Shown here: positions 1 to 11,306 of the stretch, one piece after another
How positions within the stretch are numbered: the first letter of the stretch is position 1
How the letters are laid out: every line of letters begins with the position of its first letter
Virus genome (UHGV): UHGV-1326493
Strand: one strand, 5' to 3'
Length of the DNA stretch: 11,306 bases
Source: a virus
The notes under the pieces: generated by a model
Seen by the model: the letters and a program-made list of their open reading frames with translations, nothing else
Told to the model about the DNA's origin: nothing
Databases searched by the model: none
Position numbers and translations under genes: made by a program

Positions 1-362
1 GTATAAGGGACAGTTACTATGCTCAGGGTTTTTCATTGGCGTTGCTTGGCGAGCCTCTTTTTCAGAATAAGATGGAAGCTTGGATGCATGGCCCTGTTGT
101 CCCTGAGCTTTATCACCGTTATAAACAATATGGTAATGGTGCTATCCCTTCTCCAGAGTCTTTTGATGCTGAAAAATTCAGCGAAGAACAGTTAGAGCTA
201 TTAGAAGAAGTCTGGGATGTTTTTGGGCAATTTTCTGCCTGGAAACTGAGGAACATGACACACGAAGAGTCACCATGGAGATCAAACTATATTGAGGGTG
301 TTGGTGGTTCTGAAATTAGTTCTAAGGAGATGGCAGAGTACTTTGCAACTCGGATTAACTAA
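1..362 (+). CDS. Panacea (DUF4065)-domain protein, 5'-partial; gene starts upstream of the window
   Basis: The frame through nt 3-362 has no stop and reads ...IRDSYYAQGFSLALLGEPLFQNKMEAWMHGPVVPELYHRYKQYG..., matching the YYAQGW..LA..G.PLF...EAW..GPV.PELY signature I recall for DUF4065/Panacea (SocA/GepA-like) proteins. Stop TAA at 360-362. Track ORF 36..362 begins at a TTG internal to this frame. Confidence 0.7.
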   Translation, partial: IRDSYYAQGFSLALLGEPLFQNKMEAWMHGPVVPELYHRYKQYGNGAIPSPESFDAEKFSEEQLELLEEVWDVFGQFSAWKLRNMTHEESPWRSNYIEGVGGSEISSKEMAEYFATRIN

Positions 363-366
363 CGAG

Positions 367-786
367 ATGGCAAGAAAATCTAAAAGGATTATCCCCCCTG
401 CTGAATCTACAGGTAAGTTAAAGTTAGGGCCGCAGTCAGGGGGGAATTCAGATCAAAAGAAACCGAAATTTTCATTCTGTTACATCCAAAGCTCTCACTG
501 CATAACGAAATGCCAAAAAGATGAGAAAGCTGGCTTAGCTGATAAATTATACAGATTAAGTCAACTAACATGGGCAGATATTAAGCAGCAAGGTAGGCAT
601 AAGCTTGGATTTGAGAAGATTGCAAGGGGTGCAATTAAAGCAGGTATCCCCAGTCATATAACGGAAGACGTAGATCATTTCTTGGCTTTTAGATTTGATG
701 ATTTGAAAGCCATGGTTGGTTATCGTCTTGGATCGACATTTTTTGTTATATGGCTTGATAGAGAGTTCAACCTATACAAGCACTAA
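367..786 (+). CDS. hypothetical protein, 139 aa; coupled partner of the Panacea-domain gene, candidate toxin/effector
   Basis: First ATG (367) lies 4 nt after the upstream stop, with only a weak GAG upstream, so translational coupling is likely. Track ORF 292..786 starts at an overlapping TTG. Basic Pro/Gly-rich N-terminus (MARKSKRIIPPAESTGKLKLGPQSGG), then CYIQSSHCITKC, then a ~100-aa domain ending GYRLGSTFFVIWLDREFNLYKH. Stop TAA 784-786, followed directly by a terminator. Confidence 0.55.
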   Translation: MARKSKRIIPPAESTGKLKLGPQSGGNSDQKKPKFSFCYIQSSHCITKCQKDEKAGLADKLYRLSQLTWADIKQQGRHKLGFEKIARGAIKAGIPSHITEDVDHFLAFRFDDLKAMVGYRLGSTFFVIWLDREFNLYKH

Positions 787-790
787 TAAA

Positions 791-814
791 ACCCACCATC
801 AGGTGGGTTTTTTG
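791..814 (+). terminator. intrinsic terminator for the rightward two-gene unit
   Basis: ACCCACC (791-797) / loop ATCA / GGTGGGT (802-808) followed by a T-run through 813, directly after the stop at 784-786. The hairpin also encodes the last codons of mnt (KKPT) on the other strand. Confidence 0.6.
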
Positions 815-1050
815 TACAAATCCTTCAGCGTATCAAACACCATCTTCTTAACAAGTTCGGACTGCTCATCAGCGATGCGTTCCGCATCGTCTCGATAGCC
901 TGAAATTTTGGATTGCCTTGATACAGCATCAGTCACTATCTGAACTAATTCTGAATTAATAGAGCGGCCATTGGATTTGGCTCGCTGTTTTAGTTTTTCC
1001 TTTAATTCGTAAGGTAGCCGCAGATTAAATTGCGGGTCATCTCTTCCCAT
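799..1050 (-). CDS. mnt: Mnt-type ribbon-helix-helix repressor (P22 immI family), 83 aa
   Basis: MGRDDPQFNLRLPYELKEKLKQRAKSNGRSINSELVQIV...GYRDDAERIADEQSELVKKMVFDTLKDLYKKPT matches P22 Mnt as I recall it (ARDDPHFNFRMPMEVREKLKFRAEANGRSMNSELLQIV...DAERLADEQSELVKKMVFDTLKDLYKK). ATG is plus 'cat' at 1048-1050; AAGCGAGG upstream. Confidence 0.9.
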   Translation of the reverse strand: MGRDDPQFNLRLPYELKEKLKQRAKSNGRSINSELVQIVTDAVSRQSKISGYRDDAERIADEQSELVKKMVFDTLKDLYKKPT

Positions 1051-1113
1051 TCTTGATGCCTCGCTTTTGTGAGTGGATCGGCATCTTATTATTTGCTGGT
1101 TGCATCCTCAATA

Positions 1114-1128
1114 AGACCACTGTGGTCT
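1114..1128. promoter_or_regulatory. perfect 15-bp palindrome AGACCACTGTGGTCT, candidate Mnt operator next to a possible mnt promoter
   Basis: Perfect dyad 64-78 bp upstream of the mnt start codon. On the minus strand it is followed by TTGAGG (plus 1106-1111), a 16-nt spacer and TAAGAT (plus 1084-1089), which read as -35/-10 elements. Promoter assignment is by eye only. Confidence 0.4.
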
Positions 1129-1475
1129 CTTTATTTGATTAATAATGCATCACTGCGGCCACGCTGCAGCGATTCCTTGTATCTGGAGCAAATTAAATGA
1201 CAGATATTATAAATAGGAATTGTTATTTAATAATATTTGAAAATGAAAATCATGGACGATAGGAATAAAAGTAGTACTTGTTATTTTTAAGTGACGCATT
1301 AAACGCATAAAGCATATGTCTGTTGATCAAGATTCTTGCTTGTTGTAAAATAATTGTTTTGTTCATGTTGCATAGTTTTAAAGTGAATAGAAGATTATTT
1401 TTCAAAACAATTGCATCTTTGTCTGCAGTCATTCCGTTTTCTTCAATATCTAAATTTTCAAACAGGATGACTAAT

Positions 1476-4208
1476 ATGCCTGATATAACTCCAAATGTTG
1501 TAATTGGGATGCCTTCTCAACTCTTCACTATGGCTCGTTCTTTTAAAGCCGTAGCTAATGGCAAAATTTATATCGGTAAAATTGACACTGACCCTGTAAA
1601 TCCTGAAAACCAGATTCAGGTTTATGTAGAGAATGAAGATGGTTCTCACGTTCCTGTTTCGCAACCAATCGTTATCAATGCTGCTGGATATCCTGTATAT
1701 AACGGACAGATTGCTAAATTCGTTACTGTGAAAGGACACTCTATGGCTGTGTACGATGCTTATGGTACGCAGCAGTTCTATTTTCCGAATGTGCTGAAGT
1801 ATGACCCGGATCAGTTACGGCAGCAATTAGAAGATCCTGATGGTGCTAAAAAATACCCTGAATTACAGATTGCACGATGGCGGGATGATAAAGACGTTCG
1901 CGGGTGGGGGGCGGATGACTCTGGGAATAGAGATTCAACACAGGCTTTTCTTGACGCCGCATCTAGCGCAGGAAATAGTGGTTTGGTTCATGTGCCTTCT
2001 GGTGAGTTTATAGTTGATGCATCGAAAATAGATATTTCACGCTTCTCCGGTGATGGTGTTCTAATCAGTAATGGTGTTCGCATTTCTGTTAATCCGCCGA
2101 TGCAAAGTTTCTCCATTGGACAAAGAAAACTTGCGACCCTGAATTTTGGTGATGATATCAATGCGCCAACTATATATGCGAATGCACAAAATGCATTGCA
2201 GGGAATAGCTTGTGTAAGGCATGAAGGTATTGAGAAGGTTTTTATCACTCAACAGGTTGGAGGTTCTAACTGGGGAACGGACACCCTCACAAGGATCAGT
2301 GAGTGGCACTATACAAGCGATGGTTCGACCCTTTCTGTTGTGACATTTACAGAGCCATTGCCTCTTGGTCACGGTTCAGATCTTTCTGCCACAATAGAGA
2401 ACGGTGAACTATATCTGTTTACAACAACAATTGCTGAGACTGGTTCCTCTCTAGGAGGGAAGGGGTATTCAAAGACAAAATGGAAAGGGGCATCAACATC
2501 TGCTGAAGATATAACTCATTACCGAGTATTTGGTGAGCCGGGTGATAATAATCTGATTAACCTTGCGCAGCGGGCAAGTATTTGTGTATCTAATGATGGG
2601 CGATATGTCATATTAATTGCGACATCAAACGCTGGGACTGGCCGCTTTTTATACGTATATGATCGCAAAGAAGTGGAATCTTCTTCTAACCCAATGAAAG
2701 TTAGACCGATTAATGGTCCTGTTCCACTTGTCCGTGGTAAAGGTCAGTATGGTGCAACGCTTCAGGGTATTACATCAGATAGCAGATATATTTACACAAT
2801 TTGGGGTGGCGTTCCTGCAAGATGCGTAAGGACAGTCCAGATTTATGATATGGGTGGTACGCTAATACGTTCGTTTCCTGTATCACTTGCCGCATCACTT
2901 TATACAGAGACTCAGTTAAATGGTTCTGACTCTAAAATCGGAGTTCCGGTTAGCTTTGAGCCTGAAGGGCTGGCAATAAGAGGTGATGAACTTGTCTGTG
3001 GTGCTATGGATGTATGGAAAAGCGCAGGGGATGTTGTAAGCCATCGTGGTAAAAATTGGGTAAGTACTGTTACTGGTGATAACAAGGGAAATCTTCCGAC
3101 AAACAGGTCTTATTGGTTAAAAACATCGCTTGCAGCGACAAATGGTGAATGGGATTCAGGTGCAACATATAAATCAGGCGATTATACTCGCAGAAATAAG
3201 CATCTGTTTGGAGTAGCAAACCTGTCTGATATTCTTGGCAACCATCCAGTGCATGGCGCAGAATCCGATCCGTATACCGGAACCGCGTATCAATATTATG
3301 CTGGAACTGATATCGCCTTTAACCGTGAGCACGGTTCATTTACTATTGCGATATTTGACGAAGCCATTGGAGAGTATACCAAATCCCTCGAGTTGAATTA
3401 TGGAAATAACCTTAACCTGTTTGATACAGATTACGGCCATGACAATAATTCATGGGTAAGTACGAAAGCAGTATTCGACTCAAACTTTCGAGGTATGCAG
3501 TTCCGTTCTAAAGATGGCAATACTGCGGGTGGTGCTTATATTGATATCCATGCTGCTGATTGTCCATCTGCGGCTGGTGAGTTGATACTTGCCTCTACAG
3601 ATGGAGGTGTCGTCAGACTTAAGCAGGGGAATGTAACAGTATTTTCTGCGACTAAAGATACTACATCGACATGGGCGACGACGACATTAAGGCCAACAAC
3701 TGATAACCAGGTATCACTTGGAAGGTCCGTTAACCGCTTTTCTCAGGTCTACGCAGGGACTGCAACTATAAATACATCTGATGCAACAGAGAAAACGGAA
3801 GTCAGAACTCTTTCCGATAAAGAGCAGGCGGTTGGGTTAGCTCTTGTTGATGAAATTGGTTTTTATCAATGGCTTGATAGTGTAAAAAATAAGGGAGCTG
3901 ATGCCAGACTTCATGCCGGACTTACGGTGCAACGGGCAATGGAAATATTCAGAGAGAATGGACTTGATCCATTTAAATACGGAGCGATCTGCTATGACAG
4001 ATGGGATGCATATACAGATACAGATCCTGCTGTTTATGATGATGAAGGTAACCTTGTTCGTGAGGCTATAACTATTACGCATGAAGCAGGAGAACGCTAT
4101 GCATTCAGAAACGATGAATTACAGTATCTAATGATTGCTGCATTAGGTATACGTCAGAAAAATATTATAAAGAGGATTGAAGAACTGGAAAATAAGTTAA
4201 AAAATTAA
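1476..4208 (+). CDS. tailspike protein: P22-type head-binding N-terminal domain, distinct receptor-binding body, C-terminal intramolecular-chaperone-like domain
   Basis: N-terminus [59 protein letters not shown]...[10 protein letters not shown]...NVLKYDPDQ parallels P22 gp9 (MTDITANVVV...[38 protein letters not shown]...). Start chosen at ATG 1476, with AGGA 8 nt upstream and alignment to gp9 Met1; ATG 1467 is an alternative. The track start at 1323 is a coincidental in-frame extension through AT-rich leader. Stop TAA 4206-4208. Confidence 0.9.
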
Positions 4209-4299
4209 CGGAGTTTAATTAGGTGGTTTGCTGGGAGGGTTGCTTATAATCCTCCACTTTTAATTTGATTGTTAGAATATTATCGCTAATAAAATTACT

Positions 4300-4605
4300 A
4301 TGCATAGTGGTATTTCTATGGACATTACACCAGTTCTTCACGCTCTTTATGCTATAGCTGCACAGACACTGTGTGGCATACTTACCGGGAACTGGGCTTA
4401 CGGGGCGATAGCCGGTTGTGCGTTCTTCATTGCTCGTGAACATACCCAGGCAGAATATCGCTGGATTGAAATGTTCGGGCATGGCAAGCGTATGAATATG
4501 CCGTGGTGGGGAGGGTTTGATCCACGCGTGTGGGATGTGGGAAGTCTGTTGGATTTTTCTTTCCCAATTATCGGATGCTTATTGGTATGGATTCTTGCAT
4601 CGTAG
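4300..4605 (+). CDS. hypothetical small membrane protein (about 95-101 aa, 2-3 predicted hydrophobic helices)
   Basis: ORF reads ...MDITPVLHALYAIAAQTLCGILTGNWAYGAIAGCAFFIAREHTQAEYRWIEMFGHGKRMNMPWWGGFDPRVWDVGSLLDFSFPIIGCLLVWILAS, with hydrophobic stretches at both ends. No convincing SD for ATG 4300 or ATG 4318. A TATAAT hexamer lies at 4245-4250. Sits between the tailspike and sib/attP. Confidence 0.45.
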   Translation: MHSGISMDITPVLHALYAIAAQTLCGILTGNWAYGAIAGCAFFIAREHTQAEYRWIEMFGHGKRMNMPWWGGFDPRVWDVGSLLDFSFPIIGCLLVWILAS

Positions 4606-4703
4606 CGAACACATAATTACCGATGAAACAAAACTGAGGCACACAAAGCTTTGCACTGGATTGCAAGGTTTTGTGCTTCTCTGGAGTGCGACATTTTTTC
4701 ATG

Positions 4704-4747
4704 ACAAAAAATTAGCGCAAGAAGACAATAAATCACCTTGCGCTAAT
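4704..4747 (-). terminator. lambda-type tI terminator within the sib retroregulator region, for the leftward int transcript
   Basis: Minus strand reads GCATTAGCGCAAGGTGATTTATTGTCTTCTTGCGCTAATTTTTTG, i.e. ATTAGCGCAAG...CTTGCGCTAAT stem plus T-run, close to the lambda tI sequence as I recall it. Extended dyad symmetry continues leftward to about 4640. Confidence 0.7.
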
Positions 4748-4750
4748 GCT

Positions 4751-4992
4751 CTGTTACAGGTCACTAATACCATCTAAGTAGTTGATTCATAGTGACTGCA
4801 CATGCTGTGTTTTGCAGTATTATGTAGTCTATTATTTAGACCAAAACCATCATAACACATTGATATTGATGATTTTTCTTGTTTCTCATTCAGCTTTTTT
4901 ATACTAAGTTGGCCTTATAAAAAAGCATTGCTTATCAATTTGTTGCAACGAACAGGTCACTATCAGTCAAAATAAAATCATTATTTGATTTC
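4751..4992. other. attP: complete lambda-type attP (P arm, 15-bp core, P' arm)
   Basis: Core GCTTTTTTATACTAA at 4893-4907 flanked by CA...GTTGG as in lambda attP. Arm-type Int sites are present: P arm CTGTTACAGGTCACTAATAC and TTCATAGTGACTGCA (4751-4800), P' arm ACAGGTCACTATCAGTCAAAATAAAATCATTAT (4952-4984). The P' arm overlaps the 3' end of int, as in lambda. Confidence 0.85.
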
Positions 4993-6051
4993 AATTTTGT
5001 CCCACTCCCTGCCTCTGTCATCACGATACTGTGATGCCATGGTGTCCGACTTATGCCCGAGAAGATGTTGAGCAAATTTATCGCTTATCTGCTTCTCATA
5101 GAGTCTTGCAGACAAACTGCGCAACTCGTGAAAGGTTGGCGGATCCCCTTCGAAGGAAAGACCTGATGCTTTTCGTGCGCGCATAAAATACCTTGATACT
5201 GTGCCGGATGAAAGCGGTTCACGACGAGTAGATGCAATTATGGTTTCTCCGCCAAGAATCTCTTTGCATTTACCAAGTGTTTCCTTCATTGATATCCCGA
5301 GAGCATCAACATGCAATGTTGTAGGGATGGCAATTTTTACGCCTGTTTTGCTTTGCTCGACATAAAGATATCCATCTACGATATCAGACCACTTCATTTC
5401 GCATAAATCACCAACTCTCTGCCCGGTAACAACAGCCAGTTCCATTGCAAGTCTGAGCCAACATGGTGATGATTCTGCTGCTTGATAAATTTTCAGGTAT
5501 TCGTCAGCCGTAAGTCTTGATCTCCTTACCTCTGATTTTGCTGCGCGAGTGGCAGCGACCGGGTTTGTTGTTATATGGCCTTCAGCTATTGCCTCTCGGA
5601 ATGCATCGCTCAGTGTTGATCTGATTAACTTGGCTGACGCCGCCTTGCCCTCGTCTATGTATCCATTGAGCATTGCTGCAATTTCTTTTGTGGTGATGTC
5701 TTCAAGTGGAGCATCAGGCAGACCCCTCCTTATTGCTTTAATTTTGCTCATGTAATTTATGAGTGTCTTCTGCTTGATTCCTCTGTTGGCGAGGATTTTT
5801 TCGTAGCGATCAAGCCATGAATGTAACGTAACAGAATTATCACTGTTGATTCTCGCTGTCAGAGGCTTGTGTTTGTGTCCTGAAAATAACTCAATGTTGG
5901 CCTGTATAGCTTCAGTGATTGCTATCCTCCTGTCTCGGCCTAATCCAAACTCTTTACCCGTCCTTGGGTCCCTGTAGCAGTAATATCCATTGTTTCTTAT
6001 ATAAAGATTAGGGGGTAAATCCCGGTGCTCATGACTTCGCCTTCTTCCCAT
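4981..6051 (-). CDS. int: tyrosine integrase, lambda Int type, 356 aa
   Basis: MGRRRSHEHRDLPPNLYIRNNGYYCYRDPRTGKEFGLGRDRRIAITEAIQANIELF...HELRSLSARLYEKQISDKFAQHLLGHKSDTMASQYRDDRGREWDKIEIK is near-identical to lambda Int as I recall it. R-x-x-R, H-x-x-R, H and the Y in ...MASQYRDD are intact. Overlaps xis by 23 nt. Confidence 0.97.
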   Translation of the reverse strand: MGRRRSHEHRDLPPNLYIRNNGYYCYRDPRTGKEFGLGRDRRIAITEAIQANIELFSGHKHKPLTARINSDNSVTLHSWLDRYEKILANRGIKQKTLINYMSKIKAIRRGLPDAPLEDITTKEIAAMLNGYIDEGKAASAKLIRSTLSDAFREAIAEGHITTNPVAATRAAKSEVRRSRLTADEYLKIYQAAESSPCWLRLAMELAVVTGQRVGDLCEMKWSDIVDGYLYVEQSKTGVKIAIPTTLHVDALGISMKETLGKCKEILGGETIIASTRREPLSSGTVSRYFMRARKASGLSFEGDPPTFHELRSLSARLYEKQISDKFAQHLLGHKSDTMASQYRDDRGREWDKIEIK

Positions 6052-6247
6052 TTTTGATCCTCTTCAAAAGGCTACCTGTTACTGGTCGATTTAAGTCAAC
6101 CTTTACCGCTGATTCGTGGAACAGATACTCTCTTCCATCCTTAACCGGAGGAGGGAATATCCTGCACTCGCGTACCCATCGACGAACTGTTTCAAGGCTT
6201 CTTGGGCGTCGCTGGCGTGCGTTCCACTCCTGAAGTGTCAAGTACAT
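6029..6247 (-). CDS. xis: excisionase, lambda Xis type, 72 aa
   Basis: MYLTLQEWNARQRRPRSLETVRRWVRECRIFPPPVKDGREYLFHESAVKVDLNRP...KKAKS matches lambda Xis. Has the characteristic overlap with the int start. Confidence 0.95.
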   Translation of the reverse strand: MYLTLQEWNARQRRPRSLETVRRWVRECRIFPPPVKDGREYLFHESAVKVDLNRPVTGSLLKRIKNGKKAKS

Positions 6248-6270
6248 CGCAAAGTCTCCGCAATTACACG

Positions 6271-6297
6271 CAAGAAAAAGCCGCCATCAGGCGGCTT
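6271..6297 (-). terminator. hairpin plus T-run on the leftward strand between the 55-aa ORF and xis
   Basis: Minus strand: AAGCCGCC / loop TGAT / GGCGGCTT then TTTCTTG. The stop codon (TGA) of the upstream 55-aa ORF lies in the loop. Confidence 0.4.
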
Positions 6298-6454
6298 GGT
6301 GTTCTTTCAGTTCTTCAATTCGAATATTGGTTACGTCTGCATGTGCTATCTGCGCCCACAGCATCCAGTGGTCATAGCAGTCGTTGATGTTCTCTGCTTC
6401 GATAACTCTGTTGAATGGTTCTCCATTCCATTCACCTGTGACTTGGAAGTGCAT
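6287..6454 (-). CDS. hypothetical protein, 55 aa (not in the track; below its length cutoff)
   Basis: ATG at plus 6452-6454 (complement) is preceded by GGAG at 7-nt spacing. Translation MHFQVTGEWNGEPFNRVIEAENINDCYDHWMLWAQIAHADVTNIRIEELKEHQAA, stop TGA at 6287-6289. Co-directional with the operon. Confidence 0.45.
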   Translation of the reverse strand: MHFQVTGEWNGEPFNRVIEAENINDCYDHWMLWAQIAHADVTNIRIEELKEHQAA

Positions 6455-6526
6455 TTATCATCTCCATAAAACAAAACTCGCCGTAGCGAGTTCAGATAAA
6501 AGAAATCCCCGCGAGTGCGAGGATTG

Positions 6527-6811
6527 TTATTCATTGTCGATATTTACCTTTATCGCGAACACCTTTACCGGTTTATCGCTAAAGTGAGGATGTGTGATTG
6601 TCTTGATTTCATATCCGCCATACGGGACGTCTATTTTGCGACTGGAATCGTCGCGCTTCGGATATCCCCTTGTGATAATCAGGCGGTCATACTCCCGGAA
6701 CATAATTCGCTTATTCCAGTAGTTATTACACAGGCGATACTCTTCCGTTTTCTCGCCTGACTTCATCTGGTCGAAATATTCACCGTTAACTGCCAGTTGA
6801 AGGTTAGCCAC
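6527..6811 (-). CDS. hypothetical protein, possible ASCH/PUA-like beta-barrel (about 94 aa)
   Basis: GTG start (plus 6809-6811) with GGAGG 6 nt upstream; it overlaps the upstream stop as GTGGCTAA. Product ...AVNGEYFDQMKSGEKTEEYRLCNNYWNKRIMFREYDRLIITRGYPKRDD... resembles the EYF..v.sG.KT.E.R opening of ASCH-type domains (weak, from memory). The track's longer form 6527..6883 adds a hydrophobic leader overlapping the upstream gene in another frame. Confidence 0.5.
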   Translation of the reverse strand: MANLQLAVNGEYFDQMKSGEKTEEYRLCNNYWNKRIMFREYDRLIITRGYPKRDDSSRKIDVPYGGYEIKTITHPHFSDKPVKVFAIKVNIDNE

Positions 6812-7094
6812 GGTTAACCTCCAGTTGTGGTGCTGCCTCAAGAGCAGCCCTGTAACCAGCAGCATGACCGCGAAAGTTAGCAATTTCTGATAGCCACGCT
6901 TTAATCATGTCCTGAGTTGGTTCCTTCGGCACCATAACCCAACCATCCGGAGTTACCGGAGAGTTGCCAGCCTTGCGCATGGCAATCTCCACGATTTCAA
7001 CCATATCTCCTGGCGGAATTTTGCAATGCTGACCAAAGCGCCTCTGCTGTCTGGCATATTCGAGGATGTGCTCCAGCTTGGTACGATTAATCAT
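6804..7094 (-). CDS. hypothetical protein, 96 aa
   Basis: ATG at 7094 with AAGGGAGA upstream; ATGA start/stop overlap with the upstream gene. No recognisable domain. Confidence 0.6.
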   Translation of the reverse strand: MINRTKLEHILEYARQQRRFGQHCKIPPGDMVEIVEIAMRKAGNSPVTPDGWVMVPKEPTQDMIKAWLSEIANFRGHAAGYRAALEAAPQLEVNRG

Positions 7095-7474
7095 GATTTA
7101 TCTCCCTTAAGCATGGCGGCGCGGCAGGAGTTCCAGCCTCTCACCTCTGCAATAGCGGCAACAGCATCGACCGCGTACATTTTAAGAGGGTTAGGCATTG
7201 GTTTTTCTTCAGGTACTACTGGCACTGGAGGGGCGGCATAAACAGGAATAACGTCCGATTGATCTTTATTGCTTTCATCCGTTAAAGCCCAGAATAATTT
7301 CCCGGCCGGATGTTTGAAAATATAAGCAACTGGTTCTGCTTCCAGCGATGCCTGTGCGATACGAAACACATTGGCAAGCAGGCTGTCTGTAGATTGGTTA
7401 TCGTGCGCCGGGTCGCTCAGGAAACCAGTGATGAATGATTTAATTTCCGCGTTTTCTCTGGTAATAGTGGTCAT
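7091..7474 (-). CDS. hypothetical protein, 127 aa
   Basis: ATG at 7474 with AAGGA upstream; ATGA overlap with the upstream gene. No recognisable domain. Confidence 0.6.
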   Translation of the reverse strand: MTTITRENAEIKSFITGFLSDPAHDNQSTDSLLANVFRIAQASLEAEPVAYIFKHPAGKLFWALTDESNKDQSDVIPVYAAPPVPVVPEEKPMPNPLKMYAVDAVAAIAEVRGWNSCRAAMLKGDKS

Positions 7475-7680
7475 TTGTTAATCCTTAAAACTTTATGCCC
7501 TGGCGCAAAAGCACGTGTTTTGTCTTTGCTTATTCGCCAGCCATCCTTACGTGCCTCTTTTGCACAGCCAGCCCATGACGTACCGATATACTCACCGAAG
7601 TCTGGCGTTTGATATTTACCATTTGTACACTGGCGACAATCACAGTAGAGATGCATGGTGTAACTTGCGGCAATAGCCAT
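7471..7680 (-). CDS. small Cys-rich protein, putative zinc-ribbon (69 aa)
   Basis: Start chosen at the internal ATG (plus 7678-7680) because AAGGAGA lies 7 nt upstream; the track's longer form 7471..7788 has no such signal. Product MAIAASYTMHLYCDCRQCTNGKYQTPDFGEYIGTSWAGCAKEARKDGWR... has a C-x-C-x2-C ... C arrangement. Confidence 0.55.
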   Translation of the reverse strand: MAIAASYTMHLYCDCRQCTNGKYQTPDFGEYIGTSWAGCAKEARKDGWRISKDKTRAFAPGHKVLRINK

Positions 7681-7681
7681 A

Positions 7682-7873
7682 TCAGTCTCCTTTAGTGCGC
7701 AAGTGGTTTTTCCAGCGGTTTTGCGCCGCGCTGCCCTTATCTCGGACTCCCTCTCTGGCAATTCCAGAAAATGAAAACAACACCACACGACGATTGCTAA
7801 CTCTCAACCACTGGCTGGGATAGCAAAGTCTGTATACACGGGAGATAAGCATCTTAGCTTTACGGTTTTTCAT
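7682..7873 (-). CDS. small basic protein, 63 aa; paralogue of the adjacent 58-aa gene
   Basis: Starts MKNRKAK; ATGA overlap with the upstream paralogue. Its 5' end carries the 18-nt repeat GATGAAAAACCGTAAAGC (plus 7857-7874). Confidence 0.5.
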   Translation of the reverse strand: MKNRKAKMLISRVYRLCYPSQWLRVSNRRVVLFSFSGIAREGVRDKGSAAQNRWKNHLRTKGD

Positions 7874-8046
7874 CTTACTGCGTACCCTTTCTTCCGCCTG
7901 TTCTGTGACGCGCTAGGCTTACGCTTTGCGGCAAAAGCCACCTGACCAAATGGATGGAGTACCGCTATCTTATGGTTGCTGATAACCAGCTCCACCACAC
8001 GCACAGGTCGCTGTAAAAAAAGTCGTTTTGCTTTACGGTTTTTCAT
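7870..8046 (-). CDS. small basic protein, 58 aa; paralogue of the adjacent 63-aa gene
   Basis: Internal ATG (plus 8044-8046) preceded by AGGAGAG at 7-nt spacing; starts MKNRKAKRLFLQRPVRVV... The same 18-nt repeat lies at plus 8030-8047. The track's longer form 7870..8088 is unsupported. Confidence 0.5.
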   Translation of the reverse strand: MKNRKAKRLFLQRPVRVVELVISNHKIAVLHPFGQVAFAAKRKPSASQNRRKKGYAVR

Positions 8047-8896
8047 CGTTTTGCTCTCCTGCGTCTCCTTTGATGCGAATGCCAGCAAGCCAGTTTCTTA
8101 TGCCGATATATTCAGCGTTCCTGAAACCGCTTTTTACATATATAAATGGCAAGCGAAGATTGTGACCATTGGCTGCCAGGTAGTCTTTACAACCCTGTTC
8201 GGTGAAACAGCAGGTAACGAATTCATCAATATCTTTCACAGCAACGCGCCGCCATTTTTCTGGTGGCTCTCGAAAGTTTTCATGAAGTAGTTCGAGACGA
8301 CGACTTTGGCGTTTATTGGCTTCATTGCCATCTTCATCAACCCAGACAATCCGGTCATAGTCATAATCAGCATCAACAACAATTTCGCGCTTTTGATACA
8401 CACAAAACATAGGGTCTGACGTTATTCGATTATCCTGTGTTCGAATATTTTCACCGATGATGCCAAACGAATCTGGTGCAGATTTTGTCTGCAACTCTGC
8501 TATGCGCTTACTTCCATCCGAGATAACACCTTCGTAATACTCGCGCTGCTCGTTGAGTTTTGATTTTGTCTCCTCAAGCTCAACACGCAGCTTCCCTACC
8601 GTTAGCGCAATATCCTCGTTCTCCTGGTCACGGCGTTTTATGTATTGCTGGTTTCTTTCCCGTTCATCCAGCAGCGCCTGCACTACTTCAGGGTTGAAAG
8701 CTGCGATATAACGCGCGTTATTCTCTGCGTTTTCCTGTCCATCAAAGCCGGTCCATTTGATAACGTCTTCACATCGTTTATCACCTGGTGTATGCACCGC
8801 ATATGTACCAGTACCCGACGAAATAAATGCGACCCATTCGCCTTGTGTTGCCTGTTTTGCTATCTCACGCAGTGCCTGGTAATTAATTTCGCTCAC
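8033..8896 (-). CDS. Ea22-like early protein, 287 aa
   Basis: GTG start with GGAGG 6 nt upstream. MSEINYQALRE... and ...LDERERNQQYIKRRDQENEDIALTVGKLRVELEETKSKLNEQREYYEGVISDGSKRIAEL... and the ending GIRIKGD... match what I recall of lambda Ea22; the middle and C-terminal half differ. Confidence 0.7.
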   Translation of the reverse strand: MSEINYQALREIAKQATQGEWVAFISSGTGTYAVHTPGDKRCEDVIKWTGFDGQENAENNARYIAAFNPEVVQALLDERERNQQYIKRRDQENEDIALTVGKLRVELEETKSKLNEQREYYEGVISDGSKRIAELQTKSAPDSFGIIGENIRTQDNRITSDPMFCVYQKREIVVDADYDYDRIVWVDEDGNEANKRQSRRLELLHENFREPPEKWRRVAVKDIDEFVTCCFTEQGCKDYLAANGHNLRLPFIYVKSGFRNAEYIGIRNWLAGIRIKGDAGEQNDEKP

Positions 8897-9200
8897 TGGC
8901 TGCCTCCTTTGCTGGGCTTTCTAACTTCTGAGTGGTTGTATCAAACTCAAACAACTTAACCACGTCATCAAACAGGACATAATCGCCATCAGAATCTTCA
9001 GTCATGTCAGCGCCACAATCCTGACCGAACGAGTCACAACCATCCATATCAAGTTCGTATCGCTTGAGTTTTGCGATATTTGATAAATTCAGCGCCAGTA
9101 CAGCAAGGTCATAAACCTCATCAGCGGTATACCCGGCACCATGCCCATACATTTCAATGCGGGATATGATTTCTTCTACCCGTTGTTTTGTGATTGTCAT
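8883..9200 (-). CDS. hypothetical acidic protein, 105 aa
   Basis: ATG at 9200 in ATGA overlap with the upstream gene; its 3' end overlaps the Ea22-like start by 14 nt. Confidence 0.55.
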   Translation of the reverse strand: MTITKQRVEEIISRIEMYGHGAGYTADEVYDLAVLALNLSNIAKLKRYELDMDGCDSFGQDCGADMTEDSDGDYVLFDDVVKLFEFDTTTQKLESPAKEAASERN

Positions 9201-9658
9201 TTTTGCTCACCACTCTGTTCTTCCAGAAAAATACGCATAGCCTCAAGCATCTCTTCGGTGTCATACGGAGACAGCTTGTCACGCAGGATGTGTTCAATGC
9301 TGTTAATGAACTTGCGGATTGCTTTGCGTTCAATTTCAGCCAGGAAAGCATCGGTGGCTGGGGTTTCAGTAACATCATCTTCCCATTCGCTAAACTCCTC
9401 ACGACAAAAGTCATTAAATTCCTTCTCAGATTGCTTAAGCGAGGTATTTTCAGCAGCCATCTTCGCGCATTTAGCCTCAAGGTTATCAATCGTGATTCCA
9501 GCAGAACTACACTCCCGCAACGCCGTTTCCAGTTTTGATTCAAGTTCACCGAACTTACGGACAAGATATTCAGCGTTTGTTTCGTTAACCTTTAAATCTC
9601 GTGGGATGCATTTGCCTTTCAGAAAACCATCCATCTCAATTAGTGACATTTGTTTCAT
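9197..9658 (-). CDS. hypothetical acidic protein, 153 aa
   Basis: Start placed at ATG plus 9656-9658, which forms an ATGA overlap with the stop of the 54-aa ORF upstream. The track's GTG start at 9676 has no SD. Confidence 0.55.
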
Positions 9659-9819
9659 TTCTTCCCACTCCGCCACATCGCATTCAGATATTTGTTTTGA
9701 TTTACTGATGGAAAAGAATTTCTCTTAAGCAATTCCTCTCTCGATGGCATTGGCTTTACGCGTTGGCGAATAATCATTTCTGCCGGAAGAATGCCGGGAT
9801 TGTATGCAAGTCCTCTCAT
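9655..9819 (-). CDS. hypothetical protein, 54 aa (not in the track; below its length cutoff)
   Basis: ATG at plus 9817-9819 overlaps the stop of the upstream gene (ATGA); GGAGAG 5 nt upstream; its own stop overlaps the next start (ATGA). Translation [54 protein letters not shown]. Confidence 0.45.
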
Positions 9820-10106
9820 GATTTACTCTCCACTAACTGGTCAATAGCCATGCTAAGTGACATACCTAAAGTCTCGATATGCTGCTGAATATCCTGTAGC
9901 GTCTGCGCCTGAGATAACAGGATTTCACGGTTGCATAACTCTTTAACCAGATGCTCAAACTTGCTGTAATAACCGATACGGCTTAGTGTTTCTTTCCCTG
10001 CATTCTCGCCTTCTTTGATAATTCCTCTTTCACTAAGAATCAGGTCGTGTTTGGTTCCGGTAATAACGTATTTTCCGAGGTCGATGTTTAGCTTCATTGT
10101 TTTCAT
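9816..10106 (-). CDS. hypothetical protein, 96 aa
   Basis: Start chosen at ATG plus 10104-10106 ([17 protein letters not shown]...) with GAGGAA 6 nt upstream. The track's longer form to 10289 would overlap the upstream gene by about 170 nt. Confidence 0.5.
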
Positions 10107-10116
10107 TGTTAATTCC

Positions 10117-10413
10117 TCAGTCATTACTGATAGCGCCATAGCGTGAGCGGTAATTACGCAGGCGCGGGTCGATATATTCAGGGAAGTGGGTATATGTGGC
10201 TTTGCGGAATGGTCGGATTGATGTCTGGTAAATCCGCTCGCGCTCTTCTTTCTCTGCAAGCCATATACAGTGGCGAAATTCCTTTTCATCTTTCGTTTCC
10301 TGCGGTAGAGACATTATCTGGTCGTAGTTTTTCCTGAATTTATCCAGCACCTCCGATACGGAATTGCCGGAACAGCGGCGCGCGTCATCCGCACCATACA
10401 GAGGCGCTGGCAT
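10117..10413 (-). CDS. hypothetical protein, 98 aa
   Basis: ATG at 10413 with AGGAGA 5 nt upstream; 13 nt after the ssb stop. Confidence 0.6.
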   Translation of the reverse strand: MPAPLYGADDARRCSGNSVSEVLDKFRKNYDQIMSLPQETKDEKEFRHCIWLAEKEERERIYQTSIRPFRKATYTHFPEYIDPRLRNYRSRYGAISND

Positions 10414-10426
10414 GATTTTCTCCTGA

Positions 10427-10942
10427 TTAAATTGCGTGAATAGCGTGACGAGGGAAGGGGAGAGTTACTGGTGCAAAGGGTATATCGTCGTCAAAATCCA
10501 TAGGTGGTTCGCTGTGATTCCCCTGCTGCTGAGATTGCTGTTTTTGTTGCTTACCGTTATTTCGCTGAGGTGAAGACTGTTCATTGCCTCCTTGCTTGCC
10601 ACCAAGCATTTGCATGGTTCCACCAACTCCTACGATAACTTCGGTAGTGAACCGATCCTGTCCGCTTTGATCCTGCCATTTTCTTGTCCGCAATTTGCCT
10701 TCAAGATAAACCTCAGAGCCTTTTCGCAGATATTCGCTGGCAATTTCTGCCAGTTTCCCGCTCATTACCACGCGGTGCCACTCCGTCTGCTCCTTTTGCT
10801 CTCCAGTTTGCTTATCACGCCATTGCTCTGACGTAGCAACTGTAAGGTTTGCAAATGCCGTTCCTGATGGTGAATATCTGATTTCTGGATCATGCCCAAG
10901 GCGACCAATAATGATCACCTTATTTACGCCTCTGCTTGCCAT
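10427..10942 (-). CDS. ssb: single-stranded DNA-binding protein with a 15-residue extension beyond the canonical DDDIPF terminus
   Basis: [23 protein letters not shown]...[68 protein letters not shown]...[11 protein letters not shown] matches E. coli SSB ([23 protein letters not shown]...[52 protein letters not shown]...[11 protein letters not shown]). Here the frame continues [15 protein letters not shown] before TAA. Confidence 0.93.
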
Positions 10943-11306
10943 TTATGCCGCCTGTTTTAGTTCGTTAACTCTGATGTTCATTACCTGAACGCATTTAGCC
11001 TGCGCCTCCTCGTTGCCAGCCATTAATTGCCAGTCACGCTGATAACGCTCGATGAGTTTTTTCTTATCAGTTTCTGTTGACGCATAATCGCTGAAGTCTT
11101 TCAGGATTTGCTCGCAGTCAACCGATGGAGATTTCTGGTTGGCATTTTCTGGTGATGGTTTGTTATATGATGCTGGGATTGCCCATCCCGGCAGCGATGG
11201 AGGGAGCCAGTAAAATCCTGTTCCATCCTTCAGTTTTGCCCCGTGCCATCCCTGCTTTTTATCGAGAGATGTTTGTGCGAAACCTTCCTCAAGGTTATAC
11301 AGATAC
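10943..11306 (-). CDS. 3' portion of a gene running off the window (5'-partial); possibly an ERF-family annealing protein
   Basis: Minus-strand frame is open from the window edge to TAA (plus 10943-10945), which abuts the ssb ATG. C-terminus reads ...SVDCEQILKDFSDYASTETDKKKLIERYQRDWQLMAGNEEAQAKCVQVMNIRVNELKQAA, which resembles my recollection of the P22 Erf C-terminal tail. The family call is weak; the CDS call rests on the long open frame and the coupling. Confidence 0.55.
   Translation of the reverse strand, partial: YLYNLEEGFAQTSLDKKQGWHGAKLKDGTGFYWLPPSLPGWAIPASYNKPSPENANQKSPSVDCEQILKDFSDYASTETDKKKLIERYQRDWQLMAGNEEAQAKCVQVMNIRVNELKQAA

Follow-up and report, generated by a model that had tools for sequence, protein, structure and literature searches.

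The closest described relatives of the locus analysed here are the PanAT pairs, whose two-gene definition comprises a gap of ≤100 nt, occurrence in at least 2 species and reciprocity of the partners. They act through direct complex formation and not as ClpXP adaptors, and nine of them have been validated (Kurata et al., 2022, PNAS, PMC8832971). The same work placed the pair of Salmonella phage vB_SemP_Emek (YP_006560565.1/YP_006560566.1) in PanAT toxin cluster T1, designated "mRNase" (Dataset S1), together with a pair from E. coli MOD1, both in the order A|T; the T1 PanA was described as a stand-alone Panacea domain ("noNTD") and the pair received a reciprocity score of 4|5 (PMC8832971). The putative toxins of both Emek and MOD1 were recorded as "not toxic" after arabinose induction from pBAD33 in E. 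coli BW25113, and neutralisation was given as n/a for these pairs because the toxin was not toxic, while for the single T1 member reported to be toxic, from C. cadaveris, co-produced PanA gave no neutralisation (PMC8832971, including SI Table S1). A stand-alone Panacea domain can neutralise its toxin directly via the unstructured N-terminus of the latter, as in B. choladocola, whose PanA contacts this part of its toxin, and a sensor role has been proposed for the domain as well (PMC10440598). 

Two further systems serve as references. The Menshen anti-phage system includes NsnC, whose C-terminal PB-BECR1 domain is described as an RNase of the BECR type containing an H-R-H triad (PMC12065111). 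SieA of phage P22 acts as one protein, located in the inner membrane, and prevents the injection of DNA (PMC10883804).

The window, that is, the whole stretch of 11,306 nt from the virus genome UHGV-1326493, begins with a pair that is 99.9% identical to the Emek pair. Its positions 14–811 are best explained as the right-hand portion of an accessory cassette (moron) of two genes, which is carried by E. coli and Salmonella prophages of the P22-like group (Lederbergvirus). The initial annotation recognised nothing that matched the second protein; this has to be revised, since the pair is already listed as PanAT T1 (PMC8832971), from which no difference at the sequence level was found. The pair is thus real but not new, and it carries little weight as a discovery: the pair, its Panacea domain and an "mRNase" partner stand in the PanAT catalogue, and RefSeq labels the first gene. 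The MOD1 pair appears to be the same module; the annotated gap of the MOD1 pair fits the protein of the window itself. Literature on PanAT as phage defence after Kurata et al. yielded nothing specific to the PanT T1 family, and none of the accessions occurred in the supplementary files of the NetFlax paper that were searched.

The first 13 bases of the window (GTATAAGGGACAG) are absent from the matching phage and E. coli records, in which all matches begin at base 14, and they are identical at 12 of 13 positions to GTATAAGAGACAG, the Nextera mosaic-end adapter sequence. Positions 1–13 were therefore regarded as a non-genomic adapter remnant, which makes the truncation of the first gene, already noticed in the initial annotation, an edge of the assembly and not a biological feature.

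The first gene, panA, is represented on the plus strand by its C-terminal 116 codons and stop (14–362) and encodes a stand-alone Panacea protein (SocA-like, DUF4065). It is read in frame 3 of the window (3–362), contains YYAQGFSLALLGEPLFQNKMEAWMHGPVVPELY and ends with TAA at 360–362; full-length PanA has 147 aa, with the N-terminal ~31 codons missing at the contig edge. The Panacea signature that had been recognised by eye was confirmed by Pfam: PF13274 (SocA_Panacea, gathering threshold 25.7 bits) matched the fragment alone with E 1.7e-21 and 77.7 bits, and the full-length 147-aa Emek PanA with E 7.6e-25 and 88.5 bits. The protein was further assigned to PHROG 1281 and is labelled "Panacea domain-containing protein" in RefSeq (WP_032219532.1), while a PADLOC search with PanA gave no match. 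SocA of the Caulobacter type VI system SocAB also has a Panacea domain, and the NCBIfam SocA model (NF047745) aligns to PanA residues 7–121; however, PanA reaches 70.5 bits with this model, whose equivalog cut-off is 190, and the partner is unrelated to SocB.

A spacer of 4 nt (363–366, plus strand) separates the panA stop from the ATG of panT, which suggests translational coupling. The second gene occupies 367–786 on the same strand, with 139 codons, the C-terminus GYRLGSTFFVIWLDREFNLYKH and the stop at 784–786, exactly as first described. Judging from the alignment, its start is ATG 367 and not TTG 301 or 343 of older annotations: Met1 is invariant among 40 aligned sequences and PGAP gives 139 aa (WP_032219545.1), while lengths of 139, 147, 160 and 161 aa stand side by side in the databases. 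PanT belongs to PHROG 8366 and to no Pfam family, and is basic (pI 9.7) in contrast to the acidic full-length PanA (pI 4.6).

The start assignment bears on the published toxicity tests. The proteins tested appear to have been the 161-aa and 147-aa annotations, carrying N-terminal extensions of 22 and 8 residues from mis-called starts, and for this reason the reported lack of toxicity is not decisive. As they stand, the "not toxic" records for Emek and MOD1 (PMC8832971) nevertheless run against the toxin proposed in the initial annotation, which had named non-toxicity of the second ORF as evidence to the contrary; they lower the probability of a classical toxin-antitoxin pair, and in contrast to the nine validated pairs this one did not get past the toxicity assay, the first step of validation.

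PanT residues 1–33 (367–465) form a basic, low-complexity extension (8 K/R and 15 G/P/S/Q/N), and residues 1–30 were modelled with low confidence (means of 55–65 over 10-residue blocks), in agreement with the disordered N-terminus originally proposed. By analogy with the contact between PanA of B. choladocola and its toxin (PMC10440598), this tail may be a handle for PanA binding. The small Cys/His cluster noted next to it (C38, H44, C45, C49) does exist as residues, but only C45 is conserved at ≥90% and C49 is found in the majority (≥50%) consensus, and a zinc site was rejected on account of this poor conservation.

Residues 34–139 (466–783) are predicted to carry a RelE/YoeB/HigB-type (BECR) fold, in which helices pack against a small antiparallel sheet. 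Among 39 distinct pairs, six polar residues show ≥95% conservation (H78, E83, R109, D131, Y137 and H139); they appear to lie on the elements expected for YoeB/YafQ-type sites. The likeness to RelE/ParE toxins (RelE, YoeB, YafQ, HigB) extends to the predicted beta-alpha-alpha plus antiparallel sheet topology, the small basic protein, the conserved Glu, Arg, His and Tyr residues, among them a C-terminal Tyr-x-His that recalls YoeB, and the position downstream of an acidic partner. In contrast, there was no detectable sequence similarity to solved members or to the Pfam RelE/ParE/HigB/YoeB families; the ~33-residue disordered N-terminus is absent from canonical RelE toxins, PanT has in addition a long loop at 87–103, and its partner is a Panacea protein instead of a RelB, YefM, DinJ or HigA antitoxin. 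Foldseek gave weak E-values (best 0.048), a Pfam scan of PanT and 40 family members returned noise only (e.g., GAD and DUF6800, E > 0.04), the family profile had 0 sequence matches among all PDB chains at E ≤ 10, and hhalign against E. coli YoeB produced a probability of 0.2% and no alignment. The similarity to RelE is consequently purely structural: the predicted fold agrees with the early guess of a RelE/YoeB-like fold, and no membership in the curated RelE/ParE/HigB/YoeB/YafQ sequence families was found. A ParE-like DNA-gyrase poison, in place of an RNase, is considered very unlikely. An NCBIfam match to the "MAG6450 family" (E 0.05) was dropped, the literature consisting of Mycoplasma agalactiae locus lists with no function given.

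At 50% identity the PanT sequence family comprises 1522 clusters (E ≤ 1e-3) and shows invariant residues, from which it follows that the ORF is more than a chance reading frame; the best 150 relatives are all stand-alone proteins of ~135–145 aa. A sequence link to a known effector came from PADLOC, where the NsnC model matched PanT with E 4.3e-6 (residues 31–135 to positions 178–279 of 284), and 40 of 40 family members, at best with 1.9e-10. The His/Arg/His arrangement of PanT corresponds to the H-R-H triad described for the PB-BECR1 domain. The differences from Menshen are clear: PanT is stand-alone without the inPIN N-terminal domain, its gene is flanked by panA and mnt and not by genes for NsnA (ParB-DUF262) or NsnB (ABC ATPase), and any control over it would come from PanA. 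Neither Panacea nor SocA is named in the Menshen paper (PMC12065111), and the connection between PanT and NsnC, apparently made neither there nor by Kurata et al., seems to be unreported.

These data bear on the possibility that the partner is a RelE-fold protein other than a growth-inhibiting nuclease, for example a regulator that binds RNA or ribosomes, or a factor that serves the phage itself in the lytic cycle or against host defence, with PanA as its chaperone or partner. The non-toxic published assays, the presence of the pair in the moron slots of phages of several types, for which no defence phenotype is known, and the lack of Pfam or RelE-family sequence membership are in line with it. 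Against it, the His/Glu/Arg/Tyr/His set is strictly conserved over a very broad phylogenetic range and so points to catalysis, the domain shares homology with an effector domain whose defence system has been validated, and the pair is also found in chromosomes outside phages, next to R-M genes. We consider such a role rather improbable.

The location of the pair matched the P22 immI/sieA-type slot suggested by the initial annotation. In Emek and E. coli CS5L the pair is flanked on one side by a DNA-transfer gene (gene 16-like) and a small ORF in reverse orientation and on the other side by mnt, with the tailspike downstream. In the window the slot is bounded on the right by mnt, encoding an Arc/Mnt-family repressor (799–1050, minus strand; PF03869 E 3.3e-21, PF11423 E 1.4e-18), which is not part of the module. 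On the P22 map, the sieA gene occupies the interval between gene 16 and mnt. The sieA gene and the present cassette resemble each other in their accessory position from the ejection-protein genes to mnt in P22-like genomes, and differ in that the cassette encodes two soluble proteins non-homologous to SieA; the SieA paper contains nothing on alternative cargo in the sieA slot (PMC10883804). The GC content of the cassette is 0.39–0.42 versus 0.49 in the ejection genes, and of 5426 complete E. coli genomes only 48 contain the pair, both of which fit the character of cargo.

Between the convergent panT and mnt, and overlapping the last codons of mnt, lies a G+C-rich hairpin terminator (788–811; AAAACCCACC-atca-GGTGGGTTTT, then TTGT), which is followed by T-rich sequence, folded directly with -15 kcal/mol (z -4.6), and is annotated in Emek and epsilon34; it is probably bidirectional. 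A terminator at this place had been predicted as the pair's own. The hairpin is indeed present, but phages that have only the mnt side in common (epsilon34, Gally) match from 777–790 onward and include the annotated terminator, so that it belongs to the conserved mnt-side backbone. A terminator consensus scan of window positions 1–1500 and the Emek upstream region missed this hairpin, probably because the A/U-extended stem uses up the T-tract, and a promoter scan of the same regions found no plus-strand promoter for the pair. The promoter region of the pair is situated outside the window.

The initial annotation had also allowed for a true toxin upstream of the truncated Panacea gene, with the downstream ORF as a bystander. 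Apart from the cut at the 5' end of the window, nothing speaks for this. In Emek and E. coli CS5L about 370–395 nt of intergenic DNA (~370 nt in Emek) and a gene on the opposite strand lie upstream of panA, and in 86 of 89 loci with unrelated surroundings panA immediately precedes panT in the same orientation. This refutes the proposal to the point that its probability is negligible. The gaps in the homologous loci are mostly from -14 to +14 nt (4 nt in the window), and the order of PanA and partner is preserved in five of five distant genomic homologs in unrelated contexts, including a P2-like Aeromonas prophage, a cyanobacterium (beside a type I R-M HsdR gene) and an acidobacterium. The pair thus shows the gap, the species range and the partner reciprocity of the two-gene PanAT definition. 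The pairwise identities of PanA and PanT correlate with r = 0.89, which is in line with co-inheritance of the two genes.

Natural exceptions were found as well. In L027 panA is lost except for ~22 codons fused to a tail gene, and in phage phiv205-1 it lacks 1 nt within an A5 run; in both cases the partner is intact, which speaks against a potent constitutive toxin. The phiv205-1 frameshift may be a sequencing error, and a single-base deletion in such a run is not firm evidence of PanA loss.

Such loci with PanT only, together with the two near-identical T1 proteins that were tested and not toxic, are compatible with a PanT that is inert alone and a PanA that acts as a sensor, activator or obligate co-factor, switching the RNase on at a phage cue. 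In Menshen, too, this effector domain is under the regulation of domains fused to it and of partners, and Ernits et al. favour a sensory role of Panacea (PMC10440598). On the other hand, other stand-alone PanAs neutralise their toxins directly, the acidic/basic pairing and the coupled antitoxin-first order are classical features of type II systems, and the negative toxicity tests were apparently made with N-terminally extended ORFs. This sensor-effector arrangement is possible, although on the unlikely side. A more specific version, which we hold to be unlikely, is that PanA and the T1 protein make up no classical toxin-antitoxin system but a minimal two-protein, prophage-carried phage-sensing immune module, whose RNase, with the effector domain known from Menshen, is harmless until Panacea senses a phage; it would explain both the published non-toxicity and the natural loci with PanT only.

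The reading that we favour, with modest confidence, is a moron of prophages for an RNase that is under the control of PanA and active only conditionally. PanA would bind PanT directly, plausibly via the N-terminal tail of the latter, and the bound PanT would be a silenced RNA- or ribosome-directed nuclease with H78/E83/R109/Y137/H139 as its putative active site. The nuclease would be freed or activated by a loss of PanA or by a trigger, for which an infecting phage, sensed through the Panacea domain, is the most plausible candidate, and the ensuing translation arrest would result in abortive-infection-type protection of the lysogen or in stabilisation of the prophage.

T1 is apparently among the most widespread PanT clusters (numbered first and found in many phyla), yet it is without a validated member. 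The homology between PanT and PB-BECR1 ties a family of toxin-antitoxin "toxins" to a validated anti-phage effector, and the occurrence of the pair in the sieA slot of P22-like and a moron slot of P2-like prophages, along with the loci containing PanT only, recommends it as a case for deciding between an antidote and a sensor function of Panacea. If the immune-module reading is true, the sensor role proposed for Panacea would have its first concrete example.

The gene opening the window was recognized in frame 3 at 3–362 (translation IRDSYYAQGFSLALLGEPLFQNKMEAWMHGPVVPELY...ATRIN, stop TAA at 360–362), and its 119-residue fragment alone matched PF13274 (SocA_Panacea) with an E value of 1.7e-21 and 77.7 bits (gathering score, 25.7), in agreement with the initial annotation of a truncated Panacea-domain gene (panA, 14–362). 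The truncation is technical: bases 1–13 (GTATAAGGGACAG) had no match in any phage or E. coli record, all phage and E. coli matches started at base 14, and 12 of the 13 positions were identical to the Nextera transposase mosaic end (GTATAAGAGACAG). These bases are untrimmed, non-genomic adapter, and panA is cut by the contig end behind them. The complete gene is present in Salmonella phage vB_SemP_Emek (NC_018275; 99.9% identity to window 14–813), where it encodes 147 aa from an ATG (PF13274, E 7.6e-25). In Emek, the gene upstream of panA lies on the opposite strand, is related to Sf6 gene 38 and is separated from panA by approximately 370 nt of intergenic DNA. In E. coli CS5L, a DNA-transfer protein gene and a small reverse ORF are followed by the genes for a "Panacea domain-containing protein" (WP_032219532.1) and a hypothetical protein of 139 aa (WP_032219545.1), then by the Arc-family (mnt) gene and the tailspike gene. 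These intact loci refuted the alternative that the true toxin is encoded upstream of panA, and confirmed the position in the immI/sieA slot between the ejection-protein genes and mnt. As prophage cargo, the cassette (14–790) was found at an identity of at least 95% in 48 of 5426 complete E. coli genomes. The identity to the E. coli phage phiv205-1 was 99.1%.

An ATG at 367, four bases past the panA stop, begins the expected 139-codon partner gene, panT, which ends ...GYRLGSTFFVIWLDREFNLYKH with the stop at 784–786. The same start is used in the current RefSeq (CS5L, WP_032219545.1, 139 aa), and the 139-aa form is backed by PGAP and by Met1, invariant in an alignment of 40 sequences; the coexistence of 139-, 147-, 160- and 161-aa annotations of one PanT sequence was also counted in its support. 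Folding of the region between panT and the convergent mnt (799–1050, minus strand, Arc and Mnt domains) gave a hairpin at 788–811 (AAAACCCACC-atca-GGTGGGTTTT, then TTGT; -15 kcal/mol, z = -4.6). The terminator ascribed to the pair is therefore present, but it is part of the conserved mnt-side backbone, judging from the P22-like phages epsilon34 and Gally, which have only the mnt side in common with the query and whose matches begin at 777–790, with an annotated terminator there.

PanT had no Pfam family in a Pfam scan and belonged to PHROG 8366, of no known function. A database search recovered 180 relatives from many phyla, each of them an unnamed protein about 137 aa long, and an exhaustive profile search gave 1522 clusters (50% identity, E <= 1e-3), the best 150 of which were without exception stand-alone proteins of about 135–145 aa. 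Residues P33, F35, W69, H78, G81, E83, P95, R109, V117, G118, R120, W129, D131, Y137 and H139 were invariant or nearly so in the 40 sequences, and H78, E83, R109, D131, Y137 and H139 were at least 95% conserved among 39 distinct phage and genomic pairs. The Cys/His cluster pointed out initially does exist in this sequence (C38, H44, C45, C49), but it is not a credible metal site, because conservation of at least 90% was limited to C45.

The AlphaFold2 model of PanT (pLDDT 86, pTM 0.74) had low confidence over residues 1–30, followed by beta(34–36), alpha(51–65), alpha(69–74), beta(83–86), beta(104–111), beta(114–121) and beta(124–131). Fold comparison gave scores of 7.6 with T. thermophilus RelE, 6.6 with both E. 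coli HigB and RelE3, 6.5 with YoeB, 6.2 with YafQ and about 5 with ParE, and Foldseek returned the same families with weak E values (the best being 0.048) and TM scores, normalised to the target, of 0.5–0.6. Neither the family profile against PDB sequences nor hhalign against YoeB gave any match, so that the modeled structure supports the guessed RelE/YoeB-like character at the fold level only. Action of PanT as a ParE-like gyrase poison is very improbable. Independently of the fold, homology to a defense effector domain was found at the sequence level with the PADLOC model of Menshen NsnC, whose C-terminal third (positions 178–279 of 284) matched PanT residues 31–135 with an E value of 4.3e-6; all 40 family members tested matched it (best E value 1.9e-10). 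This region of NsnC is described as "PB-BECR1", a BECR (Barnase/EndoU/Colicin/RelE) RNase domain with YafQ as the nearest structure and an H-R-H triad (PMC12065111), and the conserved His, Arg and His of the PanT family fit such a triad. The effector domain is the sole feature common to NsnC and PanT; neither Panacea nor SocA is mentioned in the Menshen paper (PMC12065111), and the link seems to be new. With this homology in place, a non-nuclease role for PanT is considered distinctly unlikely.

The pairing of the two genes is meaningful. All five distant PanT homologs inspected (about 45–55% identity) had a Panacea gene of about 145 aa immediately upstream in unrelated surroundings: in a P2-like Aeromonas prophage (L004/L005, 2564–3417), flanked by tail(-completion) gene S and baseplate gene V, adjoining a P22-type portal gene in Solidesulfovibrio, next to the HsdR gene of a type I restriction system in a cyanobacterium, surrounded by housekeeping genes in an acidobacterium, and on a metagenomic contig. 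The Aeromonas copy shows that phages of unrelated types repeatedly carry the module in their accessory slots. Among 89 PanT loci (80 from IMG/VR, plus others), 86 had panA as the immediate upstream neighbor in the same orientation, the gap usually lying between -14 and +14 nt, and in the 39 distinct pairs to which they collapse the PanA and PanT identities co-varied (r = 0.89). Together with the opposite charge of acidic PanA (pI 4.6) and basic PanT (pI 9.7), and a GC content of 39–42% against 49% in the adjacent ejection genes, this marks the pair as an autonomous two-gene module that moves horizontally.

The partner, unrecognized in the initial annotation, had already been catalogued. Kurata et al. 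(2022, PNAS; PMC8832971) surveyed all DUF4065 neighborhoods and gave the domain its new name, Panacea. In Dataset S1 of that study, the Emek pair (PanA YP_006560565.1, noNTD; predicted PanT YP_006560566.1) is entered in PanAT cluster pT1/T1 with order A|T, gap -62, reciprocity 4|5 and LabReport not Toxic, and an E. coli MOD1 pair (WP_089622957.1/WP_077635758.1) in T1 with gap -20, not toxic, while SI Table S1 gives both as "mRNase" and "not toxic". The module was therefore already known as a prediction, and the lack of toxicity of the second ORF, regarded initially as evidence against a toxin-antitoxin pair, is the published result for both (PMC8832971). A gap of -62 implies a TTG start at 301 (161 aa) and one of -20 a TTG start at 343 (147 aa), hence the assayed ORFs would have 22 and 8 extra N-terminal residues compared to the 139-aa form; the ORFs assayed for the two enterobacterial pairs may thus have begun at the wrong codon. 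Kurata et al. also noted in general terms that a native host may be required for toxicity (PMC8832971), which applies poorly here, since E. coli is a native host. Cluster T1 ranges over Chloroflexi, Firmicutes, Actinobacteria, Bacteroidetes, Proteobacteria, Mollicutes and others, and its C. cadaveris member was toxic, albeit not neutralized by its own PanA (PMC8832971); T1 seems to rank with the most broadly distributed PanT clusters, but has no validated member.

Natural variants agree with the published non-toxicity. In locus L027 (3688–4423) PanT is intact (143 aa, all conserved residues kept), while deletion has left only about 22 C-terminal codons of panA, now joined to a lambda-I-like tail(-assembly) ORF. 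In phiv205-1 a single nucleotide is deleted from an A5 run of panA, possibly a sequencing error, next to an intact PanT. Were the "toxin" potent and constitutive, loss of the "antitoxin" with the "toxin" preserved would not be expected. Two further loci (L052, L055) have N-terminally truncated PanT remnants without PanA, and two (L058, L061) have an internal stop in PanT with intact PanA. The main rival explanation, that PanT is inert alone and PanA acts as a sensor or activator rather than an antidote, best fits the T-only loci and the assays in which no toxicity was seen, and a sensor role for Panacea was proposed by Ernits et al. (2023; PMC10440598). The same work showed that stand-alone Panacea antitoxins neutralize directly by contacting the unstructured N-terminus of the toxin (PMC10440598). 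We consider this rival unlikely, and somewhat less likely still that the pair is a minimal Panacea-sensor/RNase immune module.

Emek gp14, the Sf6 gene 38-like gene just left of the window (L001, 4142–4531, minus strand), belongs to PHROG 2651 of unknown function, had no match in a Pfam search and has an N-terminus resembling, by eye, a signal peptide; possibly it represents a further accessory or exclusion gene of the panAT slot. In the window, the tailspike gene comes immediately after mnt, with neither arc nor ant in 1051–1475, as in CS5L and in contrast to the mnt-arc-orf-ant order of Emek, which makes mnt an orphan repressor without an antirepressor to control. The tailspike (1476–4208, plus strand; the listed start at 1323 is over-extended, and ATG 1467 or 1476 is the likely start) combines a P22-type head-binding N-terminus (PF09008, E 1.8e-65) with a different receptor-binding body bearing endosialidase-like and Peptidase_S74 (intramolecular chaperone) C-terminal domains. 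A 101-aa ORF with hydrophobic stretches (4300–4605, plus strand; PHROG 1443, unknown function, no match in a Pfam search) lies between it and the att core; lysogenic-conversion genes occupy the equivalent position on the P22 map, so this ORF could be a second moron. Just downstream of an integrase with a lambda-type arm-binding domain (PF09003) and a small Xis-like ORF (4981–6247, minus strand) lies a sequence identical to the phage-lambda att core (GCTTTTTTATACTAA, 4893–4907). Closely related E. coli sequences that share the panAT-mnt-tailspike block have IntS at tRNA-Arg instead, so one integration module has replaced another. The unbroken run from the tailspike through the att core to int is what a non-integrated form, phage or circular, should show.

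The pair belongs to PanAT T1 by domain and synteny, not by functional criteria, and this identification is highly likely. PanT resembles RelE by fold, not by sequence family or antitoxin type, and canonical RelE toxins have no counterpart of its disordered residues 1–33. The pair is not a SocAB member (SocA equivalog score 70.5 against a cut-off of 190) and is unrelated to SieA, with which it has only the slot in common. A PanA-held RNase is proposed tentatively, at slightly less than even confidence, while identification and mechanism as a whole seem marginally probable. PanA would bind PanT directly, plausibly, by analogy with the Ernits antitoxins, through the conserved disordered residues 1–33; PanT, once freed or activated, would cut RNA at a site formed by H78, E83, R109, Y137 and H139, probably on the ribosome as do RelE, YoeB, YafQ and HigB. 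The resulting halt of translation would provide the lysogen with an abortive-infection-type protection or would stabilize the prophage.

Follow-up and report, generated by a model that had tools for sequence, protein, structure and literature searches.

What does an Mnt repressor do in a phage that carries neither arc nor ant, the genes that share the immI region with mnt in P22? The question was raised by an 11,306-nt stretch of viral DNA (UHGV virus genome UHGV-1326493, hereafter the window), part of a P22-like (Lederbergvirus) phage in which mnt is the sole immI gene and is divergent from the tailspike gene directly downstream; the gene 16 homologue lies outside the window. Before mnt come a SocA/Panacea-domain gene, of which the window holds only the 3′ part (to 362), and a gene of 139 aa with no assigned function (367-786), and the rightward moron genes at 36-786 aim toward the mnt-tailspike region. 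Integrase, excisionase and early-left genes are found to the right of the tailspike gene. A bidirectional intrinsic terminator (AAAACCCACC-atca-GGTGGGTTTT, 788-811), formed by a 10/10 complementary inverted repeat, ends both the rightward upstream genes and mnt, with the mnt stop codon inside the overlap. The homologous site carries a terminator annotation in epsilon34 and L.

The mnt gene (799-1050, minus strand) encodes a repressor of 83 aa that begins MGRDDPQFNLRLPY and shares 73.5% identity with P22 Mnt across all 83 residues. Its Shine-Dalgarno sequence GAGG (1059-1062, minus strand), 8 nt 5′ of the ATG, was kept across the 34 unique intergenic regions aligned. Both domains of P22 Mnt were recognized in this full-length homologue, the N-terminal ribbon-helix-helix (RHH) domain at residues 3-50 (Pfam Arc PF03869, E 3.3e-21) and the C-terminal tetramerisation domain at residues 53-80 (Pfam Repressor_Mnt PF11423, E 1.4e-18), and the protein matched the Mnt structures 1mnt (E 1.3e-32) and 1qey (E 3e-12) in the PDB. 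A chain named 'Arc family' in PDB entry 9pio was set aside as irrelevant, Arc having served there as a substrate in a ClpXP study. The N-terminal strand reads GRDDPQFNLR in the window and ARDDPHFNFR in P22. Knight and Sauer reportedly identified Arg2, His6, Asn8 and Arg10 as the base contacts of Mnt. Arg2, Asn8 and Arg10 are kept in the window protein, and position 6 is Gln and not His, so that the strand comparison confirmed the substitution noticed at first reading. Gln6 is the mark of a specificity class, not a reason for excluding the protein from the Mnt family, as this residue determines specificity and not fold.

Compared with P22 immI (mnt-arc-ant-sar), the window lacks P_ant, arc, ant, sar and the arc operator. 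Neither Arc nor Ant was found when the P22 proteins were used as tblastn queries against the 11.3-kb window, the sole Arc match being a cross-match to mnt, and no antirepressor family was recognized with Pfam or PHROGs among the other ORFs of the window. An arc-operator-like site (≤3 mismatches) and a P22-type O_mnt were both absent from the window, the P_ant hexamers were not kept there (TGCATC for TATATT and CGGCAT for TTGACA), and no rightward promoter near the operator passed the promoter scan. The preliminary description of Mnt as an orphan without arc or ant is thus upheld by tblastn and by the ORF family searches of the window.

Such an arrangement is not new: an ant moron with mnt alone has been published for L, ST64T and ST104 (Villafane et al., 2008, PMC2629481; Zaworski et al., 2020, PMC8022706), and the locus corresponds to it. 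The name "ant moron" for the variable region 5′ of the tailspike gene comes from Villafane et al. (2008; PMC2629481), who found only mnt and one gene of unknown function there in ST64T, ST104 and Para1. In phages L, ST64T and ST104, mnt occupies the same site, between the ejection-protein genes and the tailspike gene, alone and without arc, ant or sar, and for phage L the orphan mnt has been published, with its role left as 'another function or a remnant' (Zaworski et al., 2020; PMC8022706). Annotated adjacency of mnt and tailspike without arc or ant was also seen in Gally, vB_EcoP-720R6, ST160, SE1 and JEP4, as it was in L; the gene order in Gally and 720R6, and likewise in L, is injection protein, two small genes, mnt and tailspike. 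Of 5,426 complete E. coli genomes, 112 carried the unit of mnt, operator and boundary (≥80% of 799-1200). On the best-matching E. coli chromosome, the prophage is a degraded, IS1-disrupted remnant. The window Mnt is therefore of the L/ST64T type and a member of a described, common class. The strand GRDDPQFNLR recurs unchanged in phage L Mnt, and the predicted promoter layout of L is that of the window, with the operator AAGACCAC-C-GTGGTCTT. The two differ in the right half-site of the operator, which ends TC in the window and TT in L, in the C-terminal half of Mnt, which is P22-like in the E. coli allele of the window but divergent in L, in the neighbouring moron genes, and in a 279-bp AT-rich insertion before the tailspike gene of the window.

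To which DNA, then, would such a repressor bind? The sequence AGACCACTGTGGTCT at 1114-1128 is a perfect 7+1+7 palindrome, and it is single in the window even when 2 mismatches are allowed, with 0.01 expected by chance. It forms the core of a 17-mer, AAGACCAC-T-GTGGTCTC (1113-1129), whose position is homologous to that of P22 O_mnt; P22 has ctcaatAGGTCCACGGTGGACCT at the site of the dyad, where the window has ctcaatAAGACCACTGTGGTCTC, and the annotated P22 mnt operator ctcaatAGGTCCACGGTGGACCTgtattg has as its counterpart, at the same place relative to mnt, ctcaatAAGACCACTGTGGTCTCtttatttg. The half-site AGGTCCAC of P22 becomes AAGACCAC in the window through two changes, G2 to A and T4 to A, which leave the inner CCAC-N-GTGG common to both operators and turn the outer part from GGT into AGA.

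We compared residue 6 with the operator in 88 loci of two Mnt types, drawn from IMG/VR and GenBank and including the window. All 70 Gln6 loci carried an operator of the form AAGACCAC-N-GTGGTC(T/G)(C/T), with six singleton loci as one-base variants, and all 70 adjoined the tailspike gene without arc or ant. The His6 loci that had arc-ant beside mnt (n=13) instead carried AGGTCCAC-N-GTGGACC, with a final T in 12 and C in 1, whereas the remaining His6 loci (n=5) had a different upstream region with no P22-type operator nearby. Operator type thus co-varied perfectly with residue 6 over the 70 Gln6 and 13 His6 loci. A third class, the type 3 Mnt of JEP4 and IME10 (SKYDEAQFHLR), has TACCG-AAA-CGGTA (CATACCGAAACGGTACG) as the operator in the corresponding position. 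In Proteus phage Brookers the Gln6 Mnt is 62% identical, with GTGGTCTT kept in one half-site, and the mnt of this phage is likewise an orphan adjoining the tailspike gene. The 6+6 core positions of the Gln6 operators were invariant except in the singletons, while all four bases occurred about equally often at the centre and the 3′ flank was highly variable. A fixed arm sequence around a free centre base is the signature of a protein-binding site and not of a hairpin. The homologous position and the co-variation with residue 6 both bear out the earlier proposal of an operator candidate unlike P22 O_mnt, and strongly support the assignment of the predicted operator of Mnt to the dyad at 1113-1129.

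This dyad had also been called the only strong one nearby, which does not hold, as the bidirectional terminator at 788-811 and a conserved hairpin at 1153-1169 are also present. A terminator scan did score 1114-1128 and the following CTTTATTTGA as terminator-like, and the dyad might on that account be an intrinsic terminator of rightward transcripts and no protein site. Its stem, though, has just 6 bp with 3 G-C pairs, the Salmonella subtype keeps the dyad without a T-rich tail (GTGGTCTTAATGACGC), and the arms are fixed in sequence beyond what pairing requires, with a free centre base, so that termination at this site is scarcely credible.

The position of the candidate operator is tied to a predicted promoter for mnt. 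On the minus strand of the window we found a putative -35 element, TTGAGG (1106-1111), at the offset of TTGAGA in P22, and, after a 17-bp spacer, a putative -10 element, TAAGAT (1083-1088), at an offset equal to that of the annotated P22 P_mnt -10 (TATCAT). The two hexamers together score 8/12, just below the cut-off of the promoter scan. Corresponding elements are TTGTGG and TATGAT in the Salmonella subtype, and TTGTTG and TACGAT in the type 3 class. On the mnt strand, all three specificity types therefore share one layout, a 17-bp operator, A, TTGnnn, 17 bp and TAnnAT, which agrees with the annotated P_mnt and O_mnt of P22, where the 17-bp dyad also lies one base from the P_mnt -35. The spacing between operator and -35 is fixed at 1 bp, which puts the predicted centre of the operator near -45 of P_mnt. 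The distance from operator to tailspike start, by contrast, varies: it is ~76 bp to a relic start in the window, with the real start 279 bp further on, and ~65 bp in the 136-bp and 133-bp intergenic types, as estimated from lengths and offsets.

Conservation of the gene and its operator bears on whether mnt and the dyad could be functionless leftovers of a deleted immI, one of the possibilities given for phage L by Zaworski et al. (2020; PMC8022706). HK620 and Scho1 have ant or arc genes in a degraded state (Villafane et al., 2008; PMC2629481), which would fit such decay. In our comparisons the mnt ORF was intact in nearly all loci, and dN/dS relative to ST160 was 0.16 overall and 0.11 in the DNA-binding half. 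In the comparison with phage L, synonymous sites were saturated (48.5 of 54 differ), yet residues 1-40 were almost identical; the DNA-binding domain has thus remained unchanged despite saturation. Purifying selection acts on mnt (dN/dS ~0.1-0.2). The operator core and the promoter hexamers are kept across Escherichia, Salmonella and, in part, Proteus phages, and the full unit is found in 112 complete E. coli genomes. We consider decay very unlikely in view of these data. Purifying selection together with a near-invariant operator core argues for a working repressor-operator pair and not a decaying relic, and, as part of the overall explanation developed below, we think it probable that Mnt and its putative operator form such a pair with a specificity class of its own. 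A functional, non-decaying orphan mnt, which the phage L genome paper left open, is argued here from selection and operator conservation.

The mnt gene also proved to be mosaic. In phage L, mnt is of the ST160 type over its first 26 nt, as is the DNA upstream of it, and the remainder of the gene is highly divergent; in the window, the last 60 nt of mnt are 97% identical to P22, compared with 55-70% for the 5′ half. This pattern indicates that a single recombination block takes in the operator, the promoter and the recognition strand, the last of these encoded by the first 26 nt of mnt.

The region between mnt and the tailspike gene had been described as some 420 bp of AT-rich DNA. The length was nearly right, with a gap of 425 bp to the tailspike ATG (1476), but only ~1210-1475 (~265 bp, 27% GC) is AT-rich. 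At 43% GC, the segment 1051-1197 is the intergenic region that over 100 relatives have as standard between mnt and the tailspike gene. It includes the conserved 'boundary sequence' found 5′ of P22-like tailspike genes (1146-1196, plus strand), which aligns with P22, ST160, Gally and JEP4 and is annotated as bsq1 in CUS-3. The boundary hairpin (1153-1159/1163-1169) was 95% paired over 32 variants, with 2 pairs altered on both sides, and the ancestral tailspike ribosome site GGAG (1186-1189) lies inside the boundary sequence. This is followed, by alignment, by a relic tailspike start, ATGACAGATATTA (1197-1209), which opens a plus-strand ORF of 21 codons (1197-1262; MTDIINRNCYLIIFENENHGR). In Gally, ST160 and P22, ATGACAGATATTA is the true tailspike start; in the window it lies 279 bp 5′ of the real one. 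The tailspike gene itself (1476-4208, plus strand; Pfam Head_binding E 2e-65 and Peptidase_S74 E 2e-7) encodes a head-binding domain of the P22 type and, after it, a receptor-binding part that carries a C-terminal chaperone domain of the endosialidase type, and its N-terminus is 72% identical to P22 gp9.

The AT-rich insertion on the plus strand between relic and real start supplies a new tailspike ribosome site, AGGA (1464-1467). It is missing from Gally, ST160 and P22, was found among GenBank phages only in JEP4, and is present in 20 complete E. coli genomes. It is linked without exception to one tailspike head-binding allele, and co-occurs with at least 5 different receptor-binding domains and with several Mnt types (Gln6, type 3 and one His6-type locus). 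No conserved ORF was found in the insertion, a 60-aa minus-strand ORF being broken by a 5-bp indel in relatives, and Rfam returned only sub-threshold, terminator-like matches over 700-1600. Predicted folding gave z = -2.3 for the plus strand, in part from the boundary hairpin, and z = 0 for the minus strand, and the promoter-like TTGATC-17-TAAAAT at 1323-1351 was no excess over what is expected of such AT-rich DNA. In Kapi1 an insert is found at the same point, directly after ATGACAGAYATTA(C), where it likewise leaves a relic start and equips the tailspike gene with a new ATG and ribosome site; an HNH endonuclease gene is located at this same point in one further locus of our set. The Kapi1 insert holds a 166-aa HNH gene, whereas that of the window is without an ORF and does not detectably resemble it. 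Derivation of the insertion from a decayed HNH endonuclease gene like that of Kapi1 was rejected, as no protein or DNA similarity was found.

With the tailspike gene so close by, the preliminary description had suggested that Mnt gates rightward transcription into it. As worded, this is not supported, since a local promoter on which Mnt could act is lacking: the hexamers of P_ant are not conserved, and near the operator the scan passed no rightward promoter. Gating is possible in a form limited to transcripts that run on from the late operon or from the moron genes upstream, and gating of late-operon read-through into the tailspike gene has already been raised for P22-like phages (Villafane et al., 2008; PMC2629481). 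Mnt at 1113-1129 might then act as a roadblock, or interfere via the convergent P_mnt, and so tune the dosage of the tailspike or keep its gene silent in the lysogen. That mnt lies directly 5′ of the tailspike gene in every one of the 70 Gln6 loci and in almost every type 3 locus would be in keeping with such a role, and the rightward moron genes (36-786) face the operator region. We nevertheless regard a gate of this kind as unlikely. No rightward promoter is conserved near the operator, where the hexamers of P_ant have gone, and the distance between operator and tailspike gene is not fixed (~65-76 bp, plus 279 bp in the window). Late transcription in P22-like phages is antiterminated (gp23/Q-type), and a bound repressor would not be expected to stop it.

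Mnt could also act in trans, with prophage-made protein repressing a cognate operator elsewhere, be it in front of ant in a superinfecting or co-resident phage or at a host promoter. Prophage-made Mnt represses ant in P22 (Villafane et al., 2008; PMC2629481), and specificity classes, as with immunity repressors, would suit phage-phage competition. The search for such targets argued against this. No second copy of the operator (≤3 mismatches) was found in the complete genomes of Gally and L, where it is single-copy, and tblastn detected ant in 0 of the 70 Gln6 loci. When IMG/VR was scanned for the operator pattern, at least 47 among the matches listed lay within 200 bp of a Gln6-type mnt, one further match listed was on a P22-like contig ending at that point, and the other matches listed, at least 72, were on contigs without an Mnt or tailspike match. 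On one of those 72 listed contigs a weak ant-like match stood at a distance of 2.7 kb from the operator pattern; none of the matches listed stood in front of an ant gene. Immunity in trans appears quite improbable on these grounds.

We therefore return to mnt and its own promoter. With P_ant-arc-ant missing, no rightward promoter nearby and P_mnt as the sole partner at a fixed distance, the operator most likely controls the level of Mnt itself. Taking the evidence as a whole, we think it probable that mnt and its operator work at this locus as a self-contained repressor-operator unit of the phage L/ST64T type, which most likely sets the level of Mnt. Mnt would be made from a weak leftward promoter (-35 TTGAGG, 17 bp, -10 TAAGAT) and, having the C-terminal domain, would presumably form a tetramer. 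To judge from homologous position and co-variation, the tetramer would bind the 17-bp dyad AAGACCAC-N-GTGGTCT(C/T) one base 5′ of the -35 element. The Gln6 strand PQFNLR would read there a half-site that departs from AGGTCCAC of P22 at positions 2 (G to A) and 4 (T to A); the inner CCAC-N-GTGG is retained, as are Arg2, Asn8 and Arg10. As a possible secondary output, the bound tetramer might be the last obstacle for late-operon transcription ahead of the tailspike gene.

Autoregulation is the best-supported role for Mnt in this unit, and a plausible one, as it fits the fixed 1-bp spacing between the predicted operator and the -35 element. However, Vershon and colleagues are said to have found that P22 Mnt, bound at this geometry, leaves P_mnt active and stimulates it only indirectly, via P_ant. 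With P_ant missing from the window, this P22 route counts against simple autoregulation. A repressor that targets only its own promoter would also have no obvious selective value, and an output of Mnt beyond its own promoter probably exists. The Gln6 and type 3 classes, unrelated in specificity, are nearly always orphans, in Escherichia, Salmonella and Proteus phages, which may mean that an orphan mnt beside the tailspike gene is the common state of the module, the primary job of Mnt being independent of ant and the control of ant in P22 being derived. We hold this broader proposal to be doubtful; the ant-independent job may, for example, be the setting of late or read-through transcription that reaches the tailspike gene.

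Relative to P22, the window thus combines His6 replaced by Gln with AGGTCCAC replaced by AAGACCAC. Since Gln commonly reads adenine, the pairing of a His-to-Gln change with G to A in the operator is chemically sensible. The strand PQFNLR is identical to that of P22 Arc (Arc Gln9, Asn11 and Arg13), with which Mnt has the RHH fold in common, and we infer that Gln, Asn and Arg are the three inward-facing strand residues in the window Mnt. Arc differs in that it has no counterpart of the C-terminal tetramerisation domain of Mnt and binds a different operator, while the N-terminal arm GRDD (Arg2) of the window protein is Mnt-like. Knight and Sauer, and later Raumann and colleagues, reportedly worked with hybrids of Arc and Mnt, and the Gln6/operator pair of the window echoes that work. 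We found no published description of this natural pair in a literature search that was incomplete. The type 3 Mnt of JEP4 and IME10 extends the comparison: it too is an orphan by the tailspike gene in nearly all loci and shares the operator-A-(-35)-17-(-10) layout, and in JEP4 also the AT-rich insertion, but its contact residues are Gln, His and Arg and its operator, CATACCGAAACGGTACG, is unrelated to that of the window.

One scaffold therefore comes in three natural pairs at identical promoter geometry, His6 with AGGTCCAC, Gln6 with AAGACCAC, and Gln/His/Arg with TACCG. The natural exchange of His6 for Gln6 specificity, with a strand identical to that of Arc, offers a test ground for the rules of ribbon-helix-helix recognition. 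What the present analysis adds to the published account of orphan mnt is a distinct specificity class with an Arc-identical strand, and an operator tied to P_mnt and not to the tailspike gene. For phage biology the yield is mostly housekeeping, in that the locus can be filed among the mnt-only morons of L and ST64T. If it were true that an orphan Mnt controls tailspike supply, the textbook view of Mnt as purely a regulator of the antirepressor would change.

Insertions at the start of the tailspike gene were found in different P22-like phages at one and the same point, directly 3' of tailspike codons 1-4 (ATGACAGAYATTA), and were of three kinds. In the window (1197-1475) the insertion is a 279-bp element of 27% GC that holds no open reading frame and is also present in JEP4. 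Kapi1 carries an HNH endonuclease gene at this tailspike insertion point (positions 1540-2075 of its locus, L093), and a similar sequence in locus L076 of the comparison set represents the third kind. All three kinds leave behind a relic of the former tailspike start and supply a new ribosome site together with a new ATG.

Directly 5' of the tailspike ATG in the window, positions 1383-1475 of the plus strand form an open frame that begins with V/M and is in frame with the tailspike, and in JEP4 the tailspike is annotated as starting at the ATG corresponding to window position 1383. The translated segment resembles a twin-arginine signal. This upstream frame is probably a by-product of the AT-rich DNA. 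The tailspike itself (1476-4208) consists of a P22-type head-binding domain followed by a receptor-binding part whose C-terminal end is an intramolecular chaperone domain of the endosialidase type (Peptidase_S74, E 2e-7); the final portion of the endosialidase catalytic-domain family was also matched, below threshold.

Comparison with phage L (L006) and P22 (L004) showed that the mnt gene (799-1050, minus strand) is mosaic. It shares 97% identity with P22 mnt over its final 60 nt, compared with 55-70% over the 5' half, and the operator, promoter and first 26 nt of mnt are common to alleles that are otherwise very divergent. In several phage RefSeq records (NC_002371, NC_014900, NC_011802 and others) mnt is named 'partition protein ATPase', a mistaken label given that the product is an 83-aa ribbon-helix-helix (RHH) repressor. 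A second Mnt class, with the N-terminal sequence SKYDEAQFHLR (loci L215-L294, L005 and L009), has the operator CATACCGAAACGGTACG and is likewise nearly always an orphan adjoining the tailspike; at least 80% of this unit was recovered in 66 complete E. coli genomes. Loci of the CUS-3 type (L094, positions 477-1520; L075 and L076) encode a His6 Mnt in tandem with a second RHH gene (MSDRKYKNPQVNLR), plus ant, and a search of the 5-kb CUS-3-type locus found none of the P22-type, Gln6-type or type 3 operators.

Two rightward moron genes lie directly before mnt (1-786, plus strand). The first, truncated by the window start, encodes a SocA/Panacea antitoxin-domain protein (Pfam E 5.5e-18), and the second a 139-aa protein of phrog_8366, akin to the epsilon34 gene 15 family and annotated in RefSeq as a 'transthyretin-like domain' protein. 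The two may constitute a toxin-antitoxin or defence pair.

The conserved boundary sequence upstream of P22-like tailspike genes contains a 7-bp hairpin (1153-1159/1163-1169), located just 5' of the ancestral tailspike ribosome site. Pairing was 95% over 32 variants, with replacement of C-G by U-A and of A-U by either G-C or G-U, and one subtype with an 11-bp deletion is without the hairpin. As an RNA element the hairpin could act in mRNA processing or in translation; alternatively, it could serve as a recombination site at the DNA level.

What the first reader, a model, noticed from the sequence alone, without database searches (positions are those of the whole stretch)
1476..4208. Chimeric tailspike: P22 head-binding module fused to a different receptor-binding body
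Roughly the first 110 residues track P22 gp9 closely; the similarity ends near KYDPDQ. What follows opens with [36 protein letters not shown], a signature typical of right-handed beta-helix depolymerases. The central region carries recurring hydrophobic-strand plus S-x-D-G/S motifs ([52 protein letters not shown]). I cannot assign specificity (O-antigen, capsule or other) from sequence alone. This is a host-range determinant with an unassigned enzymatic domain.
Basis: partly seen in the sequence, partly recalled or inferred. Interest (0 to 1): 0.65.

Follow-up and report, generated by a model that had tools for sequence, protein, structure and literature searches.

The report
Capsule-targeting propeller tailspike of P22-like phage
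This gene is a modular phage tailspike whose host-recognition part is not the usual beta-helix but a five-bladed propeller related to the teichoic-acid-binding proteins of Staphylococcus and Bacillus phages. Comparative genomics points to a rare glycerol-phosphate ("teichoic-acid-like") E. coli capsule, not the O antigen, as its receptor.

Summary
Window 1476-4208 (+) encodes a 910-aa tailspike. Residues 1-113 are a P22/Sf6 head-binding domain (PF09008, E=1.8e-65), and similarity to P22/Sf6 spikes stops at KYDPDQ.

The specificity can be inferred. Only 5 of 5,426 complete E. coli genomes carry this body (99% identity). They have four different O-antigen clusters (O7, O7, O4, O23, O11). All five share one rare group-2 capsule locus that encodes a glycerol-3-phosphate cytidylyltransferase-like enzyme and a TagF-type glycerophosphotransferase. 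They are the only five genomes with that locus. Two homologous propeller spikes (Gally-type, PGN829.1-type) likewise track a second glycerol-phosphate capsule locus, probably K24.

Best reading: a capsule-specific tailspike for a teichoic-acid-like K antigen. Whether it only binds or also cleaves the capsule is open.

The parts
1150..4209 (+). Mobile tailspike cassette: upstream non-coding region plus the tailspike gene
   Evidence: 98.4-98.9% identical to prophages beside thrS in E. coli E4, EC24 and MS 16-3. Identity ends exactly at the stop codon, and the flanks differ.
1476..4208 (+). Tailspike CDS, 910 aa
   Evidence: ORF list and translation. RefSeq names 99%-identical copies 'phage tailspike protein'.
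1476..1814 (+). Head-binding (virion attachment) domain, aa 1-113
   Evidence: PF09008 E=1.8e-65, full profile. Sf6 gp14 and P22 gp9 structures match aa 1-118.
1815..1913 (+). Linker, aa 114-146 ([33 protein letters not shown])
   Evidence: Identical in Gally-type spikes P0009/P0010, after which the sequences diverge. Helical in the model.
1902..2114 (+). Small alpha/beta domain carrying the 'pectate-lyase-3-like' N-cap motif, about aa 143-213
   Evidence: Weak profile matches to the N-termini of beta-helix enzymes over about 40 residues only. Model pLDDT is 75-92.
2115..3221 (+). Five-bladed beta-propeller receptor-binding domain, about aa 214-582
2199..2966 (+). Invariant pocket residues at the entry of the innermost strands: Q242 (2199-2201), H299 (2370-2372), K329 (2460-2462), Q430 (2763-2765), E495 (2958-2960), E497 (2964-2966)
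   Evidence: Conserved in 131-144 of 157 rows (gaps make up nearly all the rest) of an alignment built from the 149 matching representative proteins. They are colinear with phi11 Gp45 M164-Q165, G208-H209-G210-T211, M329-Q330 and E385-A-E387-G. Q165, T211 and Q330 line the proposed GlcNAc cavity of Gp45 (PMC4901313).
3024..3116 (+). CBM5/12-like aromatic hairpin inside or after blade 5, aa 517-547
   Evidence: PF02839 sub-threshold match (19.5 bits against a 26.2 cut-off). W514, G525, P541 and W547 are conserved across the family.
3222..3662 (+). Post-propeller beta-rich region, aa 583-729, poorly modelled
   Evidence: Model pLDDT is 25-60. It is conserved within close homologues. Function unknown.
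3663..3776 (+). Trimeric stalk segment preceding the cleavage site, aa 730-767
   Evidence: PF12219 End_tail_spike C-terminal part, E=1.2e-4 and below the curated cut-off. It aligns with the pre-chaperone stalks of 7y5s, T5 pb1 (4uw8) and endoNF (3gw6).
3777..4208 (+). Peptidase_S74 intramolecular chaperone, aa 768-910. Predicted self-cleavage at Ser768 (3777-3779) with Lys773 (3792-3794)
   Evidence: PF13884 E=1.9e-7. PDB sequence hits: 7y5s E=1e-34, T5 pb1 E=1e-31, endoNF chaperone 3gw6 E=3e-16, GA-1 3gud E=9e-16. The S-D-x-x-x-K motif is invariant in homologues.

Best explanation
The gene encodes the tailspike of a temperate P22-like E. coli phage, assembled from exchangeable modules. They are, in order: a P22/Sf6 head-binding domain that plugs into the tail; a short linker and cap domain; a five-bladed beta-propeller that recognises the host; a stalk; and a C-terminal S74 chaperone that helps the trimer fold and then probably cuts itself off at Ser768. 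The propeller is homologous to the 'platform' domain of phi11 Gp45-type receptor-binding proteins, which bind wall teichoic acid. The proposed receptor is a rare group-2 (kps) capsule built with CDP-glycerol, a glycerol-phosphate, teichoic-acid-like K antigen. It is not the O antigen. The ligand most likely sits in the central pocket lined by Q242, H299, Q430, E495 and E497. Shown: the domain architecture, the fold, the homology, and the genomic co-occurrence with the capsule locus. Inferred: that the capsule is the receptor, the pocket location, and self-cleavage. Open, roughly even odds: whether the propeller only binds the capsule or also depolymerises it.
Against: No experiment links any member of this Gram-negative branch to a receptor (literature searches). 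The association rests on five genomes in four lineages for this exact spike. The window's own host is unknown. Four Gally-type lysogens are not among the 60 listed capsule genomes (one capsule record was unlisted). The K serotype of the capsule locus could not be named, and its polymer structure is inferred from gene content only. The HMM and hhalign similarity to Gp45 is weak on its own (hhalign E=0.06).
Confidence: 0.68

Rival explanations
1. Classical O-antigen-specific tailspike, binding or cleaving one O polysaccharide as P22, Sf6 and HK620 spikes do.
For: It sits in the gene-9 position of a P22-like genome with a P22-type head-binding domain. Most characterised spikes of this phage group target O antigen (established knowledge; PMC10408124).
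Against: The five lysogens with a 99%-identical body carry four different O-antigen gene clusters. The body has no similarity to any O-antigen endoglycosidase fold.
Confidence: 0.07
2. The propeller binds some other widely conserved surface structure (enterobacterial common antigen, LPS core, colanic acid or a protein), and the capsule co-occurrence is indirect. For example, the capsule may merely be permissive, or both may mark a shared niche.
For: All five hosts also have intact colanic acid clusters. Propeller RBPs in Klebsiella phages have been linked to broad capsule-type ranges (PMC12491483).
Against: A conserved receptor predicts lysogens scattered over many capsule types. Instead the overlap is exact for a locus present in 0.09% of genomes, and the same pattern repeats for two homologous spikes with a second glycerol-phosphate locus.
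Confidence: 0.12
3. The body is a right-handed beta-helix depolymerase.
For: The aa 143-180 motif resembles the N-terminal cap of pectate-lyase-like beta-helix enzymes. One homologue (P0011) has a precomputed PF12708 hit.
Confidence: 0.02
4. The propeller is an enzyme, not only a lectin. It would be a metal-dependent glycosidase or phosphodiesterase that depolymerises the glycerol-phosphate capsule using H299, E495 and E497. This is a sub-hypothesis of the best explanation.
Against: The closest solved relatives (phi11, 80alpha, P68 RBPs) are described as binding proteins with no reported catalysis, yet they keep the same H/Q/E-x-E residues. No catalytic-residue superposition could be computed.
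Confidence: 0.35

Closest known systems
Endosialidase tailspike of the K1 prophage CUS-3 (P22-like)
   Same: P22-type head-binding domain, a beta-propeller receptor domain, and a C-terminal S74 chaperone. It is capsule-specific rather than O-antigen-specific. The five lysogens (not the window) have an acyltransferase gene next to the spike. The N- and C-terminal modules align, 39% of the query in two pieces (H10).
   Different: CUS-3 has a six-bladed GH58 sialidase propeller (Pfam PF12217/PF12218/PF12195), which is absent here. Its target is polysialic acid.
Staphylococcal phage receptor-binding proteins phi11 Gp45, 80alpha gp61 and P68 gp17 (PDB 5efv, 6v8i, 6iab)
   Different: They have a coiled-coil stem instead of a P22 head-binding domain, C-terminal tower domains, and no S74 chaperone. 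They are baseplate components of Gram-positive phages. Sequence identity is only about 10-20%.
Bacillus phage GA-1 gp12 neck appendage precursor
   Same: It is the only characterised-phage protein aligning over nearly the whole body and chaperone (28% identity, aa 153-890). It is the best BFVD structural match (E=1e-38). Its S74 domain has a solved structure (3gud).
   Different: Different N-terminal anchor and a Gram-positive host. The receptor of GA-1 gp12 is itself not established.
Tailspikes of E. coli prophages Gally (LF82) and vB_EcoP-683R2; RBP1 of N4-like phage PGN829.1
   Same: Same propeller family (44.5-45% and 33% identity). Gally and 683R2 share the same head-binding domain and linker. 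The Gally-type and PGN829.1-type propellers are found in lysogens with a glycerol-phosphate-type kps locus; 683R2 was not surveyed.
   Different: Gally (799 aa) lacks the S74 chaperone and ends in a different C-terminus. It associates with a different capsule locus, probably K24. None of these has been characterised experimentally.
P22 gp9 and Sf6 gp14 endorhamnosidase tailspikes
   Same: Head-binding domain (aa 1-113) and genomic position downstream of mnt.
   Different: Their bodies are right-handed beta-helices that cleave O antigen. There is no similarity after KYDPDQ.

Membership tests
P22-like tailspike (gp9 family, by virion attachment) | N-terminal head-binding domain PF09008 | tested here: met
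   E=1.8e-65, profile positions 1-113 of 113. Matches to Sf6 and P22 structures.
P22-like tailspike (gp9 family, by virion attachment) | Gene lies in a P22-like late/immI context | tested here: met
   Mnt/Arc repressor immediately upstream, int/xis downstream. In lysogens the gene follows P22 gp16/gp20-type ejection protein genes.
Right-handed beta-helix depolymerase (pectate-lyase-like) | Parallel beta-helix body (Pfam Beta_helix or Pectate_lyase_3 over the body; helix fold in the model) | tested here: not met
   No such Pfam hit. Only a 40-residue N-cap resemblance. The model and fold searches give a five-bladed propeller.
Peptidase S74 intramolecular chaperone (endosialidase/T5 pb1 type) | C-terminal PF13884 domain | tested here: met
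   E=1.9e-7, above the curated cut-off. Strong PDB sequence matches.
Peptidase S74 intramolecular chaperone (endosialidase/T5 pb1 type) | Ser-Lys catalytic dyad, S-D-x-x-x-K, at the cleavage site | tested here: met
   Ser768 and Lys773 (NTSDATEK) are invariant in the aligned homologues.
Peptidase S74 intramolecular chaperone (endosialidase/T5 pb1 type) | Autoproteolytic release after trimer folding | not testable with these tools
   Needs expression with SDS-PAGE or mass spectrometry.
phi11 Gp45-type propeller receptor-binding proteins | Five-bladed beta-propeller platform fold | tested here: met
phi11 Gp45-type propeller receptor-binding proteins | Sequence homology, including the cavity residues Q165, T211 and Q330 | tested here: met
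   Family HMM scores 19.9 bits against a best of 12.6 in 2,000 shuffles. Q242, S301 and Q430 align to Q165, T211 and Q330. hhalign alone is weak (E=0.06).
phi11 Gp45-type propeller receptor-binding proteins | Coiled-coil stem and C-terminal tower domains; baseplate attachment | tested here: not met
   The N-terminus is PF09008 and the C-terminus is a stalk plus S74. It is a relative of the domain, not of the whole protein.
phi11 Gp45-type propeller receptor-binding proteins | Binds a polyol-phosphate polymer (teichoic acid) | not testable with these tools
   Indirect support only: exclusive co-occurrence with kps loci encoding PF04464 glycerophosphotransferases.
Endosialidase (GH58) | Pfam PF12217/PF12218/PF12195 catalytic propeller and beta-barrel | tested here: not met
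   Absent. Only the last 38 residues of PF12219 (stalk) match, below cut-off.
Five-bladed propeller glycoside hydrolases (GH43/32/62/68/130) | Family-specific catalytic acidic residues in the central funnel | tested here: inconclusive

The most novel reading that the evidence does not exclude
The propeller family is an ancient polyol-phosphate-polymer recognition module shared by phages of Gram-positive and Gram-negative bacteria. In Staphylococcus and Bacillus phages it reads wall teichoic acid. In E. coli it has been grafted onto P22-type spikes to attack teichoic-acid-like K capsules. In the E. coli branch the invariant H299/E495/E497 centre would make it a new kind of capsule depolymerase, a propeller 'teichoicase' or phosphodiesterase.
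Probability: 0.25. Interest if true: 0.85.

Novelty: new variant of a known kind. Interest (0 to 1): 0.62.

Why it matters
Tailspikes decide which strains a phage can infect, and almost all well-understood ones in P22-like phages are beta-helix enzymes against O antigen. Here the receptor module has a different fold, one known so far from phages of Gram-positive bacteria. A concrete, testable receptor can be proposed from genome data alone: a rare glycerol-phosphate capsule. If confirmed, this would have four consequences.

- It would give the first receptor assignment for a large, uncharacterised propeller RBP family. The profile search (which also spans the linker and C-terminal chaperone) found more than 1,000 sequence clusters at E<1e-30.
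- It would explain why such RBPs ignore O-serogroup boundaries (PMC10408124).
- It would provide a reagent for typing or stripping a poorly studied class of E. coli K antigens.
- It would link teichoic-acid recognition across the Gram divide.

Tried and rejected
- **Word-index homologue searches.** Searches with the body and with its alignment returned only about 10 true body homologues. The exhaustive profile search was needed to show that the family is large.
- **Sequence search of the PDB.** Neither the protein nor the profile found a solved propeller relative by sequence. Only the N- and C-terminal modules and the N-cap motif matched.
- **NCBIfam.** No model matches the spike.
- **O-antigen hypothesis.** I first expected the five lysogens to share an O serogroup. 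E4 and EC24 are both O7, but MS 16-3 (O4), GMF065 (O23) and TUM10008 (O11) refuted this. A search with O7 wzy found 97 genomes and was uninformative.
- **Naming the capsule serotype.** Literature searches failed for the window-type locus. K24 for the LF82-type locus rests on my own knowledge that strain A0 34/86 is O83:K24:H31.
- **Characterised Gram-negative member.** Literature searches found none.
- **hhalign of the 10-sequence alignment against Gp45.** Not significant by itself. A broader HMM with a shuffle control was used instead.
- **PGN829.1 RBP versus the Gally spike.** I checked whether they are the same. They are not, at 46% identity.
- The second structure prediction and a trimer model were not run.

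Full report
**Setting.** The window is a stretch of a temperate P22-like E. coli phage that spans the phage attachment region. In order it holds:
- a SocA/Panacea-domain ORF (36-362);
- an Mnt/Arc repressor gene (799-1050, minus strand);
- the tailspike gene (1476-4208, plus strand);
- about 770 bp with a small membrane-protein ORF;
- a lambda-type integrase (4981-6051, minus) and excisionase (6029-6247, minus);
- Ea22-like genes and ssb.

Most of the flanks are 86-98% identical to many lambdoid and P22-like E. coli prophages.

**Checking the observation.** The ORF, its coordinates and every quoted motif are real. The ATG at 1476 is the likely start. It aligns with the first residue of Sf6 gp14 and P22 gp9 and has an AGGA 9 nt upstream. 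Residues 1-113 are a complete Head_binding domain (PF09008, E=1.8e-65). They are nearly identical to Sf6 gp14 (7sg7) and clearly related to P22 gp9. All these alignments end just after KYDPDQ. The 'chimeric' observation is therefore confirmed. One refinement: the next 33 residues, up to DVRGWGA, are shared with another group of spikes (Gally-type). The modular junction for this group lies near residue 146.

**What the body is.** Pfam finds no beta-helix family. Apart from the N-terminal domain it reports a Peptidase_S74 chaperone (aa 768-829, E=1.9e-7), a sub-threshold piece of the endosialidase stalk (aa 730-767) and a sub-threshold CBM5/12-like hairpin (aa 517-547). PHROGs places aa 1-725 in phrog_16355 (unknown function) and aa 121-907 in phrog_1171 ('tail spike protein').

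An AlphaFold2 model of aa 115-770 was built on 10 homologues. Mean pLDDT is 69.8, with 75-94 over aa 135-585. It shows a small alpha/beta domain followed by five blades of four antiparallel strands. The fold searches agree:
- The five best Foldseek PDB hits are all Staphylococcus phage receptor-binding proteins: phi11, NF5, P68 and 80alpha.
- Against predicted viral structures the best hit is Bacillus phage GA-1 gp12 (E=1e-38). tblastn also aligns GA-1 gp12 at 28% identity over aa 153-890.

The resemblance covers only about 40 residues. The 'S-x-D-G' motifs are turns between propeller strands.

**Homology with the teichoic-acid-binding platform.** An exhaustive profile search shows the body belongs to a large, diverse family, with more than 1,000 clusters at E<1e-30. 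An HMM built from 149 representatives scores phi11 Gp45 at 19.9 bits, against a maximum of 12.6 bits among 2,000 shuffled copies. Four motifs are colinear between the two proteins:

| This tailspike | phi11 Gp45 |
|---|---|
| L-Q242-G | M164-Q165 |
| G-H299-G-S | G-H209-G-T211 |
| L-Q430-G | M329-Q330 |
| F-E495-P-E497-G | E385-A-E387-G |

 In the Gp45 crystal structure, Q165, T211 and Q330 line the cavity proposed to hold the GlcNAc of wall teichoic acid (PMC4901313). In this family Q242, H299, K329, Q430, E495 and E497 are essentially invariant. They sit at the entry of the innermost strands of blades 1, 2, 4 and 5, as deduced from the model's strand positions. That is the usual ligand or active-site location in five-bladed propellers.

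**C-terminal module.** Residues 723-905 match the intramolecular chaperones of a phage tail fibre (7y5s), T5 pb1 (4uw8), endosialidase NF (3gw6) and GA-1 gp12 (3gud). The Ser-Lys dyad is present as S768-D-A-T-E-K773 and is invariant in homologues. By analogy with those proteins, the domain should drive trimer folding and then cleave itself off. This step is inferred.

**Which receptor?** The exact body (99% DNA identity) occurs in only 5 of 5,426 complete E. coli genomes: E4, EC24, MS 16-3, GMF065 and TUM10008. I read their O-antigen clusters from the RefSeq annotation. They are O7, O7, O4, O23 and O11, so an O-serogroup-specific receptor is unlikely.

Their group-2 capsule loci tell a different story. 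All five have the same region 2:
- a 131-aa cytidylyltransferase-like protein (TagD-like);
- a PF04464 CDP-glycerol glycerophosphotransferase;
- a 701-aa PF05159 protein;
- a GT8 glycosyltransferase.

A search of all genomes with that 4.9-kb region returns exactly five genomes with at least 80% coverage (99.9-100% identity), and they are the same five. E4 and EC24 are one lineage. The others differ from them and from each other by 1.3-3% in housekeeping DNA. The capsule locus lies about 1.3 Mb from the prophage. The pairing therefore arose in at least four lineages. If placement were random, the chance that the two sets of five coincide is about 3e-17. That figure ignores relatedness, which reduces the sample to four independent cases but does not change the conclusion.

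**Replication in relatives.** The Gally-type spike (44.5% identical, same propeller family) is a prophage spike of strain LF82. LF82's kps region 2 also starts with the TagD-like gene and contains a PF04464 glycerophosphotransferase, plus a GT29-like transferase. That spike is in 44 genomes and that capsule region in 61. Forty of the 44 are among the 60 listed capsule genomes (Fisher p about 6e-81, again uncorrected for clonality). The same region is 100% identical in strain A0 34/86, which I know as O83:K24:H31, so this locus is probably K24. K24 contains alpha-Kdo (PMC12887879).

A third family member, the PGN829.1-type propeller (33% identical), is in two complete genomes, both within the K24-type set. 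Pas et al. had noted that near-identical copies of this RBP occur in prophages of several O serogroups, and they suspected a non-O-antigen receptor (PMC10408124).

**Cassette behaviour and a neighbour.** Identity between the window and the thrS-adjacent prophages of the lysogens runs from 1150 (or 777 in EC24) to 4209 and stops at the stop codon. The spike gene therefore moves as a cassette between different P22-like backbones. In all five lysogens, and in no other genome, a 236-aa hexapeptide-repeat acyltransferase gene follows the spike. It is absent from the window. This recalls the polysialic-acid O-acetyltransferase gene next to the endosialidase gene of the K1 prophage CUS-3 (own knowledge). 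It suggests lysogenic conversion of the capsule.

**Mechanism and its limits.** The best-supported reading has three parts. The spike attaches to the tail by its P22-type N-terminus. It recognises a glycerol-phosphate, teichoic-acid-like capsule through the propeller pocket. It matures by S74 self-cleavage.

Whether it also degrades the capsule is unresolved. Invariant His and Glu residues, and the need of a short-tailed phage to cross a capsule, argue for catalysis. Against catalysis, the closest solved relatives are described only as binding proteins yet keep the same residues.

No member of the Gram-negative branch has been characterised in the literature I could search. The capsule's K type and chemical structure are not established here.

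**Verdict.** The gene is a new variant of a known kind, the capsule-specific tailspike of a P22-like prophage, of which CUS-3 is the prototype. It has an unexpected receptor-binding fold and a specific, testable receptor prediction.

Noticed in passing
window 36-362 (+) and 292-786 (+): An ORF with a SocA/Panacea antitoxin domain (PF13274, E=5.5e-18), probably truncated by the window start. It overlaps a following 164-aa ORF with no family match. This may be a Panacea-type toxin-antitoxin pair in the immI region upstream of mnt.
   Followed up: partly
window 4300-4605 (+): A 101-aa predicted membrane protein lies between the tailspike and attP, where P22-like phages often carry surface-conversion genes. 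It has no Pfam or NCBIfam match. Similar DNA (80-92% identity) occurs as 'hypothetical protein' in about 2,400 E. coli genomes.
   Followed up: partly
L010 9535-10245 (-), and the same position in L001 and L011 (lysogens, not the window): A 236-aa hexapeptide-repeat acyltransferase gene sits directly downstream of the spike in all five lysogens and in no other complete E. coli genome. It is a candidate capsule O-acetyltransferase for lysogenic conversion, analogous to neuO of CUS-3.
   Followed up: partly
window 1150-4209 compared with L001, L010, L011: Near-identity to the thrS-adjacent prophages ends exactly at the tailspike stop codon. The window phage has a different integration module (HK022/HK106-like int and attP from about 4630). 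The same spike cassette therefore sits in different backbones.
   Followed up: yes
L010 (E. coli EC24 prophage): The EC24 prophage is heavily deleted: ssb and rad52 abut truncated tail and ejection genes. It still keeps an intact spike and acyltransferase, which may mean these two genes are retained for the host's benefit.
   Followed up: no
L016 16528-17511 (E. coli LF82 kps locus): A gene annotated 'phage baseplate protein' and an IS256-like element lie inside the LF82 capsule locus, between region 2 and region 1.
   Followed up: no
window 3024-3116 (aa 517-547): A sub-threshold CBM5/12-like aromatic hairpin (W514, G525, P541, W547 conserved family-wide) is embedded in or after blade 5 of the propeller. 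It may be a secondary carbohydrate-binding element.
   Followed up: partly
(genomes WCHEC4533, WCHEC96200, WCHEC000837, WW2): Four genomes carry the Gally-type spike but are not among the 60 listed genomes with the LF82-type capsule region (one record was unlisted). They may have lost or altered the capsule locus after lysogeny.
   Followed up: no

What the first reader, a model, noticed from the sequence alone, without database searches (positions are those of the whole stretch)
4209..4610. Small membrane-protein ORF between tailspike and sib/attP: candidate lysogenic-conversion or exclusion gene
This is the position where P22-like and Shigella phages carry O-antigen-modifying or exclusion genes (gtr, oac), immediately beside attP. 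The ORF encodes about 100 aa with hydrophobic segments at both ends and a polar middle (REHTQAEYRWIEMFGHGKRMNMPWWGGFDPRVWD). It is too small to be a Gtr glycosyltransferase and does not resemble GtrA as I recall it. It lacks a clear SD, so it may be expressed from the TATAAT at 4245-4250 or not at all.
Basis: partly seen in the sequence, partly recalled or inferred. Interest (0 to 1): 0.55.

Follow-up and report, generated by a model that had tools for sequence, protein, structure and literature searches.

The report
Conserved small membrane gene behind tailspike
This is a real, intact gene for a 95-residue three-helix membrane protein from a very widespread but unstudied family that sits directly behind the receptor-binding (tailspike or tail-fibre) genes of many phages; its function is unknown and nothing links it to O-antigen modification.

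Summary
The ORF is real: window 4300-4605 (+), most likely starting at ATG 4318 (95 aa). It is not a fragment. It matches PHROG 1443 (unknown function) over its full length. It has no Pfam, NCBIfam or PADLOC hit and no structural homologue, and dN/dS is 0.15-0.19. AlphaFold gives a confident three-helix protein (pLDDT 96) with a nearly invariant Arg/Glu/Trp-rich segment between helices 2 and 3.

The family occurs in 35% of complete E. coli genomes and in at least 594 IMG/VR contigs. It spans alpha-, beta-, gamma- and delta-proteobacteria, including stable non-phage chromosomal copies.

In phages of all three tail types the gene lies directly downstream of the last receptor-binding-protein gene on the same strand. 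It is often translationally coupled to that gene. In P22-like phages it forms the conserved right flank of the exchangeable tailspike module.

"Accessory membrane-protein gene in the cargo position" is supported. "O-antigen conversion" is not. An exclusion role stays possible but untested. My best guess, at low confidence, is a late co-expressed envelope-acting protein.

The parts
4318..4605 (+). Coding sequence of the 95-aa three-helix membrane protein (PHROG 1443 / UniRef 'Ybl63'-type family). Stop codon TAG at 4603-4605.
4300..4317 (+). Possible 6-codon N-terminal extension (MHSGIS) if ATG 4300 is used. No SD precedes it, and it is not conserved in relatives.
4307..4311 (+). Weak Shine-Dalgarno-like GTGGT, 6 nt upstream of ATG 4318. 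Relatives have AAGGAGG, AGGA or GGAGG, or a stop/start overlap.
   Evidence: Sequence; junctions.
4234..4265 (+). Terminator-like hairpin (9-bp stem, 4-nt loop) plus T-rich tail between the tailspike stop and the ORF.
   Evidence: Analogous hairpins occur in L095 and L123.
1476..4208 (+). Tailspike gene. It has a P22 Head_binding N-terminal domain and a C-terminal Peptidase_S74 intramolecular-chaperone domain. Start is ATG 1476 or 1467.
4638..4950 (.). Lambda-homologous sib/tI-attP segment. It contains a 14-bp hairpin at 4642-4675 (37 nt after the ORF stop) and a terminator-like site at 4671-4691. The attP core GCTTTTTTATACTAA lies at 4893-4907.
4981..6051 (-). Lambda-type integrase (356 aa), convergent with the ORF. 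Xis follows at 6029-6247 (-).

Best explanation
Shown. Window 4318-4605 encodes a 95-aa inner-membrane protein of three helices. It belongs to a large, unannotated, stand-alone family found both in proteobacterial chromosomes and in phages. In phages it is the last gene of the receptor-binding-protein (RBP) module, on the same strand as the tailspike or tail-fibre gene. In P22-like phages it is the conserved right-hand flank between which tailspike receptor-binding parts are exchanged.

Inferred. It is made together with the tailspike late in infection. Most relatives achieve this by translational coupling. In this window it would need read-through of the weak hairpin at 4234-4255 by antiterminated late transcription. 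The protein would act through the nearly invariant Arg/Glu/Gln/Trp/Asp-rich cap between helices 2 and 3, together with His14 of helix 1, at the membrane surface, most likely on the periplasmic side. That cap would bind a component of the envelope conserved across Proteobacteria.

The biological effect I think most likely is to make the envelope of the infected or lysogenic cell unproductive for phage particles, either superinfecting phages or re-adsorbing progeny. I do not think it changes O-antigen chemistry.
For: Real gene under purifying selection.

Confident three-helix model (pLDDT 95.9, pTM 0.81; helices 4-23, 26-53, 74-94).

Invariant core even in the most divergent members (H8, R40, E41, Q44, A45, E46, R48, I50, R58, P62, W63, W72, D79, P83 in 95-aa numbering).

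RBP linkage in P22-like, epsilon15-like, lambda-like, P2-like and P1-like phages and a jumbo phage, in Escherichia, Klebsiella, Leclercia, Enterobacter, Aeromonas, Comamonas and Desulfovibrio.

Stop/start overlaps or gaps of 18 nt or less with good SDs.

In nine P22-like phages, DNA homology to the window is confined to the head-binding part of the tailspike and to the ORF, starting exactly at 4318 in five of them.

Compositional island: ORF GC 49% and GC3 47%, against tailspike 42.5% and 31%, with flanks at 33-35%.

Basic C-terminal tails in many members fit a C-in topology.

From established knowledge, lambda Q and P22 gp23 late transcription reads through terminators. RBP-adjacent genes such as T5 llp, phi80/N15 cor and P2 Z/fun are known exclusion functions.
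Against: No experiment or homology connects the family to exclusion. PADLOC gives no hit. P22 SieA is unrelated.

Known exclusion proteins are variable and narrow in range; SieA types are under 30% identical (PMC10883804). This family keeps about 80% identity in its cap from alphaproteobacteria to E. coli phages.

The family has syntenic, non-prophage chromosomal copies in Aeromonas and Leclercia (syntenic across species) and in sphingomonads (next to housekeeping genes such as ligA). That fits a housekeeping-type ligand-binding or enzymatic role better.

Expression timing is inferred only. Topology by charge counts is ambiguous, because the helix 2-3 loop itself carries about 5 Lys/Arg. In this window the SD is weak and a hairpin precedes the gene, so expression could be low.
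Confidence: 0.3

Rival explanations
1. Host-physiology cargo. The protein is a tiny ligand-binding or enzymatic membrane protein, or a subunit of a host complex, captured from bacterial chromosomes. Its benefit to the lysogen has nothing to do with phage-phage conflict. It sits at the end of the late operon only because that is a safe place for cargo.
For: Stable chromosomal copies lie beside housekeeping genes such as ligA, pirin and peptidases in sphingomonads, Aeromonas and Leclercia. The polar and aromatic residues are extremely conserved across proteobacterial classes. The gene lies next to other cargo: sitABCD, umuDC-like genes, AbiTii and gtrABC. In 27 of 79 IMG/VR prophage predictions it is the last gene before the prophage end. 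Its GC content differs from its neighbours.
Against: Cargo is usually scattered among sites and carries its own promoter. This gene is glued to the RBP gene, often by overlapping stop and start codons, in six phage architectures and also in a 236-kb Aeromonas jumbo phage. Up to 7 copies occur per E. coli genome, which argues against a dosage-limited host function.
Confidence: 0.25
2. Lysis-related membrane protein. It would be a holin, antiholin or lysis-timing factor made with the last late genes.
For: It is about 95-105 aa with three helices, and many members have a basic C-terminus, as in class I holins. Late co-expression is inferred. It lies directly beside holin or endolysin genes in four unrelated phages. 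In phiv142-3 the order is fibre, ORF, holin-like protein, holin, endolysin. In a Comamonas prophage the ORF is followed by two membrane proteins and an SLT-like protein. In an Aeromonas phage it follows an SLT-like protein and a membrane protein. In a P1-like plasmid it precedes LydA-like and LydB genes.
Against: No Pfam or PHROG holin hit. hhalign against lambda S, with the sequence recalled from memory, gives probability 0.5%. MKM-type dual starts are rare in the family. In lambda- and P22-like phages, P22 itself being the example, the complete lysis cassette lies far away at the start of the late operon (general knowledge), and the ORF stays with the RBP gene instead. A strongly conserved polar loop is untypical of holins. 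Stable chromosomal orthologues outside prophages would be hazardous if the protein were lethal.
Confidence: 0.15
3. One reading: a lysogenic-conversion gene that modifies or shortens the O-antigen or LPS, for instance by inhibiting a polymerase in the way D3 or epsilon15 Iap does.
For: It lies between the tailspike and attP, where P22-like phages keep gtr and oac genes. In phage 611R6 an OafA O-acetylase lies between the tailspike gene and the ORF, separated from the ORF by an attP-arm relic and a tail-fibre fragment. Many upstream RBPs are glycan depolymerases with pectate-lyase or endosialidase-type domains.
Against: There is no similarity to GtrA, Gtr enzymes or acyltransferases. It co-exists with gtrABC. 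The protein is the same behind unrelated tailspikes and behind lambda J and Stf-type fibres. It is present in sphingomonads, which lack O-antigen LPS (general knowledge). Its orientation is that of the late operon rather than of a prophage-expressed unit. The Kapi1 test of a gene 'between tailspike and integrase' does not apply: that gene is a 34-aa minus-strand ORF of another family.
Confidence: 0.07
4. Passenger. The DNA persists mainly as the conserved right-hand homology arm for swapping RBP modules, and the protein contributes little in this phage.
For: Homology between the window and nine P22-like phages is limited to the head-binding domain and the ORF, with junctions exactly at the start codon. 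This window has a weak SD and a hairpin upstream.
Against: dN/dS of 0.15-0.19 and intact reading frames in every locus examined. Protein-level conservation extends across classes where DNA homology is long gone.
Confidence: 0.1

Closest known systems
P22 SieA (superinfection exclusion, inner membrane)
   Same: A small integral inner-membrane protein with three predicted transmembrane helices, encoded by P22-like phages near the tailspike region. It acts alone (PMC10883804).
   Different: SieA is 162-164 aa and lies on the opposite strand with its own promoter. Its three types are under 30% identical. Its conserved motif FxRYPxEAxxFNK is absent here. hhalign probability is 0.1%. It is not a homologue.
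RBP-adjacent exclusion genes (T5 llp, phi80/N15/HK022 cor, P2 Z/fun)
   Same: Accessory genes placed next to the receptor-binding gene that protect the infected or lysogenic cell. This is recalled from the literature and was not tested here.
   Different: Llp and Cor are outer-membrane lipoproteins that block one receptor, FhuA. This protein has no lipobox, has three helices, and stays the same behind RBPs of many specificities.
Class I holins (lambda S105, P22 gp13)
   Same: About 100 aa, three helices, a basic C-terminus in many members, and late expression. In some phages the ORF is adjacent to lysis genes.
   Different: No sequence or profile similarity. The ORF is not in the lysis cassette of lambda- or P22-like phages. 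It has a conserved polar cap and non-phage chromosomal orthologues.
GtrA / gtrABC and Oac O-antigen conversion cassettes
   Same: The same region of the genome in P22-like phages (tailspike to attP), and a membrane location.
   Different: GtrA is a 120-aa, four-helix protein of Pfam PF04138. There is no hit here. The ORF co-exists with gtrABC in L087. Its strand is opposite to that of P22 gtrABC.
PHROG 1443 / UniRef 'Ybl63' hypothetical proteins (e.g. phage 21 CPT_21_24 'putative membrane protein')
   Same: The same family, with a full-length match at 75-90% identity. The same position after the last tail-fibre gene.
   Different: Nothing apart from the neighbouring tailspike type. No member has a known function.

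Membership tests
PHROG 1443 / 'Ybl63'-type small membrane protein family (uncharacterised) | Full-length profile match | tested here: met
   E 2.4e-51, residues 7-100 against profile positions 1-94 of 97. 616 and 1865 homologue clusters.
PHROG 1443 / 'Ybl63'-type small membrane protein family (uncharacterised) | Signature H(helix 1) ... RE-x-TQAEYRWI ... G-x-R-x-NMPWWGGFD-x-R-x-W ... D-x(3)-P | tested here: met
   All positions are present in the window protein.
PHROG 1443 / 'Ybl63'-type small membrane protein family (uncharacterised) | Stand-alone protein of about 95-105 aa with three helices | tested here: met
   AF2 model. All 150 best representatives are 63-146 aa.
GtrA-like flippase (PF04138) | Pfam GtrA_DPMS_TM match; four helices; about 120 aa | tested here: not met
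   No Pfam hit at E<=10. hhalign against P22 GtrA gives probability 0.4%. The model has three helices.
O-antigen acyltransferase / glucosyltransferase (Oac, GtrB, GtrC) | Acyl_transf_3, Glycos_transf_2 or Glucos_trans_II domains; more than 300 aa | tested here: not met
   95 aa with no Pfam hit. These domains lie in separate genes in L087 and L002.
P22 SieA-type exclusion protein | Sequence similarity to SieA types A-C and the motif FxRYPxEAxxFNK | tested here: not met
   hhalign probability 0.1%. The motif is absent from the sequence. The motif is taken from PMC10883804.
P22 SieA-type exclusion protein | Blocks DNA injection when expressed alone | not testable with these tools
   Needs plating and K+ efflux assays.
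Holins (class I and Pfam/PHROG holin families) | Match to a holin family profile | tested here: not met
   No Pfam hit. The only PHROG hits are families of unknown function. Lambda S hhalign probability 0.5%.
Holins (class I and Pfam/PHROG holin families) | Gene located in a lysis cassette next to the endolysin | tested here: not met
   Not so in this window (tailspike, ORF, attP). True only in some relatives.
Holins (class I and Pfam/PHROG holin families) | Three transmembrane helices, N-out/C-in | tested here: inconclusive
   Three helices are predicted. Charge distribution is ambiguous. No topology predictor was available.
Holins (class I and Pfam/PHROG holin families) | Lethal membrane permeabilisation on expression | not testable with these tools
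   Experimental.
Moron (Hendrix sense: autonomous cargo unit) | Base composition different from neighbours | tested here: met
   GC 49% against 33-42.5%; GC3 47% against 31%.
Moron (Hendrix sense: autonomous cargo unit) | Own promoter upstream and terminator downstream | tested here: inconclusive
   A downstream hairpin is present (4642-4691). No promoter match lies between 4256 and 4317. Most relatives have no room for a promoter. L095 and L123 show only chance-level matches.
Known anti-phage defence proteins (PADLOC-DB v2) | Profile match | tested here: not met
   0 families at E<=10.

The most novel reading that the evidence does not exclude
The family is a previously unrecognised small membrane enzyme or carrier-lipid/glycan-binding protein shared by phages and hosts. 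Phages of every tail type keep it welded to their receptor-binding genes. It would define a generic, receptor-independent way of making the envelope refractory to phage particles, or of controlling envelope precursors late in infection. It would be present in a third of E. coli genomes.
Probability: 0.12. Interest if true: 0.7.

Novelty: new member of a known kind. Interest (0 to 1): 0.42.

Why it matters
The gene is common. It occurs in 1921 of 5426 complete E. coli genomes, usually in two or more copies, and in at least 594 IMG/VR viral contigs. It forms 446 clusters at 50% identity among 1.84 billion representative proteins.

It has no Pfam family, no structural relative and no literature. 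Yet it has an almost invariant polar and aromatic motif, and a strikingly constant position behind receptor-binding genes in podo-, sipho- and myoviruses.

That combination makes it a well-defined and cheap target for experiment. A deletion and an expression plasmid would test the exclusion, lysis-timing and envelope hypotheses. It is also a practical landmark for people who engineer or predict tailspike swaps, because in P22-like phages it marks the right-hand boundary of the exchangeable module to the nucleotide.

Tried and rejected
Database and structure searches that found nothing useful:
- Pfam, NCBIfam and PADLOC on the protein.
- Pfam on 43 diverse family members.
- PDB by sequence profile: only PsaL at E 0.62.
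- afdb50 was unavailable.
- Exhaustive profile search: no fusion to any other domain.

Direct comparisons with lambda S, P22 SieA and P22 GtrA all gave probability of 0.5% or less.

Literature leads:
- No paper mentions phrog_1443, WP_000355360 or Ybl63 in this sense.
- GiPD474 (PMC12724215) is an ATPase and is unrelated.
- Kapi1 'hyp24 between tail spike and integrase' (PMC8787464) looked like a direct test. It is a 34-aa minus-strand ORF of another family, and Kapi1 lacks this gene.
- A search for the ECOR PhiR phage paper found nothing useful.

Ideas dropped:
- The dual-start (MKM) holin motif is rare in the family.
- RBP swapping between L175/L176 and between L177/L178: the pairs are identical.
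- The 190-aa 'fusions' P0149 and P0150 are the upstream 92-aa gene read through into the ORF, and each is a single-member cluster.
- Hits in Collinsella and Dehalococcoidia MAGs are probably binning contaminants.

Full report
THE OBSERVATION

The + strand carries an ORF at 4300-4605 (ATG, 101 aa). It lies between the tailspike gene, which stops at 4208, and the lambda-type sib/attP segment and integrase.

The better start is ATG 4318, giving MDITP... and 95 aa. Four results point to it:
- The commonest N-terminus in the family is a single Met before D-x-[TS]-P.
- NCBI annotates exactly this 95-aa protein in E. coli.
- DNA homology with five other P22-like phages begins exactly at 4318.
- GTGGT at 4307-4311 is a weak Shine-Dalgarno, whereas ATG 4300 has none.

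The TATAAT at 4245-4250 is real but sits inside a terminator-like hairpin (4234-4255, 9-bp stem) followed by ACTTTTAATT. It has no -35 partner.

IS IT A GENE?

Yes.
- It matches PHROG 1443 (function unknown) end to end at E 2e-51.
- A single-sequence search finds 616 clusters and a profile search 1865, almost all 90-110 aa and none with a Pfam domain.
- An exhaustive HMMER pass over 1.84 billion representatives finds 446 clusters at E<=0.001. All of the best 150 are 63-146 aa, so the protein is never a domain of something larger.
- Against E. coli relatives dS is 0.3-0.9 and dN/dS is 0.15-0.19.
- The frame is intact in all 77 loci first examined.

THE PROTEIN

With a 79-sequence alignment AlphaFold2 gives pLDDT 95.9 and pTM 0.81. 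The model has three helices at 4-23, 26-53 and 74-94 of the 95-aa form. Helix 2 is 28 residues long. Its first half is hydrophobic and its second half (REHTQAEYRWIEMF) is amphipathic, so it must protrude from the bilayer. It is followed by the loop GHGKRMNMPWWGGFDPRVWD.

Conservation is extreme in this cap. Even among the most divergent members the following are invariant or nearly so: His8 in helix 1, Arg40-Glu41, Gln44-Ala45-Glu46, Arg48, Ile50, Arg58, Pro62-Trp63, Trp72, Asp79 and Pro83. Those members come from Aeromonas phages, Halomonas, Desulfovibrio and sphingomonads. His42 is not conserved; it is Ile in alphaproteobacteria.

Many members end in a Lys/Arg-rich tail, which suggests C-in and therefore a periplasmic cap. 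The loop itself also carries about five Lys/Arg, so charge counts do not settle the topology. I could not run a topology predictor.

No homologue of known function or structure was found:
- Pfam, NCBIfam and PADLOC;
- PDB by sequence;

The only recurring name is photosystem-I PsaL, which is another three-helix membrane subunit. It appears at insignificant scores.

WHERE THE FAMILY LIVES

It occurs in 1921 of 5426 complete E. coli genomes, with a median of two copies and up to seven. It occurs in at least 594 IMG/VR contigs.

One-genome-per-species scanning finds it widely:
- Gammaproteobacteria: Escherichia, Leclercia, Silvania, Pantoea, Phytobacter, Aeromonas and Halomonas.
- Betaproteobacteria: Comamonas, Acidovorax and Pigmentiphaga.
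- Alphaproteobacteria: Sphingomonas, Sphingomicrobium, Sphingobium, Novosphingobium, Devosia and Chelativorans.
- Desulfovibrio.

Many of these copies are not in prophages. In Aeromonas the gene sits between pirin and RIO1-kinase genes in four genomes. Leclercia has a syntenic chromosomal copy in five genomes. Sphingomonad copies lie beside ligA, peptidases and other housekeeping genes.

A second, more divergent sub-family of 87-95 aa fills Aeromonas-type phage contigs.

POSITION IN PHAGES

Every phage context I opened has the gene immediately downstream of the last receptor-binding-protein gene, on the same strand:
- P22-like tailspikes: window, JEP4, Klebsiella L087, L093 and the IMG/VR loci.
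- An epsilon15-like fibre.
- Lambda-like stf modules: phage 21, Nissle 1917 and others.
- GpJ plus tailspike in Enterobacter and relatives.
- GpJ in Comamonas.
- A P2-like fibre in Aeromonas.
- P1-like fibres on a Leclercia phage-plasmid.
- A 236-kb Aeromonas jumbo phage, where the gene lies immediately upstream of the putative tail-fibre gene, on the same strand.

The junctions are usually stop/start overlaps (ATGA, TGATG, or 8-nt overlaps) or gaps of 18 nt or less behind AAGGAGG-type SDs. Co-translation with the RBP gene is therefore the rule.

Three P22-like contexts, including this window, instead have a hairpin terminator between the tailspike and the ORF. Promoter matches there are at chance level only.

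In P22, gtrABC and sieA lie on the opposite strand with their own promoters. This gene does not share that arrangement.

Between the window and nine other P22-like phages, DNA homology is confined to two segments. One is the head-binding part of the tailspike (1476-1830/1912, 85-90% among the seven E. coli-type phages). The other is the ORF (4318-4605/4677, 87-91% among the same seven). In the Klebsiella locus L087 and in L093 only short, weaker segments align (66-82%). The 2.4 kb between them is unrelated. The ORF is thus the conserved right flank of the exchangeable receptor-binding module. Its GC content (49%, GC3 47%) also sets it apart from the tailspike (42.5%, GC3 31%) and the AT-rich flanks.

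WHAT IT PROBABLY DOES

Nothing here is experimental, so this section is inference.

The position, the coupling to the RBP gene and the presence in a jumbo phage suggest that the product is made late, together with the tail fibres. In this window that would need read-through of the 4234-4255 hairpin. From established knowledge, lambda Q and P22 gp23-modified polymerase reads through terminators.

The invariant Arg/Glu/Gln/Trp/Asp cap looks like a binding or catalytic site for something conserved across Proteobacteria. The sequence does not change with the specificity of the adjacent RBP, so that target cannot be a particular receptor.

My best guess (0.3) is an envelope-level protective function against phage particles, either superinfecting phages or re-adsorbing progeny. 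The analogy is with other RBP-adjacent genes (llp, cor, Z/fun), recalled from the literature.

Against this, exclusion proteins are normally variable and narrow in range; SieA types are under 30% identical (PMC10883804). This family is highly conserved and has housekeeping-like chromosomal copies.

That is why I rate "host-physiology cargo with a conserved ligand" almost as high (0.25).

A lysis-related role (0.15) is suggested by the size, the three helices, the basic tails and the adjacency to holin or endolysin genes in four unrelated phages. It is weakened by the lack of any holin similarity, by the rarity of dual starts and by the fact that the gene stays with the RBP gene, not the lysis cassette, in lambda- and P22-like phages.

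O-antigen conversion (0.07) has only the map position in its favour. The gene co-exists with gtrABC, is unrelated to GtrA and occurs in sphingomonads, which lack O-antigen LPS.

A pure passenger or recombination-arm role (0.1) conflicts with the purifying selection.

COMPARISON WITH THE KNOWN, AND VERDICT

The protein is a member of PHROG 1443, the 'Ybl63' hypothetical family, and of nothing else. It resembles SieA, class I holins and GtrA only in being a small phage-borne membrane protein. Each of those memberships was tested and failed.

It is a new member of a known kind, namely phage accessory membrane genes at the end of the tail module, in a family whose function is entirely open. Interest is moderate, because the family is very common, sharply defined and easily testable.

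Noticed in passing
window 3789-4205; L009 7573-7998; L076 5503-5928; L086, L087, L175 upstream genes; L083 3069-3461; L117 4286-4987: The gene directly upstream of the family ORF very often ends in a Peptidase_S74 intramolecular-chaperone domain. I saw four different S74 subtypes in Escherichia, Klebsiella, Leclercia, Aeromonas and Desulfovibrio. About 54 of 79 IMG/VR contexts show it, though that sample is dominated by close E. coli relatives. No mechanism is known that links S74 domains to a membrane protein.
   Followed up: partly
window 1323-1475: The tailspike reading frame is open for about 50 codons upstream of the likely start. It reads ...[28 protein letters not shown]..., which resembles a twin-arginine signal. 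The same extension is open in L098 and L108, and a 31-residue extension is annotated in JEP4. It may be untranslated leader.
   Followed up: no
window 4638-6247: This P22-like (Lederbergvirus-type) phage has Mnt and a Head_binding tailspike but carries a lambda-type integration module. That module comprises the sib/tI hairpin, attP core GCTTTTTTATACTAA at 4893-4907, a 356-aa Int with a lambda arm-binding domain, and lambda-type Xis.
   Followed up: partly
L002 (phage vB_EcoP-611R6) about 4990-5110: A relic of the lambda attP P-arm (ttgacaaaaaattagcgcaagaagacaa...ctaagtagttgattcatagtgactgg) lies between the OafA acetylase gene and a 37-aa tail-fibre C-terminal fragment. It is upstream of the family ORF, although this phage integrates at argW with a CPS-53-type integrase. 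This looks like a scar of module exchange.
   Followed up: no
L006 8970-9521; L004 2499-2996: PHROG 3108 is listed as 'unknown function' and has no Pfam hit. Its members carry motifs typical of soluble lytic transglycosylases (GLQESR..., GFWQFE) and sit among membrane proteins next to the family ORF. It is probably an unannotated endolysin family.
   Followed up: no
L003 4710-4988; L010 5710-5988; L011 4627-4908: A 92-93-aa acidic protein (PHROG 1361, unknown function) always follows the lambda-type stf gene. It precedes either the family ORF or a short S74-ending fibre protein. In two metagenomic contigs it is fused in frame to the family ORF (P0149, P0150).
   Followed up: no
IMG/VR loci L094-L173: In 27 of 79 predicted prophages the family ORF ends within a few bases of the contig end. 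It is therefore frequently the outermost prophage gene on the tail side, as also seen next to torT (L011) and ssrA/smpB (L088).
   Followed up: partly
L014 (Collinsella MAG), L078 (Dehalococcoidia MAG): Family members turn up in bins of Gram-positive or Chloroflexi lineages, on short contigs. One is 82% identical to the E. coli type. This is most likely binning contamination rather than true distribution.
   Followed up: no

Follow-up and report, generated by a model that had tools for sequence, protein, structure and literature searches.

A lambda-type attP-int-xis module in the genome of a P22-like phage

A lambda-like block between P22-like flanks

We analyzed a stretch of 11,306 nucleotides from the virus genome UHGV-1326493 (hereafter, the window), in which a lambda-like integration cassette is flanked by P22-like genes. 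The genes, transcription signals and block boundaries are listed here; the parts of the attachment site are listed in the next section.

799 to 1050, minus strand: Mnt repressor (P22 immI region), left flank; 73.5% amino acid identity to P22 Mnt
1476 to 4208, plus strand: 910-aa tailspike, left flank; P22 gp9-type head-binding domain and C-terminal S74 chaperone
4300 to 4605, plus strand: 101-aa ORF (phrog_1443), left flank; hydrophobic by eye, in the slot of P22 gtrABC
4638 to 6530: lambda-homologous block (sib/tI, attP, int, xis, orf55 and terminators), from blastn and junction alignments
4704 to 4754, minus strand: tI intrinsic terminator and putative sib retroregulator hairpin; RNA fold with a 12-bp GC-rich stem (4712-4746) and U-run
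4981 to 6051, minus strand: int, 356 aa, full-length; 98.3% amino acid identity to lambda Int by protein comparison
6029 to 6247, minus strand: xis, 72 aa, full-length; 97.2% amino acid identity to lambda Xis, PF07825 (Exc family; 7.6e-41)
6260 to 6273, minus strand: predicted cII box of pI, TTGC-N6-TTGC; same as in lambda
6278 to 6297, minus strand: terminator hairpin upstream of xis, from folding; HK97 homology ends here
6287 to 6454, minus strand: homologue of lambda orf55 (lambdap35; phrog_676); 96.4% amino acid identity by protein comparison
6474 to 6525, minus strand: two tandem terminator-like hairpins, from RNA folding
10117 to 10413, minus strand: Abc2 anti-RecBCD protein, right flank; 90.8% amino acid identity to P22 Abc2

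A sequence-only reading of the window had described the flanking modules as P22-like, and the comparisons bear this out: Mnt, the tailspike head-binding domain and Abc2 resemble their P22 counterparts, whereas Int and Xis do not. The head-binding domain (gp9 N-terminus) is 62.8% identical to that of P22, and Pfam matches on the left flank include PF09008 (1.8e-65) and PF11423 (1.4e-18). PADLOC and Pfam yielded no function for the 101-aa ORF, which accompanies a lambda-type attP in several P22-like phages. Near-identical prophages carry P22 gp7, gp20 and gp16 genes upstream, and a 99.96%-identical relative has P22_gp7, Inj_translocase and P22_gp16 in that direction. Judged from the flanks of the window and the ejection genes of these near-identical relatives, the genome is P22-like (Lederbergvirus-type).

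Window positions 4638-6530 align with lambda (NC_001416) positions 27471-29361 at 96.3% identity, with 64 mismatches and 4 gaps (blastn). Chance is not an issue here, as this is near-identity to a characterized sequence over 1.9 kb. The alignment placed each element of the proposed sib/tI-attP-int-xis cassette, including an intact attP, where the sequence-only reading had located it. That reading had also estimated the module junctions at roughly 4610 and 6250-6300. The left estimate is near the actual joint at 4637/4638, but the right one does not mark the end of lambda homology, which extends ~230 bp past the end coordinate proposed for the cassette and stops at 6530/6531, after orf55 and two terminators. 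The left joint recurs in independent records (JEP4 and the VTB96816v prophage), and lambda, JEP4 and the 20AR0300 prophage all depart from the window right after the tandem hairpins, at 6530/6531. Exact strings spanning the left joint, or the P arm, core and P' arm, had no match in IMG/VR or JGI metagenomes. In the flanks, the only similarity to lambda is in short patches (8499-8683 and close by), and the core is not bordered by host DNA.

An intact attP with full-length int and xis

Alignment to lambda, together with consensus matching, resolved the attachment site into the following parts.

4748 to 4985: complete attP, about -152 to +85 around the core center at 4900; alignment to lambda attP
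4759 to 4768, plus strand: arm-type Int site P1, GGTCACTAAT; placed by identity to lambda
4775 to 4787, minus strand: IHF site H1, AATCAACTACTTA; exact match to WATCAANNNNTTR
4789 to 4798, minus strand: arm-type Int site P2, CAGTCACTAT; exact consensus match, within lambda 'int 2'
4800 to 4834, plus strand: candidate Xis sites X1, X1.5 and X2 and overlapping Fis site F; alignment to lambda
4804 to 4882: diverged P-arm segment, unlike lambda at 21 of 79 positions; alignment to lambda
4853 to 4865, minus strand: IHF site H2, TATCAATGTGTTA, within the diverged patch; exact match to WATCAANNNNTTR, changes only at NNNN positions
4891 to 4911: core region C-O-C'; inverted core-type Int sites C (CAGCTTTTT, 4891-4899) and C' (CAACTTAGT, 4903-4911, minus strand) flank the common core
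4933 to 4945, plus strand: IHF site H', TATCAATTTGTTG; exact match to WATCAANNNNTTR, 0 differences from lambda
4954 to 4985, plus strand: arm-type Int sites P'1 (AGGTCACTAT), P'2 (CAGTCAAAAT) and P'3 (AAAATCATTATT); same as in lambda, overlapping the 3' end of int

The 15-bp lambda core GCTTTTTTATACTAA occurs once in the window, at 4893-4907, and is the same in lambda, attL, attR and attB. We take -152 and +85 to be the limits of attP, as in lambda. P1, the core, H' and the P' arm show 0 differences from lambda. The feature annotated as 'int 1' in lambda maps to 4752-4771, also with 0 differences, and contains P1, which is invariant across 60 P-arm variants. P'1 and P'2 match the arm-type consensus with two mismatches each, and P'3 was placed by identity to lambda; the coordinates of 'int 4' in the lambda record do not overlap the P'1-3 repeats and so were not usable for scoring the P' arm. 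The candidate X1, X1.5, X2 and F sites, placed by eye, presumably correspond to the lambda sites of those names. By eye, X1 and X2 each differ from lambda at about two positions and the Fis consensus is kept; most positions of the X1-X2/F region are conserved across the 60 variants.

The IHF consensus has five exact matches in the window, against 0.88 expected, and three of them are H1, H2 and H'. The arm-type motif was found 13 times in the window, against 8.9 expected, which is not significant by count, and core-type motif statistics alone are likewise not significant. We therefore base the identification of attP on homology and position.

The recombination proteins are encoded by intact frames, the start of int overlapping xis. 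Int differs from lambda Int by six substitutions (R9H, S89N, H164P, A245T, I248V and D260G) and keeps the R-K-H-R-H-Y residues (R212, K235, H308, R311, H333 and Y342). It matches the Pfam families of the lambda arm-binding domain (PF09003; 1.5e-32) and the catalytic domain (PF00589; 2e-40), and we saw no loss-of-function changes in int. Xis carries two substitutions, G59S and R65K.

Two other assignments were considered and rejected. A P22-type module does not fit an Int only 20% identical to that of P22 over 159 aa (E = 0.003), and Xis had no match to P22 Xis at E<=10. HK022-type specificity was discarded on identity to HK022 of only 80-87%; Int residues 99, 282, 283, 287 and 319, which we take to be those governing specificity, are lambda-type here.

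Transcription signals around the module

On the minus strand, tI/sib folds at -25.4 kcal/mol (z = -3.8) with the architecture seen in lambda, including an extended stem on read-through. The tI stem matches lambda fully and differences are confined to the loop. The HK97 record labels the homologous stretch 'sib retroregulation site'; an Rfam scan found no curated RNA family. At the other end of the module, we take the TTGC-N6-TTGC box to be that of pI, as in lambda, and the 100 nt around it include 2 positions unlike lambda. Given this identity with lambda, the module is probably regulated by pI, tI and sib. The gene for the cII/C1 activator and pL would lie outside the window, judging from relatives. 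One 100%-identical relative has N, cIII, kil and sieB upstream, which make up an N-antiterminated pL operon.

The interval 6250-6300 coincides with mosaic boundaries other than the end of lambda homology: similarity to HK97 stops at ~6295, and a nearly P22-identical island of 64 bp begins at 6271 (6271-6334; 96.9% identity to P22 23392-23455). Both the HK97 and P22 records carry terminator annotations at sites homologous to the 6278-6297 hairpin.

Relatives are integrated at the lambda attachment site

BOP'- and POB'-type junctions are present in host assemblies, where near-identical prophages occupy the lambda attB, divided at the core; their attR adjoins ybhB-bioA (99.96%) and their attL adjoins ybhC (99.97-100%). 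The Escherichia coli chromosome OZ039484.1 (GCA_964044195.1) holds both ends of what is essentially the same phage. At its attR, sequence corresponding to window 14-4911 (99.96%) is followed by B'-ybhB-bioA; at its attL, ybhC-B precedes sequence corresponding to window 4893-8683 (99.97%), beyond which other ea genes stand in place of window 8684-9670. The inferred attB lies between ybhC and ybhB-bioA and reads ...GAAGCCT-core-CTTGAGCG.... The exact Int protein was found in 17 contigs, and the ten listed are all attL ends beside ybhC. Long contigs that encode the exact 101-aa ORF represent attR ends, adjoining ybhB-bioA. That near-identical prophages have natural attL and attR sites in the lambda attB indicates that the module works in nature, as seen in these relatives.

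The sequence-only reading had taken the presence of both arms to mean that the window comes from virion, replicative or excised DNA. The end of a single prophage is indeed ruled out by an intact attP, but none of those states is thereby proved, because tandem lysogens hold an attP between copies. The window could be part of a tandem (poly)lysogen chromosome rather than free phage DNA, its attP marking where two prophage copies join head to tail at attB. Such an arrangement exists: in E. coli ExPEC XM, the order is ybhC, attL, a complete P22-like prophage, attP, a second copy, attR and ybhB-bioA, with the second copy internally deleted and tailspike, attP and int contiguous. The ET220 chromosome also has a contiguous attP, and the exact Int and exact 101-aa ORF are found mainly in integrated form. 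However, such cases are rare among the 5,426 E. coli genomes searched; no place matched 80% or more of a core-spanning query, and only 7 matches crossed the core among the 30 best. Circularly permuted virion DNA of P22-like phages assembles with attP intact, as in the circular JEP4 record, and a short metagenome contig carries an intact attP of the same lineage (P arm-core-P'). On balance, we consider a tandem lysogen unlikely as the source of the window.

Coexistence of prophages bears on a further alternative, in which the cassette is a defunct remnant or an assembly artifact joining P22-like and lambda-like prophages. Lambdoid prophages that share this module often occupy the same genome (a median of 2 places per genome and up to 8), which could mislead an assembler, and one Logan contig (the 100%-identical relative with N and cIII) stops exactly at the core. 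This explanation is nonetheless extremely improbable. Independent records show the same joints (4637/4638 in JEP4 and the VTB96816v prophage, and P arm-core-P' in the metagenome contig), the genes have intact frames, the Int and IHF binding sites are conserved, and one finished chromosome contains both the attL and the attR products of this exact lineage.

Variation in the P arm

The patch at 4804-4882 is polymorphic in the population, with 59 variants among 101 instances, and the distance between the window and lambda is typical of that population. The TTGATA core of H2 is conserved in this population. The divergence seen in this part of the P arm reflects ordinary population polymorphism. 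We also considered whether the patch marks another att specificity or a hybrid att, and rejected the idea: the core is unchanged, the contact motifs are kept, and most lambda-type att sites are separated by a comparable level of divergence.

With 21 of 79 positions in the X1-X2/F and H2 region unlike lambda, excision could be more or less efficient than in lambda, or differently regulated. On one reading, 4804-4882 would be a functionally distinct attP variant with altered directionality control by Xis, Fis or IHF, as opposed to a product of neutral drift. The concentration of differences (21 in 79 bp, versus 0 in adjacent sites) speaks for such a variant, and across the population the patch varies far more than the P' arm (mean of 15.3 versus 4.3 differences per 101 nt). 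The variable positions, however, sit between the protein-contact motifs, and little or no variation was seen across 60 variants in P1, H1, P2, the H2 core and most of X1 and X2. The DNA-binding part of Xis is unchanged, substitutions being solely at residues 59 and 65, and the same variant is seen in integrated and excised forms alike. We thus regard a functionally distinct variant as quite unlikely, and ordinary polymorphism as the explanation of the patch.

A related and decidedly improbable proposal is that 4804-4882 is under diversifying selection among lambda-att elements, for example by tuning Xis/Fis/IHF directionality or by reducing homologous exchange. If this were true, selection could curb exchange between co-resident prophages competing for one attB, and the P-arm variant of the window would be measurably unlike that of lambda in behavior.

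A proposed role for the module

These observations make it very likely that the window contains a complete and functional lambda site-specific recombination module, located in the standard lambdoid slot of a P22-like podovirus, with the tail genes on one side and the early-left (ea) genes on the other. By analogy with lambda, a cII/C1-type activator would fire pI after infection through the box at 6260-6273, and the int transcript would end at tI (4704-4754) and be stable. Int, with IHF at H1, H2 and H', would assemble on attP (4748-4985) and carry out recombination between the 15-bp core and the attB that separates ybhC from ybhB-bioA. Transcripts from pL, antiterminated by N, would extend past tI and fold into the sib site cut by RNase III, leading to destruction of int mRNA while attP is intact. 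In the prophage, sib would be parted from int, and induction would yield both Int and Xis; Xis and Fis, bound at X1-X2/F, would then direct excision.

For annotation, this implies that the present P22-like phage should lysogenize at the lambda attB, adjacent to bio and gal. Use of this site predicts where the prophage lies and that it competes with lambda-type phages for the site and, in combination with headful packaging, the host genes it is likely to transduce. The module very likely reached P22-like phages through ordinary lambdoid recombination, with its boundaries marked by terminator hairpins. Exchange of lambdoid modules is common and documented, and a lambda module in a P22-like phage is an already known instance of it. 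The locus is a clean textbook case of lambdoid mosaicism in which terminator hairpins mark the points of exchange, and it has little import beyond correct annotation.

Related phages and distribution

Lambda itself shares with the window an identical core, P1, H', P' arm, tI stem and pI box, as well as the ybhC/ybhB-bioA attB target. It differs in being a siphovirus, whereas the phage described here is a P22-like podovirus, at 21 of the 79 positions of the diverged P-arm patch, in the six Int and two Xis residues, and in its flanks: its b-region (ea59 side) and ea8.5 sequences are replaced in the window.

P22 (NC_002371; gtr-attP-int-xis at about 18.2-22.7 kb) uses the same slot, between tailspike/conversion genes and ea genes, and the orientation and logic of the region also agree. 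Its flanks are homologous to those of the window (Mnt, the gp9 N-terminus, Abc2 and the 64-bp terminator island), but its recombination module is not the same, and the attP core annotated in P22 does not correspond to the lambda core found here. P22 targets a tRNA gene.

Among deposited phages, each covers 32% or less of the window. JEP4 (MT740315, Lederbergvirus) has the same gene order (mnt, head-binding tailspike, ~100-aa ORF, lambda-type attP, int, xis) and shares the left joint at 4637/4638 and the right breakpoint at 6530/6531. Its tailspike body and ea genes differ, and about 105-130 bp are inserted in JEP4 between window positions 4681 and 4702.

The temperate P22-like coliphage phiHS3 is reported to integrate upstream of ybhC and to excise both spontaneously and on mitomycin C induction (bioRxiv 10.64898/2026.05.19.726188), which provides experimental evidence for a P22-like phage using the ybhC-side chromosomal site. 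Its conversion slot holds an O-antigen ligase-like gene, in contrast to the 101-aa ORF here.

The module is widespread in P22-like phages, and the same layout was found in half of the sampled IMG/VR loci with a lambda-type P arm (32 of 64). Huey (PQ850609) and Gally (OV696608) appear similar, judging from database hits alone, which list a tail spike, an integrase and an excisionase.

A lambda-type integration module in a P22-like genome

A megablast search against 50,697 phage records aligned window 4638–6530 with lambda (NC_001416) 27471–29361 at 96.3% identity, with 64 mismatches and four gap openings. The aligned block contains three genes:

4981–6051 (−): int, 356-aa integrase (ORF listing and direct reading)
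6029–6247 (−): xis, 72-aa excisionase overlapping int (ORF listing and direct reading)
6287–6454: homologue of lambdap35 (orf55), a small lambda ORF, 96.4% identical

By Pfam, the int product combines a lambda arm-binding domain with a tyrosine-recombinase catalytic domain, and the xis product belongs to the Exc family. Int differs from lambda Int by six substitutions (R9H, S89N, H164P, A245T, I248V and D260G) and retains R212, K235, H308, R311, H333 and Y342, while Xis differs from its lambda counterpart by G59S and R65K. A sequence-only reading had placed a lambda-type sib/tI–attP–int–xis cassette at 4640–6300. This identity, with int, xis and the core located as described there, establishes that the cassette is real, but the lambda-like block runs ~230 bp further at its right end.

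The flanks contain these genes:

36–786 (+): gene with a SocA/Panacea antitoxin domain (PF13274, 5.5e-18), then a phrog_8366 gene of 139 aa, matched weakly by PADLOC NsnC (4e-6); both lie in the slot of P22 sieA and orf59a
left flank: mnt, with Arc and Repressor_Mnt domains
1476–4208 (+): 910-aa tailspike that begins with a head-binding domain of the P22 type and ends with a Peptidase_S74 intramolecular chaperone
4300–4605: 101-aa ORF (phrog_1443), hydrophobic by eye
right flank: ea-type genes (Ead/Ea22, DUF2737), Abc2 anti-RecBCD and SSB

Amino-acid identity to P22 is 73.5% for Mnt, 62.8% for tailspike residues 1–133 and 90.8% for Abc2. By contrast, P22 Int matches the window's Int at 20% over 159 residues only (E = 0.003), and no similarity was found between the two Xis proteins. 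P22 has the same gene order as the window – mnt, tailspike, conversion genes, attP, int, xis, then ea genes – and the lambda module therefore fills a homologous slot. Homologues of P22 gp7, gp20 and gp16 lie upstream in a 99.96%-identical relative. The lambda identity of the block, together with the P22-like Mnt, tailspike N-terminus and Abc2, bears out the earlier identification of a lambda-type module with intact attP in a P22-like genome.

Several flanking genes depart from P22. The tailspike shows no relationship to P22 gp9 in its body. The protein has sub-threshold endosialidase and CBM_5_12 matches and shares 98.9% identity with tailspikes of prophages in E. coli TUM10008 and EC24. The 101-aa ORF, which had neither a Pfam nor a PADLOC match, fills the position that the gtrABC conversion genes have in P22, lies between terminator-like hairpins at 4234–4255 and 4671–4691 (+), and is moron-like. 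At 6 of the 86 IMG/VR loci a homologue lies upstream of the lambda-type P arm, and the ORF is likewise paired with a lambda-type attP in the Lederbergvirus JEP4 and the E. coli VTB96816v prophage. The Panacea-domain and phrog_8366 genes may form a toxin–antitoxin or defence pair.

Unlike P22, the window lacks arc, sar and ant between mnt and the tailspike (799–1476), and its Mnt repressor appears orphaned; in some relatives, VTB96816v among them, this interval includes additional Arc-family genes and an antirepressor. Bases 1–13 (GTATAAGGGACAG) are wholly unlike four relatives that agree with one another at this position (TACAAAAGCTTGT) and, from base 14 on, are 93–99.96% identical to the window. 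Either a mosaic joint falls within the Panacea-domain gene here, or the edge of the window or contig is anomalous.

Module boundaries

The left junction with lambda falls at 4637/4638 (...GAAACAAAACTG|AGGCACACAAAGCTT). Because JEP4 and the VTB96816v prophage carry the identical joint, it is a feature of the lineage rather than private to the window. In JEP4, the E. coli UTAK-1 prophage and one Logan contig (L002 5263–5390; L006; L012), an extra 105–130 bp, in which RefSeq annotates a truncated hypothetical gene, separates the lambda-like 4638–4681 from the tI hairpin (window 4681–4702).

On the right, lambda, JEP4 and the E. coli 20AR0300 prophage part from the window and from one another at 6530/6531, just after two tandem terminator hairpins (6474–6525). 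A junction at 6250–6300, as first proposed, holds as a mosaic boundary for some comparisons: HK97 homology breaks at ~6295, within a terminator hairpin (6278–6297), and a 64-bp island (6271–6334) is 96.9% identical to P22 23392–23455, around the annotated aI terminator. It does not hold for lambda, whose homology runs to 6530. The island is common to lambda and P22 despite their unrelated adjacent int and xis, and is plausibly a conserved boundary sequence for module exchange.

attP structure and regulatory signals

The elements of the attachment site and its associated signals were observed directly in the sequence and its predicted structure:

4704–4754 (−, transcribed strand): tI hairpin, 12-bp stem and U-run, with an extended stem upon read-through
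4775–4787: H1 IHF site, exact consensus match
4853–4865: H2 IHF site, exact consensus match
4893–4907: lambda core GCTTTTTTATACTAA, single copy in the window
4933–4945: H' IHF site, exact consensus match
6260–6273: pI cII box TTGCGTGTAATTGC, identical to lambda

We transferred the Int-binding features annotated in the lambda record onto the window and counted differences. There were none in the P1 region, the 15-bp core or the stretch from the core through the end of the P' arm, one in the P2 region, and two in the 34-bp core feature, both outside C, O and C'. A motif scan found P2 to be an exact arm-type consensus and P'1 and P'2 to have two mismatches each, and recovered C and C' as core-type sites. 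Counts of these short motifs are not statistically remarkable alone; the sites are significant because of their position and lambda identity. Exact IHF consensus matches number five in the window versus 0.88 expected, three of them at the H1, H2 and H' positions. The 'int 4' feature of the lambda record (27814–27854, +83 to +123 from the core centre) does not overlap the P'1–P'3 arm-type repeats (+54 to +85), which looks like a coordinate slip.

The tI hairpin folds at −25.4 kcal/mol (z = −3.8) with the same architecture as in lambda, and the homologous stretch of HK97 is annotated as a sib retroregulation site. Around the pI cII box, 2 bases in 100 differ from lambda. An Rfam scan returned no family covering the tI/sib, attP or pI elements.

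From identity with lambda we infer promoter and terminator activity, RNase III processing and protein binding, and thus the working of the whole module. Int derived from pI would be protected because its transcript ends at tI, and Int and IHF would assemble on attP for recombination with attB. In read-through RNA from pL the sib RNase III site would fold, and this RNA would be degraded while attP is intact; integration would separate sib from int, so that induction would yield Int and Xis, with Xis and Fis directing excision. The N-antiterminated pL operon that such a scheme needs (N, cIII, kil, sieB) lies upstream in L022, a 100%-identical Logan contig (SRR17000998_2343).

Divergence within the P arm

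Between P2 and the core, at 4804–4882, the window departs from lambda at 21 of 79 positions (26.6%, versus about 2–4% elsewhere). We collected 86 IMG/VR loci whose P2-to-core arm is lambda-type; with other loci, these gave 59 distinct 101-nt variants among 101 instances. As variants typically differ from the window and from lambda at 18–25 positions, the window–lambda distance of 24 is ordinary. Across 60 variants, conservation tracks known protein contacts: P1, H1, P2, most of X1/X2 and the TTGATA core of H2 vary little or not at all, and the variable positions are the spacers separating contact motifs. Mean divergence was 15.3 differences per 101 nt for the P arm (57 variants) and 4.3 for the P' arm (6 variants, a small and collection-biased sample). 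Our reading is that the bent spacer DNA here is under relaxed constraint. The patch may instead mark a functional difference, though nothing in the data calls for one.

Recombined forms in host genomes

When a core-spanning probe was searched against 5,426 complete E. coli genomes, the majority of the matches listed started exactly at the core. In 20AR0300 the order is ybhC–B–core–P'–int, and P' is the GTTGGCC variant found in the window; in VTB96816v and UTAK-1 it is tailspike–P–core–B'–ybhB–bioA. Both host junctions, which had been suggested as a check, thus occur in E. coli, and the attB site is inferred to be the canonical lambda site. Exact-protein look-up found the window's Int in 17 contigs, of which the 10 shown are all attL ends adjoining ybhC, while the four longer contigs with the exact 101-aa ORF that continue beyond the core are all attR ends adjoining ybhB–bioA.

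E. coli chromosome OZ039484.1 has both prophage ends, about 40 kb apart. Its attR end matches window 14–4911 at 99.96% with two mismatches, one being the first post-core base, where P' switches to B'; its attL end matches 4893–8683 at 99.97%. The next ~1 kb of the window (8684–9670; phrog_3126 and phrog_614 ea genes) is missing from this otherwise 99.97%-identical prophage and present in L022, a very recent module swap in the ea region.

L022 is 100% identical to window 4893–11306, and its end coincides exactly with base 1 of the 15-bp core, which suggests an assembly-graph branch from coexisting att forms or from several lambda-att elements in the sample. A 1.4-kb metagenome contig (L014) has the intact attP form: tailspike end, 101-aa ORF, P arm, core, P' and the 3' end of int. 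The attP, attL and attR forms of the lineage are therefore all found in nature, and these recombination products in relatives are strong evidence for an active module.

The sequence-only reading had also taken intact attP to mean virion, replicative or excised DNA. The window is indeed not a prophage end, but tandem lysogens carry attP too, so free phage DNA does not follow. E. coli ExPEC XM (NZ_CP025328, 806–868 kb) has two head-to-tail P22-like prophage copies at lambda attB, with a contiguous tailspike–attP–int joint, attP intact, between them; an internal deletion in the second copy has removed the replication-to-ejection genes. ET220 likewise has a contiguous attP in its chromosome. A tandem lysogen, with attP joining two prophages, is nevertheless the less likely source of the window, because few of the matches listed from the 5,426 genomes cross the core.

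Known precedents

That lambdoid phages, P22 among them, exchange modules is textbook knowledge, and a lambda module in a P22-like phage is an already known, ordinary arrangement. The same layout has been deposited for JEP4; for Huey and Gally, which were compared at the level of their database matches, the products listed include tail spike, integrase and excisionase. Huey has been described as a temperate Lederbergvirus on K-12 (PMC11990801), and integration upstream of ybhC and excision are described for the P22-like coliphage phiHS3 in a 2026 preprint (bioRxiv 10.64898/2026.05.19.726188). A P22-type head-binding tailspike is encoded at 32 of the 64 IMG/VR loci that combine a lambda-type P arm with sufficient upstream sequence.

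Follow-up and report, generated by a model that had tools for sequence, protein, structure and literature searches.

The DNA analysed here (the window, 11,306 nt of the virus genome UHGV-1326493) carries a lambda-type attachment site in which one segment of the P arm departs from lambda at many positions and everything around it hardly departs at all. The question raised by this locus is whether the departure signals compensatory site changes or altered control of excision, as suggested in the original prediction, or ordinary variation in a functional site. Positions 4799-4892 very probably form the spacer that separates P2 from the core in a lambda-type attP that is complete and functional and is carried by a mosaic P22-like phage, with the differences from lambda being standing polymorphism. 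This reading is carried by the observed anatomy of the site, the family-conserved positions, the unchanged DNA-binding domain of Xis and the presence of the same allele in prophages at attB.

Architecture of the att region and location of the divergence

The window carries P-O-P', an attP and not a prophage junction, and positions are numbered from the centre of the 7-bp overlap (position 0 = 4901). The core (4891-4911; its sequence GCTTTTTTATACTAA begins at 4893) consists of the overlap TTTATAC (4898-4904) flanked by the inverted core-type sites C (4891-4899) and C' (4903-4911), as in lambda-type attP. All five arm-type Int sites have the lambda sequence and the lambda spacing, including P1 (4758-4767, -143 to -134, top strand, AGGTCACTAA), which falls inside the "int 1" binding feature annotated in lambda, and P2 (4789-4798, -112 to -103, bottom strand; top ATAGTGACTG, bottom CAGTCACTAT). 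The remaining three, P'1 (4954-4963), P'2 (4964-4973) and P'3 (4975-4984), lie on the top strand of the P' arm (4933-4984) together with the IHF site H' (4933-4945). IHF recognizes the established consensus WATCAANNNNTTR, which is fitted by H1 (4775-4787, bottom strand AATCAACTACTTA) and by H2 and H' alike. The lambda-type tyrosine integrase gene int (4981-6051, bottom strand, 356 aa) contains the Pfam domains Arm-DNA-bind_1 (PF09003) and Phage_integrase (PF00589), and its product differs from lambda Int at 6 residues (98.3% identical); the excisionase gene xis (6029-6247, bottom strand, 72 aa) contains the Pfam domain Exc (PF07825).

To the left of P1, a terminator hairpin, which we take to be lambda tI, lies at 4706-4746 on the int-transcript (bottom) strand, with stems at 4712-4721 and 4737-4746 followed by a T-run. 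It has the lambda sequence save for a 1-nt indel in the loop, where the window has one extra base, and was missed by the terminator scan because of the length of this loop. The hairpin is conserved (pi ~0-0.1 among 86 IMG/VR loci) and forms the left end of the conserved att cassette, the homology to the prophage of E. coli UPEC_U013 beginning at 4702. Within the spacer itself, no terminator or promoter scored above chance in a scan of 4200-5100. Further upstream, the tailspike gene (1323-4208, 961 aa) encodes a P22 head-binding N-terminal domain and an endosialidase-type intramolecular chaperone (Peptidase_S74) at the C-terminus, with a weak End_tail_spike match as well, and matches the UPEC_U013 tailspike in the N-terminal part only (89%).

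Ungapped comparison with lambda (J02459) located the divergence precisely. The spacer (4799-4892, -102 to -9), which at exactly 94 bp separates P2 from the core by the same distance as in lambda, differs at 24 of its 94 positions, 14 of them by transitions, while the flanks show 0/69 differences in 4730-4798 (P1-H1-P2) and 1/88 in 4893-4980 (core and P' arm), and int and xis together show 29/1267. The spacer differs from its flanks with a Fisher p of 2e-16, so that the concentration of differences in this segment is genuine and lies far outside chance expectation. The account of lambda in the original prediction was essentially right: P1, H1, P2, C, O, C', H' and P'1-3 are identical base for base, in agreement with its statement that the ends of the P arm and the core with the P' arm match lambda, and the many differences lie between the arm sites and the core, as described. 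The segment quoted there is divergent indeed, and only its start was misplaced, trivially, the quoted string beginning 2 bp earlier. The sole lambda difference in the core and P' arm is an A to C change at +13 (4914, GGCATTA to GGCCTTA), between C' and H'; this C occurs at 4 of 143 family loci and is shared with phage 434.

Natural variation of the spacer and its integrated copies

Variation of the spacer was surveyed with a pattern of an exact P2, 80-105 nt and an exact core, which retrieved 185 loci (86 IMG/VR contigs, 16 contigs of GTDB genomes and 83 metagenome contigs); the sample is ascertained by this pattern and contains only loci in which P2 and the core match exactly. These 185 lambda-type P arms contain 89 distinct spacers, 85 of which are exactly 94 bp long, with three of 93 bp and one of 96 bp. 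The median pairwise distance is 17 positions, and the median distance to the other spacers is 20 for the window and 23 for lambda. The distance of 24 between window and lambda belongs to the top 6% of pairs, chiefly owing to the peripheral position of lambda itself. A lambda-type P arm is also found in 1026 of 5426 complete E. coli genomes, and for 960 of these 1026 arms the identity to the window across 4740-4925 is just 80-90%.

The reference set for conservation consisted of 75 independent haplotypes from which the window class and the lambda class had been removed. At a threshold of at least 95%, 61 of the 94 spacer positions are conserved and 33 variable, and 17 of the 24 differences between window and lambda belong to the variable set (Fisher p = 4e-5). 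The other seven affect conserved positions, and in four of these cases (-87, -70, -51 and -21) it is lambda that has the rare base and the window that has the consensus. The window has a rare base at three of the 61 conserved positions, two of them in X1 (-100C and -96C) and one immediately to the left of C (-13A), each of which occurs in only 3 of 85 haplotypes. With four off-consensus positions against three, lambda therefore departs from the family at least as often as the window. Compared with the 85 haplotypes, the rare stretches of the window spacer are limited to X1 and -33 to -9. Nearly all family-conserved positions are kept, and the window spacer is therefore ordinary: it is one of many natural alleles in the Xis/Fis/IHF stretch of lambda-type attP.

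The exact lambda attP haplotype itself turned up in the GTDB scan (L095-L109) in unrelated taxa, including Shewanella canadensis, Pseudomonas spp., Chromatium weissei and Oceanobacillus, and further in Kitasatospora, Tardiphaga, Leeuwenhoekiella and several MAGs. Several of the contigs concerned are ~48.4-48.5 kb long and some have low coverage, and the distribution looks like contamination by lambda control DNA rather than natural hosts. A contig of Kitasatospora papulosa (L108) is lambda-derived and has xis fused in frame to int sequence, apparently by deletion; the likely source of the fusion is an engineered lambda vector that contaminated the assembly.

The exact 94-bp allele of the window was found in five contigs (three from IMG/VR, two metagenomic), in all five as attR joined to the E. 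coli B' flank, and also in two or three complete E. coli genomes with 98.8-99.4% identity over the P arm. In E. coli UPEC_U013, the exact spacer lies at one end of a P22-like prophage of 40 kb located between ybhC and ybhB; the other end is a lambda-like attL with lambda-type xis and int. The exact window Int adjoins ybhC in eight further contigs, all of them integrated attL forms. Since the allele lies in attR at the canonical E. coli attB (gal-bio, ybhC-ybhB), integration is documented, and these copies are indirect evidence that the att type of the window recombines with the E. coli attB of the gal-bio interval. Excision by this attP would be implied by the intact attP in the window only, integrated copies being no proof that it is efficient. 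One additional contig (L316, from SRR17000998) encodes the exact window Int with the same downstream genes and breaks off at the att core, 88 bp beyond the stop of int; an assembly interrupted by coexisting attP and attL forms would end in this way, and the contig possibly represents a relative of the source of the window.

These independent copies also bear on the idea that the divergence reflects an att site that is decaying or no longer functional, or else an artefact of sequencing or assembly, which is highly improbable. Nothing specific points in this direction, the feature that could raise the suspicion being a divergence of 25% in 94 bp, extreme next to flanks that are ~98% identical. 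Against it, the identical 94 bp occur independently in the five contigs and the two or three complete E. coli genomes, the exact length is conserved, the IHF and Fis consensus positions and the X2 contact bases are kept, and int and xis are intact. Decay and artefact were both rejected on account of the independent identical copies.

Protein-binding sites of the spacer and the excisionase

The spacer was expected to hold the Xis, Fis and IHF sites, and X1, X1.5, X2, F and H2 could all be placed in it by sequence, the three Xis sites being direct repeats that abut P2. X1 (4801-4813, top strand) reads CATGCTGTGTTTT in the window and TATGTTGTGTTTT in lambda, and the window allele occurs in 3 of 85 haplotypes; it keeps G-97, G-94 and the T-run and has T to C changes at -100 and -96. 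By mapping from the structural work of PMC7145599, G-94 would be the equivalent of the X2 base pair contacted by Xis Glu19, and -96 would be the equivalent of the X2 thymine, which is contacted by Xis Arg23 in one of two rotamers (PMC7145599). X1.5 (4814-4820, top strand) is GCAGTAT, lambda having ACAGTAT, and the window form is found in 14 of 85 haplotypes and the lambda form in 7. X2 (4821-4835, top strand) is TATGTAGTCTATTAT (lambda TATGTAGTCTGTTTT), and its 13-mer TATGTAGTCTATT is the commonest allele of the family (19/85); AGTCT at -75 to -71 is invariant in the family, and the window retains both AGTCT and G-77.

The Fis site F (4827-4841, -74 to -60, top strand) overlaps X2, and its 15-mer GTCTATTATTTAGAC fits GNNYRWWWWWYRNNC, as do 82 of 85 family haplotypes. 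High-affinity Fis sites are characterized by G/C boundaries at +/-7, an AT-rich centre and Y-R steps at +/-3-4 (PMC4784862; PMC7145599); the window has the conserved G-74 and C-60, an A/T centre and Y-R steps at +/-3-4. The reverse complement of lambda F, GCATAAAAAACAGAC, reproduces C3-A4, G5, A6 and C7 of PMC7145599, so that the C7/G7b pair, contacted by Fis Arg85 and Xis Glu19 (PMC7145599), corresponds to -74, a pair that is invariant in the family. The G to A change at -70 yields a T-A step at Fis +3/+4, and in experiments T-A, T-G and C-G steps all keep Fis-Xis cooperativity, whereas non-Y-R steps lose it (PMC7145599). In the centre of F, the T6 A-tract of lambda is interrupted (TTATTT vs TTTTTT), and the window F allele is present in 12 of 85 haplotypes. 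H2 (core at 4853-4865, -36 to -48, bottom strand TATCAATGTGTTA; lambda TATCAATATATTA) retains every consensus position of WATCAANNNNTTR and departs from lambda only at -45 and -43, which are N positions; the H2 core TAACACATTGATATT is the commonest family allele (35/85).

The spacer thus laid out most likely works as in lambda. In excision, Fis bound at F would recruit Xis to X2, from where Xis would spread to X1.5 and X1; Xis at X1 would help the N-terminal domain of Int bind P2, and IHF at H2 would bend the DNA sharply, bringing P2-bound Int to the core. In integration, the H2 bend would likewise be used, and Xis binding would be inhibitory. The 24 differences would lie mostly at bases that the proteins do not read, with Xis and Fis reading mainly the backbone and groove shape and IHF a short consensus. 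By itself, Xis is poorly sequence-specific and contacts mainly the backbone (PMC7145599), so that many spacer sequences are tolerated. Binding and directionality control would then be expected to be quantitatively normal.

The protein side points the same way. Xis is lambda-like, as had been noted, with 70 of 72 residues identical (97.2%), and the two differences, G59S and R65K, both lie in the C-terminal tail. Residues 1-58, which include the crystallised DNA-binding domain 1-55, are identical to lambda, so protein-side compensation is absent; the window Xis also matches the PDB chains of lambda and HK022 Xis. Of 118 Xis genes read in the loci retrieved, 109 match the window at every residue up to position 55; a single substitution, at scattered places within 1-58, is present in eight, and two genes are truncated or fused. 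S59 predominates (92/118), lambda G59 being a minority form (11/118, mostly lambda itself), and the combination of S59 and K65 is found elsewhere only in two loci (L223 and L299) and once more together with V35I (L196). As a single, essentially invariant Xis domain works with dozens of spacers, compensatory change in the protein is ruled out and compensation on the site side is unnecessary. Covariation between Xis and attP was considered and rejected, the DNA-binding domain being essentially invariant beside variant attPs, and so was the notion that K65 tracks the X1 variant, for UPEC_U013 has the identical spacer with R65.

A compensatory site change or altered control, the functional part of the original prediction, is accordingly unsupported, given the unchanged DNA-binding domain of Xis and the 17 of 24 differences at freely variable positions; altered control is further weakened by the near-identical Xis beside dozens of different spacers and by lambda being the odd one at four of the seven differing conserved positions. 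In its most specific form, the idea would be that the rare X1 motif CATGCTG, the interrupted A-tract of F and -13A retune Xis-Fis-Int assembly on attR, with the consequence that more Xis or Fis is needed for excision and the lysogen is stabler, or with the effect offset by R65K in the Xis tail. Such an altered directionality set-point is unlikely, even though -100C, -96C and -13A are so infrequent at positions that are otherwise at least 95% conserved, the base equivalent to -96 in X2 would be the one contactable by Arg23 on the mapping above, and R65K, shared with only three other loci, lies in the Int-interacting tail of Xis. It is the Xis protomer at X1 that brings Int to P2 (PMC7145599), which makes a modestly reduced affinity of X1 conceivable, and the change at -96, at a putatively Arg23-contacted base, could make X1 affinity somewhat lower. 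What stands against this is that C is common at the equivalent X2 positions (-80 and -76), where the 5-mer CATGC is a common allele (9/85, all with the same Xis domain; TATGC 17/85), that UPEC_U013 combines the identical spacer with the common R65 and strict covariation hence does not hold, that the DNA-binding domain of Xis is unchanged, and that lambda works well despite being off the family consensus at four conserved positions. With the spacer most likely functioning as in lambda, -100C, -96C and -13A would be the sole remaining candidates for a modest quantitative effect, and a measurable change of the set-point caused by these rare alleles is improbable.

Allele classes of the spacer and relation to known phages

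The diversity of the spacer is far above that of the rest of the recombination module. Among 14 distinct attPs, it amounts to 13.5% in the spacer and 35.5% at the free positions of the spacer, compared with 4.9% in P1-H1-P2, 1.0% in the core and P' (0.5-1% in the P' arm) and 2.2% at int third-codon positions; among 75 distinct int-xis haplotypes, third-position diversity is 3.2% in int and 4.8% in xis. Diversity falls sharply at the att core (window 4799-6247; loci L008-L307), and the free-site diversity of the spacer is ~10x the synonymous diversity of int. The spacers of HK022 and lambda (36/94 differences, int 72% identical) are not much further apart than those of phages with int ~99% identical. 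Altogether ~16 deep allele classes of spacers can be distinguished.

The class of the window (X1 = CATGCTG; L026, L057, L080, L087, L092, L139, L189 and L094) always adjoins a P22-type tailspike. This tailspike type accompanies 7/7 loci of the window class as well as UPEC_U013 and the window, vs 51/120 lambda-type P arms overall, which suggests that att-arm alleles are linked to the virion modules of the left flank. Four-gamete failures give an Rmin of 5 within the 94 bp, and two other haplotypes have the same left half as the window, the differences from it being confined to the right half; both findings indicate exchange among spacer classes.

Crossing-over promoted by Int at the core belongs to classical lambda genetics. 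On the sequence patterns above, it is plausible that the P arm is older than the int side and has been unlinked from it by such crossing-over. The window spacer would then be an old, cassette-like allelic lineage, with a P-arm genealogy much deeper than that of the P'-int-xis side, possibly owing to the unlinking of the arms, to sweeps or homogenisation of int, or to diversifying selection on the spacer. This account, which is compatible with normal function, has a little less than an even chance of being correct: the drop of diversity at the core, the ~16 deep classes, the constant company of the P22-type tailspike, the Rmin of 5 and the shared half-haplotypes all argue for it, but an excess of mutation or homoplasy at a few free sites could mimic recombination, the sample is restricted to arms with exact P2 and core, and int third positions are an imperfect neutral standard. 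A bolder version, in which the spacer is a hyperdiverse cassette kept by Int-promoted arm reassortment and/or selection on the excision set-point and the rare window class (X1 CATGCTG, interrupted A-tract in F, -13A) represents a functionally distinct setting that demands more Xis or Fis, is unlikely. A literature search for surveys of natural lambda att variation or for the diversity asymmetry returned nothing relevant.

The finding is of small direct importance, its main message being that lambda attP as known from textbooks is a rather untypical member of a large set of alleles and that the Xis/Fis/IHF region tolerates ~20% substitution provided that ~60 of the 94 positions and the exact length are kept. 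The map of variation amounts to a phylogenetic footprint at base resolution, in agreement with the crystallographic contacts (AGTCT of X2, the G/C pairs at Fis +/-7, the Y-R steps and the IHF consensus), and could be of use in designing orthogonal or tuned att sites for recombinational cloning. Should the rare X1 allele or the allele classes vary in how efficiently they excise, they would provide natural cis tuning of prophage stability; the rare X1 allele and the asymmetry between spacer and int diversity are the sole points that might repay experiments.

The alignment that had been proposed as a check matches the spacer neither to lambda nor to the characterised variants 434, HK97 and HK022. 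No identical attP was present in the phage collection, the best match reaching 94.6% over the att region (PhiR11_1*), and no named phage carries the spacer allele of the window, the carriers found being unannotated, uncharacterised prophages. For the window as a whole, complete E. coli genomes and phage records gave mosaic matches of at most 38% coverage and no close relative.

The lambda attP (J02459, about 27,580-27,820) has the same architecture and spacing as the window, comprising P1-H1-P2, the 94-bp spacer with X1, X1.5, X2, F and H2, C-O-C', H' and P'1-3, and is set apart by the 24 spacer substitutions, including the X1 7-mer (TATGTTG vs CATGCTG in the window), by A instead of C at +13 and by one base fewer in the tI loop. 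The attP of phage 434 (OL657226, M60848) likewise combines a lambda-type core and arms with a divergent spacer of the same length and has C at +13 as in the window; it differs from the window at 21 spacer positions, has the consensus X1 and carries one change within C'. The other phages deviate to a similar degree, with 19 spacer differences from the window in HK97, 21 in HK106, 23 in JEP4 and 14 in PhiR11_1*, the nearest phage record. All five, from 434 to PhiR11_1*, have identical arms and differ from both window and lambda in the same segment.

HK022 (attP in AF069308; PDB 1PM6) lies further away. Its arm-type sites, the X1/X2 layout and the core islands of H2 are conserved; the core-type sites, the overlap and ~36-39 spacer positions differ (~39 in comparison with the window), and its int DNA is only 72% identical to lambda int. 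The HK022 Xis is of the S59 form and differs from the window Xis only at residue 65. HK022 has been characterised experimentally (reportedly by Yagil et al. 1989), and its Xis is reportedly interchangeable with lambda Xis. It provides a characterised example in which an almost unchanged Xis acts on a spacer of very different sequence, and the window spacer is an uncharacterised, naturally circulating allele of the known lambda attP system.

Follow-up and report, generated by a model that had tools for sequence, protein, structure and literature searches.

Early accessory regions of P22-like and lambdoid phages

The ea regions of P22-like phages (P22, L, ST64T, Sf6, HK620 and CUS-3), which comprise eaA-eaI together with abc1/abc2, match the block described here in position, strand and dense ATGA-type packing. 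The early-left operon of phage L contains 20 genes, the majority without known function, and is antiterminated by gp24; intra-operon terminators are common (PMC8022706). The block can also be likened to the exo-xis region of lambda and Stx phages (ea22, ea8.5, orf60a, orf61, orf63 and orf73), which is early, driven by pL and adjoins xis. This region is dispensable and modulates development, and its deletion from phage 24B was found to alter both lysogenisation and host chaperone expression (PMC10789677). Its Ea22 protein is prolysogenic and mosaic (PMC7093339, PMC10834534): deletion of ea22 in lambda and in phage 24B shifted development away from lysogeny, and in early P27 infection ea22 expression was the highest among the genes tested (PMC7093339). 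The nin region in the early-right operon of lambda and P22 likewise consists of many small non-essential genes with ATGA overlaps (PMC8022706), but differs from the block in operon, position and gene families.

The window, i.e., the whole 11,306-nucleotide stretch analysed, belongs to a P22-like E. coli prophage, with a Mnt repressor and a tailspike carrying the P22 head-binding domain. The order on its minus strand is recombinase C-terminus, ssb, abc2, 12 small genes, xis and int. The 13 genes from abc2 onwards lie between the recombination genes and xis/int and make up the mosaic "ea" part (exo-xis-equivalent) of the early-left operon; the sequence-only reading had likewise seen an early-left accessory operon with an equivalent in lambda and P22. 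The position is that of the lambda exo-xis region and the P22 ea genes. Abc2, a DUF5405 protein, a DUF2737 protein, an Ead/Ea22-like gene and an EaE-slot gene are common to the block and to P22-like ea regions, their functions being mostly unknown. Unlike P22, the block has ssb where abc1 is carried. The integration genes next to it also differ from those of P22-like phages: a lambda-type integrase and an Exc-type excisionase make up an int-xis pair of lambda/HK022 type. With the exo-xis region it shares an Ea22-family protein, whose C-terminal domain is here of the P27 type. The block is ordinary, holding the usual small, packed and mostly uncharacterised early genes of P22-like and lambda-like E. 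coli prophages. Very probably it represents the non-core "ea" part, distal to the promoter, of the early-left (pL) operon in a P22-like temperate phage integrated in E. coli.

Packing, junctions and transcription of the block

Features of the block and its boundaries, all on the minus strand, are as follows (coordinates within the window).

10427-10942, minus strand: ssb, right boundary, for context (Pfam SSB, 2.1e-38)
10117-10413, minus strand: abc2, anti-RecBCD protein 2, 98 aa (Pfam and PHROG)
9816-10106, minus strand: g3, DUF5405 protein, 96 aa (Pfam DUF5405, E 1.2e-5, 26 bits, cut-off 21.6)
9655-9819, minus strand: g4, DUF2737 protein, 54 aa, pI 11 (Pfam DUF2737, 2.6e-31)
9197-9658, minus strand: g5, acidic coiled-coil protein in the EaE slot, 153 aa, charge -12 (phrog_614, 2.8e-60)
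8883-9200, minus strand: g6, very acidic protein, 105 aa, pI 4.2, charge -13 (phrog_3126, 2.6e-67)
8489-8896, minus strand: Ea22-like protein, N-terminal Ead_Ea22 and coiled-coil part, residues 1-136 (Pfam Ead_Ea22)
8033-8479, minus strand: Ea22-like protein, C-terminal domain (phrog_3205)
7870-8046, minus strand: g8, very basic small protein, 58 aa, pI 12.0 (phrog_1380, 3e-23)
7682-7873, minus strand: g9, very basic small protein, 63 aa, pI 11.7 (phrog_1380, 3.8e-34)
7471-7680, minus strand: g10, Cys-rich small protein, 69 aa (phrog_926, 4.5e-37)
7091-7474, minus strand: g11, N-terminal module of a DUF551-type protein, 127 aa (match to P0098)
6804-7094, minus strand: g12, two-module protein, 96 aa (phrog_24004 and phrog_12449/phrog_60)
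6527-6811, minus strand: ASCH-like protein, 94 aa, GTG start (phrog_625, 3.1e-48)
6474-6525, minus strand: pair of tandem intrinsic-terminator-like hairpins, within the one long gap (72 nt; terminator scan)
6287-6454, minus strand: g14, acidic small protein, 55 aa (phrog_676, 3e-39)
6278-6297, minus strand: third hairpin resembling a terminator, upstream of xis and overlapping the stop codon of g14 (terminator scan)
6029-6247, minus strand: xis, left boundary, for context (Pfam Exc, 7.6e-41)

With the best start sites chosen, the 13 genes between ssb and xis run from 10413 to 6287 in the order abc2, g3, g4, g5, g6, Ea22-like, g8, g9, g10, g11, g12, ASCH-like and g14, at a coding density of 0.98. 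Minus-strand ORF coverage is 0.99, compared with a mean of 0.34 and a maximum of 0.64 in 500 first-order Markov randomisations; six ATGA couplings are observed, compared with a randomised mean of 0.068 and a maximum of 1. The nine start/stop overlaps reported earlier are all present on the minus strand: ATGA at 7091-7094, 7471-7474, 7870-7873, 9197-9200, 9655-9658 and 9816-9819, GTGGCTAA at 6804-6811, and 14-nt overlaps at 8033-8046 (ATGAAAAACCGTAA) and 8883-8896 (GTGAGCGAAATTAA). Successive spacings are +13, +10, -4, -4 and -4 nt from ssb to g6, -14, -14, -4, +1, -4 and -4 nt from g6 to g12, and -8 (g12/ASCH-like), +72 (ASCH-like/g14), +39 (g14/xis) and -23 (xis/int) nt from g12 to int, so that 10 of the 12 junctions from abc2 to g14 overlap or leave a gap of at most 1 nt. 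Strand, overlaps and density confirm a co-directional, translationally coupled leftward block. The tight coupling noted earlier for nearly every junction from ssb to xis holds as far as the ASCH-like gene, but the last two junctions (72 and 39 nt) are non-overlapping and carry hairpins.

The tandem hairpins have a predicted RNA fold of -27.3 kcal/mol (z = -5.06) with a U run after each stem, and the second is conserved in relatives L002, L005, L008 and L009. The third folds at -17.6 kcal/mol (z = -3.4) and gave no exact-pattern match in the 13 loci compared. From synteny with P22 and phage L we infer a single polycistronic leftward transcript; pL, nutL and the antiterminator gene lie outside the window. 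Transcription would begin at pL, beyond the right end of the window, and an N/gp24-type antiterminator would render the transcript termination-resistant. The transcript would then cross the recombinase gene, ssb, abc2 and the 12 small genes and read through the hairpins at 6525-6474 and 6297-6278 to xis and int, while the start/stop overlaps would couple translation of neighbouring genes. Three terminator-like hairpins separate the ASCH-like gene from xis, so that a transcript would reach xis/int only with antitermination of this type. The hairpins could instead stop most transcripts ahead of g14 and xis.

Promoter-like sites are depleted in the block (1, compared with 8.0 ± 2.5 expected), and the promoter scan found no internal site of this kind on the minus strand. 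Expression in a repressed lysogen is therefore unlikely, which weighs against the proposal that some of the genes are moron-like determinants of prophage defence or superinfection exclusion that protect the lysogen. Temperate phages frequently hold defence genes in variable slots, and the Sasha homologues of g9 lie in a defence-like neighbourhood beside ParB, HNH and methylase genes. However, none of the 13 proteins significantly matched a PADLOC-DB 2.0 defence model (g5 alone gave a hit, a weak coiled-coil alignment to RTasPolA, E 0.0044), and the genes are very small and without enzymatic domains. This proposal is considered highly improbable.

Abc2, its neighbours and the anti-defence question

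P22 Abc2 binds RecBCD and alters its activity. The first gene of the block encodes a protein of this family: residues 1-98 align to positions 1-97 of the 97-position Pfam profile PF11043 (Anti-RecBCD_p2), i.e., over the full length (E 9.5e-61, 202.5 bits, cut-off 25), and the protein falls in phrog_656 ("abc2 anti-RecBCD"). Its identity to the Abc2 proteins of HK022, Sf6 and E. coli prophages is 94-96%. By analogy with the P22 protein, it would bind and redirect host RecBCD. The sequence-only reading recognised Ea22-like and possible ASCH-like products and no others. It missed Abc2, although it names abc among the P22 functions of the equivalent region, as well as the DUF5405 and DUF2737 proteins that follow.

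The DUF5405 protein g3, which is equivalent to Sf6 gene 24, has an alternative start at 10097 (93 aa) and is found in seven of nine relatives at identities of at least 95%. It belongs to phrog_154 (1.1e-32), for whose label "replication initiation protein" no backing was found; g3 would be core rather than accessory if the label were correct. The DUF2737 protein g4 is equivalent to Sf6 gene 23, described in the Sf6 record as similar to HK620 HKaI, and is present in all nine relatives (94-100% identity). Only weak coiled-coil matches to Pfam were obtained for g5, which is patchy among relatives at 41-98% identity; in the same slot, L002 has a gene annotated EaE and L006 one annotated eae protein. 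No Pfam, NCBIfam or PDB match was found for g6, which occupies the slot of a Lar-family restriction-alleviation gene in L001. Its family is narrow and enterobacterial (269 clusters), and its AF2 model is unusable (pLDDT 50).

High-scoring accessory regions reported by Silas et al. (bioRxiv 10.1101/2023.04.06.535777) include "Eaa", "EaaRecBCD" and "EaaLike" which, judging by these labels, appear to be the same class of hypervariable cassettes beside anti-RecBCD genes. The 200 accessory genes in that screen include Abc2, a DUF5405 protein and a DUF551 fragment (bioRxiv 10.1101/2023.04.06.535777); Abc2 of the block is 66% identical to the control Abc2, and g3 is 35% identical to the DUF5405 gene UDP0003. 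The suggestion that new anti-defence proteins be sought in the region is thus sensible but not new, as this published screen had catalogued the class and drawn genes from it. Six exact peptide words (from g3, g4, g6, g8/g9, g10 and g14) were all missing from the Silas gene list, and therefore those six have apparently not yet been screened.

A further proposal is that the block is mainly an anti-defence island, with several of the 12 genes besides abc2 inhibiting host immunity such as restriction-modification, retrons or Gabija. The block adjoins Abc2, Lar-family genes occupy equivalent slots in relatives, and its cassette-like variability is the signature that Silas et al. used to find counter-defence genes. 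In addition, g5, g6 and g14 resemble DNA-mimic inhibitors in their small size and strong acidity, and the C-terminal domain of the Ea22-like protein is fused to Lar in 2 of 144 representatives, one distant copy lying near a T7 gp5.9-type RecBCD inhibitor. Acidity and position, however, predict weakly. Searches of Pfam, PHROG and NCBIfam for anti-defence families (Lar, Ral, Ocr, ArdA, gp5.9 and others) gave no match for the 12 products other than Abc2, leaving abc2 as the one gene in a family annotated as anti-defence. The DUF5405 and DUF551 representatives of Silas et al. are absent from the phenotype genes in the preprint main text, and experiments on homologous exo-xis regions report developmental rather than defence effects. 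An island devoted mainly to anti-defence is regarded as rather unlikely.

The Ea22-like protein, mosaicism and selection

The N-terminal part of the Ea22-like protein matches Pfam PF13935 (Ead_Ea22, 6.7e-44) over residues 2-136 and is variable, being 30-93% identical to relatives and often matched over partial length. The C-terminal domain, with the motifs TQDNRxT...FVTACFTEQGCKDYLxxNGHNLRxPFIYxxGSYRNxE, is 97-99% identical in six of nine relatives, where it is attached to differing N-termini, and 97.8% identical to that of Ea22 from Stx phage P27. It gave no Pfam match and no PDB relative, and the whole protein matched no PDB chain at E ≤ 1 except by chance; its identification with the NMR-solved C-terminal domain of lambda Ea22 was rejected for lack of a PDB match. 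The protein may be a coiled-coil oligomer with a P27-type C-terminal domain, in a family reported to favour lysogeny. Separately, an exhaustive HMMER search placed the C-terminal domain in 1,702 clusters at 50% identity from many phyla. Representatives are fused to Ead_Ea22, DUF551, Lar, dATP/dGTP pyrophosphohydrolase or DUF3850.

The P27-type domain, together with the developmental effects of ea22 and exo-xis deletions and the high early expression of P27 ea22 described above, would fit a reading in which the main role of the block is to adjust host physiology and the choice between lysis and lysogeny, as reported for lambda and Stx phages, with host immunity not a target. Homologues of g8, g9 and g10 are also carried by Stx phages in the equivalent region. 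On the other hand, the studied genes ea8.5, orf60a, orf61 and orf63 have no homologue in the block by Pfam and PHROG, the developmental phenotypes may arise indirectly, through changes in host nucleases or stress responses, and this reading is compatible with anti-defence roles. It is held tentatively, at somewhat below an even chance. Apart from Abc2 and the Ea22-like protein, the block encodes accessory proteins of small size and high charge (three very basic, four acidic), which could plausibly bind proteins or nucleic acids of the host or of rival phages and thereby tune early development or counter nucleases and defences.

Compared with other genomes, the block is mosaic. At the DNA level it is closest (91-97% identity) to Lederbergvirus phages, HK022, Sf6 and E. 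coli prophages, but the matches to 6000-10950 are split into four to nine pieces, no phage or complete E. coli genome searched covers at least 80% of that interval, and the cassette combination as a whole occurs in none of them. The order recombination module, block, xis-int is identical in the nine relatives (L001-L009). The recombinase C-terminus ends at 10943, abutting the ssb start without a gap (translation of 10943-11305), and a Rad52/Rad22 family gene is annotated directly upstream of ssb in L001 and L005. The presence/absence matrix shows abc2, g3, g4 and g14 in nearly all relatives, g14 being full-length in seven of nine (89-98% identity) with a partial match in Sf6, whereas g5-g12 are patchy; the abc2-xis slot of the relatives contains Ea22-like, EaE, Lar, DUF551, DUF550 and ASCH genes. 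Accessory cassettes appear to have been swapped among lambdoid, P1-like, epsilon15-like and Sasha-like phages. For example, g9 homologues occur in phiV10 and Salmonella phage Sasha (87% and 97% identity) and, at 55%, in P1-like RCS47 and a Stx2c phage. Its tandem paralogue g8 has 42% amino acid identity to g9 and a common 28-nt start region. In g10, whose family is narrow and enterobacterial (47 clusters), YCDCxxC is invariant and ARKDGWRISKD...APGHK conserved among 19 homologues. The ASCH-like protein scores below the gathering cut-off of Pfam PF04266 (15.2 bits, cut-off 21.2, E 0.035), and its homologues in L007-L009 (86-91% identity) are annotated as ASCH domain-containing proteins.

Mosaic recombination could also have left part of the block as decaying, non-functional ORF fragments. 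The protein g11 matches the DUF551 protein P0098 (217 aa) at 98% identity over residues 1-124 of the latter, but itself has no Pfam DUF551 match; by this comparison it is probably a recombination-truncated gene, possibly a non-functional remnant, and RefSeq calls similar fragments pseudogenes in L001, L005 and L008. The exact Ea22-like protein was found on one contig only in a 15-billion-protein collection. Against decay, all reading frames are intact and coupled at 98% coding density, Shine-Dalgarno-like sequences precede most of them, and all 13 products were assigned to PHROG families (E ≤ 3e-23). Changes in g4, g6, g8, g9, g10 and g14 are mostly at third positions, with dN < dS in most comparisons; dN/dS is 0.13-0.21 for g6, 0.07 for g8, 0.08 for g9 and 0-0.24 for g10, and dN is far under dS for g4. 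Judging from these substitution patterns, the six genes are under purifying selection. Decay of part of the block is considered improbable. The mosaic "ea" segment rather seems to include several genes built from a shuffled pool of modules (Ead_Ea22 N-terminus, Ea22 C-terminal domain, DUF551, DUF550/MazG-like, Lar and ASCH), with g11 at least an apparent truncated by-product. The two modules of g12, which has no Pfam match, are phrog_24004 across residues 1-53 and phrog_12449/phrog_60 across residues 39-95, and the linker GNSPVTPDGW is common to g12 and P0098.

Gene arrangement and probable transcription of the block

The window carries the hallmark genes of a P22-like temperate phage integrated in Escherichia coli, with ssb on its right side. 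The genes on which this assignment rests and the coding block between ssb and xis are as follows.

799-1050: Mnt repressor, a hallmark of P22-like phages
1323-4208 (+): tailspike with a P22 head-binding domain
4981-6051: lambda-type integrase (int)
6029-6247: Exc-type excisionase (xis)
10413 to 6287 (-): block of 13 genes (in order from ssb: abc2, g3, g4, g5, g6, the Ea22-like gene, g8 to g12, the ASCH-like gene and g14)
10427-10942: ssb

Outside the block, the tailspike has a P22-type head-binding N-terminus and, at the C-terminal end, an intramolecular chaperone of the endosialidase type (Peptidase_S74), besides matching CBM_5_12 weakly; its receptor-binding part is therefore unlike that of P22 gp9. 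At the left window end, upstream of mnt and the tailspike gene, a SocA/Panacea-domain antitoxin-like ORF (36-362, +; Pfam 5.5e-18) is overlapped by a 164-aa ORF (292-786, +) with no Pfam match and a weak PADLOC match to NsnC (6.9e-6); the two may form a toxin-antitoxin or defence pair. The stretch separating the tailspike gene from int holds a 101-aa ORF with hydrophobic stretches (4300-4605, +; no Pfam or PADLOC match), possibly a moron gene on the side of the attachment site.

When the most plausible start sites are used, 13 genes fit between ssb and xis at a coding density of 98%; going from ssb to int, successive genes are spaced by +13, +10, -4, -4, -4, -14, -14, -4, +1, -4, -4, -8, +72, +39 and -23 nt. 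All of the start/stop junctions quoted in the sequence-only reading were found on the minus strand. Six ATGA couplings were observed, against a mean of 0.07 and a maximum of 1 in 500 randomised sequences, and minus-strand ORF coverage was 0.99 versus 0.34 in randomised sequences. Matches to sigma-70-like promoters were depleted (1 observed versus 8.0 +/- 2.5 expected). The overlaps would couple the translation of neighbouring genes. Such dense packing of ATGA junctions is textbook for lambdoid accessory regions, and for the nin region it has been described (PMC8022706).

The near-continuous coupling proposed from ssb to xis holds as far as the ASCH-like gene, but not beyond it, where a 72-nt gap, the only long intergenic gap, contains two tandem terminator-like hairpins (6474-6525, minus strand), with a run of U after each (-27.3 kcal/mol, z = -5.1). 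The second of these hairpins is conserved in four relatives. A third terminator-like hairpin (6278-6297, -) overlaps the stop codon of g14 just upstream of xis, and g14 is thus bracketed by terminators within the presumed operon.

Synteny with P22, phage L, Sf6 and lambda indicates that the block is most likely the pL operon's distal portion. The transcript would begin to the right of the window, at pL, and an N/gp24-type antiterminator would render it termination-resistant, allowing it to extend through the block, past all three hairpins, as far as xis and int; transcripts without antitermination would be halted at the hairpins. A similar role was suggested for intra-operon terminators of phage L (PMC8022706), and the transcriptomics paper on phage BTP1 (PMC7067206) contains nothing on this region. 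That the block instead encodes prophage defence is considered very improbable, because nothing significant was found by PADLOC among the 13 proteins and no internal promoter was found.

Gene products, mosaicism and selection

All 13 products matched PHROG families, at E of 3e-23 or better, and the best-hit family is of 'unknown function' for 11 of them; none of the 13 matched NCBIfam. Ten products (g3 to g12) were looked up in public protein collections and found there verbatim, mostly in many E. coli or Salmonella contigs. Sequence searches of the PDB returned nothing for the Ea22-like and ASCH-like proteins, g3, g5, g6, g10, g11 and g12. Only the Ea22-like and possible ASCH-like products had been recognised earlier, although the first gene of the interval (10117-10413) encodes full-length Abc2, an anti-RecBCD protein (Pfam 9.5e-61, phrog_656) of the very kind that had been named as an example. 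By homology, a role of this protein in redirecting RecBCD is well founded.

The DUF5405 protein (g3) and the DUF2737 protein (g4) are the counterparts of Sf6 genes 24 and 23, the latter marked in the Sf6 record as similar to HK620 HKaI; a text search turned up a single paper that mentions DUF2737 and none for DUF5405, and no functional literature on either family. An acidic coiled-coil protein (g5) occupies the EaE slot, and is followed by the very acidic g6 (8883-9200, -; 105 aa, charge -13), whose AlphaFold2 model from a 22-sequence alignment was too poor to interpret (pLDDT 50). In one relative (L001) the g6 slot holds a Lar-family restriction-alleviation gene, and some homologues of g6 are extended at the C-terminus by a Cys-containing tail, HNHHFINGTCVECLK. 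The ASCH-like gene and g14, which encodes an acidic 55-aa protein, are the last two small genes before xis. Abc2 and the Ea22-like protein aside, the genes encode small charged proteins that probably bind host or phage macromolecules.

At the DNA level, 6000-10950 found matches in 617 phage records and in 3,953 of the 5,426 complete E. coli genomes searched, with identities of roughly 80-99%. Among these records and genomes none covered 80% or more of the stretch, and the best matches, which include a Lederbergvirus isolate, HK022, Sf6, Stx phages and E. coli prophages, were split into 4-9 pieces. This piecewise matching is the classic mosaic pattern of lambdoid phages. In nine relatives compared over the slot from abc2 to xis, abc2 and the DUF5405 and DUF2737 genes were near-universal (at least 94% identity) and full-length g14 was present in seven (at least 89% identity), whereas g5, g6, g8, g9, g10, g11 and g12 were sporadic. 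The equivalent slots of the relatives hold genes for Lar-family restriction-alleviation proteins, EaE, DUF551 proteins and DUF550/dATP-dGTP pyrophosphohydrolase, as well as other Ea22-like genes.

Exchange of modules can be followed in g11 (7091-7474, -) and g12 (6804-7094, -), both of them modular and akin to the N-terminal portions of DUF551 proteins. The former lacks the DUF551 domain and shares 98% identity with residues 1-124 of a 217-aa DUF551 protein, and the latter has only the linker GNSPVTPDGW (about 12 residues) in common with that protein. Since g11 matches the N-terminal module and g12 only the linker, the junction between them is attributed to module exchange; a single gene split by a frameshift was rejected on the same comparison. 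The linker has the look of a joint at which modules recombine in frame repeatedly, and g11 itself may be what is left of a truncated gene.

Three small ORFs looked suspicious as genes because of their odd composition: g8 and g9 (7682-8046, -), tandem paralogues that are extremely basic (about 60 aa, pI about 12, 42% identical), and g10, a 69-aa protein with an invariant YCDCxxC motif. Against homologues in other phages, changes at third codon positions dominate in all three, with dN/dS of about 0.07-0.4. Both g4 and g6 show the same pattern and range, as does g14 in most comparisons. An RNA element in place of coding sequence at g8/g9 was ruled out by these values together with Rfam (E up to 1) and tRNA scans, which found no RNA gene in the block. 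The codon-level comparison thus identifies g8, g9 and g10 as protein-coding genes under purifying selection, likewise g4 and g6 and, for the most part, g14. Homologues of g8/g9/g10 were found in the P1-like phage-plasmid RCS47 and, as three tandem paralogues, in the epsilon15-like phage phiV10; g9 homologues adjoin a ParB-like gene in Salmonella phage Sasha, and homologues of g9 and g10 occur in many Stx phages. These cassettes therefore move between unrelated phage types. The stretch of L001 homologous to g8/g9 is unannotated in RefSeq.

Relation to described accessory regions

The block belongs to a well-described class that comprises the ea genes of P22 and the exo-xis region of lambda and Stx phages, long described as dense, mosaic and dispensable early genes of lambdoid and P22-like phages. 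For this block, the analysis shows the structure of the genes, their family membership, mosaicism and selection; the promoter, antitermination, dispensability and all biochemical functions are inferred. Silas et al. (bioRxiv 10.1101/2023.04.06.535777) used a computational search of 1,706 enterobacteriophage genomes to identify accessory regions, and several of their high-scoring regions are labelled 'Eaa', 'EaaRecBCD' or 'EaaLike', which we read, going by the names alone, as this class of region. Their screen covered 200 accessory genes, including Abc2, a DUF551 fragment and a DUF5405 protein that is 35% identical to g3. Searching the region for new anti-defence proteins, as the sequence-only reading had proposed, is a sensible aim, but one already acted on. 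Since the class is well described and regions under such labels have been mined for counter-defence genes, the block as a region adds little.

What is gained is a clean model of the genes, with every one of the 13 ORFs assigned to a family, the evidence that g8, g9 and g10 are real genes under selection that travel between phage types, and a list of candidates for testing: g5, g6, g8/g9, g10, g14 and the ASCH-like gene. None of six exact peptide words from g3, g4, g6, g8/g9, g10 and g14 occurs in the supplement of Silas et al., so these genes were apparently outside that screen. That several of the remaining genes are direct anti-defence factors is possible, if on the unlikely side; that the block acts mainly on phage development and host physiology is a serious candidate reading, still short of an even chance. 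The two are not mutually exclusive.

The C-terminal domain of the Ea22-like protein

The Ea22-like protein has 287 aa, and its N-terminal 136 residues match Pfam Ead_Ea22 (6.7e-44). Ea22 proteins join a shared N-terminus and coiled coil to unrelated, portable C-terminal domains (PMC10834534). They favour lysogeny, and the variant of the type in Stx phage P27 was studied experimentally; P27 ea22 showed the highest early-infection expression among the genes tested (PMC7093339). The P27 C-terminal domain is 97.8% identical to the one found here, and a role in the lysis-lysogeny balance is plausible by homology.

This C-terminal domain (about 125 aa; 8033 to about 8440-8479, -) matched no Pfam family and no PDB chain, and is thus unrelated to the solved C-terminal domain of lambda Ea22; a profile search of the PDB also found nothing. 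Widespread and uncharacterised, it is a side result outside the earlier proposal and the one unexplained item of the block; of all its elements, this domain alone might be worth following up. An exhaustive profile search yielded 1,702 clusters (50% identity), of which 1,096 reached E of 1e-10 or better. Copies 40-56% identical were found in Buttiauxella, Pectobacterium, Serratia, Marinobacter, Azospirillum, Micromonospora, a Planctomycetes genome and several metagenome bins. By larger group, such copies are spread over many bacterial phyla, with Gammaproteobacteria, Alphaproteobacteria, Actinobacteria, Planctomycetes and Dependentiae represented, and one lies on a Methanosarcinales metagenome-bin contig.

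In an alignment of Ea22-like proteins, a hypervariable N-terminal part and a 'KRIAELE' coiled-coil segment precede the highly conserved C-terminal domain. Eight residues of the domain are invariant, and of these six (Q, T, H, N, R, E) are polar or charged. Such a pattern would point to an enzyme, or to a binder of a specific ligand, as the working part of 'Ea22' proteins. An AlphaFold model from 25 sequences was too poor to interpret (pLDDT 57), and Foldseek found no PDB match for it below E 0.8. The broader proposal, a previously undescribed pan-phage effector domain, enzyme or specific ligand binder, with a host target conserved across phyla, is rather doubtful and is offered tentatively. 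The function of the domain, if solved, would help explain a gene family present in thousands of prophages, including Shiga-toxin phages.

Among 144 representatives of the family, none had a Pfam match over the domain, and the N-terminal extension is variable (median 80 aa). The domain is nearly always C-terminal, behind a hypervariable and often coiled-coil part, and a few representatives are fused to Ead_Ea22, DUF551, Lar, dATP/dGTP pyrophosphohydrolase (DUF550) or DUF3850. Genes near the 40-56% identical copies (loci L014-L028) include those for integrases, RdgC, PAPS reductase, dUTPase, thymidylate kinase, a T7 gp5.9-type RecBCD inhibitor, ParB and primase. Most copies lie in arrays of small co-directional genes, several of them near phage markers.

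Follow-up and report, generated by a model that had tools for sequence, protein, structure and literature searches.

A lambda orf55 homolog with its stop codon in the loop of a putative t'I-type terminator upstream of xis in a lambdoid phage genome

The window, which is the whole 11,306-nucleotide stretch of virus genome UHGV-1326493 analysed here, shows the organisation of a mosaic lambdoid/P22-like temperate phage, with a tailspike gene and lambda-type int and xis genes. Its int, xis, Ea22-like and abc2-region genes are on the strand of the frame studied here, in a layout as in lambda. Between a gene encoding an ASCH-like protein and xis, the ORF listing and the translation of the window show a frame of 55 codons plus TGA, which starts with ATG and is preceded at 7 nt by a GGAG Shine-Dalgarno sequence (6465-6462) read from the sequence. 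Its translation, MHFQVTGEWNGEPFNRVIEAENINDCYDHWMLWAQIAHADVTNIRIEELKEHQAA, is exactly the one given by a previous sequence-only reading, whose coordinates and GGAG spacing also agree with ours. The region contains the following features:

6029 to 6247, minus strand: xis, encoding a lambda-type excisionase (Pfam Exc PF07825, E 7.6e-41).
6260 to 6273, minus strand: putative cII-binding repeat TTGC-N6-TTGC, -35 region of pI, TTGCGTGTAATTGC (homology to OL657226).
6272 to 6297, minus strand: predicted intrinsic terminator in the t'I slot, with the hairpin at 6278-6297 and the T-run at 6272-6277 (terminator scan, fold, 434 annotation).
6287 to 6454, minus strand: orf55 CDS (53/55 to lambda/434, PHROG 676, dN/dS about 0.1, AF2 pLDDT 90.5).
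6462 to 6465, minus strand: Shine-Dalgarno sequence GGAG (sequence; RBS at the same site in phage 434 record OL657226; kept in Klebsiella-type homologs).
6474 to 6493, minus strand: second terminator-like hairpin of 8 bp, then TTTTGTTTT (terminator scan; it ends 8 nt before the orf55 Shine-Dalgarno sequence).
6504 to 6525, minus strand: tL4-type terminator hairpin of 9 bp and T-run (terminator scan; position of 434 t-L4 and HK022 tL4).
6527 to 6811, minus strand: ASCH-like upstream neighbour (RefSeq 'ASCH domain'; sub-threshold in Pfam).

The frame encodes an acidic 6.5-kDa protein with a pI of about 4.7, containing 10 D/E vs three K/R residues. Its length is unremarkable: 86 ORFs in the window reach 40 amino acids or more, and a 55-codon open frame by itself is within chance expectation. 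The protein is identical in 53 of its 55 residues to lambdap35 of lambda ('orf55'; NP_597778, NC_001416 29118..29285 complement, with the record remark 'predicted by GeneMark') and, also in 53 of 55, to ORF55 of phage 434 (int-xis record M60848, AAA67903), the two substitutions being R4Q and I32L. It matches PHROG 676, whose function is unassigned, over positions 1-55 of 55 (E 3e-39), and RefSeq annotates an identical CDS, WP_000545737.1, as a hypothetical protein beside an 'ASCH domain-containing protein'. The gene is named orf55 in the literature, where it closes the 'exo-xis region' as its final ORF (PMC3824215; PMC8614690). The sequence-only reading was right in placing a small gene between the ASCH-like gene and xis, and the homology search that it proposed finds a conserved one; its description of the ORF as unlisted holds only for a size-limited track, since the records of lambda (lambdap35), 434 (ORF55) and RefSeq annotate it, so it had not been overlooked. 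The feature is already known as a lambda orf55 homolog with a t'I-type terminator, and labelling the ORF and the hairpin in this way is routine annotation. Scans of the protein against Pfam, NCBIfam and PADLOC gave no match (in Pfam, none at E<=1), nor did an Rfam scan over the whole window. Sequence-profile matches in the PDB to nitrite reductase were rejected as chance, resting on a shared 'F.VTGEWN' string.

Among the complete genomes of E. coli, 2700 of 5426 match the 271-nt orf55 region, and in 2181 of these the match covers at least 80%. When 1.84 billion representative proteins were searched exhaustively with a profile, just 53 Orf55 clusters were obtained. A word-indexed profile search, with an alignment including remote homologs, shows members in Escherichia, Klebsiella, Yersinia, Pectobacterium, Citrobacter, Leclercia, Pantoea, Erwinia, Cedecea, Enterobacter and Proteus, and all the members that it lists are named 'hypothetical'. 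The family is restricted to temperate phages and prophages of Enterobacterales. Apparent homologs in Shewanella, Pseudomonas, Bradyrhizobium, Kitasatospora, Oceanobacillus, Enterococcus and others (L005-L022) were discarded as contamination of assemblies with lambda control DNA and indicate no real spread beyond Enterobacterales, because they are 96% identical to the query, as lambda is, and are found on ~48.4-48.5 kb or tiny low-coverage contigs. Lambda itself and about half of the complete E. coli genomes carry the gene.

Downstream of the coding sequence, the hairpin at 6297-6278 (minus strand) shows a stem of 8 bp, AAGCCGCC/GGCGGCTT, with six GC pairs, and a loop of 4 nt, followed by the tail TTTTTCTT. 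A consensus scan reports it as a minus-strand terminator, its stem, loop and U-tract are those of an intrinsic terminator, and its RNA fold reaches -17.6 kcal/mol (z = -3.4 vs shuffles). The stop codon TGA (6289-6287, minus strand) is inside the loop TGAT, as had been noticed from the sequence; the span of 6271-6297 given then for the hairpin corresponds to the hairpin plus the T-run. The 5' arm, GCC GCC, encodes the C-terminal Ala-Ala of Orf55, within a disordered tail. Records of phage 434 annotate t'-I, also as 'terminator PMID:6305007', 25-48 nt upstream of xis, which is the distance of the window hairpin; by position, 6272-6297 would thus be the t'I terminator of 434, and termination here is a prediction supported by these GenBank annotations. 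The slot is alike in lambda, 434 and the window: the same place relative to xis and the cII box, and a hairpin and T-run on the leftward strand. The T-run is directly adjoined by TTGCGTGTAATTGC (6273-6260), followed by the xis ATG at 6247. This stretch is common to all xis-anchored loci and identical to the one annotated as cII site and pI -35 in OL657226, and it was assigned by homology as a putative cII site and pI -35.

Upstream, the tL4-type hairpin begins 1 nt after the TAA of the ASCH-like gene, and the tandem hairpins (6525-6504 and 6493-6474) together reach -25 kcal/mol (z -6.6). The hairpin at 6474-6493 is identical in lambda-type relatives. The 434 record M60848 shows t-L4 44-74 nt upstream of ORF55, and the HK022 record X51962 likewise annotates a 'tL4 terminator'. 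The ASCH-like gene scores E 0.035 and 15.2 bits against Pfam ASCH, below the gathering cutoff of 21.2. The ea8.5, ASCH-like and DUF551 genes (lambda, window 6525-6529, L108 and L109) all end ...TAACAATCCTCGC, with their stop 1 nt before the tL4 hairpin, and the cassette boundaries there consist of a stop codon and a terminator. A promoter scan of 5800-7200 found no sigma70-like promoter on either strand, and only about 50 nt, occupied by the two hairpins, precede the orf55 Shine-Dalgarno sequence. The gene was also considered as a moron, an autonomous promoter-gene-terminator cassette, and rejected for lack of its own promoter.

The orf55 genes of lambda and 434 and that of the window are alike in length, Shine-Dalgarno sequence, upstream tL4-type hairpins and stop-in-loop terminator, and xis is the neighbour in both lambda and the window. 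The upstream gene is ASCH-like in the window and ea8.5 in lambda, and the window hairpin shows a G-C pair where lambda has G-U. In phage 434, ORF55 and xis are separated by ORF114, and the hairpin of ORF55 has a mismatch.

Two collections of viral contigs were available. The first 80 contigs, the best by protein identity, contain 39 distinct DNA sequences encoding nearly one single protein; they are biased to synonymous-only variants and were left out of the selection tests, which used Klebsiella-type homologs with DNA and 80 viral contigs picked by Xis similarity, a choice unbiased for orf55. The Klebsiella-type homologs show 73-76% amino-acid identity to Orf55 and the Shine-Dalgarno sequences AGGAG or TGGAG. 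Between E. coli-type and Klebsiella-type genes, pS is 0.68-0.86 (saturated), dN is about 0.19 and dN/dS is 0.08-0.11, so the codon-substitution analysis suggested in the sequence-only reading points to purifying selection. The xis-anchored sample of 80 contigs contains 30 with an intact 55-aa frame, one, HK022, with a 1-nt deletion just past the ATG and an upstream ATG in frame (MEMINAFRVTG...), 17 with only the last 39-52 nt of orf55 and the hairpin, and 32 with no trace of the gene. Frameshifts or stops in related phages, named beforehand as evidence against the frame, are not what the relatives show: the frame survives, and the sole indel, that of HK022, is rescued. Variable sites in the 17 distinct intact alleles are distributed 13/3/13 by codon position, with 13 synonymous and 18 non-synonymous codon changes over 31 synonymous and 134 non-synonymous sites. 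Remote homologs, with 38-55% identity, retain W9, N10, F14, E19, E21, D22, D25 and W33.

These data bear on the possibility that the frame is a non-functional by-product and that the terminators alone matter. The gene is dispensable, since 32 of the 80 lambda-type xis contigs show no trace of it and 17 show a 3' remnant alone, these 17 keeping the hairpin without the rest, and some terminator always fills the slot upstream of xis. Against this, dN/dS is about 0.1 with saturated dS, second codon positions are poor in variation, the Shine-Dalgarno sequence is conserved, the AF2 model reaches a pLDDT of 90.5, and family members can be recognised across Enterobacterales at identities as low as 38%. 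The by-product reading has a negligible probability and is refuted in practice by the substitution pattern. Because of its conservation, its substitution pattern and its confident fold, orf55 is a real, dispensable accessory protein-coding gene, under strong purifying selection as estimated against the Klebsiella-type homologs.

In HK022 (L160 1822-2025; also L002), the ATG of the 'ATGGAG' Shine-Dalgarno region comes in frame and gives MEMINAFRVTGEWNG..., with no obvious Shine-Dalgarno sequence of its own. The 17 remnant contigs are L117, L118, L120, L124, L127, L152, L155, L156, L161, L162, L164, L165, L167, L177, L179, L182 and L189; in them the start codon is missing and other sequence is fused upstream, with recombination junctions recurring around codons 39-44. 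An antisense frame at 6116..6469 (plus strand; 117 aa, GTG start), spanning the xis start and all of orf55, was set aside as a probable by-product of codon usage: it stays open because the sense gene has no TTA, CTA or TCA codons, the common P0024-type allele interrupts it with a stop, and its divergence is faster than that of the sense protein.

In prophages of E. coli and Klebsiella, usually no more than one gene stands between orf55 and the integration module, which is of three types: a lambda-type Exc with an Arm-DNA-bind_1 integrase, a DUF1233 protein with an Arm-DNA-bind_2 integrase, and an AlpA-like 66-aa protein with a P4-type integrase. Remote homologs show other positions: P0106 is 20 nt after gene N; P0109 and P0122 are past the repressor region and before kilR/gamL/recT; P0152, of Proteus, is before recT; and P0105, of Yersinia, overlaps the adjacent genes and lies two genes ahead of a DUF4224 protein and an integrase. 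The orientation of orf55 is always that of N, kil, the recombination genes, xis and int. The gene constantly belongs to the leftward early operon but is not constantly next to xis, which argues against a recombination-specific role. In L194 and L195 (2639-3162), an orf55 homolog is located about 20-40 nt after N, with no terminator between them and a stop-in-loop hairpin after it; this homolog would come before the first leftward terminator and belong to the immediate-early transcript.

The sequence-only reading had taken the position of the ORF as a hint of a role in recombination or in host functions. As an accessory to Xis/Int, Orf55 would modulate site-specific recombination, and its gene is in fact directly upstream of xis in lambda, in the window and in many prophages. 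However, the excisionases that follow the gene come from three unrelated families and go with different integrases, the gene is missing or a remnant in 49 of the 80 lambda-type xis contigs, its remote homologs after N or before kilR/gamL/recT are far from any xis, and in 434 ORF114 separates it from xis. The recombination hint is contradicted by these data, and we consider such an accessory role very improbable; a role in host functions is plausible.

The AlphaFold2 model of Orf55, obtained from a 19-sequence alignment with a pLDDT of 90.5, shows a beta-beta-alpha-beta fold: strands at 2-9 and 12-19, a helix at 23-37 and a strand at 41-49, with residues 53-55 disordered. A Foldseek search of the PDB gives first T7 Gp2 in a holoenzyme complex (E 0.038, TM about 0.6) and second the RNAP epsilon subunit YkzG, no match in the PDB reaching E 1e-3, and a fold search of BFVD gives only E >= 0.014. 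The fold neighbours, all weak matches, include T7 Gp2, RNAP epsilon, the UDG inhibitor p56, AcrIE2 and Dmd.

Lambda Orf55 has been modelled as a possible Gp2-like RNAP modulator (PMC8614690), and Donaldson and co-workers (2021) proposed that it inhibits or modulates host RNAP as T7 Gp2 does, binding the beta' jaw and sigma70 region 1.1. Both Gp2 (PDB 2WNM, 4LK0) and Orf55 are small, acidic, early phage proteins, and the predicted topology of Orf55 resembles the beta-beta-alpha-beta one of Gp2. They differ in that T7 is a lytic phage with its own polymerase and the phage of Orf55 is temperate, and the fold match is below significance. No sequence or profile homology to Gp2 was found, the hhalign probability of Orf55 vs Gp2 being 1.6%. 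The essential arginines of Gp2, R56 and R58 of beta3, which contact the beta' jaw, have N43 and R45 as equivalents in Orf55 (PMC8614690), and remote members have V, E, H, N or D in place of R45. The arginine pair is not conserved, R45 being its sole counterpart and variable in the wider family. The Gp2 analogy is weak, and we regard a Gp2-like action on RNAP as unlikely.

Variable early accessory genes commonly encode anti-defence or DNA-mimic-type inhibitors. Orf55 might likewise inhibit a restriction system, a nuclease, a glycosylase, a toxin or another defence protein; the evidence for this is wholly circumstantial, the same fold neighbours are equally weak for it, PADLOC (which models defence, not anti-defence) gave no match, and no co-varying defence system was identified. 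This we hold to be doubtful.

The passage of PMC9239242 that cites Sergueev 2002 implicates the lambda segment orf73-ea22-ea8.5-orf55 in blocking the initiation of host replication. Two-hybrid screens assigned no partner to proteins of the exo-xis region except Orf63 and Ea8.5, and a CRISPRi essentiality map of lambda left out lambdap35 for lack of a PAM. The most likely class for Orf55, with low certainty, is a small protein that binds or inhibits a host protein in trans, because of its fold neighbours and of the replication-block report as given in PMC9239242; the candidate targets, which we do not rank, may be RNAP, the host replication initiation machinery, or a defence or DNA-binding protein. 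The options are narrowed to the extent that the protein is real, has no tie to recombination and bears a weak analogy to Gp2. What remains of interest is the function of a very widespread lambda gene, and the conserved overlap of its stop codon with a terminator.

We propose, as the probable explanation, that orf55 of lambdoid phages is a genuine accessory coding gene that closes the leftward early (pL) operon, its cassette being the final one ahead of the integration module; with low certainty, its protein would act in trans as a small binder or inhibitor of a host protein early after infection or induction. The gene is bracketed by predicted terminators, the tL4-type tandem pair on its upstream side and the t'I-type one on its downstream side. 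From what is known of lambda, orf55 would have no promoter of its own and would be expressed from pL once N-modified RNAP reads through tL4, and t'I would halt unmodified polymerase before pI-xis-int. Since the hairpin loop contains the stop codon, a ribosome close behind the polymerase may mask the 5' arm of the hairpin, and termination would then be less efficient on transcripts under active translation; t'I would terminate mainly polymerases without a closely following ribosome. N-modified polymerase ignores terminators such as t'I in lambda.

The overlap of stop codon and terminator is found beyond the window. The end of the orf55 T-run is the exact junction with at least six different downstream contexts, and the hairpin is part of the orf55 cassette, not of xis. 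It is kept where ORF114 follows (L107, -13.2 kcal/mol); in phage 434 a mismatch weakens it, and in L104, with another small ORF downstream, it has decayed. The slot upstream of lambda-type xis shows three non-homologous hairpins, all joined at the T-run/cII box, which places the mosaic boundary inside the terminator, and only the lambda/window type overlaps the orf55 stop. The hairpin types at that slot (window 6248-6297 and L114-L193) are the orf55 type, the 434 type GCCGCAT-CA-ATGCGGC and the GGAGC-TTCG-GCTCC type. The GCC GCC stop-in-loop hairpin accompanies orf55 through changes of genomic position, as shown by the 3' ends of its homologs:

Klebsiella homologs: GAA GCC GCC CAC/AAC TGA GGCGG-T5-7.
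P0122: GAA GCC GCC TAA CCA GCGGC-T5.
P0109: ATG GCC GCC TAA CAA GCGGC-T6.
P0106: ACT GCC TAA CTG GCGG, a weaker hairpin.

The layout persists in homologs to about 45% identity, and this one descriptive point may be new; it is not universal, the hairpin being absent from the Yersinia and Proteus homologs. In the 16 hairpin variants of the E. coli type, 96% of cells are paired, and one position shows G-C, G-U and A-U, never A-C. Covariation among the E. coli-type alleles is not significant: no pair is changed on both sides relative to the commonest pair, and shuffles equal the observed score. The boundary between gene, terminator and promoter is compact and offers a possible setting for translation-dependent termination. 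Experiments in E. coli showed that a terminator a few bases past a gene is almost fully repressed by the translating ribosome (PMC4824070). As in the tR2 position series of that study, the window hairpin starts before the stop codon, so that the terminating ribosome must cover it; the series is an E. coli experiment, whereas the window shows a natural phage arrangement with a predicted effect and with N antitermination on top.

The gene might instead act mainly in cis, its translation up to the stop in the loop gating read-through into pI-xis-int or other cassettes and its peptide being unimportant. This agrees with a stop-in-loop geometry kept in several diverged lineages, with the nearly full repression by ribosomes of terminators within a few bases of a stop in E. 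coli (PMC4824070), and with a weaker hairpin in the 434-type and L104 alleles, where another ORF follows. However, the whole amino-acid sequence is under purifying selection (dN/dS about 0.1) and has a confident fold, unlike a spacer ORF; the Yersinia and Proteus homologs do without the hairpin; and, as known for lambda, the terminator is in any case overridden by N antitermination during the phage life cycle. A role mainly in cis is quite improbable in our estimation, and action of the protein in trans remains the preferred reading. A bolder reading, unlikely as we see it, would make the stop-in-loop hairpin a conserved functional device by which termination depends on orf55 translation. If true, a ribosome-coupled polymerase would read into xis/int or other cassettes without N, and an uncoupled polymerase would stop. 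A separate possibility, also unlikely, is that Orf55 is a Gp2/epsilon-like RNAP ligand of temperate phages.

Three chimeric proteins containing parts of Orf55 were also observed: P0100 shows an ASCH N-terminus joined to Orf55 residues 9-55, P0103 shows an Ea22-like N-terminus joined to residues 18-55, and in P0097 the stop codon is lost and Orf55 is read through into an AlpA-like excisionase.

Follow-up and report, generated by a model that had tools for sequence, protein, structure and literature searches.

A minus-strand prophage gene encodes a PHROG 926 protein with a probable, partly relocatable metal site and no detectable kinship to Lar

The gene analyzed here encodes a 69-residue protein of the phage family PHROG 926, on the minus strand of an 11,306-nucleotide stretch of viral DNA (UHGV virus genome UHGV-1326493, hereafter the window). 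Our overall reading, to which we give a probability of about 0.55, is that this is an early phage protein built as a small beta-beta-alpha-beta-beta domain, predicted to be pinned together by Zn2+, and that it acts as a stoichiometric binder. The parts of this reading differ in strength: the gene under purifying selection, its place in the family, the conserved and mutually compensating ligand positions and the lack of homology to Lar are shown by the data, whereas zinc as the metal, the fold and the binding are inferred. Of these, the metal site is a firm prediction from the family alignment, and the mode of action is considerably more tentative.

From an internal ATG, the minus strand of the window encodes the sequence MAIAASYTMHLYCDCRQCTNGKYQTPDFGEYIGTSWAGCAKEARKDGWRISKDKTRAFAPGHKVLRINK (Table 1), in which C-D-C-R-Q-C occupies residues 13-18 and a further Cys is C39. 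The initial annotation had described this 69-residue frame, its early C-D-C-R-Q-C, its further Cys and the Shine-Dalgarno sequence at the internal start; all of these are present in the sequence, and we add only that the gene lies on the minus strand. The protein matches the PHROG 926 profile at E=4.5e-37 (127 bits), with residues 1-69 aligned to profile positions 1-69 of 69. All 124 diverse relatives that we aligned also match phrog_926, and 98 of them have an M-I/A start at the equivalent position. On the basis of this end-to-end alignment and of the relatives' starts, the internal ATG is the true start. Selection was evaluated on 75 near-identical copies from IMG/VR loci, which reduce to 27 distinct nucleotide sequences. 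Among these close variants the polymorphic sites are distributed 7/7/31 over the three codon positions, with pN/pS=0.115. Together with the profile match, these values place the reading-frame pattern beyond chance: this is a real, conserved gene under purifying selection, a conclusion that we hold with near certainty.

The opposing reading is that the frame arose by chance, or is the mere tail of a 105-residue protein that begins at a GTG at 7788, so that its Cys pattern would be meaningless. A mechanical list of open reading frames does give this longer form (7471-7788, 105 residues, with the focal ATG as an internal start), and the RefSeq record of phage 933W annotates a 95-residue version of its homolog from an upstream GTG. 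However, the additional upstream codons would lie over a conserved ORF read in a different frame (phrog_1380, E=3.8e-34), the PHROG 926 profile spans exactly residues 1-69, the relatives begin at the equivalent Met, the Shine-Dalgarno sequence sits at the internal ATG, and selection on the gene is purifying. We take the chance or tail reading to be refuted by the family alignment, the relatives' starts and the pN/pS value, and put its likelihood close to nil; the 933W gene is annotated too long.

Table 1. Features of the window referred to in the text (positions of the whole stretch; metal ligands are predicted).
Feature	Position	Strand	Remark
SocA/Panacea antitoxin domain ORF	36-362		
Mnt/Arc repressor	799-1050		
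Tailspike with P22 head-binding domain	1323-4208		
Integrase	4981-6051		
Excisionase	6029-6247		
Two terminator-like hairpins after the ASCH gene, putatively closing the leftward early operon	6474-6525	-	consensus scan only
Long minus-strand gene run	6527-10942	-	
Downstream 127-aa ORF, "MTTIT..." module of DUF551-type proteins	7091-7474	-	ATGA overlap 7471-7474 with focal stop
CDS, 69-aa PHROG 926 protein (focal gene)	7471-7680	-	stop codon 7471-7473, ATG 7678-7680
His62 codon, predicted fourth ligand, in A-P-G-H-K motif	7495-7497	-	H/C column in alignment
Helix and turn W36-...-A43-R44-x-x-G47-W48-R49-I50-S51-K52; basic half begins	7525-7572	-	alignment; helix 36-45
Cys39 codon, optional, not a core ligand	7564-7566	-	Cys in 70/124, else A/T/V
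First metal knuckle C13-D-C15-R-Q-C18, three predicted Zn ligands	7627-7644	-	124-member alignment
Shine-Dalgarno AAGGAG	7687-7692	-	6-nt spacer to focal ATG; read from sequence
Upstream 63-aa ORF, PHROG 1380	7682-7873	-	TGA 7682-7684, 1 nt before focal ATG
Second tandem PHROG 1380 paralog	7870-8088	-	within minus-strand run
Ead/Ea22	8033-8896	-	within minus-strand run
Abc2 anti-RecBCD	10117-10413	-	within minus-strand run
SSB	10427-10942	-	within minus-strand run

The window represents the terminal part of a P22-like prophage, and the focal gene belongs to a long minus-strand run that also holds two DUF551-type ORFs and one that is ASCH-like (Table 1). The map order of this run places the gene in the variable distal portion of the leftward (pL-type) early operon, between Ead/Ea22 and xis/int, which corresponds to the stretch from ea22 to xis in the lambdoid "exo-xis region" (PMC8614690). 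Because the upstream TGA lies 1 nt before the focal ATG and the downstream ORF starts in an ATGA overlap, the gene is predicted to be translationally coupled to both neighbors in a tightly packed operon. These neighbors are frequent companions: among 79 close loci, 51 have a PHROG 1380 member upstream and 68 have a member of the DUF551-type ("MTTIT...") family downstream. In Kosakonia the homolog is followed by a DUF551 gene with a 4-nt overlap, and in enterobacterial temperate phages generally the focal gene travels with a DUF551-type gene, in an exo-xis-like or nin region. An Rfam scan found no RNA family in the window. We picture an accessory early gene of the P22-like prophage that would be translated from its own strong Shine-Dalgarno sequence, in coupling with the genes on either side.

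The metal site was analyzed in the alignment of 124 diverse PHROG 926 members, with positions numbered as in the window protein. C13 is invariant (124/124). C18 is found in 105 relatives; each of the other 19 carries a His between 4 and 10 residues beyond C13. At position 62 there is a His in 83 sequences and a Cys in 38, hence one or the other in 121 of 124, and three have neither. The remaining ligand occurs at one of two places: C15 only in 69 relatives, C59 only in 51, both in four and neither in none, a mutual exclusion with a Fisher p of 1.6e-30 when phylogeny is ignored. On a rough NJ tree (∼45 columns) the C15/C59 state changes ∼19 times. Cys at position 62 tends to accompany C59 (p=8e-17, by a Fisher test that likewise ignores phylogeny). 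Exactly four of the five scored ligand positions are occupied in 102 of the 124, and the 19 relatives with three have the replacement His. The conservation of C13, of C18 or its substitute His, of position 62, and of either C15 or C59 therefore indicates that four ligands are always kept, one of which can shift out of the first knuckle into the C-terminal segment. A structural tetrahedral metal site is expected to behave in this way, and the relocation implies spatial contact between residues 13-18 and residues 59-62.

The window protein is the "type A" variant of the family, with Cys13, Cys15, Cys18 and His62, and these four residues very probably form a structural metal site, in which Zn2+ is the most likely metal. 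A single tetrahedrally bound ion would hold the C-terminal segment against the loop that follows strand 1. The 51 type-B relatives have instead C-x4-8-C/H ... C-P-x-C/H, which resembles a two-knuckle zinc ribbon. Cys at positions 39 (70/124) and 57 (64/124) is optional, and the two are uncorrelated with each other. Thus the Cys-rich, metal-binding character proposed by the initial annotation gains a four-ligand site with compensatory swaps across the 124 relatives, but its further ligand has to be replaced: C39 is a Cys in only 70 of them, and the conserved fourth ligand is H62, which that annotation did not mention. Outside the ligands, the alignment is marked by P60 (115/124), A43 (120/124), G47 (123/124) and W48 (122/124). 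The family motifs read M-I/A-x-x-x-Y-x-x-x-L-Y-C-D, then G-x-S/T...A-R-x-x-G-W, then P-x-H/C, and in the window protein Y7, L11, Y12, C13, D14, G33, A43, R44, G47, W48, P60 and H62 are all present.

Sites of three Cys and one His are also known in mitoNEET-type proteins, where they hold a [2Fe-2S] cluster. An iron or Fe-S site would make the protein a redox-responsive switch, and as a matter of general chemistry a Cys3His arrangement (Cys4 in the type-B relatives) is compatible with Fe or [2Fe-2S]. In addition, the exo-xis region has reportedly been linked to H2O2-mediated prophage induction. Against this, Pfam gives no similarity to the CDGSH or rubredoxin families, the spacing C-x-C-x2-C...x43...H is unlike known Fe-S motifs, and both the interchange of His with Cys and the relocation of a ligand are typical of structural zinc sites. 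The data on phage Phi24B, moreover, do not concern this gene: the first 10 kb of Phi24B contain no homolog, and a tie to the oxidative-stress phenotype of its exo-xis deletion was dropped. We consider an Fe-S site very unlikely and retain structural zinc.

We predicted the fold with AlphaFold2, which gave a pLDDT of 76.5 with 13 sequences, and a pLDDT of 82.1 with a pTM of 0.64 with 124 sequences. Both runs produced the same elements: a strand at residues 7-13, a short helical segment at 16-19, a strand at 28-33, a helix at 36-45, and short strands at 48-50 and 57-58. Helix 36-45 is modeled at a pLDDT of about 92, and the tail is less confident. These models suggest a beta-beta-alpha-beta-beta mini-domain. 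Foldseek searches of the PDB with both models returned no relative (best E=1.3 and 2.1), the top matches being protein-G-B1-like topologies at TM about 0.4; therefore, the fold suggests no functional analogy. Against BFVD, Foldseek matched only uncharacterized small phage proteins, some of them from actinophages.

Searches of family libraries were similarly sparse. Scans of the focal protein against Pfam, NCBIfam and PADLOC gave nothing significant, a Pfam scan of the 124 relatives gave only scattered sub-threshold matches, and no Pfam or NCBIfam model covers any member of the family. A PDB sequence search with the single focal protein found nothing. The family profile had one PDB match, a plant ZF-HD homeodomain (E=0.026), which we judged to be a chance result of a local "A..GWRI" helix similarity; apart from it, solved homologs of lambda Ea8.5 were matched neither in the PDB sequence search nor by Foldseek.

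The initial annotation had also drawn a comparison with Lar-type restriction-alleviation factors, and here profile searches speak against kinship. The Pfam model PF14354 (Lar_restr_allev) matches neither the focal protein nor any of the 124 relatives at E≤1. Starting from the Rac Lar/RalR protein in the K-12 record, we collected relatives and aligned them with two Lar-like sequences from one metagenomic phage (nine sequences in total). When the PHROG 926 profile was compared by hhalign, the probability was 0.13% against Rac Lar/RalR and 0.5% against this shallow nine-sequence alignment. The Lar signature CPFCG...CxxC...EA..WNxR is absent; the focal protein has C-D-C-R-Q-C ... A-R-K-D-G-W-R ... 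H. From these three results we therefore reject its membership in the Lar family, as judged from sequence. An hhalign comparison with lambda Ral likewise gave no match, though this test is weak. Rac RcbA, of the same length and in a similar place after xis, was unrelated by eye.

A role of the Lar/RalR type is a broader question than membership, since restriction could be alleviated by a divergent homolog or by an unrelated protein that modulates a type I or other restriction barrier. One relative of 132 residues (P0087), seen on eight contigs from several samples, bears on this. Its residues 1-69 are a PHROG 926 domain (E=2.1e-20), and residues 67-119 form a second domain, a Lar-like zinc ribbon (phrog_599, E=8.4e-5); among the 124 relatives, only this extra C-terminal domain matches phrog_599. 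The gene lies near those for a T4-type polynucleotide kinase/phosphatase, RNA ligase 1, a PIF1 helicase and a dUTPase, and near an ORF with a weak Lar_restr_allev match. The fusion is guilt by association in one lineage, and it gives a weak hint of a Lar-like role. The coexistence of the two domains in one protein argues that they are different modules. A restriction-alleviation role would also fit the small size and Cys-rich composition of this early prophage protein, the location of its gene near xis/int (comparable to that of Lar in Rac), the neighborhood of the fused gene, with Pnk and RNA ligase as counter-defence genes, and the anti-RecBCD gene abc2 in the window operon. However, the homology is rejected by Pfam across the 124 relatives and by hhalign, the Lar motif is missing, and a single fusion lineage is weak guilt by association. 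We regard restriction alleviation of this type as unlikely.

The family is widespread. Of 5426 complete E. coli genomes, 823 (∼15%) carry the 210-bp gene, with up to six copies per genome, and the protein is encoded in 433 phage records and in 253 plasmid records, most of them of non-mobilizable plasmids. The gene is found in the named phages phiV10 (gp52, YP_512307.1), 933W (ST933Wp08, NP_049468.1) and Stx2 phage 86, and the P1-like D6 and RCS47 carry it as well; the phiV10 record mentions a similar protein in VT2-Sa (VT2-Sap07). In every record that we inspected, the gene is labeled "hypothetical" or left unannotated, and our literature search found no study of this ORF. A word-indexed search retrieved only close enterobacterial relatives. 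By tblastn, members with less than 60% identity were found in Ackermannviridae (Det7 gp132, LIMEstone1, PhaxI), in Drexlerviridae (Rogue1 gp68), in Klebsiella phages and in Agrobacterium phage 7-7-1 (gp35), and a scan with type-B relatives gave one locus in genome contigs, an Afipia prophage that encodes a PHROG 926 member, and four in viral contigs. PHROG 926 spans temperate and virulent phages. A profile search over 1.84 billion cluster representatives gave 401 matches at E≤1e-3 and 56 at E≤1e-10, nearly all of them single-domain proteins of 60-80 residues. One match of 697 residues (P0080), a metalloprotease with fibronectin type II repeats, was discarded as a compositional false positive.

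What such a protein might do is suggested by its charge, its context and its fusions. The focal protein lacks a catalytic motif, and its size is below that of most enzymes. Across the family the charge is divided, with a mean of -3.0 up to residue 40 and of +4.7 over residues 41-66; the C-terminal part carries at least +3 in 87% of members, and basic residues are favored at positions 41, 44, 45, 49, 52, 54, 56, 63 and 66. Given a conserved charge dipole and no catalytic motif, a stoichiometric binder is the most likely type of activity. The neighboring genes in various phages, which are early genes for DNA or nucleotide metabolism or for host takeover (Abc2 and SSB in the window; elsewhere Pnk, RNA ligase and PIF1, dCMP deaminase, and nucleoside deoxyribosyltransferase), weakly support this. 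Besides the fusion to a Lar-like ribbon there are two others, one to HTH_17 (P0174) and a second (P0120); both are singletons, on contigs of 1-2 kb (1 kb for the HTH_17 fusion). From charge, context and these three fusions we suggest, tentatively and at somewhat less than even odds, that the protein binds nucleic acid or a DNA-handling host protein. The product would be a zinc-stabilized adaptor or inhibitor acting stoichiometrically; its target would be nucleic acid, a host nuclease or restriction complex, or RNA polymerase, and, at an early stage of infection or induction, the binding would modulate host takeover or counter-defence.

One specific form of binding would be that of a small zinc finger that regulates transcription in host or phage by attaching to RNA polymerase or to a promoter, in the manner of lambda Orf73/TraR, P2 Ogr or Mu Com. 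The gene sits where lambdoid phages have the variable distal part of their exo-xis region, products of which have been proposed to act on transcription and RNA polymerase (PMC8614690), and deletion of the whole region shifts the lysis-lysogeny balance (PMC10789677). The basic C-terminal half and the relative fused to an HTH_17 DNA-binding domain point in the same direction. However, Pfam gives no match to zf-dskA_traR, Ogr_Delta or any DNA-binding family (for zf-dskA_traR, none for the focal protein or the 124 relatives at E≤1), the HTH fusion comes from one contig of 1 kb, and the family is also found in virulent phages, which make no lysis-lysogeny decision. Phi24B, the phage of the exo-xis experiments, has no homolog of the focal gene in its first 10 kb, and the exo-xis phenotypes are therefore not attributable to it. 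We doubt that the protein is a transcription regulator, and keep to the more general reading of a binder.

A second specific form, of similarly low probability in our estimate, is that PHROG 926 is an undescribed zinc-binding, beta-grasp-like beta-beta-alpha-beta-beta fold, clamped by a movable site of four ligands, which binds and neutralizes or redirects a host restriction or nuclease system. If this is true, the protein would be functionally Lar-like though unrelated to Lar. Such an activity would explain why the cassette has spread through temperate phages, large virulent phages and phage-plasmids alike, as well as its place beside anti-RecBCD and takeover genes and its fusion to a Lar-like module.

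The value of these results lies in annotation rather than surprise: they remove a tempting but wrong "Lar-like" label. The gene was already catalogued as PHROG 926, with an entry of unknown function; what appears to be new is the definition of the ligands and of their compensatory relocation, how broad the family is, the finding that it has no counterpart in Pfam or the PDB, and the rejection of Lar homology. PHROG 926 is a large, coherent family, with a predicted four-ligand metal site that tolerates relocation and with neither a Pfam model nor a PDB relative, and it is a well-defined target for structure work and for anti-defence or host-takeover screens. Its carriers include the Shiga-toxin phages 933W and VT2-Sakai, P1-like phage-plasmids, and Vi1-like virulent phages considered for biocontrol.

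It is instructive to set the protein beside the known systems that it recalls. Rac Lar/RalR (PF14354, PHROG 599) is likewise small (64 residues), Cys-rich, early, encoded near xis/int and probably zinc-binding, but it combines a pair of CxxC knuckles with an EA..WNxR helix at the C-terminus, whereas the focal protein has CxCxxC...H and an A-R-x-x-G-W helix. With the classical zinc ribbon, PHROG 926 shares four conserved metal ligands. Of the ribbon's two CxxC-type knuckles, each on a beta-hairpin, the window protein has one (CxCxxC, with three ligands) and a second that is reduced to H62, while the 51 type-B relatives do show the two-part pattern C-x4-8-C/H ... C-P-x-C/H. The ribbon's three-stranded antiparallel sheet is not reproduced by the beta-beta-alpha-beta-beta model, which contains a 10-residue helix and matches neither a zinc ribbon nor anything else in the PDB. 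Lambda Orf73/F-plasmid TraR, a DksA-like C4 zinc finger that binds RNA polymerase (PMC9239242), is a small protein from the corresponding operon region in lambdoid phages, acts stoichiometrically on a host machine and is a plausible functional analog. TraR is largely helical with a C4 finger, and the focal protein differs from it in architecture and ligand spacing. Lambda Ea8.5, a homeodomain/zinc-finger hybrid and, when one account was written (PMC8614690), the sole exo-xis protein whose structure had been solved, occupies the equivalent map position (ea22-xis, in the distal leftward operon) and is likewise a small zinc-binding accessory protein; it is a three-helix bundle with a finger, in contrast to the beta-beta-alpha-beta-beta domain predicted here. 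From the other members of PHROG 926 nothing separates the focal protein, which has the same length, the same motifs and the same early-operon setting. Among the small zinc-binding accessory proteins of phages, it is predicted to be a distinct variant.

In Ackermannviridae, the genes for a dCMP deaminase and a membrane protein of the bacterial-PH (bPH_2) type lie immediately ahead of the gene of PHROG 926, the family of the 69-aa focal protein. The record of LIMEstone1 carries no annotation over this stretch, and many other Ackermannviridae records have no feature beneath the tblastn match to PHROG 926; because these matching stretches are left without features, the gene is often missed in this group. 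The annotation of phage 933W also bears on the family: RefSeq starts its PHROG 926 homolog, ST933Wp08, at an upstream GTG, for a length of 95 aa, and the family start is an internal Met, yielding 71 aa. Adjoining it is ST933Wp07, a small membrane protein with the odd RefSeq product name "released from the phage upon host infection".

The Lar family, to which the initial annotation had likened the focal protein (a homology since rejected), is itself doubly annotated. In the Rac prophage of E. coli K-12, Lar is now listed in RefSeq under the name "endodeoxyribonuclease toxin RalR", alongside an antisense sRNA, RalA; since the current name is that of a toxin, the family's function stands annotated in two ways, as restriction alleviation and as a type I toxin.

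Features of the window and of related loci
Feature	Locus	Position	Strand	Remarks
SocA/Panacea antitoxin domain ORF	window	36-362	+	Pfam E=5.5e-18
164-aa ORF	window	292-786	+	overlapped by SocA/Panacea ORF
Tailspike	window	1323-4208	+	P22-type head-binding domain, E=2e-65; C-terminal endosialidase-chaperone (Peptidase_S74) domain
101-aa hydrophobic ORF	window	4300-4605	+	between tailspike and integrase
DUF551-type region ORF	window	6804-7094	-	phrog_60 profile positions 259-324
DUF551-type region ORF	window	7091-7474	-	phrog_60 profile positions 116-183
PHROG 1380 small protein ORF	window	7682-7873	-	tandem paralog, directly upstream of focal gene
PHROG 1380 small protein ORF	window	7870-8088	-	second tandem paralog
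PHROG 926 region	Det7	2090-2716
PHROG 926 region	LIMEstone1	2094-2710
ST933Wp07 and neighbour ST933Wp08 (PHROG 926 homolog)	933W	3326-3544 and 3546-3833
Lar region	Rac, E. coli K-12	2532-2928

The match between the window and the closest E. coli genomes is piecemeal, with no more than 38% covered in any single genome, indicating that the prophage is a mosaic. Two ORFs adjoining its immI (Mnt) region resemble a Panacea-type toxin-antitoxin or defence moron. The real start of the SocA/Panacea ORF may lie outside the window; its 164-aa partner has no Pfam match and a weak PADLOC match to NsnC (E=6.9e-6). The hydrophobic ORF, without a Pfam family, occupies a slot where morons for superinfection exclusion or lysogenic conversion are typically found.

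Upstream of the focal gene, the tandem paralogs match PHROG 1380 (7682-7873, E=3.8e-34; 7870-8088, E=5.9e-23); both are very basic, at ∼60 aa each, and related loci carry 0, 1 or 2 copies. An Ea22 gene directly abuts the focal gene in 23 of the 79 close loci. The two DUF551-type ORFs match different segments of one long profile and are separate, linked by a 4-nt overlap; the pair may reflect the splitting of one gene or a junction left by modular recombination. In phage phiV10, the DUF551-type gene (gp53) is single and encodes 233 aa, whereas in the window its position is matched by the two ORFs combined.

What the first reader, a model, noticed from the sequence alone, without database searches (positions are those of the whole stretch)
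7682..8047. Tandem paralogous small basic genes marked by an identical 18-nt repeat at their 5' ends
GATGAAAAACCGTAAAGC occurs twice on the minus strand (plus 7857-7874 and 8030-8047), 173 bp apart, each time forming the start of an ORF beginning MKNRKAK. The two products (63 and 58 aa) have diverged but share a basic C-terminal segment (KGSAAQNRWKNH versus KPSASQNRRKKG). The pattern suggests a duplicated small nucleic-acid-binding protein, or alternatively a repeated regulatory site that happens to be coding.
Basis: seen in the sequence. Interest (0 to 1): 0.45.

Follow-up and report, generated by a model that had tools for sequence, protein, structure and literature searches.

The report
Tandem small basic phage paralog genes
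The 18-base repeat is the shared start of two neighbouring, anciently diverged copies of a catalogued but uncharacterised family of tiny, very basic phage proteins, so it is an ordinary feature of a mosaic prophage region, not a regulatory site.

Summary
GATGAAAAACCGTAAAGC occurs exactly twice (7857-7874 and 8030-8047, minus strand). Each copy opens an ORF: gene A (8046..7870, 58 aa) and gene B (7873..7682, 63 aa).

Both match one phage protein family of unknown function, phrog_1380, over their full length. They are 42% identical as proteins and about 45% as DNA, so they are old paralogs, not a recent duplication.

They lie in the leftward early operon of a P22-like/lambdoid prophage, between an Ea22-like gene and a 69-aa gene. 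The A stop and B start overlap (ATGA).

In 85 related loci (84 fetched plus the window) the family forms arrays of one to three copies, never the same central type twice. Within-type pN/pS is 0.08-0.45, and the conserved motifs vary at synonymous sites in the more distant members, so the genes are coding.

All 111 matches to the 18-mer in 437 kb of related DNA sit at family gene starts. That rules out an operator. One relative differs from another by exactly the 173 bp between the two repeat copies, so the repeat marks a point of cassette gain or loss.

Function is unknown. There is no Pfam, NCBIfam, PADLOC, PDB or fold match. Nucleic-acid binding rests only on pI about 12. Interest is low.

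The parts
8030..8047 (-). Repeat copy 1: base -1, the ATG and codons 2-6 of gene A. It also overlaps the last codons and the TAA stop (8035-8033) of the Ea22-like gene.
7857..7874 (-). Repeat copy 2: base -1, the ATG and codons 2-6 of gene B. It contains the ATGA overlap with the gene A stop (7873-7870).
7870..8046 (-). Gene A, 58 aa plus stop: MKNRKAKRLFLQRPVRVVELVISNHKIAVLHPFGQVAFAAKRKPSASQNRRKKGYAVR. It is a phrog_1380 member with the 'internal' tail ...QNRRKKGYAVR.
7682..7873 (-). Gene B, 63 aa plus stop: MKNRKAKMLISRVYRLCYPSQWLRVSNRRVVLFSFSGIAREGVRDKGSAAQNRWKNHLRTKGD. It is a phrog_1380 member with the 'terminal' tail ...QNRWKNHLRTKGD.
8047..8062 (-). Conserved junction J (GCAGGAGAGCAAAACG), which carries the Shine-Dalgarno AGGAG (8060-8056) for gene A. 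In other phages the same junction follows gene X (phrog_13831).
7686..7693 (-). AAAGGAGA, the ribosome-binding site for the downstream gene C. It lies inside the last codons (KGD) of gene B and is part of the recurrent junction AAAGGAGA[G/C]TGATATG.
8033..8896 (-). Upstream neighbour: an Ead/Ea22-like protein of 287 aa (PF13935, E 7e-44). Its last 11 aa are read from junction J.
7471..7680 (-). Downstream neighbour, gene C: 69 aa, MAIAASYTMHLYCDC..., phrog_926, unknown function. Its ATG lies 1 nt after the gene B stop.

Best explanation
Genes A and B are two translationally coupled, anciently diverged paralogs of one small family of phage proteins (phrog_1380). Members are 55-68 aa with pI about 12 and a predicted helix, three strands, helix layout. 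Conserved motifs are an N-terminal M-K-N-R-K-A-K, a central [IV]-S-N-[RH]-[RK] and a C-terminal S-A-A-Q-N-R-W-K-N-H. The genes sit in the variable accessory part of the leftward early (exo-xis / ea) operon of a P22-like lambdoid prophage. The 18-nt repeat is the family's conserved 5' coding end together with its start context. Because family genes share conserved ends around near-saturated, variable centres, those ends act as short homologies. Through them, whole 'cassettes' are gained, lost or swapped, giving arrays of one to three different members. Shown: paralogy, coding status, array variation, and an indel bounded by the repeat. Inferred: transcription from pL with translation of B coupled to A. 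Inferred with low confidence (about 0.3): the products bind nucleic acid, and different central types confer different specificities.
For: Family membership and paralogy. Narrow family: only 47 clusters at E<=1e-3 among 1.84 billion representatives.

Coding status: within-type pN/pS is 0.08-0.45. The MKNRKAK and SAAQNRWKNH codons vary at synonymous sites in divergent members. The frame is kept open across central regions that are only 20-31% identical in DNA.

Operon context: A and B overlap by ATGA, Ea22 and A overlap by 14 nt, and the gene C ATG is 1 nt after the gene B stop. No promoter-like site was found in 7300-8500; the one terminator-like match (7346-7329) lies downstream of gene C, inside the next gene, and is no more than shuffles give.

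Arrays: 54 single, 29 double and 1 true triple among the related loci (whose table also counts two double loci as three because of near-zero-score partial hits); no array holds the same central type twice. The same central type is found with either the internal tail (QNRRKKGYAVR plus ATGA) or the terminal tail (QNRWKNHLRTKGE).

Repeat-bounded indel: L008 equals L009 minus exactly the 173 bp between the two repeat copies. L011 and L076 carry other centres between the same flanks.

Spread: both genes together are in 133 of 5426 complete E. coli genomes and in lambdoid, P1-like (RCS47, D6) and epsilon15-like (phiV10) phages. RefSeq annotates both as hypothetical proteins. The phiV10 record already notes that p51 resembles p50.

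Properties: pI 12.0 and 11.7, with 16 K+R against 1-3 D+E. Both AF2 models give alpha-beta3-alpha.
Against: There is no direct evidence of expression, and no paper on the family was found. There are no Pfam, NCBIfam, PADLOC or PDB sequence hits and no fold match, so the biochemical function is a guess from composition. The AF2 models have only modest confidence (pLDDT 65 and 70). Gene B has only a weak Shine-Dalgarno sequence, so coupling is inferred, not shown. The L008/L009 difference shows an indel bounded by the repeat, but not its direction or the recombination pathway. Near-fixation of the 18-mer in E. coli-type members could also reflect selection on the translation-initiation region.
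Confidence: 0.8

Rival explanations
1. The 18-mer is a repeated regulatory site (an operator or other protein- or RNA-binding site) that happens to lie in coding sequence.
For: It is an exact 18-nt repeat that chance does not explain. It is nearly fixed at the nucleotide level in five cassette types whose interiors have diverged to saturation.
Against: All 111 matches with 2 mismatches or fewer in 437 kb of related loci lie at family gene starts, and none is intergenic. In the other lineage (types 6 and 7) the same codons vary at synonymous sites (AAC/AAT, CGT/CGC/CGA), which indicates protein-level constraint. No promoter-like site lies nearby, there is no Rfam match, and the start regions fold no better than shuffles (z +0.85 and +1.06). 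The motif has no dyad symmetry, as the sequence itself shows.
Confidence: 0.03
2. The pair is a recent local tandem duplication that is now diverging.
For: The two genes are adjacent, in the same orientation and of the same family, with identical 5' ends.
Against: Overall DNA identity is 45%, and it is 20-31% outside the motifs. The A-plus-B pair is conserved as a unit at 82-97% identity in unrelated phage types. The same first-position gene pairs with different partners, and the same centres occur in different positions and with different tails. This fits assembly from pre-existing diverged members.
Confidence: 0.05
3. The family is an arms-race effector, such as an anti-defence or superinfection-exclusion protein. 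On this view the variable centres and variable copy number reflect diversifying selection, and the conserved ends serve as exchange points for cassettes.
For: The centres are near-saturated and variable between conserved ends. Arrays hold 1-3 copies that are always of different types. The genes lie in the early accessory region that in related phages also carries counter-defence genes such as abc2 anti-RecBCD. The family spreads across lambdoid, P1-like and epsilon15-like phages. Within-type pN/pS is highest (0.45) for the commonest type.
Against: There is no similarity to any known defence or anti-defence protein, and no positive selection was demonstrated, since all within-type pN/pS values are below 1. 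Ordinary lambdoid mosaicism explains the pattern without any arms race.
Confidence: 0.15
4. The proteins are three-stranded beta-sheet DNA-binding domains of the integrase arm-binding / Tn916-Int type, or dsRBD/HicA-like alpha-beta3-alpha domains.
For: The predicted topology is helix, three strands, helix. The top Foldseek PDB hits include the arm-type domains of the HPI and P4-like integrases (3jtz at E 0.63, and 3rmp). The proteins carry extreme positive charge.
Confidence: 0.1

Closest known systems
phrog_1380 (PHROGs v4, unknown function). This includes the RefSeq hypothetical proteins annotated in relatives (58-aa A type at L007 1530-1706; 63-aa B type at L007 1703-1894 and L001 2017-2208) and phiV10 p50/p51.
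   Same: Both ORFs match the profile over its full length. They have the same size, motifs, tandem layout and neighbourhood. Identical B and A sequences already exist in public data.
   Different: Nothing substantive. The window lacks the gene X that often precedes the array, so junction J is fused directly to the Ea22-like gene.
Small early proteins of the lambda / Stx-phage exo-xis region (Orf60a, Orf63, Orf61, Orf73, Ea8.5), which modulate the lysis-lysogeny decision (PMC8614690, PMC3824215).
   Same: [quoted passage not shown] They are of similar size, are presumed to be expressed early from pL, and are dispensable accessory genes.
   Different: No sequence relation was found: hhalign against the 933W Orf60a homolog gives probability 0.1%. 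Phi24B, the phage used for most functional work, lacks the family. No phenotype is known.
Mosaic module boundaries of lambdoid phages, where genes are exchanged at short conserved sequences at gene junctions (my own knowledge of the Hendrix/Casjens/Clark literature; not re-read here).
   Same: Conserved junctions (J, the internal ...GGGTACGCAGTAAGATGA... and AAAGGAGA[G/C]TGATATG) flank interchangeable genes. An indel is bounded exactly by the repeat.
   Different: Here the exchange unit is unusually small, about 100-170 bp and within one gene family. The conserved 'linkers' are partly the coding termini of the proteins themselves.
Arginine-rich-motif RNA-binding peptides such as lambda N (my own knowledge).
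   Same: They are short, very basic early phage products with a conserved Trp inside a basic helix (QNRWKNH).
   Different: No homology was detected, binding was not tested, and the family has a predicted beta-sheet core that ARM peptides lack.

Membership tests
phrog_1380 small basic phage proteins | Significant match to the family profile over its full length | tested here: met
   Gene A matches at E 3e-23 (residues 1-58 on profile 1-60 of 62). Gene B matches at E 3.8e-34 (residues 1-63 on profile 1-62 of 62).
phrog_1380 small basic phage proteins | Conserved motifs: N-terminal NRKAK, central SN[RH][RK], C-terminal S-A-[AS]-Q-N-R | tested here: met
   Alignments A1 and A3 show invariant M1, K2, N3, R4, K5, A6, K7, S26, N27, Q51, N52 and R53, and both window genes carry them.
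phrog_1380 small basic phage proteins | Protein-coding under purifying selection | tested here: met
   pN/pS is 0.08 for the A type and 0.45 for the B type, and 0.14 in the most divergent type, where pS is 0.46.
phrog_1380 small basic phage proteins | Located in a same-strand run of small early genes of temperate enterobacterial phages, often next to an Ead/Ea22-like gene | tested here: met
   53 of 85 loci have an Ea22 N-domain gene within 1.3 kb on the same strand, and the window does too.
Operator / repeated regulatory DNA site | Copies occur at non-coding, promoter-proximal positions, independent of any one gene family | tested here: not met
   All 111 matches lie at family gene starts, and no promoter-like site was found.
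Operator / repeated regulatory DNA site | Nucleotide-level rather than codon-level conservation | tested here: not met
   Divergent members change only third codon positions within the motif.
Structured regulatory RNA | Stable or known RNA structure | tested here: not met
   No Rfam family matches. Folding z-scores are +0.85 and +1.06.
Integrase arm-type / Tn916-like three-stranded-sheet DNA-binding domain | Significant fold or profile similarity to an arm-binding domain | tested here: not met
dsRBD / HicA-like alpha-beta3-alpha domains | Fold match and the family's sequence motifs | tested here: not met
   Only the secondary-structure order agrees. The HicA-like chain 1whz appears at E 2.8 and probability 0.04. 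There is no Pfam hit.
Type II toxin-antitoxin pair | Two unrelated partner proteins, typically an acidic or DNA-binding antitoxin with a toxin | tested here: not met
   The two proteins are homologs of each other and both are strongly basic. Single-copy loci are common.
Nucleic-acid-binding protein (generic) | Demonstrated binding to DNA or RNA | not testable with these tools
   Only composition is available: pI 11.7-12.0 and net charge +13 to +15.

The most novel reading that the evidence does not exclude
The phrog_1380 locus is a miniature cassette array. Conserved coding termini and junctions act as recombination handles that shuffle variable ~100-nt centres between phages of unrelated types. 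This would build arrays of one to three non-identical small basic proteins whose variable beta-sheet surfaces track variable host or rival-phage targets, for example as counter-defence or exclusion factors.
Probability: 0.15. Interest if true: 0.6.

Novelty: new member of a known kind. Interest (0 to 1): 0.22.

Why it matters
The practical value is mainly in annotation. The two ORFs are real genes of one uncharacterised family that gene callers handle badly. Database entries for B-type genes often carry false N-terminal extensions to 81-103 aa. The copy in the reference Stx phage 933W is unannotated. Several database entries are chimeras. The family is common: its DNA matches in about 1070 of 5426 complete E. 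coli genomes, and it occurs in Stx phages and P1-like phage-plasmids. It sits in the exo-xis region, whose small proteins are known to influence lysogeny and induction, so a function would be of some interest to phage biologists. The small-scale cassette exchange at conserved gene ends is a tidy example of how lambdoid mosaicism works, but it is not a new principle.

Tried and rejected
1. Function by sequence. Pfam, NCBIfam and PADLOC scans of A, B, X and C gave nothing meaningful. A profile search against PDB sequences at E<=10 gave 0 hits.

3. A remembered resemblance to dsRBD/HicA and to integrase arm-binding domains was not supported.

4. Homology of the family to the upstream gene X, to downstream gene C or to Orf60a was not found.

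5. The operator and RNA-element readings were rejected.

6. Taxonomic breadth from genome contigs failed: alignment A3 was too divergent for pattern building, and A2 gave 59 pattern matches, none confirmed.

7. Literature searches for the N-terminal peptide and for the region found no paper on this family.

8. The contexts of distant members (P0102, P0104) were only further runs of unannotated small phage genes.

9. Phi24B, the experimentally studied Stx phage, lacks the family.

Full report
**1. The observation**

The 18-mer GATGAAAAACCGTAAAGC is present exactly twice, on the minus strand at 7857-7874 and 8030-8047. No further match appears even with three mismatches, and none of 200 shuffles gave two matches.

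Reading the minus strand, each copy supplies base -1, an ATG and codons 2-6 of an ORF:
- Gene A runs 8046..7870 and encodes 58 aa (MKNRKAKRLF...GYAVR).
- Gene B runs 7873..7682 and encodes 63 aa (MKNRKAKMLI...RTKGD).

The mechanical ORF list extends A to a TTG at 8088. The ATG at 8046 is the family-wide start, has AGGAG nine bases upstream, and gives the 58-aa product that RefSeq annotates in relatives.

**2. Context**

The window is a mosaic P22-like/lambdoid prophage end. It holds a tailspike gene on the plus strand. On the minus strand it holds a lambda-type integrase and excisionase and a run of closely packed small genes.

The order along the leftward early transcript is: an Ead/Ea22-like gene (8896..8033, PF13935 at E 7e-44), gene A, gene B, a 69-aa gene C (7680..7471, phrog_926), further unknown genes, an ASCH-domain gene, xis and int.

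The genes are packed tightly:
- The Ea22-like gene ends 14 nt inside gene A.
- The gene A stop and the gene B start overlap as ATGA.
- The gene C ATG is one base after the gene B stop.

No promoter-like site lies in 7300-8500. The single terminator-like match (7346-7329) is downstream of gene C, inside the next gene, and is no more than shuffles give. No Rfam family matches the window. This is the 'variable set of downstream genes' that follows ea22 in the exo-xis region, as described in PMC8614690.

**3. What the two ORFs are**

Both match one PHROG family of unknown function, phrog_1380, from end to end (E 3e-23 and 3.8e-34). They align with each other at 42% identity (E 8e-7). Pfam, NCBIfam and PADLOC contain nothing for them.

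A word-indexed search found 65 relatives. The organism names that sources attach to these and to the phage and plasmid hits are all Enterobacterales: Escherichia, Salmonella, Citrobacter, Shigella, Klebsiella, and one Yersinia phage. An exhaustive profile search of 1.84 billion cluster representatives found only 47 clusters at E<=1e-3. The family is real but narrow.

Alignments show three features:
- an invariant N-terminus M-K-N-R-K-A-K;
- a central [IV]-S-N-[RH]-[RK];
- a C-terminal S-A-A-Q-N-R-W-K-N-H block, with highly variable sequence in between.

**4. Are they coding?**

I fetched 80 related loci from IMG/VR plus annotated records. I located every family member with an HMM on six-frame translations.

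- Within each central sequence type, pN/pS is 0.08-0.45. The A type shows 10 synonymous against 2 non-synonymous differences. The most divergent type has pS 0.46 and pN/pS 0.14.
- In divergent members the MKNRKAK codons change only at third positions (AAC/AAT, CGT/CGC/CGA, AAA/AAG, GCA/GCT/GCC). The SAAQNRWKNH codons behave the same way.
- The reading frame is kept between the two conserved blocks even though the centres of A and B are only 20-31% identical in DNA.

These results establish protein-level selection. There is no direct expression evidence.

**5. Is the repeat a regulatory site?**

No. In 437 kb of related loci the 18-mer, allowing two mismatches, occurs 111 times, and every occurrence is the start of a family gene. 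One of these is the unannotated copy in phage 933W and another is a frameshifted copy in L081. The motif has no dyad symmetry. The start regions fold slightly worse than shuffled controls (z +0.85 and +1.06), as expected for open translation-initiation regions.

**6. Array structure and the role of the conserved ends**

The family occurs as one copy (54 loci), two (29 loci plus two further double loci that carried a negligible extra partial hit) or three (L025). No array holds the same central type twice. The observed orders are (1,0), (4,0), (3,0), (5,0), (2,0), (1,3) and (1,3,0), where type 1 is the A type and type 0 the B type.

The C-terminal tail depends on position, not on the centre:
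- A copy followed by another family gene ends ...QNRRKKGYAVR with an ATGA overlap.
- The last copy ends ...QNRWKNHLRTKG[ED], whose codons contain the AAAGGAGA ribosome-binding site of the next gene.
- The same centres are found with either tail.

Upstream, the junction GCAGGAGAGCAAAACG follows either a 58-aa gene X (phrog_13831) or, as in the window, the Ea22-like gene directly. Downstream, the junction AAAGGAGA[G/C]TGATATG leads into at least six different genes.

The clearest evidence is an alignment of five loci. L009 is identical to the window across A and B. L008 has the same flanks and the same B but lacks exactly the 173 bp between the two repeat copies. L011 carries a different first gene, and L076 a different single gene, between the same flanks.

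The repeat is thus the conserved 5' end of the family and is, in practice, a point at which a whole gene is gained or lost. Among the E. coli-type centres the 18-mer is nearly fixed at the nucleotide level although the interiors are saturated. In the other lineage the same codons drift synonymously. This fits homogenisation by recombination better than a strict RNA- or DNA-level requirement, but selection on the initiation region cannot be excluded.

**7. Distribution**

- DNA covering both genes is found in 133 of 5426 complete E. coli genomes, and some part of it in 1071.
- The pair occurs in lambdoid phages (TL-2011b and TL-2011c at 97.5% identity), P1-like phage-plasmids (RCS47, D6 and about 100 plasmids) and the epsilon15-like phiV10.
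- RefSeq annotates both as hypothetical proteins.
- The phiV10 record already notes that p51 resembles p50.
- 933W carries a single unannotated copy.
- Phi24B has none.
- An Ea22-type gene lies within 1.3 kb on the same strand in 53 of 85 loci, and gene X lies directly upstream in 36.

**8. Function**

Function is unknown. The proteins are extremely basic: pI 12.0 and 11.7, with 16 Lys+Arg against 1-3 acidic residues.

AlphaFold2 with family alignments gives helix, three strands, helix for both, at modest confidence (pLDDT 65 and 70). Fold searches found nothing:
- Foldseek against PDB gave a best E of 0.63, for an integrase arm-binding domain.
- Foldseek against BFVD gave only an uncharacterised family-like protein of phage Av-05.

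Profile comparisons with the window's integrase arm domain, gene X, gene C and an Orf60a homolog were all negative. No paper on the family was found.

My best guess is nucleic-acid binding by small early accessory proteins, perhaps as hetero-oligomers, because arrays always combine different types. This rests on composition and context only. I give it about 0.3.

**9. Verdict**

The paralog interpretation is right but needs one correction: these are ancient paralogs assembled by recombination, not a fresh duplication. The regulatory-site alternative is rejected.

The feature is an ordinary part of lambdoid accessory-gene mosaicism and belongs to a catalogued, uncharacterised family. The small-scale cassette exchange and the rule that arrays always combine different types are mildly interesting. 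They leave room, at a probability of about 0.15, for an arms-race function.

Noticed in passing
window 8033-8065 (-): The Ea22-like protein ends ...IRIKGDAGEQNDEKP*. Its last 11 residues come from reading junction J and the first codons of gene A in another frame. In E. coli 7/2 (L002) the same gene ends IRIKGE* and is followed directly by gene C.
   Followed up: partly
window 7681-7693 (-); L002 1833-1848; many loci: The junction AAAGGAGA[G/C]TGATATG links either a phrog_1380 gene or the Ea22-like gene to at least six different downstream genes. It acts as a general module boundary in this region.
   Followed up: partly
L088 (phage 933W, AF125520) 2501-2689: The reference Stx2 phage 933W carries an unannotated phrog_1380 gene. 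The annotated L0068 is gene C called with a long false N-terminal extension that overlaps it. A shortened gene X (51 aa) precedes it and is also unannotated.
   Followed up: partly
proteins P0098, P0002, P0099; L046 from 2501 (108-aa read-through ORF); L081 2326-2501: Several database entries are chimeras or decayed copies. P0098 fuses the first 37 aa of gene A in frame to gene C at the microhomology GGCT[T/A]TTGCCGCAA. P0002 fuses an Ea22 N-terminal fragment to a B-type gene. L046 has lost the stop codon (108 aa). The first copy in L081 is frameshifted.
   Followed up: no
L001 1844-2020; L007 1357-1533; L006 1352-1528: A third small, very basic gene, X (58 aa, phrog_13831, pI 12, tail ...AAARRAAKKRRRAKR), lies directly upstream of the array in 36 of 85 loci and supplies junction J. 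It is absent from the window. No homology to the A/B family was detected.
   Followed up: partly
proteins P0001-P0039: Gene callers frequently extend B-type genes upstream to 81-103 aa by reading through the junction in frame. Many database entries for this family therefore have wrong starts.
   Followed up: no
L049-L066 and L072 (type 7 loci): In a second lineage of the family (tail ...NHVRFQ) the gene lies directly upstream of an Ea22-like gene with an ATGA overlap, not downstream of it. The association with Ea22-type genes therefore holds in both orders.
   Followed up: partly
window 1323-4208 (+) and 4981-6247 (-): A P22-type tailspike ORF (961 aa) lies next to a lambda-type int/xis pair; the Xis and the Int N-terminus look nearly identical to lambda's, judged from memory and not checked by alignment. 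No public phage or E. coli record covers more than about 38% of the window in one place, so this prophage is a strongly mosaic combination.
   Followed up: no

What the first reader, a model, noticed from the sequence alone, without database searches (positions are those of the whole stretch)
9655..9819. Unlisted 54-aa ORF bridging two genes through ATGA overlaps at both ends
The apparent 139-bp gap between the 96-aa and 153/159-aa genes is filled by an ORF whose ATG overlaps the upstream stop (plus TCAT at 9816-9819) and whose TGA overlaps the downstream ATG (plus TCAT at 9655-9658), with GGAGAG upstream. This also relocates the start of the downstream gene from the track's GTG at 9676 to the ATG at 9658.
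Basis: seen in the sequence. Interest (0 to 1): 0.4.

Follow-up and report, generated by a model that had tools for sequence, protein, structure and literature searches.

The report
Known small phage gene, missed by annotation
The "unlisted" 54-codon reading frame is a real, long-catalogued small phage gene (DUF2737 family, identical to HkaI of phage HK620) of unknown function; the gene track simply missed it, so the finding is correct but ordinary.

Summary
A 54-aa ORF (9655..9819, minus strand) fills the 139-bp "gap". Its ATG shares ATGA with the stop of the upstream 96-aa gene, and its TGA shares ATGA with the ATG at 9658 of the downstream gene. GGAGAG lies 6 nt upstream of its ATG.

It is not new. 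The protein matches Pfam DUF2737 (PF10930, E = 2.6e-31) and is 100% identical to HK620 HkaI. It corresponds to HK97 gp38, P22 ORF56 and Sf6 gp23, and NCBI's pipeline annotates it in the E. coli genomes sampled, with the same 4-nt overlaps.

Coding is well supported:
- dN/dS is 0.08-0.24 against Salmonella phage homologues.
- Variable sites by codon position are 25/12/40.
- Among the 12 compared sequences all length differences are in frame, and only this frame stays open.

The downstream EaE-like gene most likely starts at ATG 9658. Homologues behind unrelated upstream genes begin at the equivalent residue.

In 19 of 19 lambdoid loci the gene follows abc2 (anti-RecBCD), or in one locus a remote Abc2-like gene. 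A 30-aa core also occurs in virulent Guernseyvirinae phages. No function is known: no confident fold, no PDB relative, no functional literature. Interest is low.

The parts
9655..9819 (-). DUF2737-family small protein gene (54 aa; the same protein as HK620 HkaI, and the counterpart of HK97 gp38, P22 ORF56 and Sf6 gp23)
   Evidence: ORF listing. Pfam PF10930, E = 2.6e-31. PHROG 1117, E = 4e-38. 100% identical to HK620 hkaI. dN/dS 0.08-0.24. Codon-position variability 25/12/40.
9826..9831 (-). Shine-Dalgarno-like GGAGAG, 6 nt upstream of the DUF2737 ATG, inside the 3' end of the DUF5405 gene
   Evidence: Sequence. Conserved in L001 and L005, weakened to TGAGAG in L002.
9816..9819 (-). ATGA overlap: stop of the DUF5405 gene and start of the DUF2737 gene
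   Evidence: The same overlap is annotated in E. coli JNE082640, PhiR12_1 and Sf6.
9655..9658 (-). ATGA overlap: stop of the DUF2737 gene and start of the EaE-like gene
   Evidence: The same junction occurs in HK620, HK022, ST-32, Stx2a phage, Emek and others.
9668..9671 (-). GGAG, 9 nt upstream of ATG 9658: the likely ribosome-binding site of the downstream gene, embedded in the last codons (R-S-G) of DUF2737
   Evidence: The block GGCGGAGTGGGAAGAAATGA is invariant in 8 loci and accompanies two different downstream genes.
9197..9658 (-). EaE-like gene, 153 aa from ATG 9658 (the track's GTG at 9676 would give 159 aa)
   Evidence: PHROG 614, E = 2.8e-60. tblastn hits to P22 EaE and HK97 gp37. 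N-termini of homologues in other contexts.
9674..9676 (-). GTG used by the gene track as the downstream start; most likely not a start codon
   Evidence: It lies within the ATG-TGG (Met-Trp) codons of DUF2737. No SD precedes it. It becomes TTG in Emek and NM-3, and the stretch differs in P22.
9816..10106 (-). DUF5405-family gene (96 aa), present in some relatives and absent in others, sitting between abc2 and the DUF2737 gene
   Evidence: Pfam PF17399, E = 1.2e-5. PHROG 154. Present in L001, L002, L005 and L023; absent in HK620, P22, HK022 and others.
10117..10413 (-). abc2 (anti-RecBCD protein 2), the constant upstream neighbour of the DUF2737 gene in lambdoid and P22-like phages
   Evidence: Pfam PF11043, E = 9.5e-61. 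Neighbourhood table.

Best explanation
The ORF at 9655..9819 (minus strand) is a genuine protein-coding gene of the early-left (PL) operon of a P22-like/lambdoid E. coli phage. It encodes a 54-aa, strongly basic protein (net charge +8, pI about 11) of the DUF2737 family, the same protein as HK620 HkaI.

Shown:
- Family membership.
- Purifying selection on this frame.
- A conserved position directly after abc2, with or without an intervening DUF5405 gene.
- Conserved 4-nt start/stop overlaps with whatever gene follows.

Inferred:
- The gene is translated by coupling. Ribosomes terminating at the UGA of the DUF5405 gene reinitiate at the overlapping AUG, helped by GGAGAG 6 nt upstream.
- Ribosomes finishing DUF2737 reinitiate at AUG 9658 of the EaE-like gene, whose Shine-Dalgarno (GGAG, 9 nt upstream) is written into the last codons of DUF2737.
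- The gene therefore also carries the translation-initiation region of its downstream neighbour. This explains why its C-terminal tail switches with the downstream module: ...WRSGKK with ATGA, versus ...WRKGGKQ with AAGGAGG...GTGA.

Inferred, low confidence: the protein itself acts like other PL-operon micro-proteins (Kil, CIII, Gam, Ral, Abc2), that is, by binding a host component. It would do so through the conserved core P-x-[RK]-x-E-L-L-x-R-N-S-F-x-S-V-N-x-N-K-Y-L plus a basic tail. Given the constant linkage to abc2, a role connected to RecBCD or DNA-end handling is the first candidate to test.
For: Family and identity:
- Pfam DUF2737, 107.7 bits. PHROG 1117.
- 100% identity to HK620 HkaI, 96% to Sf6 gp23, 75% to P22 ORF56.
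- 139 protein clusters, several holding hundreds of member sequences.
- 106 clusters at 50% identity in 1.8 billion proteins, mostly about 50-60 aa, plus fragments and a few fusions.

Coding signal:
- dN/dS is 0.08 against P22, 0.17 against ST-32 and 0.24 against Emek.
- Variable sites by codon position are 25/12/40, and only this frame is free of internal stops in all 12 sequences.
- Length variants of 54, 55, 56 and 58 aa are all in frame.

Neighbourhood and overlaps:
- The annotated overlaps are identical in PGAP, HK620, Sf6, mEp043, Emek, NM-3 and CP-1639.
- abc2 lies directly upstream in 18 of 19 lambdoid loci, and a 28%-identical Abc2-like 97-aa gene in the 19th.
- 226 phage records hold abc2 and 223 hold full-length DUF2737.
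- The tail co-varies with the downstream ribosome-binding site.
- ATGA chaining runs through the operon.

Protein properties:
- The family is basic: median net charge +5, median pI 10.
Against: - There is no direct expression data for this gene (ribosome profiling, proteomics) in anything I could search.
- Translational coupling is inferred from geometry only.
- The AlphaFold models are weak (pLDDT 61 and 70, pTM 0.22-0.28). There is no structural or sequence relative in the PDB. The mode of action is therefore a guess.
- The core motif also occurs in virulent Guernseyvirinae phages. None of these appeared among the abc2 matches, which argues against a function that strictly needs Abc2.
- The abc2 and DUF2737 record counts were compared as totals, not record by record.
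Confidence: 0.9

Rival explanations
1. The ORF is a chance open frame in a non-coding intergenic spacer, and the gene track was right to omit it.
For: About 3% of shuffles of the internal codons stay open. The ORF is short (54 aa), the likely reason the gene track omitted it. At least one RefSeq record (HK022) also leaves it unannotated.
Against: - Pfam E = 2.6e-31.
- dN/dS 0.08-0.24 at saturated dS.
- Third-position excess of substitutions, and only this frame open in all homologues.
- In-frame indels only among the compared sequences.
- Homologues down to 37-50% identity keep the same size and core.
Confidence: 0.01
2. The 54-aa gene is real, but the downstream EaE-like gene starts at GTG 9676 as in the track, overlapping DUF2737 by 22 nt. 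Alternatively, both starts are used.
For: - GTG 9676 is in frame with the EaE-like ORF and gives the longest ORF.
- The GTG is present in most E. coli relatives.
- PHROG 614's profile extends 26 positions N-terminal of the match, so some members are annotated longer.
Against: - No SD-like sequence precedes the GTG, whereas GGAG lies 9 nt before the ATG.
- The GTG is explained by the conserved Met-Trp codons (ATGTGG) of DUF2737. It changes to TTG where that dipeptide is Met-Leu.
- EaE-like homologues behind unrelated genes (an HD-family hydrolase gene in mEp460 and Lys8385Vzw, a ren-like gene in HK639, and L025) begin at the residue equivalent to the ATG.
- HK620, HK022 and PGAP annotations use the ATG.
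Confidence: 0.06
3. The sequence is conserved mainly as an RNA or transcription element: the 'tL3' terminator that the HK620 record places inside hkaI, equivalent to window 9726-9714. On this view the protein is incidental.
For: HK620 (AF335538) annotates a regulatory terminator tL3 inside hkaI. A local hairpin GAGAGGAAUU...AAUUCUUUUC forms in the predicted fold.
Against: - The terminator scan finds nothing on the minus strand here.
- The whole-ORF RNA fold is no more stable than shuffles (z = -0.5).
- There are no Rfam hits in the window.
- The stem is AT-rich, and the U-run is part of the stem rather than a tail.
- The substitution pattern is that of a protein.
- A weak terminator could coexist with the coding function.
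Confidence: 0.03

Closest known systems
HK620 HkaI, HK97 gp38, P22 ORF56, Sf6 gp23 (Pfam PF10930 DUF2737; PHROG 1117)
   Same: The protein is identical to HkaI, 96% identical to Sf6 gp23 and 75% to P22 ORF56. It has the same size and the same position directly downstream of abc2 in the PL operon. It has the same 4-nt overlap with the next gene.
   Different: Nothing of substance. In this window a DUF5405 gene sits between abc2 and the DUF2737 gene, as in Sf6 and PhiR12 phages but unlike HK620 and P22. The gene's ribosome-binding site is therefore GGAGAG inside the DUF5405 gene, rather than the GAGGAATTTACC that follows abc2.
DUF2737 homologues of virulent Guernseyvirinae siphophages (PHROG 4684; for example vB_SenS-Ent2 gp53, phiEap-2 gp11)
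   Same: They share the core ...[14 protein letters not shown](P/G)S(V/P)(N/D)xNK(Y/H)L... and a basic tail. They have a similar size of 51-56 aa. They sit in chains of small overlapping genes.
   Different: The N-terminal 20 residues are unrelated. The genomic context is a cluster of small genes between the lysis cassette and the terminase. None of these phages appeared among the abc2 matches.
Translationally coupled overlapping genes (AUGA/UGAUG junctions) of phage and bacterial operons; established knowledge, for example trpE-trpD and trpB-trpA
   Same: A 4-nt stop/start overlap on one strand, with an SD inside the upstream coding region. Six such junctions chain through this operon.
   Different: Coupling has not been shown experimentally for this gene. 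Here the geometry is the only evidence.
Small host-directed proteins of lambdoid PL operons (lambda Kil, CIII, Gam, Ral; P22 Abc1, Abc2, Arf); from established knowledge and PMC12315714
   Same: The same operon, small size, and no match to any enzyme or other functional family. It lies adjacent to the recombination/anti-RecBCD module.
   Different: No sequence or fold similarity to any of them was found, and no target or phenotype is known for DUF2737. The analogy is positional only.

Membership tests
DUF2737 (Pfam PF10930) | Score above the Pfam gathering threshold over the full model | tested here: met
   107.7 bits against a cut-off of 25, covering residues 1-52 of a 53-position model, E = 2.6e-31.
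DUF2737 (Pfam PF10930) | Small stand-alone protein of about 50-60 aa with the conserved core R33, S35, F36, N42 (P25, E29, N34, L45 nearly invariant) | tested here: met
   Alignment of 30 diverse members; the window protein carries every invariant residue.
DUF2737 (Pfam PF10930) | In temperate lambdoid and P22-like phages: located directly downstream of abc2 in the early-left operon | tested here: met
   19 of 19 lambdoid loci, one of them with only a remote Abc2-like gene. In the window abc2 lies at 10117..10413, with only the DUF5405 gene between.
Translationally coupled gene pair | Stop of the upstream gene overlaps or abuts the start of the downstream gene on the same strand, with an SD inside the upstream gene | tested here: met
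   ATGA at 9819-9816 and 9658-9655. GGAGAG at 9831-9826 and GGAG at 9671-9668.
Translationally coupled gene pair | Translation of the downstream gene depends on translation of the upstream gene | not testable with these tools
   Needs nonsense or frameshift mutants with reporter fusions, or ribosome profiling.
Anti-RecBCD (abc) module of P22-like phages | Homology to Abc1 or Abc2, or a demonstrated effect on RecBCD | tested here: not met
   The 54-aa protein matches only DUF2737 in Pfam. No literature links it to RecBCD. The only link is physical linkage to abc2, so it is not filed as an Abc protein.
EaE family (downstream gene) | Sequence similarity to P22 EaE / HK97 gp37 | tested here: met
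   tblastn: HK97 gp37, 57% identity over residues 1-123; P22 EaE, 60% over residues 60-113. PHROG 614, E = 2.8e-60.
Known anti-phage defence proteins (PADLOC) | Match to a PADLOC model | tested here: not met
   No hit for the 54-aa protein.

The most novel reading that the evidence does not exclude
DUF2737 may be an unrecognised host-targeting micro-protein. Its 30-residue core ([23 protein letters not shown] plus a basic tail) is shared by temperate lambdoid/P22-like phages and by virulent Guernseyvirinae. In the temperate phages it forms a fixed two-gene unit with the RecBCD modulator abc2. On this reading it binds a conserved enterobacterial target, such as RecBCD or another DNA-end or nucleic-acid factor, or a defence system, and acts as a takeover or counter-defence peptide. 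My evidence neither supports nor excludes this beyond the linkage and conservation.
Probability: 0.15. Interest if true: 0.45.

Novelty: already known. Interest (0 to 1): 0.1.

Why it matters
The practical value is for annotation. The gene track behind this window misses a conserved 54-aa gene and, as a result, puts the start of the next gene 18 nt too far upstream. The same omission exists in at least one RefSeq record (HK022). Correcting it follows what HK620, Sf6, P22 and PGAP already do.

Biologically, the case shows how lambdoid early-operon genes are chained by ATGA overlaps. It also shows how the last codons of one gene double as the ribosome-binding site of whichever mosaic module follows. 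The only open question is what DUF2737 does, and this window adds nothing special to that beyond another instance.

Tried and rejected
- Literature searches for DUF2737, PF10930, hkaI/HK620, abc2/P22/eaE/orf56 and HK97/gp38/abc2 gave no functional information. A 2025 survey of lambdoid Rec modules does not discuss this gene in the sections read.
- NCBIfam and PADLOC gave no hit for the 54-aa protein.
- AlphaFold2 was run with 11 and with 30 aligned sequences. It gave pLDDT 61 and 70 and pTM at most 0.28, showing only two or three short helices.
- Foldseek against the PDB gave no match. A profile search of PDB sequences gave only a chance hit at E = 0.89. No fold-based inference is justified.
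- Rfam found nothing in the whole window, and the RNA fold of the ORF is not unusual. An RNA-element reading was rejected.
- The terminator scan does not support the HK620 'tL3' site.
- The search for related loci with the diverse alignment failed because no conserved stretch was available. With the closer alignment it returned only 7 loci in species-representative genomes. Those records are titled Escherichia, Shimwellia, Intestinirhabdus and, oddly, Chryseobacterium.
- Long "fusion" hits (P0121-P0128, P0142) are ORF over-extensions through the abc2 3' end, or fused or frame-disrupted variants. The 711-aa repeat protein P0152 looks unrelated.

Full report
**1. Observation.**
On the minus strand, an ATG at 9819-9817 opens a 54-codon frame that ends with TGA at 9657-9655. 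The tetranucleotide ATGA (TCAT on the plus strand) sits at 9819-9816 and at 9658-9655.
- The start codon therefore overlaps the TGA of the upstream 96-aa gene (9816..10106).
- The stop codon overlaps an ATG that is in frame with the downstream ORF (9197..9658, 153 aa).
- GGAGAG lies at 9831-9826, 6 nt before the ATG.
- The track's alternative start for the downstream gene, GTG 9676, leaves exactly 139 bp to the upstream stop.

An open frame of this length arises in about 3% of shuffles, so the geometry alone would not be decisive. The comparative evidence is.

**2. What it is.**
The 54-aa product matches Pfam PF10930 (DUF2737) over the full model at 107.7 bits, against a gathering score of 25 (E = 2.6e-31). 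It also matches PHROG 1117 (E = 4e-38).
- It is 100% identical to HkaI of phage HK620, 96% to Sf6 gp23 and 75% to P22 ORF56. The HK620 and mEp043 records call it similar to HK97 gp38.
- NCBI's PGAP calls it "DUF2737 family protein" in the E. coli genome rows sampled that cover it.
- In strain JNE082640 the annotated coordinates show the same two 4-nt overlaps.
- The big-database search returned 139 clusters, several with hundreds of member sequences.
- An exhaustive profile search of 1.8 billion representatives found 106 clusters, mostly about 50-60 aa, plus fragments and a few fusions.

The window itself is a new mosaic of a P22-like E. coli phage: tailspike, int, xis, ea genes, the DUF2737 gene, the DUF5405 gene, abc2, ssb. 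No record in the collections covers 80% of it.

**3. Is it coding?**
I compared the window with 11 fetched homologues.
- All length differences are in frame: 54, 55 and 56 aa, and 58 aa in Intestinirhabdus.
- Nei-Gojobori dN/dS against the Salmonella phage genes is 0.08 (P22), 0.17 (ST-32) and 0.24 (Emek), at high or saturated dS.
- Variable sites fall 25/12/40 on codon positions 1/2/3.
- This is the only one of six frames without internal stops in all 12 sequences.
- Rare frame-disrupted or fused variants exist, mostly in low-count clusters (P0126, P0136, P0142).

**4. Start of the downstream gene.**
The downstream protein is EaE-like (PHROG 614; similarity to HK97 gp37 and P22 EaE). Four observations favour ATG 9658.
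- Homologues that follow unrelated genes begin MRMNVFEMEGFLRGKC..., MKLFEMEGFLRGKC... or [14 protein letters not shown].... This is where ATG 9658 ([17 protein letters not shown]...) puts the N-terminus. The DNA upstream of those starts is unrelated. The upstream genes are an HD-family hydrolase gene in mEp460 and Lys8385Vzw and a ren-like gene in HK639; L025 has a diverged DUF2737 gene upstream.
- HK620, HK022 and PGAP annotate the ATG.
- GGAG lies 9 nt before the ATG, and nothing purine-rich precedes the GTG.
- The GTG is a by-product of the conserved Met-Trp codons (ATG-TGG) of DUF2737. It becomes TTG where the dipeptide is Met-Leu.

I put the GTG start at about 6%.

**5. How it works (expression).**
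Six junctions in this operon are ATGA overlaps, so the DUF2737 gene is one link in a chain of genes set up for termination-reinitiation coupling.
- The last 20 nt of the gene are really the initiation region of the next gene. Two tail types exist.
- ...WRSGKK, with GGCGGAGTGGGAAGAAATGA, precedes EaE-like genes and an unrelated MKEVK... gene.
- ...WRKGG(K/N)Q, with AAAGGAGGCA..CAGTGA, precedes Ea22-like genes that start with GTG.
- The second ribosome-binding-site block reappears in the window at 8896 in front of its own Ea22-like gene.
- At the 5' side, HK620, P22 and HK022 have abc2-TGAGGAATTTACC-ATG(DUF2737). The window, Sf6 and the PhiR12 phages have a DUF5405 gene placed right behind that same abc2-proximal ribosome-binding site, with the DUF2737 gene coupled to its end instead.

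These are typical lambdoid mosaic joints at gene boundaries. Coupling itself is inferred, not shown.

**6. How it works (protein).**
Nothing functional is known. Literature searches were empty, and a 2025 survey of lambdoid recombination modules does not discuss the gene in the sections read. What the data show:
- The protein is very basic, with net charge +8 and pI 11. The family median is pI 10.
- A core P-x-[RK]-x-E-L-L-x-R-N-S-F-x-S-V-N-x-N-K-Y-L is conserved, with R33, S35, F36 and N42 invariant in 30 diverse members.
- The N-terminal 20 residues are conserved only among temperate phages.
- Virulent Guernseyvirinae (Jerseyvirus, phiEap-2, Serratia phage Otaku) carry the core in a small-gene cluster between the lysis cassette and the terminase.
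- In all 19 lambdoid-type loci inspected, the gene follows abc2 directly or with only the DUF5405 gene between. One locus has a 28%-identical Abc2-like 97-aa gene instead.
- The phage collection holds 226 records with abc2 and 223 with full-length DUF2737.
- AlphaFold2 gives only two or three short helices at pLDDT 61-70. There is no PDB relative.

My committed but low-confidence reading is a host-component-binding micro-protein, like its operon neighbours. A RecBCD or DNA-end connection is the first thing to test. The occurrence in Guernseyvirinae, which did not appear among the abc2 matches, argues against strict dependence on Abc2.

**7. Rivals.**
- A chance ORF is excluded by sections 2 and 3.
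- An RNA or terminator element is not supported. The HK620 record marks a 'tL3' terminator inside hkaI, but the scan does not pick it up, the RNA fold has z = -0.5 and there are no Rfam hits. A weak terminator could coexist with the coding function.

**8. Novelty and verdict.**
The feature is nevertheless an already catalogued gene family, present in public phage records such as HK97, HK620 and P22 and in Pfam. The finding amounts to an annotation correction for this window. Interest is 0.1.

Noticed in passing
window 9655-9680 and 8885-8915 (minus strand); L005, L006, L008: The C-terminal tail of DUF2737 switches with the downstream module, because the last codons are that module's ribosome-binding site. 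WRSGKK + ATGA precedes EaE-like genes. WRKGGKQ + AAGGAGG..GTGA precedes Ea22-like genes. The latter block (AAAGGAGGCAGCCAGTGAGCGAAATTAAT) recurs in the window in front of the 287-aa gene at 8896.
   Followed up: partly
window 9816-10116 compared with L003 (HK620) 1488-1503: The DUF5405 gene looks like a precise insertion between abc2's downstream ribosome-binding site (TGAGGAATT(T/A)AC(C/A)ATG) and the DUF2737 start. Phages with and without it share the same abc2-proximal sequence. PHROG 154 and RefSeq label this protein 'replication initiation protein'; the only basis shown in the Sf6 record is a noted similarity to phage P2 Orf83.
   Followed up: partly
window 7873-8046 and 7685-7873 (minus strand): Two adjacent small ORFs (58 and 63 aa) both start MKNRKAK and are 42% identical (pairwise E = 8e-7). 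They are apparently tandem paralogues in the ea region. The second is joined to the first by ATGA.
   Followed up: partly
window 6525-6504, 6493-6474, 6297-6278 (minus strand): Three terminator-like hairpins with T-runs lie in a row between the last ea gene and xis. The strongest is AAGCCGCC-TGAT-GGCGGCTT followed by TTTCTT. This is a possible tL-type terminator cluster in front of xis-int.
   Followed up: no
L018 (HK022, NC_002166.1) 4270-4434: The RefSeq HK022 record has only 36 features and leaves the identical DUF2737 gene unannotated between abc2 and the Ea22-like gene. This is the same omission as in the window's track.
   Followed up: yes
proteins P0001 and P0012: Two E. coli DUF2737 variants carry in-frame tandem duplications of 13-16 residues ([15 protein letters not shown]). 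The frame is kept even through larger rearrangements.
   Followed up: no
L025 (CACSKA010000001.1, titled Chryseobacterium sp. 18061); hit H213 (OR850339.1, titled 'Staphylococcus phage', 1698 bp): Enterobacterial-type lambdoid genes (ssb at 75% identity, DUF2737, an EaE-like gene; Abc2 at 90%) occur in records labelled as non-enterobacterial. Contamination or mislabelling is likely.
   Followed up: no
window 9141-9728 (plus strand): A 195-aa ATG ORF runs antisense to the EaE-like gene and the 3' part of the DUF2737 gene. It is probably a shadow ORF of the coding strand and was not examined further.
   Followed up: no
window 9816-10289 (minus strand); proteins P0122-P0124: The DUF5405 frame in the window stays open upstream through the 3' end of abc2, giving a 157-aa ORF. 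In relatives without the DUF5405 gene, the DUF2737 frame does the same. Longest-ORF callers therefore produce spurious N-terminally extended proteins (...ACVITAHAMALSVMTEEFTMRGLAY...).
   Followed up: partly
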